Source of the DNA: Macrostomum lignano
Taxonomy: Eukaryota
Length of the DNA stretch: 64,000 bases
NCBI GenBank assembly: GCA_002269645.1
Contig: NIVC01003518.1
Location: 29,711 to 93,710, forward strand
Direction of reading: 5' to 3'
Part shown: positions 1 to 64,000 of the stretch, one piece after another
Layout: each line of letters opens with the position of its first letter
Position numbering within the stretch: the stretch's first letter is position 1
Translations under genes and position numbers: made by a program
Notes under the pieces: model-generated
Seen by the model: only the letters and a program-made list of their open reading frames with translations
Databases searched by the model: none
Told to the model about the DNA's origin: nothing

Positions 1-3000
1 TGAGCACATAGCCAATTGCTCGGTCGGCGCGCTGCGCGTCGACAAACTGTTGCCGCGTCATCGGCAACCTCATAAAATCGGTGAGCACGGCGCGGCATGG
101 CTGAGGGTTCATGACTCCCGCAGTCTCCGCTTCTGTGGCTCGCAGTTGATCACACGACTCCGTCTTGTCGGCGTCAGGATTAGGTCGCTCCGAGGGACTT
201 TGTTTCACAACGTCGGCGTACGATCGCTGATCTCGTTTCGAAGTTCTCATCGTCGCTCTCTTGACAGGAATTTCCGCAGCTGGAGCAGTGCACTTGCCTC
301 CACTGCACAGCCCAGGCGACTCTTGGCTGTAGGGCGAGACGCAACACGTGAAGCACGCCTCGTCACAAGCAGCCGTAGCCGTCGGCTCGATCATCGTCGT
401 CATTGGGTGAGTCTTCTCCAGCACTGGGCGGTGTCGCAAAGGGGGACTCGACTGTCCGCACAGGCGATGAGCAGCTGTCTGTCGGCTCGGGGGACAGAGC
501 GTTGACCTTGCAGCCGTCGCGAGAGTATGGCCTCTGTCAACACGGCGAGAACTCTCAGCGCAAAACTCCGGGGAGTTGAACTTACATTGCTGGTCTGGAT
601 TCGCGTTGTGGGCTGTCATCAGAAGGGCTGCTTGTTCAGTGGCCTCTGAGTCGTGGTCCATGGGCGTCTCCAGATTCCGAGACCCGCAGTCTTGGACATC
701 ATCAAGGAGGTCTACGTCAGCAGTGGCCTCCGAGGGTTTGTCCGGGCGAATCTCCAAGTAACGGCAGTCGGCGTGGGCGTCGCTGCGGAGGGCTGAGGTG
801 TCAGTGGCCTCCGGGTTGGTGTCCAAACCGGTCTCCAGGCGTTGACTGCAGCGATGGTTGTCGTGCTGAAGGACTGCTGGCGCAGTGGCCTCCAGGTCTT
901 CGGCCAGGGCAGTTTCGGCCTCCTTGTTGCGAGTGTGGACCTTCTTCGAAAGGGCTGGTCTTGCAGTGGCCTTCCGGGTGGTGTCCAGGTCCGGCTCCAA
1001 GCTGGTGTCATCATCGTGTCGGGCTGCAGAATCGGGATGCTCAAGCAGTCGGCCGTGCTCGAAGTCAACCGGTGGTGTCTCCGGGCGTCTTGACAGGGCG
1101 TCAGCGTTGGCGTGGTCCTTGCCTTTGCGATGGTGAAGCTGGAAGCGGAACTCGCTTAATCGCTCAATCCAACGGCCCAAGATGCCTGTGACCTGCGTCT
1201 GGTTCAGCAGCCACAGCAAGGCCCGATGGTCAGAACGAACTTCAAACTTCTTGCCGATTAAATAATGACGGAAATGTCGCATCGCGTCCACGATTGCAAG
1301 CAGCTCTTTCTTCGTGACCGTGTAGCGCTTCTCAGGATCACGAAGCTTCCGGCTAAAGAATGCAATTGGGCGCTCGACGCCGTCGGATTGCCGTTGTCCA
1401 AGACAAGCGCCTATGCGAATGTCTGAGGCATCCGTGTCTAGGACAAACTTCACATTAGGATCTGAGTTAAACTCAGGCAGAGCGAGAACTTCAGTCGAAC
1501 ACAACTTCTTCTTCAACGTGTCGAACGCTACCTGGTGCTCATCAGTCCAATGCTGCCGCAGGCTGCCGATGTCCTTTCGAGTCAGGGCATGTAGCGGCGC
1601 AGCAAATCCAGCGTAGCCGTTGACAAACTTGTGGTAGTAATTGGCGAGGCCTAGGAATTGTCTCAGTTGAGTAACGGACTGTGGCACGGGCCAATCACGG
1701 ATCTGCGCAATCTTGTCCTCACAGGTCTTCAGGCCGTCGGGAGTCACGACGTGGCCTAGATAATGCAGCTCCTTGAGGAACAAATGGCACTTCTTCGGCT
1801 TGACCTTGAGGTTGGCTGCGATAATCCGCTGGAGTACAGTCCGCAGGTTGTCCAGCTGCTCCTCGAAGGTCACGGAGTGCACCACGATGTCATCCATGTA
1901 GCCAAGCGCAGTCTTTGGCGTCAGGCCGTCCAGGAGCTTATTGATGCAACGCTGAAAGCTGCCTGGACTATCGTGGAGACCCATCGGCAGAACATTGAAA
2001 CAGAATTGTCCGCGGTCAATCACAGAGAACGCCGTCAGGTGCTGATCGCAGTCGCGCAGCGGGATCTGCCAGAATCCTTGAGCGAGATCCAAGCTAGAGT
2101 ACCACTGGGCACCACGCAGCTTCGCGAAGGTCTCCTGAATGTGCGGCAGCGGGTACGGGTGGTACACACACTTGTCGTTGAGAGCTCTGAAGTCATGCAC
2201 CAGCCTGATGTTTCCGTCCTTCTTGGGCACTATCAGCATTGGCGAGTTGTAGCTAGAATAAGCCGGGCGAATGATGTGCTTCGCCAGCATCTCGTCTAGC
2301 AGGGCGTCTAGCTTGTCCTTCAGATGAGGCGGGATCCTGCGCGGTGGTAGCGCAACTGGTGTCCGATCCTTCAGGATGATCTCGTGGGTCACCAAGTGTG
2401 TCAGGCCAGCGTCTAGCAGATGCTTCGAGAAGGCTGCTTGACACTCAACTAGTAGATCTCGCACTCTCTGTCGTTGATCTTCGGACAGCTCGCTGTTGAT
2501 CTCGACTTCCTCTAGCCAAGCTGTGCTGGACTCTTCAGGGCTCCTTGGCAAATGTCGCACTTCAGGTTCCGGCGTCTCTTCCAGGTACATCAGGTCGGCA
2601 GTTCTAAGTGGTGTCGCAACACCAACGCGGATGCCCGACTGCAGGAACACCTCGCAGTCAGCAGTGTTGACGACCTCGATGTAGCCTCGACCTTCAGGCA
2701 TCGTCATCAGAGCTGGAGCTGCTTCCAGAGTGTTGCAGCTGGGGTGCAGTCTCGACTTCACCAGCTCGACGATTGATGGCGATCCTCGGTTCTCGGGGTG
2801 GCCGACATCCAACTGGACGGCCAACAGCGCTGAGCTTCTCGGCGGCAGAGTGCACTTCTCGGAGGTGTACACCCGGCATGATTGAAGCTCACGGCGCGAA
2901 TAGCGAACGGGAATGCACGCGCCATTGTTGAACTTTAACATTCCTTGCGCAAAGTCCAAGTTTTGGCAGTGTTCACGCATGAAATTAATACCAAGCAAAT

Positions 3001-3003
3001 TTT
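1..3003 (-). CDS. pol: Gypsy pol, main frame: end of protease, dUTPase-like spacer, RT, RNase H, long linker and start of integrase region (no stop before the window edge)
   Basis: Manual translation, absent from the ORF track because it is open-ended: LLGINFM...SPMLIVPKKDGNIRLVHDFRALN...LDLAQGFWQIPL...PMGLHDSPGSFQ...GYMDDIVV...YLGHVV...FLGLANYY...TDASDIRIGACL...ELLAIVDAMRHFRHYL...SDHRAL...NADALSRR...FVDAQRADRAIGYVL. Confidence 0.9.
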
Positions 3004-3477
3004 CAAATCGGTGACCGTGACCAGGAATTCGGTGTCCGCGACGACATCACCAAACTCCACCGGGATGATCACCTTACACGCAAGGGGTAGCTGCGTACCG
3101 TCGTACATGGTCACGCAATCCGGGATAGCATGCGATATGATACAACGAGGCATCCGACGTCTAACATTGGCCCAGGTCGACGCTCCAAGAAAGTTTTTCC
3201 GGCTGCCGCTGTCTAGCAGGAAGGGAACCTCTCGGCCCGCCAATCGGCCGGTGACGTACGGATCGGCCTCACGCGCATGGATTTTTTGATCATCGGAGGT
3301 GTCCACGAAACCTCCGGGCTCAGCCTCACTTACTGATGAGCGACTGTCGGACTGGGCATTGGCGCCTGCGCAGCCGACATCCTCTTCTTCTGGTGAGCGT
3401 TCGGAGTCTGCCAAGTAGCCGGGGCTTGGGCTCTGCGGAGGGCGTTGCCGTGGGCGCTCTCCGTCTCGCCGTTTCCC
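2935..3477 (-). CDS. Gypsy aspartic protease region of pol, entered by -1 frameshift from gag; a 1-nt frameshift near 3000 separates it from the rest of pol
   Basis: GREVPFLLDSGSRKNF catalytic motif. The frame must shift at gatttgaaaatttgcttggt (about 2990-3010) to recover the C-terminal LLGINFM motif. Confidence 0.85.
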   Translation of the reverse strand, partial: GKRRDGERPRQRPPQSPSPGYLADSERSPEEEDVGCAGANAQSDSRSSVSEAEPGGFVDTSDDQKIHAREADPYVTGRLAGREVPFLLDSGSRKNFLGASTWANVRRRMPRCIISHAIPDCVTMYDGTQLPLACKVIIPVEFGDVVADTEFLVTVTDLKICLVLISCVNTAKTWTLRKEC

Positions 3478-4499
3478 TGGTTCTGGCGTAACGGGCACTG
3501 TGCATTGCGATGACCAGGCTGACCGCAGCCATAGCAGATCATGGCTTTCGAAGGCGGACTCGTCTTCTGCTGCTGGTCACGCTGCACCAGGTTGTCTAGC
3601 AGTCGCTGCTGTTTCTCTAGCAGATCAGTCAGAGCCAGGAGAGCTTGAGCGGTGGCGTCGGGCGTCGGGTCACCGTCGCGCTCCCCGTTCAGCATGCGAA
3701 CCGGGGGTTGAGCAGAGCGCTGCGCCAGTTCCTTGGCGCCTTCCAGACGATGGAGTTCTCGAATAGCGGCCAGCAGATTGTTCGGGCGGACCCAATAGAG
3801 CCGCTCGCGCAGATCTGGTGTCGTCCTGATGCCAGCTAGGAACTGATCAGCCAGCTCCCGCTCTCGATCCTCAGGGTGCATTCGAGGGTACGCTCGCTCT
3901 CCCAAGGTGCGCAGGGCATCAGCGTACTCTTCTGCTGACTCATTCTTGCCTTGCTGACGGCGCCTCAGCAGCTCTCGATATTCATCCGCGCCACCGTGGC
4001 GGGCGAATCTCTCGATCAGTCGCTGCCTGACCTCCTCGTAGCCAGCATAGCGTGGGAGGTGCATACTGAGCAGAGCCGGGTAAGCGGTTGCCAGATCTAG
4101 ACTCGCAACGAGGTGCTGCTTCATCTCGATCGGGTCTTCGATACGCTCCATCTCGCAGCGCTGCTCGAACGCGGCGAGCCAGACGTGGATGTCCTGGCTG
4201 GGCGTGTACTTTACAATCTTAACAGATTTGCTTACCGGCCGCTCCATCTGCTGCTGCAGAGCTGCCATCATCGTTCTCACATCCTGGGGCCTGATGTTCT
4301 GGCCGAGGTCGTCCAAACCTGGCAGAAGCTCGTCTGGCGGGTCTTCGGACACTTCGCTTCTCGCACTTCGCCGCGGCATCTGCTGACCAAGGTCGTTGAC
4401 CGCTGCTGCTGCGGCAGCCGATGCTGCTGCAGGTCTCGAACTGCTGATGTGCTGATCCAGCCGGCTGCTGCACCGGCTCTCTTCTCTCTCGTTAAACAT
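3330..4499 (-). CDS. gag: Gypsy Gag with CCHC zinc knuckle
   Basis: 389-aa ORF with a retrotransposon capsid-like segment (QGKNESAEEYADALRTLGERAYP...DQFLAGI) and CYGCGQPGHRNAQC. Confidence 0.93.
   Translation of the reverse strand: MFNEREESRCSSRLDQHISSSRPAAASAAAAAAVNDLGQQMPRRSARSEVSEDPPDELLPGLDDLGQNIRPQDVRTMMAALQQQMERPVSKSVKIVKYTPSQDIHVWLAAFEQRCEMERIEDPIEMKQHLVASLDLATAYPALLSMHLPRYAGYEEVRQRLIERFARHGGADEYRELLRRRQQGKNESAEEYADALRTLGERAYPRMHPEDRERELADQFLAGIRTTPDLRERLYWVRPNNLLAAIRELHRLEGAKELAQRSAQPPVRMLNGERDGDPTPDATAQALLALTDLLEKQQRLLDNLVQRDQQQKTSPPSKAMICYGCGQPGHRNAQCPLRQNQGNGETESAHGNALRRAQAPATWQTPNAHQKKRMSAAQAPMPSPTVAHQ
3471..3477 (-). promoter_or_regulatory. -1 programmed ribosomal frameshift slippery heptamer G-GGA-AAC (gag to pol)
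   Basis: On the minus strand, CAG GGA AAC is in the gag frame; a -1 slip gives GGG AAA CGG (GKR), the protease ORF frame. A GC-rich stem-forming sequence follows. Confidence 0.75.
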
Positions 4500-4608
4500 T
4501 TCAAACTAGTAGAATAGCCGAATTCTTACTCGAAAGAGCGGTTGTCTTGGGTGTAGTAGTAGTCGAATCTTGACTTGTCGGATCCCAGATAGTCGTGTCG
4601 TTGACTCG

Positions 4609-4632
4609 TCGAATCCCACCGCTGAGTCACCA
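4609..4632 (-). promoter_or_regulatory. Primer-binding site, tRNA-Leu-like with a 2-nt bulge
   Basis: Minus strand reads ...TACTTCA-t-TGGTGACTCAGCGGTGGGATTCGA. It is complementary to a tRNA 3' end of the type TCGAATCCCACCGCTG(..)TCACCA and lies 1 nt after a CA LTR end. Confidence 0.7.
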
Positions 4633-4633
4633 A

Positions 4634-5235
4634 TGAAGTATAGGTGTCTTGCCTGTGGTTGTCTAGAGGCCTTCAATAGGAACGCTGCCCCGGTGAAGTA
4701 CAGTTGCTTGAGCTCCTCTGGGAAGTCTCCGGGTTGATCTAGTAGCGTTGGTAGTGCTGCCACCAGCTTCGCAGAGTCGCAGCCTTCGGTGAGGTGCTGA
4801 GCTCGTAGAAGCAAATAACTAAGACGAGAGAAAGAGACTCGCACTTCGTGCAGATTTAGCAGTTCTCGCGCAGAGGTGCCCACCGTCAGCAGTCCCTGCC
4901 GGGCTGGTGCGGGGTGAGAGCGAAAGTGCTAGCTTCGGGCGATCCGAGCTGGCCTGCTAATTGATAGCAGGAACAATCAGAGGCAGTCACGCGCAAAGTC
5001 GGGAGTTTGGAGTTCACTTGAAGCGCAGACTTGGCACACAACTTAGAGTTCGCTAGAAACGAAACGGAAGGAACGCTAGGAAAGCTTGGAAAGCTAGGAA
5101 CGCGAGGAACGGTAGGAACGCTTGTCTGAGCCAAGCCATGAGAGGGGCCGCATTTATAGGGAGGATCGATTGCACCATAGCACGAAAGGCCCCCGCTGAG
5201 AGTCATAAGTGACTCTGTTGCTATTTTTAGCAACA
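4634..5235 (-). repeat. Putative 5' LTR (~600 bp) of the Gypsy element
   Basis: The inner end is fixed by the CA adjacent to the PBS. The outer end TGTTGC at 5235 is tentative. A minus-strand TATAAA lies at about 5153-5158. The second LTR is outside the window. Confidence 0.45.
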
Positions 5236-5862
5236 AACAAGCGGGCCCTGCCTCAGAGGAGGCAAGGGGGGGGTCCGGGCGCACGTGATCTCCCCATAAA
5301 CACGAGCCCAGCGTACAATGATGAAATCATTGCACTTTGGACTAAAGAAGGAAGAGGGCCTTGTCATGTGACTGACTCACATGACAAGGGGAAACGGCCC
5401 ACAAGTGAAGGCACTCGTGACCGTGGGACCGGAAAACAGAAAGGCACTCCAAATTTGGAGATGCCTGACAGAGAACGAAACAGAGGCAGGCCAGACCAAG
5501 CTGTCTGGGCACTGCAAAAGGGAAAACGAGACAAAAGGGGGCAAACGAGGACAAACAGACAGACAGACAAACGAGCAGAGGACAGGCCAGGGGACAGGCG
5601 GGGGGGAACAGGCAACTGCCCAGCGGCAGACAGAAACCTGGGGAGAAGGCGAGGGCAAGGGGGGCAAACGGCAACTTAAACCGAGGGACTCTGTGACATC
5701 CGCCAGCTTTTCGTTTTTCGAGGAGGCTCTTCCCCCTCCTTTTCGTTCTGGCCTGGCGTGGAAGCGGCTAGCTTCCTCGTCTTGGTCTGCTGGTGGGGGA
5801 CGGATCCCCCCTGCTGCTTTTTTGCGGGGCAGGTGGCTGCTAAGTAGTTGGCTGCTGGCTAA

Positions 5863-10948
<5,086 letters not shown>

Positions 10949-11092
10949 TCCTTGTGCTCTTTTACCTTGGGGGTTGCGATAGGGGCCTCGCGGCCTATTC
11001 GCGGCGCCTGCGCCCCCCGTCAGTAGTAGTAGTAAGGCGAGGGCAACAGCTGACTAGTGCGGCGCCTAACTAAACTAGCGACTCACTACACT

Positions 11093-11419
11093 ATGCTAGG
11101 CGATGAAGTTGACCTGCTAACTAGAAGCTACTCAAGTGCGACAGTCAACCACGAGCTCATCAAACGACTGTGCAACTGCTCTGAAGTTGTTGACCGACTG
11201 AAACTGATTCTACTTGAGATGGATAGCTTAATGACGGTCAGACATCATTTTGGAATCGACTCGAGTAACCAAGCTATCTCTGGTGGACAAGCCGAAACAA
11301 TTCTAAGAAATTTGCGTGAAAGAGAGCTCTTATCGGCAAGAGATCTCGGATCGGCCTTTAAAAAGTGCGGCTGCTTAAATGGTCTACGAATTCTGCGAGA
11401 TTTTGAGACGAGTAATTAA
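11093..11419 (+). CDS. Small 108-aa helical protein, possibly a death-fold (Death domain-like) protein
   Basis: Intact ORF from ATG 11093 with AATAAA at 11597-11602. The pattern IKRL..EVVDRLKLIL...FGI...AETILRNL...SARDLGSAFKKCG...ILRDF resembles Pelle/IRAK-type death domains by eye only. Confidence 0.35.
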   Translation: MLGDEVDLLTRSYSSATVNHELIKRLCNCSEVVDRLKLILLEMDSLMTVRHHFGIDSSNQAISGGQAETILRNLRERELLSARDLGSAFKKCGCLNGLRILRDFETSN

Positions 11420-12390
11420 GCCGGGTTGTGTGCAGATGCCCATGATACCCAAACTATATGTGCGTTTGATCATAACCCAGCAAAGCTAGCTAAGTCACGT
11501 AGGGTGCAGTGTTTGCAAATTTTATTTATTCGCGTCGACCAGAAACACCTAGCATTCATATTTGGAAAAAAAACACACGCATTAAAAAACAAACGAAATA
11601 AAAAGCTAATATATTGAAAACTCAGTAAAATTTAATGGCCTAGAATTAATGAAGAGTCGAGTGTGATTAACATTTTTTAAAAGTAAGCATCCAAGAAAAA
11701 CATTCAGGTACGATTTTGTCATAGAAACTTCACATGAATAACTTTTTTGTTTGTAATAAAGTCTGATTTGTCTATTCTGCAACGATAAATGGCTCTGCAT
11801 AGTTTACATTTTGTAAACCTAGCCGGTACATCGCAAAGTGAAACTGTCTACGTATCAACGCGTGAAATTGTTATAACTATACCATGTATATCACACATAC
11901 AAAAACGCGATATATTAAACAAGACAAAACCAACAAAAGCACCCTTGATGTTAACTCTTCGCACATTAAAATGTTTTATTTTCTTCAAGTAATTACATTG
12001 TATACGATATGAACCTAAAACAGCTAGTGTTTTTTATTGACAATGTAAACTCGCATGACTCGCATGAATTTATAACTCGCATGATTATTTCAATCCATTT
12101 TGATAACGGTATAATATAACTATGTTGTACGAGTTTTCTTCAACCTAAGTCAGACTTTTCATTTCTATTAAACTTCTTTTAATACGTCTGCAAATATATC
12201 ATGAGAAGGAGGATTGTAAGCTCAGCAGTATGAAAGCTTACATTTTTATCTACTAGCTTTTGTGATCCTCGAACTCCGAGCACTGTTACAACCGAAGCAA
12301 GTAGCTACAGCGACCGCCACAAGCCGTATTACAGTGCAATAGCCAGTTACGTATTCTATGCATAAAAAGAGTTTTCACGACGGAAAGTCA

Positions 12391-13030
12391 ACTCTCGCTC
12401 CTTAGATCTCCACTCTCGCTCCCAGATCTCCACTCTCCCTCCCAGATCTCCACTCTCGCTCCCAGATCTCCACTCTCCCTCCCAGATCTCCACTCTCCCT
12501 CCCAGATCTCCACTCTCGCTCCCAGATCTCCACTCTCCCTCCCAGATCTCCACTCTCGCTCCCAGATCTCCGCTCTCGCTCCCAGATCTCCACTCTCCCT
12601 CCCAGATCTCCACTCTCGCTCCCAGATCTCCACTCTCCCTCCCAGATCTCCACTTTCGCTCCCAGATCTCCACTCTCGCTCCCAGATCTCCACTCTCCCT
12701 CCCAGATCTCCACTCTCGCTCCCAGATCTCCACTCTCCCTCCCAGATCTCCACTCTCGCTCCCAGATCTCCGCTCTCGCTCCCAGATCTCCACTCTCCCT
12801 CCCAGATCTCCACTCTCCCTCCCAGATCTCCACTCTCGCTCCCAGATCTCCACTCTCCCTCCCAGATCTCCACTCTCGCTCCCAGATCTCCACTCTCCCT
12901 CCCAGATCTCCACTCTCCCTCCCAGATCTCCACTCTCCCTCCCAGATCTCCACTCTCGCTCCCAGATCTCCACTCTCCCTCCCAGATCTCCACTCTCGCA
13001 CTCTCCCACTTTCCGTTCCAGATCTCTCAC
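12391..13030. repeat. 20-bp tandem satellite, array A (CCCAGATCTCCACTCTC[G/C]CT)n, about 30 units
   Basis: Direct reading; the array degenerates toward 13100. Confidence 0.97.
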
Positions 13031-13342
13031 TATTTAAGATCCCAATTGACACTCTTAGATCCCTTAATCTCACTCTCAAATCCCCAATCTACTACCTAGA
13101 TCCAAATCTAAACTACATATCCATCTACAGTAAAAGATGAACGTTTTTTTGCATTGCGAAAGGACGATTTTAAACAAAAATTGCTCATATCAGTGCGTTC
13201 TTCTTTACTGTAATTAGCACTTAAGTAATACCTTGTCACGTTATTGGCGTAGAGGCTATGACCCTTAGAAGGGCCGTTTTACGAGAGTTGTCGTAAGTCG
13301 TAGTCCCAAAATGAATCGAGTCAAGTCTTGATAAGCGGATTG

Positions 13343-13890
13343 TGTAGCGGAGCACTTGGCATACAAGGCAGGTAACTGCCGTAGTTGTTTTATTGTTGAG
13401 ATCAATATTCAAATTTGGTTAATGTTAATACAGAACTTATTGTGCTTTTGGGACACTGGCGGCTGCAACAATGGTTTTGAATTGAAGGTGAATTAGAAAT
13501 TGTAGTCGAGTGGTAGGCGAGTGATGCAAGGCGATGCAACGTGGTGAGTAACGGCGATGAGCACAGCAGTGGCAGATGCGTAGTGGTGAGATTGGCGCTA
13601 GCCGTGGCAGACAGTGGCAGGCAGTGTAAACAGGCTGGCCCAGACAGAGGAGCCGTGGCGAGAGATAAGGAGGCTCGAGACAGAAGGCAGGAGAAGGAAA
13701 ACAAGAGCCGCGAAGTGAGGAGGCCCCCAGCCCGCCGCCAGGCGGGGTTAATAAAGAGCGCAAAAGGGGGTAGCGTAAAACACGGAGAGTTTTCATTGGC
13801 TGGCGAGAGAACTTGAAATTATCGATCGTGCCAAAATTCACAGACGGGCGCAAGGCCTACCAAATACACAGTGAATTAGCAGTTGATACA
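13343..13890. mobile_element. Possible solo LTR
   Basis: TGTA...TACA ends flanked by GATTG and GATTA (4 of 5 match as a TSD); GC content higher than the flanks; minus-strand AATAAA near 13388-13393. Confidence 0.25.
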
Positions 13891-14384
13891 GATTATTTGC
13901 ACGCTACTATAAGTAAACGTTAAAATAAACTATTGGAGAAATTAAAATGAGAAATTGCGAGGGAAACTATAGTCCAACGGCCCTTTTGCGGGACCACTTA
14001 AACTAGCAACGTCACAACCTTGTTTTCTAACCTCGCTCCTATATTTTGCCCACTTTGTCAACTACCAAAAGCATTTATATAGCTTACTGCGGCAACTGTT
14101 CTCAGTACAAACTATTCAACAACTACAGACTTCCGGCTCCGAAAAAATGTGTTTCTATTTCTATATTAAAAAAATTGTCTGCTTTAAAGACAAAATGCAA
14201 AAGCGACTTCTTTAGGAGACCAGTAAAGATTGAATTGAAGCCTTTAGAATGAAAAGTGTTTCCATTTACTTAAAGTAGCTACTTTCTATTGAACATTTTG
14301 CTTTCATAGACAATTCGTTGTCAGGCGCTGCGACCGATGATTCTTTGCATTGTTCTGCATAAAAAATACAATCAATGGATAAAT

Positions 14385-14479
14385 AATCAGCGGTCCCAGT
14401 GCGTGACAACGATTGTCTGGCGAGCGCCGGTAGGCGCGAGCCATAGACAAATCGTTTTCACGTGCTGCGACCGCTGATT
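14385..14479. repeat. Imperfect palindrome (~45-bp arms, GGTA loop), probable non-autonomous palindromic element
   Basis: aatcagcggtcccagtgcgtgacaacgattgtct..gcgcc-ggta-ggcgc..agacaaatcgttttcacgtgctgcgaccgctgatt. A 28-bp piece is also directly repeated at 14329. Confidence 0.7.
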
Positions 14480-14933
14480 CTTTGCATTGTTTTTCTGTTT
14501 GACGATCCTACAGACAATGCATTGTTTGTAGTAATGGATTGTTCTGCATTAAAAATGTGAATAATGATCGTCAAATTGCTAAACAATGACAATGACCGTC
14601 AAATTGCAGCTAAACAATGGCATTCGATGCGAGAGACTAACTAAAGTAGACTGCTAAAATATGGACCAACTTATTTAAATCGAAATTCATTTCAGAATGT
14701 AAAACTTCCGCATCTTTCTACCAGCTAGCTTTCTCGTCAGCCTTTTTTGCTTCTACATATACTGTTATCAGAAACTTTAAACAAAAGCTTACGACTAGCT
14801 AATTAAGTACGCTCGCACATGAAAAAAAATGTATTATCGTTTTATAACTTTATATAGCAAAATATATAGAAAGAGCAAATCACAGAATACGGAGCAAATA
14901 GCCTAGCTGATTATGTCTCAGTACCATGCATGT

Positions 14934-15400
14934 CAAAAGGAGTTAGTATATTCACTCAAGTGCATAATGTCCACACACACAATGAGTTTGCATGAGTTTT
15001 TAGTTCGACAAGTTTCGCAAAGCCGTGAAGAATTTCTAAAAAGTTAGTTATATTAAATTAAAGTAAAATAAAGTGCATACTAATTTCGGTCCAATTTATG
15101 AGTGAAAAATTTCTCTGAGTATTCATAAGTGCATACGGATATATTTACCATAAATAGGCTCTGACTGAGCTCCACAAGGTCTTTGTCGTCAAATTTTACT
15201 ACTTAGTTATCAACTGTGCTAATTATCGGCATACAAGCTACATCAGCATCAACCAGATTACTCAACTACAGCGCTAAACTAACGCAGGAACCAATTTTGA
15301 ATTTCGTTTTAGGATATAAGTATATTAAAAGCACGTTGCATAGAGAGAATACTTTCTCGGCAAGGACATGCAGAGTGCGGGACTTCTTGAATGGGCTTTC
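14934..15400 (+). repeat. Dispersed repeat, copy 1 (homologous to 17932-18520)
   Basis: Shared blocks such as ttctctgagtattcataag, gatatatttaccata, aaaagcacgttgcatag and tactttctcggcaaggacatg..gagtgcgggacttcttgaat. Confidence 0.85.
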
Positions 15401-15633
15401 TGGCACTGGCACTTAAGGGACAGAATTGGGAGAAATTGATCGGCTCCATTGTATTTGGTTTCAGCTTTACAATAGCTATTTTTGTGGGGGGTTAAGTTAT
15501 CGAAAAAAATATAAATATTATTATCAATAACCATCCTACACATACATTTCACAATTTCACAATAACAGGTTACAGTAATACGCTTCTTTAAAAGCCTTCA
15601 ACGTCTAAACTTCCGTATAATTTTCATAAAATT

Positions 15634-17268
15634 ACTCTCGCTCCCAGATCCTCACTATCGCTCCCAGATCCTCACTCTCGCTCTCAGATCCTCACTCTCG
15701 CTCCCAGATCCTCACTCTCGCTCCCAGACCCTCACTCTCGCTCCCAGATCCTCACTCTCGCTCCCAGATCCTCACTCTCGCTCCCAGACCCTCACTCTCG
15801 CTCCCAGATCCTCACTCTCGCTCTCAGATCCTCACTCTCGCTCCCAGATCCTCACTCTCGCTCTCAGATCCTCACTCTCGCTCTCAGATCCTCACTCTCG
15901 CTCTCAGATGCTCACTCTCGCTCTCAGATCCCCACTCTCGCTCTCAGATCCCCACTCTCGCTCCCAGATCCTCACTCTCGCTCCCAGATCCTCACTCTCG
16001 CTCTCAGATCCTCACTCTCGCTCCCAGATCCTCACTCTCGCTCTCAGATCCTCACTCTCGCTCCCAGATCCTCACTCTCGCTCTCAGATCCTCACTCTCG
16101 CTCTCAGATCCTCACTCTCGCTCCCAGATCCTCACTCTCGCTCCCAGATCCTCACTCTCGCTCCCAGATCCTCACTCTCGCTCTCAGATCCTCACTCTCG
16201 CTCCCAGATCCTCACTCTCGCTCCCAGATCCTCACTCTCGCTCCCAGATCCTCACTCTCGCTCCCAGATCCTCACTCTCGCTCCCAGATCCTCACTCTCG
16301 CTCCCAGATCCTCACTCTCGCTCTCAGATCCTCACTCTCGCTCCCAGATCCTCACTCTCGCTCCCAGATCCTCACTCTCGCTCCCAGATCCTCACTCTCG
16401 CTCTCAGATCCTCACTCTCGCTCCCAGATCCTCACTCTCGCTCTCAGATGCTCACTCTCGCTCTCAGATGCTCACTCTCGCTCTCAGATCCCCACTCTCG
16501 CTCTCAGATCCCCACTCTCGCTCCCAGATCCTCACTCTCGCTCCCAGATCCTCACTCTCGCTCTCAGATCCTCACTCTCGCTCCCAGATCCTCACTCTCG
16601 CTCTCAGATCCTCACTCTCGCTCCCAGATCCTCACTCTCGCTCTCAGATCCTCACTCTCGCTCTCAGATCCTCACTCTCGCTCCCAGATCCTCACTCTCG
16701 CTCCCAGATCCTCACTCTCGCTCCCAGATCCTCACTCTCGCTCTCAGATCCTCACTCTCGCTCCCAGATCCTCACTCTCGCTCCCAGATCCTCACTCTCG
16801 CTCCCAGATCCTCACTCTCGCTCTCAAATCCTCACTCTCGCTCCCAGATCCTCACTCTCGCTCTCAGATCCCCACTCTCGCTCTCAGATCCTCACTCTCG
16901 CTCCCAGATCCTCACTCTCGCTCCCAGATCTCCACTCTCGCTCCCAGATCCTCACTCTCGCTCCCAGATCCTCACTCTCGCTCCCAGATCCTCACTCTCG
17001 CTCCCAGATCCTCACTCTCGCTCCCAGATCCTCACTCTCGCTCCCAGATCCTCACTCTCGCTCCCAGATCTCCACTCTCGCTCCCAGATCCTCACTCTCG
17101 CTCTCAGATCCTCACTCTCGCTCCCAGATCCTCACTCTCGCTCCCAGATCCTCACTCTCGCTCCCAGATCCTCACTCTCGCTCCCAGATCCTCACTCTCG
17201 CTCTCAAATCATCACTCTCGCTCCCAGATCCTCACTCTCGCTCCCAGCTCCTCACTCTCGCTCCCAGA
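15634..17268. repeat. 20-bp tandem satellite, array B (C[C/T]CAGATCCTCACTCTCGCT)n, about 80 units, with a 560-bp higher-order duplication
   Basis: Direct reading; the variant pattern starting at 15901 recurs at 16461. Confidence 0.97.
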
Positions 17269-17384
17269 ACTCCCAGAGCGGGGCCATCAGCTGCTAATTT
17301 TCTACTCCACTGTCATGGTTTTATGTAATTAGATGGAACCAAAAGCGGCCTGGGTCGCCCGCTATTCTAATGGAGATGTGACGA

Positions 17385-17735
17385 CTAGTGGACGACTCCG
17401 ATGGACTTCAGCTGGCCTGCTGGGCTGTCACCGTCTGCTGCTGGTGGGGGGAGGGTCCGGCACTTTCCTGTCGCGCTGACCTGCTTCAGCATCCAAAGGA
17501 TCTTGTTTTGCGCTGCGAATTCGGCAAGACCATCCAGTACAAAGAGCGAAGTCACATGGTGCTGCTGCCGAGATTGACATGGCGGTGCCCGGTGAACGCA
17601 GTCGAGCGACACATCCAACGGATTGCGGTCAGCGGAGGGTGTTCGACGAGAACTGTAATCCGCGCACAGTCTGCGTAGAGGAGGTGCCACCTGGGCGTCA
17701 GTGCTTGGCCTCCCAGTGTCTGACATCATGCGCAC
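17385..17735 (-). pseudogene. Possible decayed LINE ORF1 (RRM-like) fragment
   Basis: VSLDCVHRAPP...FAAQNKILWMLKQ loosely resembles the L1/L2 ORF1 DRAHR...K..IL motif; GC-rich island between repeats. Confidence 0.25.
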
Positions 17736-17931
17736 TGGTTACTGGAGGAGTGAGGCTGTGCAGCGACACCTCCCTCGGTTTCATCAGGTAGCTGCAAATT
17801 TTGCCAGTAGTGTCTCAGCCCTGTTTTAGCTCCCCTTTTTCTGCTCCTATCTTCTTGCTTGCTTTGGGTTTGGGGGCCGCTTTGTGTATCGCCTCTCGAT
17901 TGCTTCTCGCCAAAAATAATATTGCTGATCA

Positions 17932-18520
17932 CAAGGAGTTAGTATTCACTTAAGTGCATCAGGTCAACCGTTTTTTGCACACGCAATGGGTTCCGTGACA
18001 ATATTTGTGTTCTCCGGGATTTTATTTGGTAATATTCAATAATATCCCGTAAAATCTTTATGTCTATGGTTTATACGAGATTACACATGCCTTTTTCGGG
18101 AGTTATTTTCATAAATCCATCGGGCCTCAGGCCCTCGTGATTTATACAAATAACTCCCTCAAAAGGCATGTTTAATCTGATACTTAGTTCGAAAAATTTC
18201 ACAAAGCCGTCTAAACAGTTTGTGATATGAAATTGTTTTGAAATAAAGTACATACTAAGTTCAGTCTAATTTATGAGTTAATAAGCACTTCTCTGAGTAT
18301 TCATAAGAGTACAGATATATTTACCATAGATCAGCTCTGATTGAGCTTGACAACAGGCACTAGTCGGCAAACTGCGCTAATTATCGGCACACAAATTAAT
18401 GTATCAGAATCAACCAATTTTGACCTTCGCTAGGATATAAGATATAAAAGCACGTTGCATAGTGAGAATATACTTTCTCGGCAAGGACATGAAGAGTGCG
18501 GGACTTCTTGAATCGGCTCT
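17932..18520 (+). repeat. Dispersed repeat, copy 2, containing an extra palindromic segment
   Basis: Homologous to 14934-15400; a hairpin is present at 18077-18179. Confidence 0.85.
18077..18179. repeat. Imperfect palindrome (~50-bp arms, GGGCC-TCA-GGCCC centre)
   Basis: gagattacacatgcctttttcgggagttattttcataaatc...gatttatacaaataactccctcaaaaggcatgtttaatctg. Confidence 0.8.
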
Positions 18521-18937
18521 CGCTTGGACTTTACTGCTAACCGTAATTGGTAAGCCATTTGTTGACTGTTAAAATATTAGTCCTGGTGTTTACTTATAGC
18601 TAGTTACATGTAGTTACATGCAGAGGTCAATATAGTCGCAAACGAGCTCTAAAAAATGGGGTCGTGCGCACGGATTCTAATCTGGGGTTGTTTTGCGGGA
18701 GAGAGCGAGTAGCCTCGACCGTTAAGCAATTCTACCACTGTATGAAATATTTACCATCTAGCTTTAGACCAGAGGCACGTCTTTGCATTAGGTTCACGAT
18801 ATTTCACAGATTGTGATGAGCAAATTCTCAAGTTAAATAAAATTTTGCGTTCGTGTCAACTACTCGTATATCAACGCAGGTTGGAAGCTGCATTGCAAAA
18901 ACTTAAAAGTAGACTACTAATTACATGCGATGTAGCT

Positions 18938-21900
18938 ATGAAACAATTGATTTTCAGCCAACTATCAGCGCTTTTTGGTGTTTAATGATTGATACTTATA
19001 AAATTTTACCAGTGTATATTTAATTTTAACATTGCAGCGACTGCTGCAGGCCTGGAATGCCATGATCAAGAAAGCACAAATCACACAATAAAATGCTCGG
19101 ATCATCAGAAAACTTGCGCTCGAAGCTACTTTAGCGACGGTGTAAGAATACTAACAGTGCAAAGTGTTAATTCGAATCTACGAATTTCAAAGTCAGATTT
19201 TCAAAAAAATGTTATCGTCTCACTTCTAATTTTAGAAATTTATGGGTGCTTCCTGTGGCGATTGCACCAAGTTTCATTTCGCCGCGCTCTCAGTCGGATT
19301 AACGGCGTTCTGCAAAACCTGCAGCGACGACAAGTGCAACTCTGCTAAGCTAACAAACGGCTTATGTAAGCTTCGGTGCGAATCAAAAATGCAGTAGTAA
19401 GCAAGGAAGATCATACATACACAAGATGGGCCACTCATTAACCACTTATGTGGCCATAGAAGCTAATGTGAATAATTGTGCCACTCGCGACAGCACGAAA
19501 ATCAACTACTGCACTCAATTTCGTCAGTAGTCTCTGCAGTGCATGCATCATTCTTAGTTTGATTGAGTATAGCTTTTTATATAATTCACGAGAATTTCTA
19601 TCCAATTCTTAAAAAATAGCGTCTATGTCCCTAAGCTACAGAACTCAAATTTATAAGCAATCAATTATTTAAAGCTTGTTTTTTCCTGATCTTGTCTAAT
19701 TGATAAAAATTATCTAGTACATGCACGTGTAGATAGTAATACAAGTAGCTAATAAAAAAACAGGAGCGTCGCCAGGGGGGACAGGGGGGACATGTCCCCT
19801 CCAGTAAAAAATCTGGGGCAAATGCCAATGCTTTGTCTCCCCCTTACCCCACCTTTTGTATGACCCGTTGTGGAAATCAATCATCTTGCTGCAAGGCGAC
19901 AAAACATAGCGCCTGCGGCGCCAAAATGAGTGCCTGCGGCGCCAAAATGGTGCCTGTGGCGCCAAAATAAGTGCCTGCGGCGCCAAAATGGTTCCTGTAG
20001 CACTAAATTGAGTGCTGACAACACTGCTGATTCTGAAAATAATGTACATGCAGCAGTTTTGTAATATAATCCACCATAAAATCCAATGCGACGTCCTTTG
20101 AAAATAAGCATAAGAAAGTCAGTTGTTGCAAAAGCCTATTTTATAATAACACTTCAGCTTTCAGGCCTCAATTCTCCTGCTCGGTCGGATCCAACTTGAT
20201 TGTGCTCTGCAACACCGGGGTCAGCGTGTGTTTTCGAGCTAAATACAGCAATGGAGTAAGTTACGCTCGTATTTATTGCTAGAATTAGTCGTGTGACTAA
20301 ATGAGCATCTTATTTCTTTTTTGTTATAAATACAGCGTACAATAAGCGGTTGCGGCGAGTGTGCCGGCATCATGGCTAAGGCCTTGAAAGAGAAAAAAGC
20401 AGTCGCATGCAAAACCTGTTCGGCAGCTAAGTGCAATACCGAAGTTCTATTGACTGTCGAAGGTAAGCAAATCTACATTTACTGTGCATAATCAGATTTG
20501 TTATTAGTTAATAAAGAAAGAAGCAAATTTCAATGACAAGTTACAAGTTACACAATATTAATTGGAAACGCCTTTAGTAGCAAAGGAAGTAGCAAGTAGC
20601 AAAATGACAAAATAAAGCCTTCACAAAGATAACTTCCTTAAATAGACAGCATCCCAATTACCGCAACTATCCCCCAGAATGAAAGCGTTCTCCAGATAGA
20701 CAGTATCCCCCAGATAGAAAGCATGCCCTAGATACCAAGCATCCCAGATAGCAAGCATAGCAAGCATCCCTGAATAGAAAGAATTCTTAGCTAGCAAGTA
20801 CCCCCCAATACAAGCATCCCCCAAATACAATACTAGCAATTAAGCATCCCCCAGAAAGCAAGCATAATTTAAATTGATCGAACACTCTGTAAAAAAGATC
20901 AGGTTGCTGCGCCACAACGAAACAACAGTATAACAAAATAATTTAAAAAGGCTCAGCGAATTCTAAAACTTTCGTCAATTGTGATCGCAATCTTCAAGTC
21001 ACCAGCATTTACCTTTGTCGCACTGTCTGCAACGGATTTTGTGTCGTTAGAATTCATATTTTGCGCTGTTGGCTAAAGTAAATTAAAAAGTAACAGCAAA
21101 ATCATTTTGCTTGATTAGGGTTAGCATTTTATCGGTCTTAACAGCACTCAAGCTTGACAATGACTTTATTAGCTATTTGTTTTAAATCATACACACTGAT
21201 AGCCGTAGGTCTACATGGAATGTAAATGAATTCTTAGTTTTCTCACGATGCTTTGGAAACAAAATGCTGCTATAGAGGAAAACAATTTCTTATGAATATC
21301 CACCCTATATTGATTTCGAATGTTACATATGAATTGTTCCAATTGTTTGCCAGCGCCTACGCCAAAAACGGAGTGTCAACCTAGCGCCGCTGTCGACCCG
21401 AAAATCCCGGCAAAATGCGTCTACTTTCAAAATGAGCACAGCGACGAGGTAAGTGCTCTGAACAACTCGATCTACTCAAGATCAAGTTTTGTACGAGCTA
21501 TATACAAAGCCATCTTTTTTTACAGAAAACGATTATTGCTACTTGCGGAGACTGTGTCAGCTTTTCTAAGTACGCCGACAAAGCGCTAATCTCAACTACT
21601 TGCCAGTCTTGCACTGCAGATACGTGCGCTGCCGAACCATCAATGGCGAAAGTTGGTAAGTATATAGCTGTCTTTTTAATAATTAAGGCTTTTAATCAGA
21701 ATATACTTATTATGAGACGCTTTTTAATAATATTATTGAGCTTTTCGATTCTTATCCGACTAGCAGTGAATTTTCATGTCAAATACTAAAACATTCTGCT
21801 TATTGCAGAGCCAGCTGCTAAAGGCTTAAAGTGCTTCGTTAGTTTCGACCAAAAATCCAAAGTCAAGACGCTAGCAATGTGCAAAGCAGGCGTGAGGCAA

Positions 21901-24900
21901 TGTCACAGAGCCGAGTCTAAAAGCGGACGGGTAAGTCAGACAAACCTCTGTTGGAAGGCGCATGCAGTATTGTTTATTAGTGTATTATTGACAAAGAACA
22001 TTCTTGTGTTTTCAGAATTTTCTACATTCGGGTTGCGGTGACTGCTCGGAAGCCAGTGAGGAAACTAAGAGTTTAGGACGCTTCGCGCGTGTTGAATGCA
22101 AATCCTGCAACACAAACGGATGCAATACGCCAAGCCTAACATTCGATAAATATGGTAATAAATATCTTCGCGGATTATTTATAATTTTTGGTAACATTTT
22201 TCGATTTTTGTCGATAGGACGGTAATTTTAGATTTTTTAAATCAGTTTCTTCACTAAATACGCAGTGTCCCTGGACAGAGTAGTTAGTAAATACGGCCAG
22301 GCAGTCCTTCTTTCAGGAGCTGCTTATGTTTGATTAAGTAGGCTACAGTACTAGCAGAAGTATGACCTGCACCTACAGCCAGGACTGCTTATTTTTAGGA
22401 TGAATAATTTTCTCGAAATGAACAATTGAATAAAACTACTGTAAAGGCGTCATACTGCTGTGTACAAATACACAAAAGAATGAAAAAGCGACTTCATAGA
22501 TATTAGTTTCGAAGCTTGCCGTACTTTTGTCACTTTATTTGTAATATTTTCCGTTCCGTTAGGGTCATACATTTACGTACCTGTATACTAATATATTTTT
22601 CTCAAACATTTTCACTTTTTAGAATCACATTTACGATGACTTACTAATTAAAAACTCTTATTTATTACAGAAGAGGCTAGAAAATGTTATGAAGGCGAAG
22701 ACAAAAGTTATACGATATTGTGCAAATTTTCGGTATGGACATGCATGCGAAGTTACTTCAGCGACGGGGTAGGTCAAATTAATTTATTGTATACTCTCGG
22801 TATAGCTAACAGGGCAGAAAGATATGCCATGTTAGCTATCAGAAAGCTAACAGGGCATATTAGAAATATATTAAACATATTATACAACATAATATAAAAC
22901 ATAATAATAAAACATGATATAAAAAATAATAATATTAATATTAAACTATATTATTATATTATTAATAAATAATAATATAAAACATAATATGAAACATATT
23001 ATATTAGAAATATGACAGGGCATATTTCTGATTACAATAAATCAGAAAGCTAACTTCTACAGAAAGATATCAACAGTTTATATTTGTATCTGATTTATTC
23101 CAGACATTTATGAGCGCGGGTTGCGGAAGCTGCGACAAGTTGCATGCGGAAGCCAAAGCACTTGGAAAGACGGCTATTTGCAGAACTTGCAGCACTAACG
23201 AGTGTAATTCAGCCAGTTTGATGGCAGGTGTTGGTAAGTATAGCTTCAGTTATTATTTCCTCATTTTCTTTGATTTCTTAATTTCTTAATCCTTAGAGCG
23301 ACGTCAGAAACGTTACACTCCGCCTAAAATGCGATTGCCACTTCCTAGTTAAATCAACCTACTTCTTCCAAGTTAGCAGCTATAATCAGGTAACCCAGAA
23401 GACGGAAGAGTTAACTAGGAAGACGGAATAATTGTTTCGTTTACGCTCTCGCAATGATCGTCGCGGAAATTTAGGAGTCCTACTCGAATTTTTCTACTGC
23501 AGCTAGTAGCACCCAAAGATTTTTTCGGTAGTAGTGATTCAAATAGGCTATTCCGGATTTAACAATAGTGTAAGATGAAGATTTAGTATATTGTGATAAT
23601 TTGTTCTGATTATAAATGGCCTTAGAAGTAGCACGAATAAACAATTAAAGTATTTTGCTTTATTTAAGTGCTGTTAATTCAAACCGGATTTTTAACTAGG
23701 ACGCGATCTATTTCTTATTACTAGTTTAACCTTGAATATTCACATTGGCTTCAACTTATTTATGCGGGACTTTTTGTGCATGGGGGTTAATCCTCAGGGT
23801 GTTAATCGCAAGTCAACCCCATAGGCCAATTTTCTTGTACCCCCAAAGTTATCAACTGATGCAAAATAGCGTTTGACATTTGCATTTTTCACTTGGGGCA
23901 AATAAAACTGGGTTAGCTACCGATCATGCTCAGTGCACAATCGGGTGCTACATGTAGCATGCAATTACCTTATAAGATTTCCGTGTAAGAAGGTCCTGAT
24001 ATTTATGCTTATTTCCTGATTAATGTAATTCAATATTAAGTGACGAAATTCTTTGGTTTCTACATTAGTTGCAGAAAACCCACCGTCAGTTTTCGTGCTG
24101 ATTTACAATGAATGCCGTTTTCATTGCAGAATTCCGTGAGTTCTTTCGCTGCCACGTGGCTAATTTTGGCAGAAGATCTTTTACTTCAGTGTGCAATCAT
24201 GGTGTTACTACCTGCTATGAAGCTGAACTTACTGATGGGGTGAAAATTTTGAAGCAAATTTTTTTATTGACAAAATTGAAATTAATTATTTCAACTTCCA
24301 AGTCAATTTGATTTTTTCTTAAACTTGCAGGAAAGGATGGCAAACTGTGGCACCTGTGCAGAGGTTAATAAAAACAAAAAGACAGCCAAAATTTGCAAAA
24401 CTTGCAACACTCCACTATGTAATGTGGGCCTTCTAAAGCCCTCTCAAGGTAAAGAAATTATTGTTGAAGTGACTTAATTTATTAGTATTCTAGAGACAGT
24501 GGCACCTACCAAAAGACAGGGGTACCCACCAATAGACAGTGACCAAGAGACAGTGACCAAAAGACTGTGACCAAGAGACAGTGACCAAGAGACAGTGACC
24601 AAGAGACAGTGACCAAGAGACAGTGACCAAGAGACAGTGACCAAGAGACAGTGACCAAGAGACAGTGACCAAGAGACAGTGACCAAGAGACAGTGACCAA
24701 GAGACAGTGACCAAAAGACTGTGACCAAGAGACAGTGACCAAGAGACAGTGACCAAGAGACAGTGACCAAGAGACAGTGACCAGAGAGACAGTGACCAAG
24801 CGACAGTGACCAAGAGACTGTGACCAAGAGACAGTGACCAGAGATACAGTGACCAAGCGACAGTGACCAAGAGACTGTGACCAAGAGACAGTGACCAAGA

Positions 24901-27900
24901 GACAGTGACCAAGAGACAGTGACCAAGGGACAGTGGCGCCCACCAAGAGGCAGTGGCGCCCACCAAGAGACAGGGGTGCCCACCAAAATGCCTAATTTGT
25001 AGGCCCTTCCCTGGTAAAATGTACTGAAATTAGGCAACTCATAGCTATAGCAGCACATCAATAAACTTTAAAAGAAGATTGCATACTTTTTTATCCGATA
25101 CAGACTTTGAGTGCTACGTGAGCTTCAATAATTCAGTAAACGTTGTGGAAAAATGCCCGCCGGGAGTAAAAAGCTGTTTCCGAGCCAAATCCACTGATGG
25201 GGTAAGTCGGTTTGATAAGCATACTTGTTTTTTGATGTGTGTAATTTAAATTGTGTAACGATTGTGTAACGAATGCCCATTCCGCTAATCCCTGAACGGC
25301 CGACGCGTCGCTATAGATGATTGATTATCCATAGTCGGCTCGAAGGCCATGATAAAAGGTTGGTGGGCTACCCTAGAAGGGGCGCGGTACCCACCCGGCC
25401 GCTCCACCTAACCGGGCAGTAGGCCAAAAGAACCCTCAAGGCTGGCCCGACACCAGGAGGGGGACCACTTGCGACCGGACAACTCCCCGGCCTTCCAGCT
25501 TATTGGCACGATCAACACCTTAGGCATTAGAGCGTACGTTGAGCAGTACCACGGCCCGCATACCCAAGTTCGGCAAAAGCCACTGGATGGTCCCCAGCGC
25601 CGGAGCCCAGTCTATCCGGCAGCCCTAGGGTCTGCCTTGAACACTCGCGGCCCGGACGGATACCCCTGAGTCGGCTTGCGAGACAGCGTGGGGGGGGGGT
25701 CTGCGGCTGCCAGCGGCAAATCTAGGGTGCAGACCTCCCACCAGCCTTTACCTGCTGAAGATAAGGGCATGGTCTGTCTCATACTTCACTATCATGCTGA
25801 ATATGCCCCTGCGAGCGAATCACTTCATATAGAGAACCGTGAAAATGCATACAGGAAAAATAATATTTCCGGGTTTTTTCCTGGTAGAAATTAATATCAC
25901 AATAAAATTAGTTAAAAACGAAACTCTATTTAAATATCTTGAGCATGCGTTCCACTGAATCGATGATAAAACGACACAAAAAATTGCGTATACACATGTA
26001 TCTACAACCAAATTGTCAAACTACACCAGTATAATTTTATATGGAAACTTTCTATTAGTGTATGCACTATTCATGTCGCAGTTTTTTTGAGAGTCTACAT
26101 TGATTCCTCATACTGTTCATGGTAAAATATATTTAATGTTCTTTAAGGAATTCGACAGAAAATTTAATTGATAGTCAAATTAATTTTAAGGCGGTATTCA
26201 TTGCTGCCTGCGGGAATTGCGAGCCGTTCAATTCTCACATCAAAGGAGCAGCCGAGGGTGTCACTTGCAAGGCCTGCGGCACGGAACGGTGCAATTCGGC
26301 CCAACCGCCGGAAAAAGCTGGTGAGAATTTATTTTCAGAAACTGACATACTGTAAAAGGAAATTTACACAAAAGCACATAGGGCATTCGTATCGTATGCA
26401 GTTTTATAGAAAATATTATAGATAACACACTTAAACCGACGCAGAGTTAGTCAATTAATTTGAGAGCGACTAAATCGGAAGATTTTATTGTGTCCAAAGA
26501 TGACGTCATAATCACTAGTTAATGTTGGACACGTCAATAATAACGTCATGCATCACGGATGTACTAGTCCGTGTTTAACCCGATCCATAGAGAGACAGCT
26601 AGCAGTCCGATGTCTAAATTGATATTTATAATATTTAACTTAATTTATACCACAATTTAATACGCGTCTATTTAACGTACATGTACGGGCGTATCTTATT
26701 ATCAGCCACTGAAGGCATCGAGTGTAACATTAACTTTGGAACCGGCGCTAGCACAACGGTGAAATGTGGAGCAACAGTCCGGTCCTGTTTCCGAGCCGAG
26801 CTAAAGGACGGGGTAGGACTATTCGGGATGTGAATTTTATTCAGCAGCGAAGCAACTATAGGCGAAATTTATCTACAAAAATTACTCTGCAATTTCAGAA
26901 GGAATTCGCCTCTTGTGGCGATTGCAATGGGGCTACTGCTCTGTTTGGGCGTATTGGAAATTTGGTCAGGTGCGATGCCTGTTTTACTGATCGATGCGGT
27001 TCAATGCAAGGTAAGAAGTACTATACTAGTAACAGTGTCCCCTGACTGACTCGTATATTACGGTCGTAATTTTACCAGTAAAATACCGGTATCTATCTGA
27101 GTGATTAGCGATATGGCCAATGTGTAAATATTTTAATTGTTAACTGAAAAAAACGATACCAATAATGAGGTCGCTACACTTCAGCCGTCAAACTTGCATC
27201 GAGACTCGCGTGTTACACCTATGCCAGCAAAACTTTAAGAACGGAGATAGGATGCAGCCCCGGACAGACGAGCTGTTTTCTGGCTGAATTCAGTAGCGGG
27301 GTAATTCAAGGCCTACTAATCGCTGTTTCATTGTAGTAGATAAAGCTGCATTGATAACTTTAGTAATTTCCAAGCAATTTTACCTTACAAATCTTTCCAG
27401 TCTGTCTCAGGTGGTTGCGGAGACTGCTCCCGTAGTAAGACTTTTGCTAATGGTATGAGACAGTCTGTCAATTGCAGCACCTGTACCACAGACAAGTGCA
27501 ATACGTTTTCGTCAACATCTGGAGCTGGTAAGTAGCTCGTAGTACCTAACTGCTTTTGGTATGCTATTTTAGAATAGAGATGAAGAAGTAAAGATTTTTT
27601 TATTTTTTTTATTAGAGGCAGGGGGTTGTGTACACCCTGGCGCACTTTAAGCGACATAGGCACACAACCGGCGAGAGGCATTACTGCCCATTCCGCCGAC
27701 TCCCCTGAGCAGGCATAGCTCGTACAAGCGCGGATACGTACGCAGGCACACACTCACACAGGAGTGTACAGCGGCCCTAACTTTATATTATCGTTAGGCA
27801 TGTACACTTCACTGCGCCTTGGGGGGTTGGCTCTCAAGGCCGTTAATTGCACGAGCAGAGCCAAGCCGAGATTCCAATTCAGCCCCAAATTAATGTGACT

Positions 27901-30443
27901 GCACTTGGAATCGAGCCTGGGTCGCAGGCACACCAGAGCCTGCGCTAGACCGCTGGGCTACGGCCCCCCCCCTATAAAGTAAAGATAGTATGAGCCATAG
28001 ACAACATGCACATTTTTTACTGAGAAACCCACGACTGAAAGACAACAATTTTCAAGCCTGCATACGATTGGGCATCAAAATTGAGAGTCACTATGATTGA
28101 ATACCTCAAGGAGCATCTTCGGTTGACTGCAGCAGTTGTTGATCTAGGAATTAGCAAAAGAAGTCACTAGTGCAGACTGATGTTTATCGAATCGTTTGAA
28201 ATATATAGGAAAGGACATCCTTGTGTTCTAGAGTCCTAGAGATGTGCTAGATTAGAGTTCTCAGTGGAGTTTCTCAGTAAGAAATGTGCCTGCTAGGGTG
28301 CAACCCTTTGGTTATCTGTTTTCTTAATTAGCACAACGGAAGTAATACTCCTTCTTTAACTCTTTCTTTAAGCCGATTAACTGGCATAAAAGTCCATTAA
28401 TTGCCTCCCACGTTCTTGTAACGGTCATTATCATGTACTATACAAAACACGTTTTCAGCCGCAGCTGGCCCAGCACCTGTACTGACATGCTATGCACACT
28501 CAAACACTGCCGCAAAAATCGAACAGAGCTGTCCTGGATTCAATAAGTGCTATTTGGCCATTTACGGTAGTGGGGTGAGTCGACGCACAGATGTCAACGC
28601 GCATTGTTATTTAAACAGAAAGTCAGTTGTTCGATGCATGTGTTTGATTTTTTTCAGGCGGAATCGGGTAATTGCGGAGACTGCTCCCTGATCGAGTCTG
28701 CAGCTAAACTTACAGGACAAACAGTCAAATGTAGCACCTGCAGCACAGACAAGTGTAATGCGGGCTCGTCTACAGGTGCCATCGGCGCCGGCGGTGAGTG
28801 CCAATATACGATAATTTTTTAACTAGCTATGGGAATGGAGACAATTATCCTATATACGTCTAGAACCATTCCCTAGGCGCACTTATCTCGGTTTTAAAGG
28901 TTCCTTAGCATGAAAACACGCATATACCTACCGACAGACCATTTTTAGTACTTGGAAGTTGGGCCTACGAGCTAAACTTTCTTGCCTTCTCACTGCCTTT
29001 GATTTGCGGTAGTGCAGAGTGCTCACCTACAAACTAAAATATTTCCTGTGGATAAAAAAATAACAGTTTCAGGGCCTGGAAGTGCATCGGCCCTCGCGTG
29101 CTACTTGTTTGACTACAAAAGCAACGGACAACCCACTGAGCAGAAATGTTTTACAGGTCGAGAGTGTATGACAGTTTTCCATGATAAAAAAGTAAGTCAG
29201 CCTAAGTCTTCAAGGAATGAATAAAGATACTTCAAGTTAATTTTCGTTTGATTCTTTGCTATTATAGGCCATGTCGGGTGCTTGCGGAGACTGCTCGTTT
29301 ATCAATAGTGCAGTCAAGAAGATGGCGGTAAATTCGATAACATGCACAACCTGCAGCAAAGACAAGTGCAACTCAGGCTGGTCAAATAGCGGAGCTGGTG
29401 GTGAGCTTATCAGACGTTCGGGTGACATGTTCAACCAATTTTTTCAAGAATAGTTGGTAAAAACAAACAATACGTGCATGAATTTCAGGATGCACCAGGG
29501 GCTTTAGCACCAGGGGCTTTAGCACCAGGGGCGCCAGCACCAGGGGCTTTAGCACCAGGGGCTTTAGCACCAGGGGCTTTAGCACCAGGGGCGCCAGCAC
29601 CAGGGGCTTTAGCACCAGGGGCTTTAGCACCAGGGGCTTTAGCACCAGGGGCGCCAGCACCAGGGGCTTTAGCACCAAGGGCGCCAGCAGCAACAGTCGT
29701 TAGCAGCGAAAAAGCTACAAAAGGAGGGCAACGTATCCTTTTAGCAAATTCATTGCTCTCACCTCGCGATTCGGCCCCTTCGCTTTAGGTTTTTGAGCAC
29801 TAAATATTGCTTAGTGTTAATTCGATGCGTATTTACATTTTAGTGCCTGCATCGGCTCCAGGATTCAAGTGCTACGTGTTTAACAACAACGGCAGTGGTA
29901 AAATGACTGTTAAATGCAGTTCGCCTCTTAGCTGTCTGCTTTCCAAATATAATAATGGGAACAGTGATGTAAGTCACAAGTGTCCTGTCGGAATATTTTG
30001 ATTTCTACAAGTAAAAAATCAACTTCAACTCCCTTTAAGCTTGTGCTTGATAGTTGGATGGAAGTTTTCGTATGATTCCATCATTGAGGGCCAAACCCCA
30101 AATGCACAGAGGGTACGTCACAGCCTGACGATTAGAAAGCCAGGGCCGCTGTACACCTGTGTGAGCGTGTCTATGAGTGTCTCATTTATTAGCAACATGA
30201 ATGTCTTTGCAGATTTTTGAAGGCAGATGTGGAGACTGCGCCGCGATAAACGCCATGGGCAAGATAACAGGAGTGAAAGTCGAGTGTCACAGCTGCAAAA
30301 CTGACCTGTGCAACTCTGTTGAAGAATTCAAGAGAATCAGCAGTGCCAAGTCTGATGAGCAAAGCAGCGCTTCCTCGGTACAATACGGCAATATTGAAGC
30401 CATTGGCATAAATGTATTTTTGACTGTATTTGCTTATGCTTGA
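18938..30443 (+). CDS. Multi-exon gene for a ~996-aa secreted/GPI-anchored protein with 12 tandem 8-Cys three-finger (LU/Ly6/DUF753-like) modules
   Basis: Tentative signal exon 18938-18977 (MKQLIFSQLSALF). A/B exon pairs: 19038-19141/19236-19365; 20158-20255/20336-20462; 21354-21448/21526-21655; 21809-21930/22016-22154; 22671-22768/23104-23233; 24130-24239/24331-24448; 25104-25201/26191-26320; 26706-26812/26899-27010; 27185-27300/27401-27527; 28459-28574/28658-28793; 29073-29191/29268-29400; 29844-29968/30213-30443. All introns are GT-AG with phases 1-0-1, and the exons sum to 2991 nt in one open frame. B exons carry CGxC...CxxCxxxxC(N). The protein ends in the hydrophobic tail AIGINVFLTVFAYA*. 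Confidence 0.88.
19761..20000 (+). mobile_element. Fragment of a non-autonomous DNA transposon (hAT-like end) with internal ~21-bp repeats, intronic
   Basis: Starts CAGGAGCGTCGCCAGGGGG and has four gtgcctg(c/t)ggcgccaaaat-like units; no matching second TIR found. Confidence 0.4.
24530..24930. repeat. 15-bp minisatellite (GACAGTGACCAAGAG-like), intronic
   Basis: Direct reading. Confidence 0.95.
25270..25800. other. GC-rich insertion of unknown origin in the intron inside module 7
   Basis: Abrupt GC-rich segment in an AT-rich intron with no convincing ORF. Confidence 0.35.
27596..27976 (-). mobile_element. tRNA-derived SINE, copy 1
   Basis: Reverse complement of 34951-35310 with high identity; A-rich tail; TSD AAGTAAAGAT at 27586-27595 and 27977-27986. 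Confidence 0.88.
29494..29690. repeat. 15-bp minisatellite (GCACCAGGGGCTTTA / GCACCAGGGGCGCCA), intronic
   Basis: Direct reading; variants alternate in a regular higher-order pattern. Confidence 0.95.
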
Positions 30444-31898
30444 ATTAGTTTAAAGCATCAAGACTAAAAATGTGCTTGGCTCTAGAAAAGGTAAAATGAG
30501 AAATTTAAAGTTGTTTTTAACAGTCCACCAATATGCTATGCTGCTCCCGATGCTGCCACTAAAAAGTTGAAGAATAACATAACTTTTTAAGCCACATCTT
30601 TCGCACATTATTCCCACATACGTGTACTACATGTACGTAATGAACATAACCCTACCCACATAACAAAGTATATTTTTTCGTAAAAAATTTTAAATGCAAG
30701 GTTTTCGAGACTGAACAACAGTTACCGCTGTATGTACTTTAGTAAATCTATTGCAACCAGTTCGTACACATATAAATGTGCTGCTTTTGTAACTTCTGTA
30801 CGAAACAGTTTGTTTAAATTGCTAATAAATATCTGCAAGCTTGCTATCTACGCACATGGTATGGTTACATGGTAATAGATGCGACAGTACATGCACACAA
30901 GGCATACTTTTCCTACACCTTGCATGTATGCTCGTATGCATGCCAATGATCTTAACTTTATCAATTTGATGCTTAATGTTCGTACAACTGGACATAATAA
31001 ATTGGACGAAGTTCTCTGTTATACGGTAACTACTGCTCATATATTGTAAATGTTCTATGCGCGATATCCTACAACTCTCAAAGTGCTTGCAAAGTTAAAA
31101 CCATTCTGTTCTATTATTTATGTTTGTCAATTAATTTTGTCATTTAAAATTTTAAAGTGAACGCTTTATACACTTTCTGATACATTGATACACTTTTATT
31201 TGCAAAATAGGTTTTCTGTGAACATGTCCAAATTAAAAAACATGTACAAAATTGTACAAACATGTACCCCATATCATGCACTATATGGTAATTATAGACT
31301 GTCGAAGTGCTAATGTTAGCTTTCACTTGCATGTACGGCTATATGTTTGCAAACTGCAGATAAACATGAATAAAAAAGCGTCAAATACGCCTTCATACTT
31401 TAATACAGCTGATATACTTAGTTGCACAGTCAAAATGGATGCGCTTGCTTAGTGTCATTTTAAATTCATGCAATAAGCTAAAAATAATAAATGCTCAGTA
31501 GTATACGCGGTCGTACACAATGAATTTGCTCGTAAAGGTACATAGATATTATTTCATGCTAACGATATTAAAGTAATTTGCAGATTTGGAGCAGATTCTG
31601 AGCATTAATTACGAGTATATAACCGTGAATTTTTTCTGCAAAGAAAATAACAAAAAATACATGGTTGTCAGGAACTTCGAAAATAAATATTCTAGATAGA
31701 ATATCCCTTTAAAGTACAACTAATTTTAGTTGCTAGTAAATTATTGACTAGCTTCTTTGATTTAAATTTATTTAAAAATGATTTATTTGTTTGCATGAAC
31801 TTTTTACGGCAATTTAAAAATAAATTGGTATATGCATTTCTGATAGTAATTACCTACCTACAGTAAATGACTACGGCCAAGCTGTTTGCGGCTTCACT

Positions 31899-57649
<25,751 letters not shown>

Positions 57650-57865
57650 GTGGCGACAGATGTTTCTTTCTTGTAAAACGAGGACATGAATAGGTCGTGC
57701 AGAAGAATCTGCCACACAATCGGCTTACAGGAGTCGTTTTAAAAGTTTAAAGTCAATTTCAGGGATGTCTAAATGGCTGATTGAAGACCCTAAGAGTGCC
57801 GAATCAAGATGGGTTGTCTCGCTGTATGTCTAGTGGTGGAATGGTCTGACGAAATTATTAACTGT

Positions 57866-58035
57866 AGTAGTAGGGGAAATGTGGACTCTGCCGCAGGAAT
57901 TTCCGTGGGAAAACCACGGGCCTGTAGTGTGTAAACATAGCGCCTATGTAAATGCATTGGTGGACTCTGCCGCAGGGAAAGCCATGGAAATTCCATGGGG
58001 CCTTAGTGAGAGAACATAGGCCTATGTTTTTCTAT
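57866..58035. repeat. Putative left terminal repeat region with two ~79-bp imperfect direct repeats, each carrying two hairpins
   Basis: GTGGACTCTGCCGCAGG at about 57881 and 57960; hairpins ccgtgg/ccacgg and ccatgg/ccatgg; acatag..ctatgt twice. Confidence 0.6.
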
Positions 58036-58147
58036 TGCTGTATGTCTGCTGCAGTGGTTTAGTCTATATAAGGACCAAAAAATCTCTTTGATTCATGAAA
58101 AAACGATTTTTTTCGACGAGATAGTTTATTCTGTTAGATTTTAAGTC

Positions 58148-58915
58148 ATGGACATCGGCGAAGGATATAAACTCCAAATACAGGAGTATGAAGGAGTTAT
58201 GTTCATTGCTATCAGAAAATTTTACCGACATGGCAGCACTGCGAGTTTGAAACCTGGAGTCCCCGGCTTCAATTTGAACATCCGTCAGTGGGAGAAGCTC
58301 AAGGAGTTGAAGCGATCGCTTGTCAAGGCGGCCTTGGACAAACAGCCAAAGGTTGTCAAACTCGGCTTCGATAAGTTCATCGAAGTGAAAAACGGCATTA
58401 TCTGGTTAAAGCGATTGCCGGAGGACTGCTGCGACGAGTTTCTTAAGCGGAACACCGTGCCGCTGACACCGCCGCTGTGGCGAAAGCTGTGGCAGTACGC
58501 GGATTGGATCGACGAGCAGCTATCGGCTCCACGTGAGATTTCCGATGTATACGAGCTGGAGTCGGGATCTTCCTCCAACAGCATCGAAAATGAAGACGGT
58601 GCTGGCGAAAACGCGGAAGAGACCAAGCCGGTAGTGAAGGCGGAGGACGATGCTCCTGCTGCTGCTGGCGATGTGGCTGGCATGCCATCCAATCTGCAAA
58701 TCGACACAGCGTTTGCCACTTCAACGCCTCTGCAGCTGACCAAGCCAGCAGCTGGAGCGATTCCTCGGCAGGACACTGATCTGCAAGAGGACCCAGTCTG
58801 GTACCAGTTCCGAGCTCAAGCAGCCGCCGCTGAGAACGCCAGGAAACGCAAGCAGCCGCCGTTCGCTCTGCGCAGATTGGATGCCATGAAGCTGCCCAGG
58901 CCGTGCTTCGACTGA
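58148..58915 (+). CDS. PC4-like ssDNA-binding protein with two PC4-type repeats and an acidic tail
   Basis: IGEGYKLQIQEYEGVMFIAIRKFY...LKPGVPGFNLNIRQWEKL fits the PC4 pattern; a second degenerate copy reads LGFDKFIEV...LTPPLWRKL...WIDEQL; TATATAA at about 58065. Confidence 0.7.
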   Translation: MDIGEGYKLQIQEYEGVMFIAIRKFYRHGSTASLKPGVPGFNLNIRQWEKLKELKRSLVKAALDKQPKVVKLGFDKFIEVKNGIIWLKRLPEDCCDEFLKRNTVPLTPPLWRKLWQYADWIDEQLSAPREISDVYELESGSSSNSIENEDGAGENAEETKPVVKAEDDAPAAAGDVAGMPSNLQIDTAFATSTPLQLTKPAAGAIPRQDTDLQEDPVWYQFRAQAAAAENARKRKQPPFALRRLDAMKLPRPCFD

Positions 58916-59082
58916 TTGCAGACCCTCTGACATTAAGACAAACTCTGTGCCACGAGCTTTTTATCCAGACCTGCTTTCCATCTCTTTGTTTGAAAATAAA
59001 AAATATATGCTTGCTTTCACATGCGCTATACATTTTCAATGTCCTAAGAAAACCTAAAAAAAATGTTTCTTTGTTTCTGAAA

Positions 59083-60150
59083 ATGGAAAAAATTTATTTC
59101 AACCCAAATCAGCCTGCGAGCTATTGCAGTTCTTCAAAACTGCAACCTGAACTGCGAAAAAGAGGCGAGCATATTGAAGTCAAGAGCATTGAGCAGTGGC
59201 TAAGTCAGCAGCCAGTACACACTCTGCATAAGCCAGCTAGAGTACGATTTCCAAGGGCGCCAATAATAGTGAGGGCCATTGATGATCAGTGGGAGATGGA
59301 TCTGGTGTAAATGATTCCGTTTGCAAAGTATAATCGCGGGCATAAATACATTCTCACCTGCATTGATGTTTTGTCTAAATTTGCAATGGCCAGAGCACTG
59401 AAGTCTAAGAGCGCGGCAGAAGTGAAATCTGCGTTTGAGAGCATGCTGAAGAGCTCAAAGCGGCAGCCGCGCACTGTCCGCACAGATCAGGGAAAGGAGT
59501 TTGTCAACGCAATTTTTCGCCAGTTCTGCATAGACCGGGGGATTCTGGCGTTTCCAACTAGCAGTGAGCACAAAGCAGCCATAATTGAAAGATGGAATCG
59601 AACTTTAAAAAGCAAGATGTGGCGTTACTTTACTCACAACAGCACTCTACAATGGCTTGATGTGCTGCCTAAACTGGTCAAGTCCTATAACAATACTTTC
59701 CACAGAAGCATCAAGACTACACCAATGAATGTCAGCAAAGCAAACGAGACTGAAGTGTGGATGAACCTTTATGATGGGAAAGCGATTGAGACAGTTGAGA
59801 AACTGAGAAAACCGAAGTTCTGTGAAAACCAATCAGTGCGGATTTCCAATGCACCCAGACTCTTCAGGAAGGGATACAAGGCGAACTGGAGCGAGGAGGT
59901 GTACACCATAGTGTTTAGGGCACCAAAGCATTATCCCTACATGTACAGGATTCGAGACATGAAGGGGGAAGACATTAGAGGCCTCTTCCATGAGCATGAG
60001 CTGCAAGCTGTTCCGGACTCGCAGCGGCTGTATGTAATCGAGAAGGTTCTGAAGACTGAGAAGCGGAAGGGAAAGATCCGATATCTCGTCAAGTGGGCCG
60101 GCTACAAGTCCACTGACTGGGTGGATGAGAAGGACTTAAGAAAAGTGTAA
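59083..60150 (+). pseudogene. Retroviral-type (rve) integrase with C-terminal chromodomain; in-frame TAA at 59308-59310
   Basis: IYFNP..PASY, HTLHKPAR..FPR, DQWEMDLV*M, LTCIDVLSK, RTDQGKEF, KAAIIERWNRTLK, NWSEEVY, chromodomain IEKVLK...YLVKWAGY...WV. Confidence 0.9.
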
Positions 60151-60180
60151 GATACCGACATTGTGCAGCCATTCCCAACT

Positions 60181-60990
60181 ATGAGAAGCATCATCATTTG
60201 TAGCGAAAATGCTGAAGGTACTCCTAGTGACTTTCATTTTCACCTGCCTTCACCTATTTACTTGGATCGAAATGTGGACTATGAGGCAGGTCTGGCTGAA
60301 ATCCATCTGCCTGCTGCATGGTTCAATGTTGACGAGCCTTACTGCTTCACTGTCTCAGATGGAAGAGAGCATGAGGCCCTGGTTCTTCAACCCGGACGCT
60401 TTGCTAGAGTGGAGGAACTGGTTGAGCGCATGAATGAGCTGCTGGCCAACTCTGAGTCACTGTTCTTCGATGCAATGAGCGAAAGGGAGTCTGAAATGGA
60501 AGCTGATGAGTCCGGTTTAATGGGGCGAAGCAGCGCTAGAGATATTGGCATAAAGTTTGAAATCCAAGAGTTGAGAACGGTAGTGCTCAACAACACGGCT
60601 CGAGCAGAATTGTTCCTTCCATCAAGTAAAATTCTGCAGTGGCTGGGATTCGGAAACCAGCCTGTGAAGATCCCACCCGGACGGCAAGTGTCACTCTGCT
60701 GCATCAGTTGTCCGCCCACCAACCTGATCAACTTGCACTGCAGCATTGTGGAGCGAACAAACTGTAACTGGAACTCCGTGCTGCGAACTGTGAGCATGTC
60801 ATCCGATGTCGAATGGGGCAGCTACATGAGCAAAGTGTTTAAGAAAGCAATATTCTTCCCGATTCAGAAAGCTAATTTTCTACATGGCATTAGATTTCAA
60901 CTGCGTGACATCTTTGGCTACTCACTGACTGCTCGGAGCAGCAGCCCTGTTCTGCTCACAGTTCATATTCGGGAAAGGCTAATACAATGA
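60181..60990 (+). CDS. Minor capsid/penton-like protein
   Basis: TPSDFHFHLPSPIYL...YEAGLAEIHLP..WFNV N-terminus and C-terminal LHCSIVE...VLRTV...IRFQLRD...G pattern typical of Polinton/adintovirus pentons; position next to the MCP. Confidence 0.75.
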   Translation: MRSIIICSENAEGTPSDFHFHLPSPIYLDRNVDYEAGLAEIHLPAAWFNVDEPYCFTVSDGREHEALVLQPGRFARVEELVERMNELLANSESLFFDAMSERESEMEADESGLMGRSSARDIGIKFEIQELRTVVLNNTARAELFLPSSKILQWLGFGNQPVKIPPGRQVSLCCISCPPTNLINLHCSIVERTNCNWNSVLRTVSMSSDVEWGSYMSKVFKKAIFFPIQKANFLHGIRFQLRDIFGYSLTARSSSPVLLTVHIRERLIQ

Positions 60991-61078
60991 ACTACCAACA
61001 GCTGATTCGTCAGTATTCAGGGACTCTGGCAGGAAGCCAAAAGCCGCGCTCTATGGCTGTGGGAGTTTTCCAGGAATC

Positions 61079-61396
61079 ATGACTTATCAGCCTCCTCCAG
61101 AAGCTTCCACAAAGTCAATATCGCTATCAAAGCCAGGGCATACCACCGCCAGCGGTAGCAGCAGCAACAGCAGAAGCAATAGAAACAGACCAAAGCAGCG
61201 ACTAGTCAAACAGGGCAGTAAGAAGCAGACAAAAAAGAAGAAAAAGAGTAAGACGGAGAAATCACCGAAAAGAAGCCAGTCAGGGCGAAATAAACCTAAG
61301 AAAGGGAGGTCTAAAACTCAAAGCAAGAAAACAGGCAAAGGAAAGCAAAAAGTGAGCAAAAAGACTGTTAAACGTGTTCTGGACTCGCTCTCATAG
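61079..61396 (+). CDS. Small Lys/Arg-rich putative virion core/DNA-condensing protein
   Basis: 105 aa with a very basic C-terminal half, located between penton and MCP. It is preceded by a 31-codon ORF 60987-61082 joined by ATGA overlaps, so the two may be one frameshifted gene. Confidence 0.55.
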   Translation: MTYQPPPEASTKSISLSKPGHTTASGSSSNSRSNRNRPKQRLVKQGSKKQTKKKKKSKTEKSPKRSQSGRNKPKKGRSKTQSKKTGKGKQKVSKKTVKRVLDSLS

Positions 61397-61398
61397 CA

Positions 61399-62682
61399 AT
61401 GGCTTACGGATTCAACCCGAGACTCGATTTGTTCAAGTCCCCCGTGCTGCAGACTGCCATTGAAAAATCCACATATGTTGATATTCACCCCGAGAACTCT
61501 ATTGCTACTAACTCACCTATTGAATTCGACTGTCATCCATCGGCTGATGAGTACACTGATCTGCTGAGCTCATTCCTGTATATTCGCTGTCGCCTAGTCC
61601 GGCTTGGCGGGGCTTTGATGAGGGAGGAGGTTCGAAATGCCGATGGAGTTGTCACTGAGCGCAGAGACAGTGGGGTGCACCCAGAAAACTTTGTCCTGTC
61701 TACGGCATTCTCAGATGTAATCGTGAGCATCAACCAGCGCATTGTATCAGGTGGAGACCAGCTCTACCCCTACCATGCCTACCTAAAAGCTCTCATGAGC
61801 TCATCCGATGCTCAGCAGTTAAAGTTCTACCCCGCCGGATTCCTGGAACCCGAAACTGCTGCTGAGGGGCATGCCGAGAGACACAGGGAGTCCCGCTGGG
61901 TGGAGTATGCGGGACCACTGCTCAGCGACATTTTCCAGTGTCCTGTTCTGCTGCTGAACAATTTACACCTGCACATCAAGCTGATGCCCAGCGATACTGC
62001 ATTCGCCATCCGAACCCCAGATGAGAACAACACAGCCTACCGAATGGAAATCTCCCACTGCATTCTGAACCTGCGCCGAGTCAAAGTGGCGCCTCACATC
62101 AGCCTGGCGCATGAGCAGGGACTGACCAATCAGAACGCACTTTACCCCATCGAGCGAACCGAAATGCAAAACTTCATTCTACCACAGGGAATTCAGTCAA
62201 AAAACATTGAAGGATTCACCCATGGCAAACTGCCGAAGTTCGTTATGCTGGTCTTCGTGAACCACCGAGCCTTCAATGGCCATCACCATTCCAGCCCCTT
62301 CGAGTTCCAGAGCTTCAACCTCAGCCAGCTAGCACTAAAGAAAGGTGGTGAAGCCATGTGCCACGCTGCATTTGCACCTGAGAATAATTCATTCGTGAGA
62401 GAGTACTTGCACTACCTGAAAAGCTGTCAGTCAGCCAGCCCTACCAACTCGGTTCCGTGGGTCCCCTACCAGTTGTTCTCCAACGGCAACACAGCTTTCG
62501 CATTCGATCTCACGCCTGAGGGAGCGGCCCTGTGGTACGGACAGAAGGAGGGCAATTTGCGGCTGGAGATTCGCTTCCGACAGGCCCTGGAGGAGCCTGT
62601 ATCTCTGATTGTTATGTGCCTGTATGACTCACTGATTGAGGTCACCAAGCACAGGGAGATTCTGCTAGATTTTCCATCCTAG
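61399..62682 (+). CDS. Major capsid protein (double jelly-roll, Polinton/adintovirus hexon-like)
   Basis: 427 aa; LDLFKSPVLQTAIE...PIEF...YTDL..SFLY, PENFVLSTAFSDV...NQ, YPYHAYL, GKLPKFVML, AFNG...SPFEFQSFNL, GNTAFAFDLTP, GNLRLEIRF. Confidence 0.88.
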   Translation: MAYGFNPRLDLFKSPVLQTAIEKSTYVDIHPENSIATNSPIEFDCHPSADEYTDLLSSFLYIRCRLVRLGGALMREEVRNADGVVTERRDSGVHPENFVLSTAFSDVIVSINQRIVSGGDQLYPYHAYLKALMSSSDAQQLKFYPAGFLEPETAAEGHAERHRESRWVEYAGPLLSDIFQCPVLLLNNLHLHIKLMPSDTAFAIRTPDENNTAYRMEISHCILNLRRVKVAPHISLAHEQGLTNQNALYPIERTEMQNFILPQGIQSKNIEGFTHGKLPKFVMLVFVNHRAFNGHHHSSPFEFQSFNLSQLALKKGGEAMCHAAFAPENNSFVREYLHYLKSCQSASPTNSVPWVPYQLFSNGNTAFAFDLTPEGAALWYGQKEGNLRLEIRFRQALEEPVSLIVMCLYDSLIEVTKHREILLDFPS

Positions 62683-62705
62683 GAGTACGCTGGCGCAACG
62701 CTAAT

Positions 62706-63230
62706 ATGGATGCTTTTCAACTGCTTAAACTCGCTAAAAGCTTTTTGCCACAAAATAACTGTTTAATTATTGTCTTGAATTCAATAAATAAAACATCTTA
62801 TGCTTTGAACTTTATTCAGCGAGCAACTCTCAAAAGAAATTTATCTCGATGTAAGTTTATTTTCTTTCTGCTTCAGTACAGCTCATCCTTCGGTCACTGG
62901 GTGGTTTGTTATACTGATAAGGAGAATTCCATAGAACTCTTTAACTCTCTGGGCTGGGACTCCAGCACTTTAGAGATCATTCACAGAGCACTGAAATCCT
63001 TTTGGTATTCTCCATTCTACTTACGTAGCAATGTGAATCGAATTCAGAGCTGCAACTCTGCTAAATGCGGTTTGTTCTGTCTCTTGTTTGCCTATCAAAA
63101 GTTTCGTTTCAAGCGCTCGTTTGAGTGGGTTCTGCGGCACCTCCATGCAAATCAGCAGAGTCACTTGAATGAAAGAATTCTGCAAAGGTTTGAGAGTTGC
63201 TTAAGAAAAATAAATTTAATTAGATTTTAA
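62706..63230 (+). CDS. Adenain-like cysteine (maturation) protease
   Basis: GHWV (His), ELFNSLG (Asn where Asp/Glu is usual), IQSCNSAKCGLFC (Gln and Cys). Confidence 0.78.
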   Translation: MDAFQLLKLAKSFLPQNNCLIIVLNSINKTSYALNFIQRATLKRNLSRCKFIFFLLQYSSSFGHWVVCYTDKENSIELFNSLGWDSSTLEIIHRALKSFWYSPFYLRSNVNRIQSCNSAKCGLFCLLFAYQKFRFKRSFEWVLRHLHANQQSHLNERILQRFESCLRKINLIRF

Positions 63231-63256
63231 AAATCAAGAATTTAGCTCAACAGGCA

Positions 63257-63907
63257 ATGGAAACACGTGAGCGGATAAACTGTTATGATGTGCGCCTGCG
63301 ACAGGGAAGCTGCATGATTGTCAGCGGGCCTACAAATGCAGGAAAGACAACCTTCGTGAAACATCTGATACAATACAAGGATGTCATGTTTGATGTGAAG
63401 CCTGGGAGAGTTCTGTGGTACTACGGGATTTCACAAGCAGCACACTCTGAGCTCAGCAGTCTCGGCGTGCACCTGCAGCAGGGATTTCCCAGCAGTATCG
63501 AGACCGCACTGAGACCCAATGACCTGGTTGTATTTGATGACCTGATTGAAGAAACTTCCAATTCTGCTGCAATGCAAAATGTTTTCACTGGAATTGCCCA
63601 TCATTTGCCCTGCTTTCTGGTTATGCTCACCCAAAATGTATTTTTTAAAGGGAAGGAGTTGCGAACAATGAGTCTGAATGCGATGTACTTGTGATCATGA
63701 AGAACCCCAGAGACCAGCTGCAGATTGCAGCGCTGGCAGGCAGTGCTTTGCTGAAAGCCCGGCTTTCTGCTGTCAGTGTTCAAGCACGTGACATCGCACA
63801 GCAGGGGACCTACCTGCTGCCTGGATTTTCACCCTTCCACCCCTGATGAGCTGCGCGTCCGGGCTCGAATCCTGCCCAATCAGCGACCCCACCTTGTTTA
63901 CACTTAA
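63257..63907 (+). pseudogene. A32/FtsK-like DNA-packaging ATPase with frameshifts in the 3' third
   Basis: Walker A SGPTNAGKT, Walker B VVFDDL, HH....MLTQN...RTMSLN; continuation KNPRDQLQI...YLL.DFHPSTPDELRVR needs several frame changes after 63690. Confidence 0.85.
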
Positions 63908-64000
63908 GAATAACAGCCGAGATTCGCCATTTGTTCTATATTCTGCAACAACAAATGATAATGGAAACCTTTGACTCACATGAAAGTTTTGTTTAATGTT

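What the first reader, a model, noticed from the sequence alone, without database searches (positions are those of the whole stretch)
18938..30443. Hidden 25-exon gene: 12 tandem, highly divergent 8-Cys three-finger-like modules on a probable GPI anchor
The ORF track misses this gene, but 24 short exons assemble with canonical splice sites into one ~996-aa frame. Each module has C-x~10-C-x5-6-C in exon A and CGxC-x~15-CxxCxxxxCN in exon B. Sequence between the cysteines differs almost completely from module to module, and later modules are separated by Gly/Ala/Ser/Pro linkers. The CxxCxxxxCN end resembles LU/three-finger and DUF753-type folds (established knowledge). Most Ly6/uPAR proteins I know carry 1-3 domains, and the CGxC core is atypical, so this may be an undescribed surface-receptor, adhesion or mucus protein family (inference). 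Module 3 lacks one Cys in exon A, and modules 3 and 8 lack the terminal Asn.
Basis: partly seen in the sequence, partly recalled or inferred. Interest (0 to 1): 0.88.

Follow-up and report, generated by a model that had tools for sequence, protein, structure and literature searches.

The report
Flatworm gene with twelve three-finger domains
This is a real, already annotated but uncharacterised gene of the flatworm Macrostomum lignano, encoding a probably lipid-anchored surface protein made of twelve tandem Ly6/uPAR-type "three-finger" domains; it is an unusually long and divergent member of a well-known protein superfamily, not a new kind of protein.

Summary
The first coding exon is 18489-18549, not 18938-18977. 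With that exon the 1005-aa product is identical to GenBank PAA51013.1 ("hypothetical protein BOX15_Mlig019351g2", Macrostomum lignano). The window matches contig NIVC01003518.1 of assembly Mlig_3_7, whose annotation comes from RNA-seq.

The protein has a signal peptide, 12 divergent 70-82-aa modules (about 21% non-Cys identity) and a GPI-signal-like tail. Each module shows the 8-Cys variant of the Ly6/uPAR (LU) signature. Each is encoded by two exons flanked by phase-1 introns, with the inner intron at the tip of loop 2, which is the LU gene hallmark. AlphaFold2 gives a confident three-finger fold (pLDDT 91), and all of the top 50 PDB matches are three-finger proteins.

No Pfam family reaches its threshold, and 1.84 billion representative proteins hold no relative outside M. 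lignano. The three genomic copies are intact, keep all 95 Cys and show dN/dS of 0.19-0.42.

Multi-LU proteins with 2 to 44 domains are already reported in Drosophila, so I rate this a new member of a known kind. Function and site of expression remain unknown.

The parts
18489..18549 (+). Exon 1: start codon and signal peptide (MKSAGLLESALAWTLLLTVI); phase-1 donor TTG|GTAAGC
   Evidence: tblastn of PAA65389/PAA51013/PAA85130 gives 100% identity at 18489-18548. The model using this exon is identical to P0002. Hydropathy reaches 2.5.
19038..19141 (+). Exon 2: module 1, exon A (Cys 1-3, ends ...SDG at the loop-2 tip)
   Evidence: In the AF2 model the intron falls between strands 23-28 and 33-38.
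19236..19365 (+). Exon 3: module 1, exon B (CGDC...CKTCSDDKCN)
20158..20255 (+). Exon 4: module 2A
   Evidence: AF2 pair model.
20336..20462 (+). Exon 5: module 2B
21354..21448 (+). Exon 6: module 3A (lacks the third Cys, so the module has 7 Cys)
21526..21655 (+). Exon 7: module 3B (ends CAAE, with no Asn after the last Cys)
21809..21930 (+). Exon 8: module 4A
22016..22154 (+). Exon 9: module 4B
22671..22768 (+). Exon 10: module 5A (module 5 is 49% identical to module 1)
23104..23233 (+). Exon 11: module 5B
24130..24239 (+). Exon 12: module 6A
24331..24448 (+). Exon 13: module 6B
25104..25201 (+). Exon 14: module 7A
26191..26320 (+). Exon 15: module 7B (weak acceptor TTTTAAG|G, but confirmed by the annotated protein)
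26706..26812 (+). Exon 16: module 8A
26899..27010 (+). Exon 17: module 8B (ends CGSMQ, with no Asn)
27185..27300 (+). Exon 18: module 9A
27401..27527 (+). Exon 19: module 9B plus the start of a Ser/Gly/Ala linker
28459..28574 (+). Exon 20: Ala/Gly/Pro linker plus module 10A
   Evidence: Module 10 aligns end to end with short-chain three-finger toxins.
28658..28793 (+). Exon 21: module 10B plus linker
29067..29191 (+). Exon 22: linker plus module 11A
29268..29400 (+). Exon 23: module 11B plus linker
29844..29968 (+). Exon 24: linker plus module 12A
30213..30443 (+). Exon 25: module 12B, Ser-rich stalk, hydrophobic C-terminal tail and stop codon (30441-30443)
   Evidence: Module 12 gives the best sub-threshold Pfam hit, CD59 at E 7e-4.
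30363..30440 (+). Putative GPI-attachment signal inside exon 25: SSASS (small-residue candidate omega site), spacer VQYGN, then the hydrophobic end IEAIGINVFLTVFAYA
   Evidence: Kyte-Doolittle 9-residue means reach 2.2 over the last 14 residues, and no residues follow the hydrophobic stretch. No GPI predictor was available.

Best explanation
The locus is the Macrostomum lignano gene Mlig019351.g2. It encodes a secretory-pathway protein built from a signal peptide, twelve tandem Ly6/uPAR (LU, three-finger) domains and a C-terminal GPI-attachment-type signal.

Origin of the array (inferred): it grew by repeated tandem duplication of the standard LU two-exon cassette. Every module is bounded by phase-1 introns and split by a phase-0 intron at the tip of loop 2, so any duplication or skipping of a cassette keeps the reading frame.

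Module structure: each module is the 8-Cys form of the LU domain, lacking the loop-1 '2-3' disulfide. By alignment to three-finger toxins, the four disulfides should join module Cys 1-3, 2-4, 5-6 and 7-8 (inferred). The core is a small beta-sheet carrying three loops, and the third loop is predicted to be helical.

Likely mode of action: the loops have diverged to about 20% identity between modules. The protein would therefore present twelve different binding surfaces on a flexible string tethered to the outer leaflet of the plasma membrane. The four membrane-proximal modules are spaced by Gly/Ala/Ser/Pro linkers. The most likely role is non-enzymatic binding of extracellular proteins at a cell surface, as a receptor, adhesion or barrier component, like other GPI-anchored LU proteins.

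Shown here: the exon structure, identity to the annotated protein, the Cys signature, the predicted fold and purifying selection. Inferred: disulfide pairing, GPI anchoring, surface location and the binding role.
For: - Gene model: 25 GT-AG exons with strictly alternating phases. The translation is identical to PAA51013.1, and the window equals NIVC01003518.1.
- Transcript support: the Mlig_3_7 annotation was built only from RNA-seq and transcript assemblies (PMC5730564).
- Constraint: three genomic copies are intact, all 95 Cys are unchanged, exon indels are multiples of three and dN/dS is 0.19-0.42. Introns differ by 2.2-4.3% with many indels; exons differ by about 1%.
- Fold, one module: AF2 on module 1 with the 12-module alignment gives pLDDT 91.2 and pTM 0.76. 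All top-50 Foldseek PDB matches are three-finger proteins (Prod1, alpha-bungarotoxin, snake toxins, uPAR, BMP/activin receptor ectodomains, CD59), with probability about 1 and TM 0.5-0.77.
- Fold, two modules: the model gives the same order of secondary structure in both modules and matches uPAR best across both.
- Sequence: the module profile and module 10 align end to end with short-chain neurotoxins, with the Cys in register.
- Pfam: the sub-threshold hits that recur across modules are all LU-type families. They are DUF753 (6 of 12 modules), CD59, Toxin_cobra-type, Toxin_TOLIP and UPAR_LY6; the other weak hits are mostly one-off zinc-ribbon-type models.
- Gene architecture: it matches the LU hallmark in PMC6600238, namely a signal exon, two exons per domain, phase-1 flanks and the inner intron at the loop-2 tip. 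The introns fall between the predicted loop-2 strands in both modelled modules.
- Termini: hydrophobic N- and C-termini with nothing after the C-terminal stretch.
Against: - No Pfam LU-type family reaches its gathering score. The best are DUF753 at 17 bits against a cutoff of 24.7, and CD59 at 19.7 against 33.9.
- Foldseek E-values are modest, 0.013 or higher for one module.
- Disulfide pairing could not be read from the model, because coordinates are not exposed.
- GPI anchoring rests on a hydropathy pattern only, and the hydrophobic tail is short and contains Glu and Asn.
- No expression site, ligand or phenotype is known. The gene ids were not found in the supplements of four M. lignano expression papers.
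- The two-module model has pTM 0.48, so nothing can be said about how the domains pack.
Confidence: 0.75

Rival explanations
1. The fold is the same, but the protein is secreted into an extracellular matrix or mucus layer (for example a gut or epidermal coat) and is not GPI-anchored. The C-terminal hydrophobic stretch would then be removed or play no anchoring role.
For: Insect proteins with 2-5 DUF753 domains were recovered by proteomics from the larval peritrophic matrix of Hermetia illucens (PMC8035744), and DUF753 is the Pfam family that most modules resemble. The Ser/Gly/Ala/Pro linkers could carry O-glycans. The hydrophobic tail is short and imperfect.
Against: The protein ends exactly at a hydrophobic stretch of about 16 residues. 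That stretch is preceded by small residues and a short polar spacer, which is the canonical GPI-signal layout. GPI anchoring is the rule for multi-LU proteins and for the Drosophila LU proteins reviewed in PMC6600238.
Confidence: 0.15
2. The gene encodes a polyprotein precursor that is cleaved into twelve separate three-finger toxin-like or signalling peptides.
For: Individual modules align end to end with snake short-chain neurotoxins and share the 8-Cys pattern. The modules are highly divergent, as in toxin families.
Against: None of the eleven linkers contains a dibasic (KR/RR) or other obvious processing site; this was read directly from the sequence. The GPI-type tail and the uPAR-like tandem layout argue for an intact chain.
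Confidence: 0.04
3. The CGxC...CxxC halves are zinc-ribbon knuckles, making this a repeat of metal-binding modules and not disulfide-bonded domains.
For: The best E-values of the module profile against PDB sequences are to ribosomal protein eS27 zinc ribbons (E 0.006, profile positions 36-68 only). Scattered weak Pfam zinc-ribbon hits also appear.
Against: These matches cover only the C-terminal half of a module. Toxin matches cover positions 2-68. The protein has a signal peptide, so it folds in the oxidising secretory pathway. AF2 places this segment as the helical third finger and last strand of a three-finger fold, and all structural neighbours are three-finger proteins.
Confidence: 0.02
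4. The reading frame is a decaying repeat or an annotation artefact with no function.
For: No homologue outside M. lignano was found. The flanks are rich in transposons and minisatellites.
Against: Three copies keep all 25 exons open, all 95 Cys and all splice sites, with dN/dS below 1 and only in-frame indels; exons are more conserved than introns. The annotation derives from transcripts.
Confidence: 0.02

Closest known systems
Vertebrate GPI-anchored multi-LU proteins (uPAR with 3 LU domains; C4.4A/LYPD3 and Haldisin/LYPD5 with 2)
   Same: Tandem LU domains only, a signal peptide and a GPI-type C-terminus. Each domain is encoded by its own two-exon set with phase-1 flanks (PMC6600238). uPAR is the best structural match to the two-module model.
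   Different: This protein has twelve domains, not 2-3. All modules lack the 2-3 disulfide but keep 7-8, whereas vertebrate multi-LU proteins lack 7-8 in the N-terminal domain. Cys 8 and 9 are separated by two residues (CxxC) where these proteins have adjacent CC. No significant sequence similarity is detectable.
Drosophila multi-LU proteins and insect multi-DUF753 (PF05444) proteins
   Same: These are invertebrate proteins built of many LU-type repeats. The review reports 2 to 44 LU domains per protein in Drosophila (PMC6600238). Insect proteins with 2-5 DUF753 domains are extracellular (PMC8035744). DUF753 is the Pfam model that most modules hit, covering almost the whole 79-position model.
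   Different: All DUF753 scores are below the gathering cutoff (about 17 bits against 24.7). The organism is a flatworm. No orthology is demonstrable.
Schistosome SmCD59-like / SmLy6 proteins
   Same: Flatworm three-finger-domain proteins with a signal peptide and GPI signal, some located in the tegument surface; their function is also unknown (PMC3812095).
   Different: They have a single domain with 10 Cys. None was retrieved by any sequence search from this gene.
Snake short-chain three-finger toxins, Prod1 and CD59 (single-domain three-finger proteins)
   Same: The same 8-Cys core pattern as the short-chain toxins, and local motifs such as CPG..CY and TDKCN. Prod1 is the top structural hit and CD59 also matches. 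From my own recollection, not tested here: Prod1 and CD59 both have a helical third finger, as predicted for these modules.
   Different: These are single secreted or GPI-anchored domains. The toxins have CGC and CC where this gene has CGxC and CxxC. Sequence E-values are not significant (0.016-0.6).

Membership tests
Ly6/uPAR (LU) / three-finger protein domain superfamily | Domain of 60-90 residues (PMC6600238) | tested here: met
   Module cores are 70-82 aa.
Ly6/uPAR (LU) / three-finger protein domain superfamily | Conserved cysteine pattern: 10 plesiotypic Cys, or the common 8-Cys form lacking the 2-3 pair | tested here: met
   Eleven of 12 modules have 8 Cys, at positions corresponding to LU Cys 1, 4, 5, 6, 7, 8, 9 and 10. 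Module 3 lacks one. The Cys align in register with short-chain toxins apart from CGxC/CGC and CxxC/CC.
Ly6/uPAR (LU) / three-finger protein domain superfamily | Asn immediately after the last Cys | tested here: met
   Present in 10 of 12 modules and absent in modules 3 and 8.
Ly6/uPAR (LU) / three-finger protein domain superfamily | Three-finger beta fold | tested here: met
   This is a prediction only. AF2 gives pLDDT 91.2 and all top-50 PDB neighbours are three-finger proteins. The second module in the pair model has the same layout.
Ly6/uPAR (LU) / three-finger protein domain superfamily | Gene structure: a signal exon, then two exons per domain flanked by phase-1 introns, with the inner intron at the tip of loop 2 | tested here: met
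   True of 12 of 12 modules. The intron lies between predicted strands 23-28 and 33-38 in module 1 and between 99-104 and 109-113 in module 2. The criterion is from PMC6600238.
Ly6/uPAR (LU) / three-finger protein domain superfamily | Disulfide connectivity 1-5, 4-6, 7-8, 9-10 | not testable with these tools
   Model coordinates are not exposed and no experimental data exist. The pairing is inferred from alignment to toxins.
Ly6/uPAR (LU) / three-finger protein domain superfamily | Significant match to a curated LU-type sequence model (UPAR_LY6, Toxin_TOLIP, CD59, DUF753 and others) | tested here: not met
   The whole protein gives no hit. Single modules and pairs give only sub-threshold hits: DUF753 at 17 bits or less against 24.7, CD59 at 19.7 against 33.9, UPAR_LY6 at E 0.43.
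GPI-anchored proteins | An N-terminal signal peptide, plus a C-terminal signal made of a small omega residue, a polar spacer and a terminal hydrophobic stretch; experimentally, release by PI-PLC | tested here: inconclusive
   The sequence layout fits (SSASS, VQYGN, IEAIGINVFLTVFAYA, then the end) and the hydropathy fits. No GPI or signal-peptide predictor and no experiment were available.
Pfam DUF753 (PF05444); UniRef names the fragment model A0A1I8GG40 'DUF753 domain-containing protein' | Score at or above the gathering cutoff of 24.7 bits | tested here: not met
   The best score is 17.2 bits. Six of 12 modules hit at E of 0.008 or weaker. The fragment P0004 itself gives no DUF753 hit with this Pfam release.
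Giardia-type variant-specific surface protein (the UniRef name given to the three full-length copies) | Match to the VSP family model. From my own knowledge: CXXC-rich ectodomain followed by a transmembrane helix and a conserved CRGKA cytoplasmic tail | tested here: not met
   No VSP hit appears even at E up to 10. The protein ends ...FLTVFAYA with no cytoplasmic tail. The UniRef name looks like an automatic label.
Zinc ribbon (eS27-like) | Two CxxC knuckles binding zinc in a cytosolic or nuclear protein | tested here: inconclusive
   A CGxC...CxxC pattern is present, with partial matches at E of 0.006 or weaker. However, the protein has a signal peptide and the segment is modelled as part of a three-finger fold. 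Metal binding was not testable.

The most novel reading that the evidence does not exclude
The gene founds a Macrostomum-restricted, fast-evolving family of very long multi-LU surface proteins. Its twelve divergent three-finger modules would act as a combinatorial recognition surface, for example in gamete or partner recognition in this hermaphrodite, or in epithelial or gut barrier organisation. The uniform exon phases would allow in-frame exon skipping that creates chimeric A(i)-B(j) modules. The fragment model A0A1I8GG40, which joins exon 4A directly to exon 7B, hints at this.
Probability: 0.12. Interest if true: 0.55.

Novelty: new member of a known kind. Interest (0 to 1): 0.3.

Why it matters
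It gives a fold and a family to a flatworm protein that databases call "hypothetical" or, misleadingly, "variant-specific surface protein". It also shows that LU domains can drift below the reach of Pfam and of HMM searches over 1.8 billion proteins. Even so, they stay recognisable by three features together: the cysteine signature, the two-exon phase-1 gene architecture and the predicted structure. For M. lignano, where transgenesis and RNAi are available, it offers a tractable and probably surface-exposed multi-LU protein. That could help study what long LU arrays do, which is also unknown for the Drosophila proteins with 2 to 44 domains. It does not reveal a new kind of system.

Tried and rejected
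- **Whole-protein Pfam scan:** nothing relevant.
- **Homologue searches:** the full protein found only its own cluster. The 12-module profile found nothing even at E up to 10. An exhaustive HMM search of 1.84 billion representatives found only the gene's own cluster, one fragment model of the same gene, and two spurious tandem-repeat ORFs, P0005 and P0006.
- **Expression data:** I searched the main text of all held papers and the supplements of four M. lignano papers for Mlig019351 and Mlig015647 and found no occurrence. A fifth paper had no supplement held.
- **Literature:** searches for Macrostomum with Ly6 or three-finger found nothing relevant.
- **Overlapping module pairs:** the alignment (A2) was staggered by MAFFT and discarded. 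Non-overlapping pairs (A3) were used.
- **Intronic 15-bp minisatellite as a hidden linker exon:** its (APGAL)n frame does not fit the phase-1 junctions, and the frame that fits runs into a stop. I rejected it as coding under the present model.
it keeps the frame and looks weakly signal-like, but it has a weak donor and is not the exon used by the transcript-derived annotation.
- **Polyprotein idea:** rejected, because no linker holds a dibasic site.

Full report

Six-frame translation of 18000-31500 shows, on the + strand only, twelve open segments of the type C...C.....C...(S/D/N)G. Each is followed by a segment of the type CGxC...CxxCxxxxC(N). I enumerated GT donors and AG acceptors that keep the frame and assembled 25 exons. 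All have canonical GT-AG borders. Every intron inside a module is phase 0 and every intron between modules is phase 1.

The long pattern CGxC-x(10-24)-CxxCxxxxC occurs 12 times in the gene and nowhere else in the six frames of the 64-kb window. The short pattern CxxCxxxxCN occurs 10 times in the gene and twice elsewhere.

- Module 3 has only 7 Cys.
- Modules 3 and 8 lack the final Asn.
- Modules 9-12 are separated by Gly/Ala/Ser/Pro linkers.
- The modules are very divergent, with a mean identity of 21% outside the cysteines (range 9-42%). The closest are modules 1 and 5 (49% overall) and modules 9, 10 and 11 (41-46%).

**2. What and where it is**

A search of the protein collection returned one cluster of three Macrostomum lignano proteins (PAA65389.1, PAA51013.1 and PAA85130.1). 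GenBank calls them "hypothetical protein" and UniRef calls them "Variant-specific surface protein".

Replacing exon 1 with 18489-18549 (donor TTG|GTAAGC, phase 1) gives a 1005-aa protein identical at every residue to PAA51013.1, BOX15_Mlig019351g2. The gene region of the window is an exact substring of contig NIVC01003518.1 of assembly GCA_002269645.1, Mlig_3_7.

So the gene is annotated. The Mlig_3_7 annotation was produced only from RNA-seq-guided and de novo transcript assemblies with TransDecoder ORFs (PMC5730564). The exon chain therefore has indirect transcript support. I could not look at reads directly.

**3. Is it a working gene?**

The assembly holds three copies (L001, L002 and L003, the last being the window). 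This is expected for this recently polyploid genome.
- All 25 exons, all splice sites and all 95 cysteines are kept.
- Exon indels are 3 or 6 bases.
- Pairwise dN/dS is 0.19, 0.28 and 0.42, on 12-18 substitutions of each class.
- Introns differ by 2.2-4.3% and carry about 1500-1900 gap columns; coding sequence differs by about 1%.

This is purifying selection, not decay.

**4. What the modules are**

Curated sequence models do not recognise them. The whole protein gives no relevant Pfam hit. Single modules and pairs give only sub-threshold hits, and the families that recur across modules are all LU-type; the other weak hits are mostly one-off zinc-ribbon-type models:
- DUF753 in 6 of 12 modules, best 17 bits against a cutoff of 24.7.
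- CD59 in 2 modules, 19.7 bits against 33.9.
- Toxin_cobra-type in 3 modules.
- Toxin_TOLIP in 2 modules.
- UPAR_LY6 in 1 module.

A profile of the 12 modules against PDB sequences gives two kinds of weak match. Short-chain neurotoxins match end to end (profile positions 2-68, E 0.016-0.3). eS27 zinc ribbons match the C-terminal half only (E 0.006). Module 10 alone aligns over its whole length with short-chain toxins, with the Cys in register and shared motifs: TCYAHSNTAAKIEQSCPGFNKCY against [23 protein letters not shown], and CSTDKCN against CTTDKCN.

Structure prediction settles the fold. AlphaFold2 on module 1 with the 12-module alignment gives mean pLDDT 91.2 and pTM 0.76. The layout is two beta-hairpins, a helix and a last strand. 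All 50 best Foldseek matches in the PDB are three-finger proteins: Prod1, alpha-bungarotoxin, many snake toxins, uPAR, BMP/activin receptor ectodomains and CD59. Probabilities are about 1, TM-scores are 0.5-0.77 and E-values are 0.013-0.12, as usual for such small domains.

A two-module model (six non-overlapping pairs as the alignment) has pLDDT 81. Both modules show the same order of elements, confidence is lowest in the linker, and pTM is only 0.48, so there is no confident fixed interface. Its best matches, covering both modules, are uPAR structures.

**5. Comparison with the definition of the family**

The review by Leth et al. (PMC6600238) defines LU domains by these features:
- 60-90 residues.
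- Ten plesiotypic Cys paired 1-5, 2-3, 4-6, 7-8 and 9-10.
- An invariant Asn after the last Cys.
- The three-finger fold.
- A gene structure of one signal exon plus two exons per domain, flanked by phase-1 introns, with the inner intron at the tip of loop 2. Multi-domain members repeat this exon set for each domain.

The review also says that loss of the 2-3 bond is frequent. It gave rise to the 8-Cys snake toxins.

Here all 12 modules have the two-exon, phase-1 structure. In both modelled modules the inner intron falls in the turn between the two loop-2 strands (G31|K32 between strands 23-28 and 33-38; G107|R108 between 99-104 and 109-113). The eight Cys correspond to LU Cys 1, 4, 5, 6, 7, 8, 9 and 10, and Asn follows the last Cys in 10 of 12 modules.

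The differences from the usual pattern are small. There are two residues between Cys 6 and 7 (CGxC), and two residues between Cys 8 and 9 (CxxC, where CC is usual).

I therefore file the modules in the LU superfamily. Fold, signature and gene architecture agree. I also record that the curated sequence-model criterion was tested and not met, and that disulfide pairing could not be tested.

**6. The ends of the protein**

The N-terminus (MKSAGLLESALAWTLLLTVIATAAG|LEC) has a hydrophobic core with window means up to 2.5.

The C-terminus has a Ser-rich stretch (SSAKSDEQSSASS), a short polar spacer (VQYGN) and a terminal hydrophobic run (IEAIGINVFLTVFAYA) with nothing after it. This is the standard layout of a GPI-attachment signal, and GPI anchoring is usual for multi-LU proteins. 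No predictor was available, so this step is inferred.

**7. How it most likely works**

The array most likely arose by repeated tandem duplication of the phase-symmetric two-exon cassette, followed by long divergence of the loops while the disulfide core was kept. The product would be a string of twelve different three-finger binding surfaces tethered to the outer membrane leaflet, with flexible linkers between the four membrane-proximal modules.

Known LU proteins act by protein-protein contacts through their loops and the concave sheet face, so a non-enzymatic binding role at a cell surface is the best guess. I put about 0.75 on [quoted passage not shown]. I have no evidence on the tissue or the partner.

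The rivals, with the evidence for and against each set out in their own section, are:
- A secreted matrix or mucus protein. Multi-DUF753 proteins are present in a fly peritrophic matrix (PMC8035744).
- A toxin polyprotein. No processing sites occur in any linker.
- Zinc-ribbon repeats. The matches cover only half a module, and the protein has a signal peptide.
- A non-functional frame. This is contradicted.

**8. Relatives and novelty**

No relative outside M. lignano was detected. The searches were the whole protein, the module profile over 1.84 billion representatives and the word-seeded profile search at E up to 10. The only other true hit is A0A1I8GG40, a 282-aa fragment model of the same gene that UniRef names "DUF753 domain-containing protein".

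Flatworm three-finger proteins are known, but as single 10-Cys domains (SmCD59/SmLy6; PMC3812095). Long arrays are known too: the review cites Drosophila proteins with 2 to 44 LU domains.

The finding is therefore a new, lineage-restricted and unusually divergent member of a known kind. It is not a new kind. Interest is moderate to low (0.3). The gene is real and its fold assignment is new information for a "hypothetical protein", but neither the domain nor the architecture is surprising to a specialist.

Noticed in passing
window 7937-10948 (+), 59311-60150 (+), 47815-48570 (-), 58148-58915 (+): The flanks of the gene carry transposon-derived ORFs and one other ORF. There is a 1003-aa ORF with reverse transcriptase plus RNase H, an integrase-core plus chromodomain ORF, and a weak P-element-transposase-like ORF. 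There is also an ORF with a PC4 (transcriptional coactivator p15) domain.
   Followed up: partly
window 12356-13079, 15908-17332, 38769-39770, 49437-50238, 50955-51730: These are long minisatellite or microsatellite arrays that stay open in several frames and so appear as long artefactual ORFs, for example (SIYL)n and a 20-aa SQILTLAPRSSLSLPDPHSR unit. Two spurious repeat 'proteins' of this type (P0005, P0006) were also the only non-self hits of the profile search.
   Followed up: no
window 24528-24935 (intron 13) and 29492-29682 (intron 23): Both are intronic minisatellites inside the gene: 14 bp x 29 copies and 15 bp x 12.7 copies. The second reads (APGAL)n in one frame, resembling the Gly/Ala/Pro linkers of neighbouring exons. 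That frame does not fit the phase-1 junctions, and the frame that fits ends in a stop. Intron 23 is 443, 712 and 865 bp in the three copies.
   Followed up: partly
P0004 (UniRef100_A0A1I8GG40), relative to window exons 8, 15 and 25: This 282-aa M. lignano protein model joins exon 4A directly to exon 7B, and 7B through 17 unrelated residues to 12B. Because all A-B introns are phase 0, such a join keeps the frame and would make a chimeric three-finger module. It may be exon skipping, a degenerate fourth copy or a misassembly in an older assembly.
   Followed up: partly
It is 98.5-99.3% conserved in the other two copies, which is no more than the surrounding intron. It could be an alternative first exon, but the annotation does not use it.
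   Followed up: partly
L002 17542-24499 (intron 14 of the copy on NIVC01000345.1): Intron 14 is 6958 bp in this copy against 989-992 bp in the other two. This suggests a large insertion, possibly a transposon, in one copy.
   Followed up: no
L001 23458-32061 and L002 38118-38910: In two of the three copies the annotation calls a large + strand gene (1249 and 1221 aa) downstream. No + strand gene is called in the equivalent stretch of the window's contig. The downstream stretches held for these loci contain none of the module patterns.
   Followed up: no
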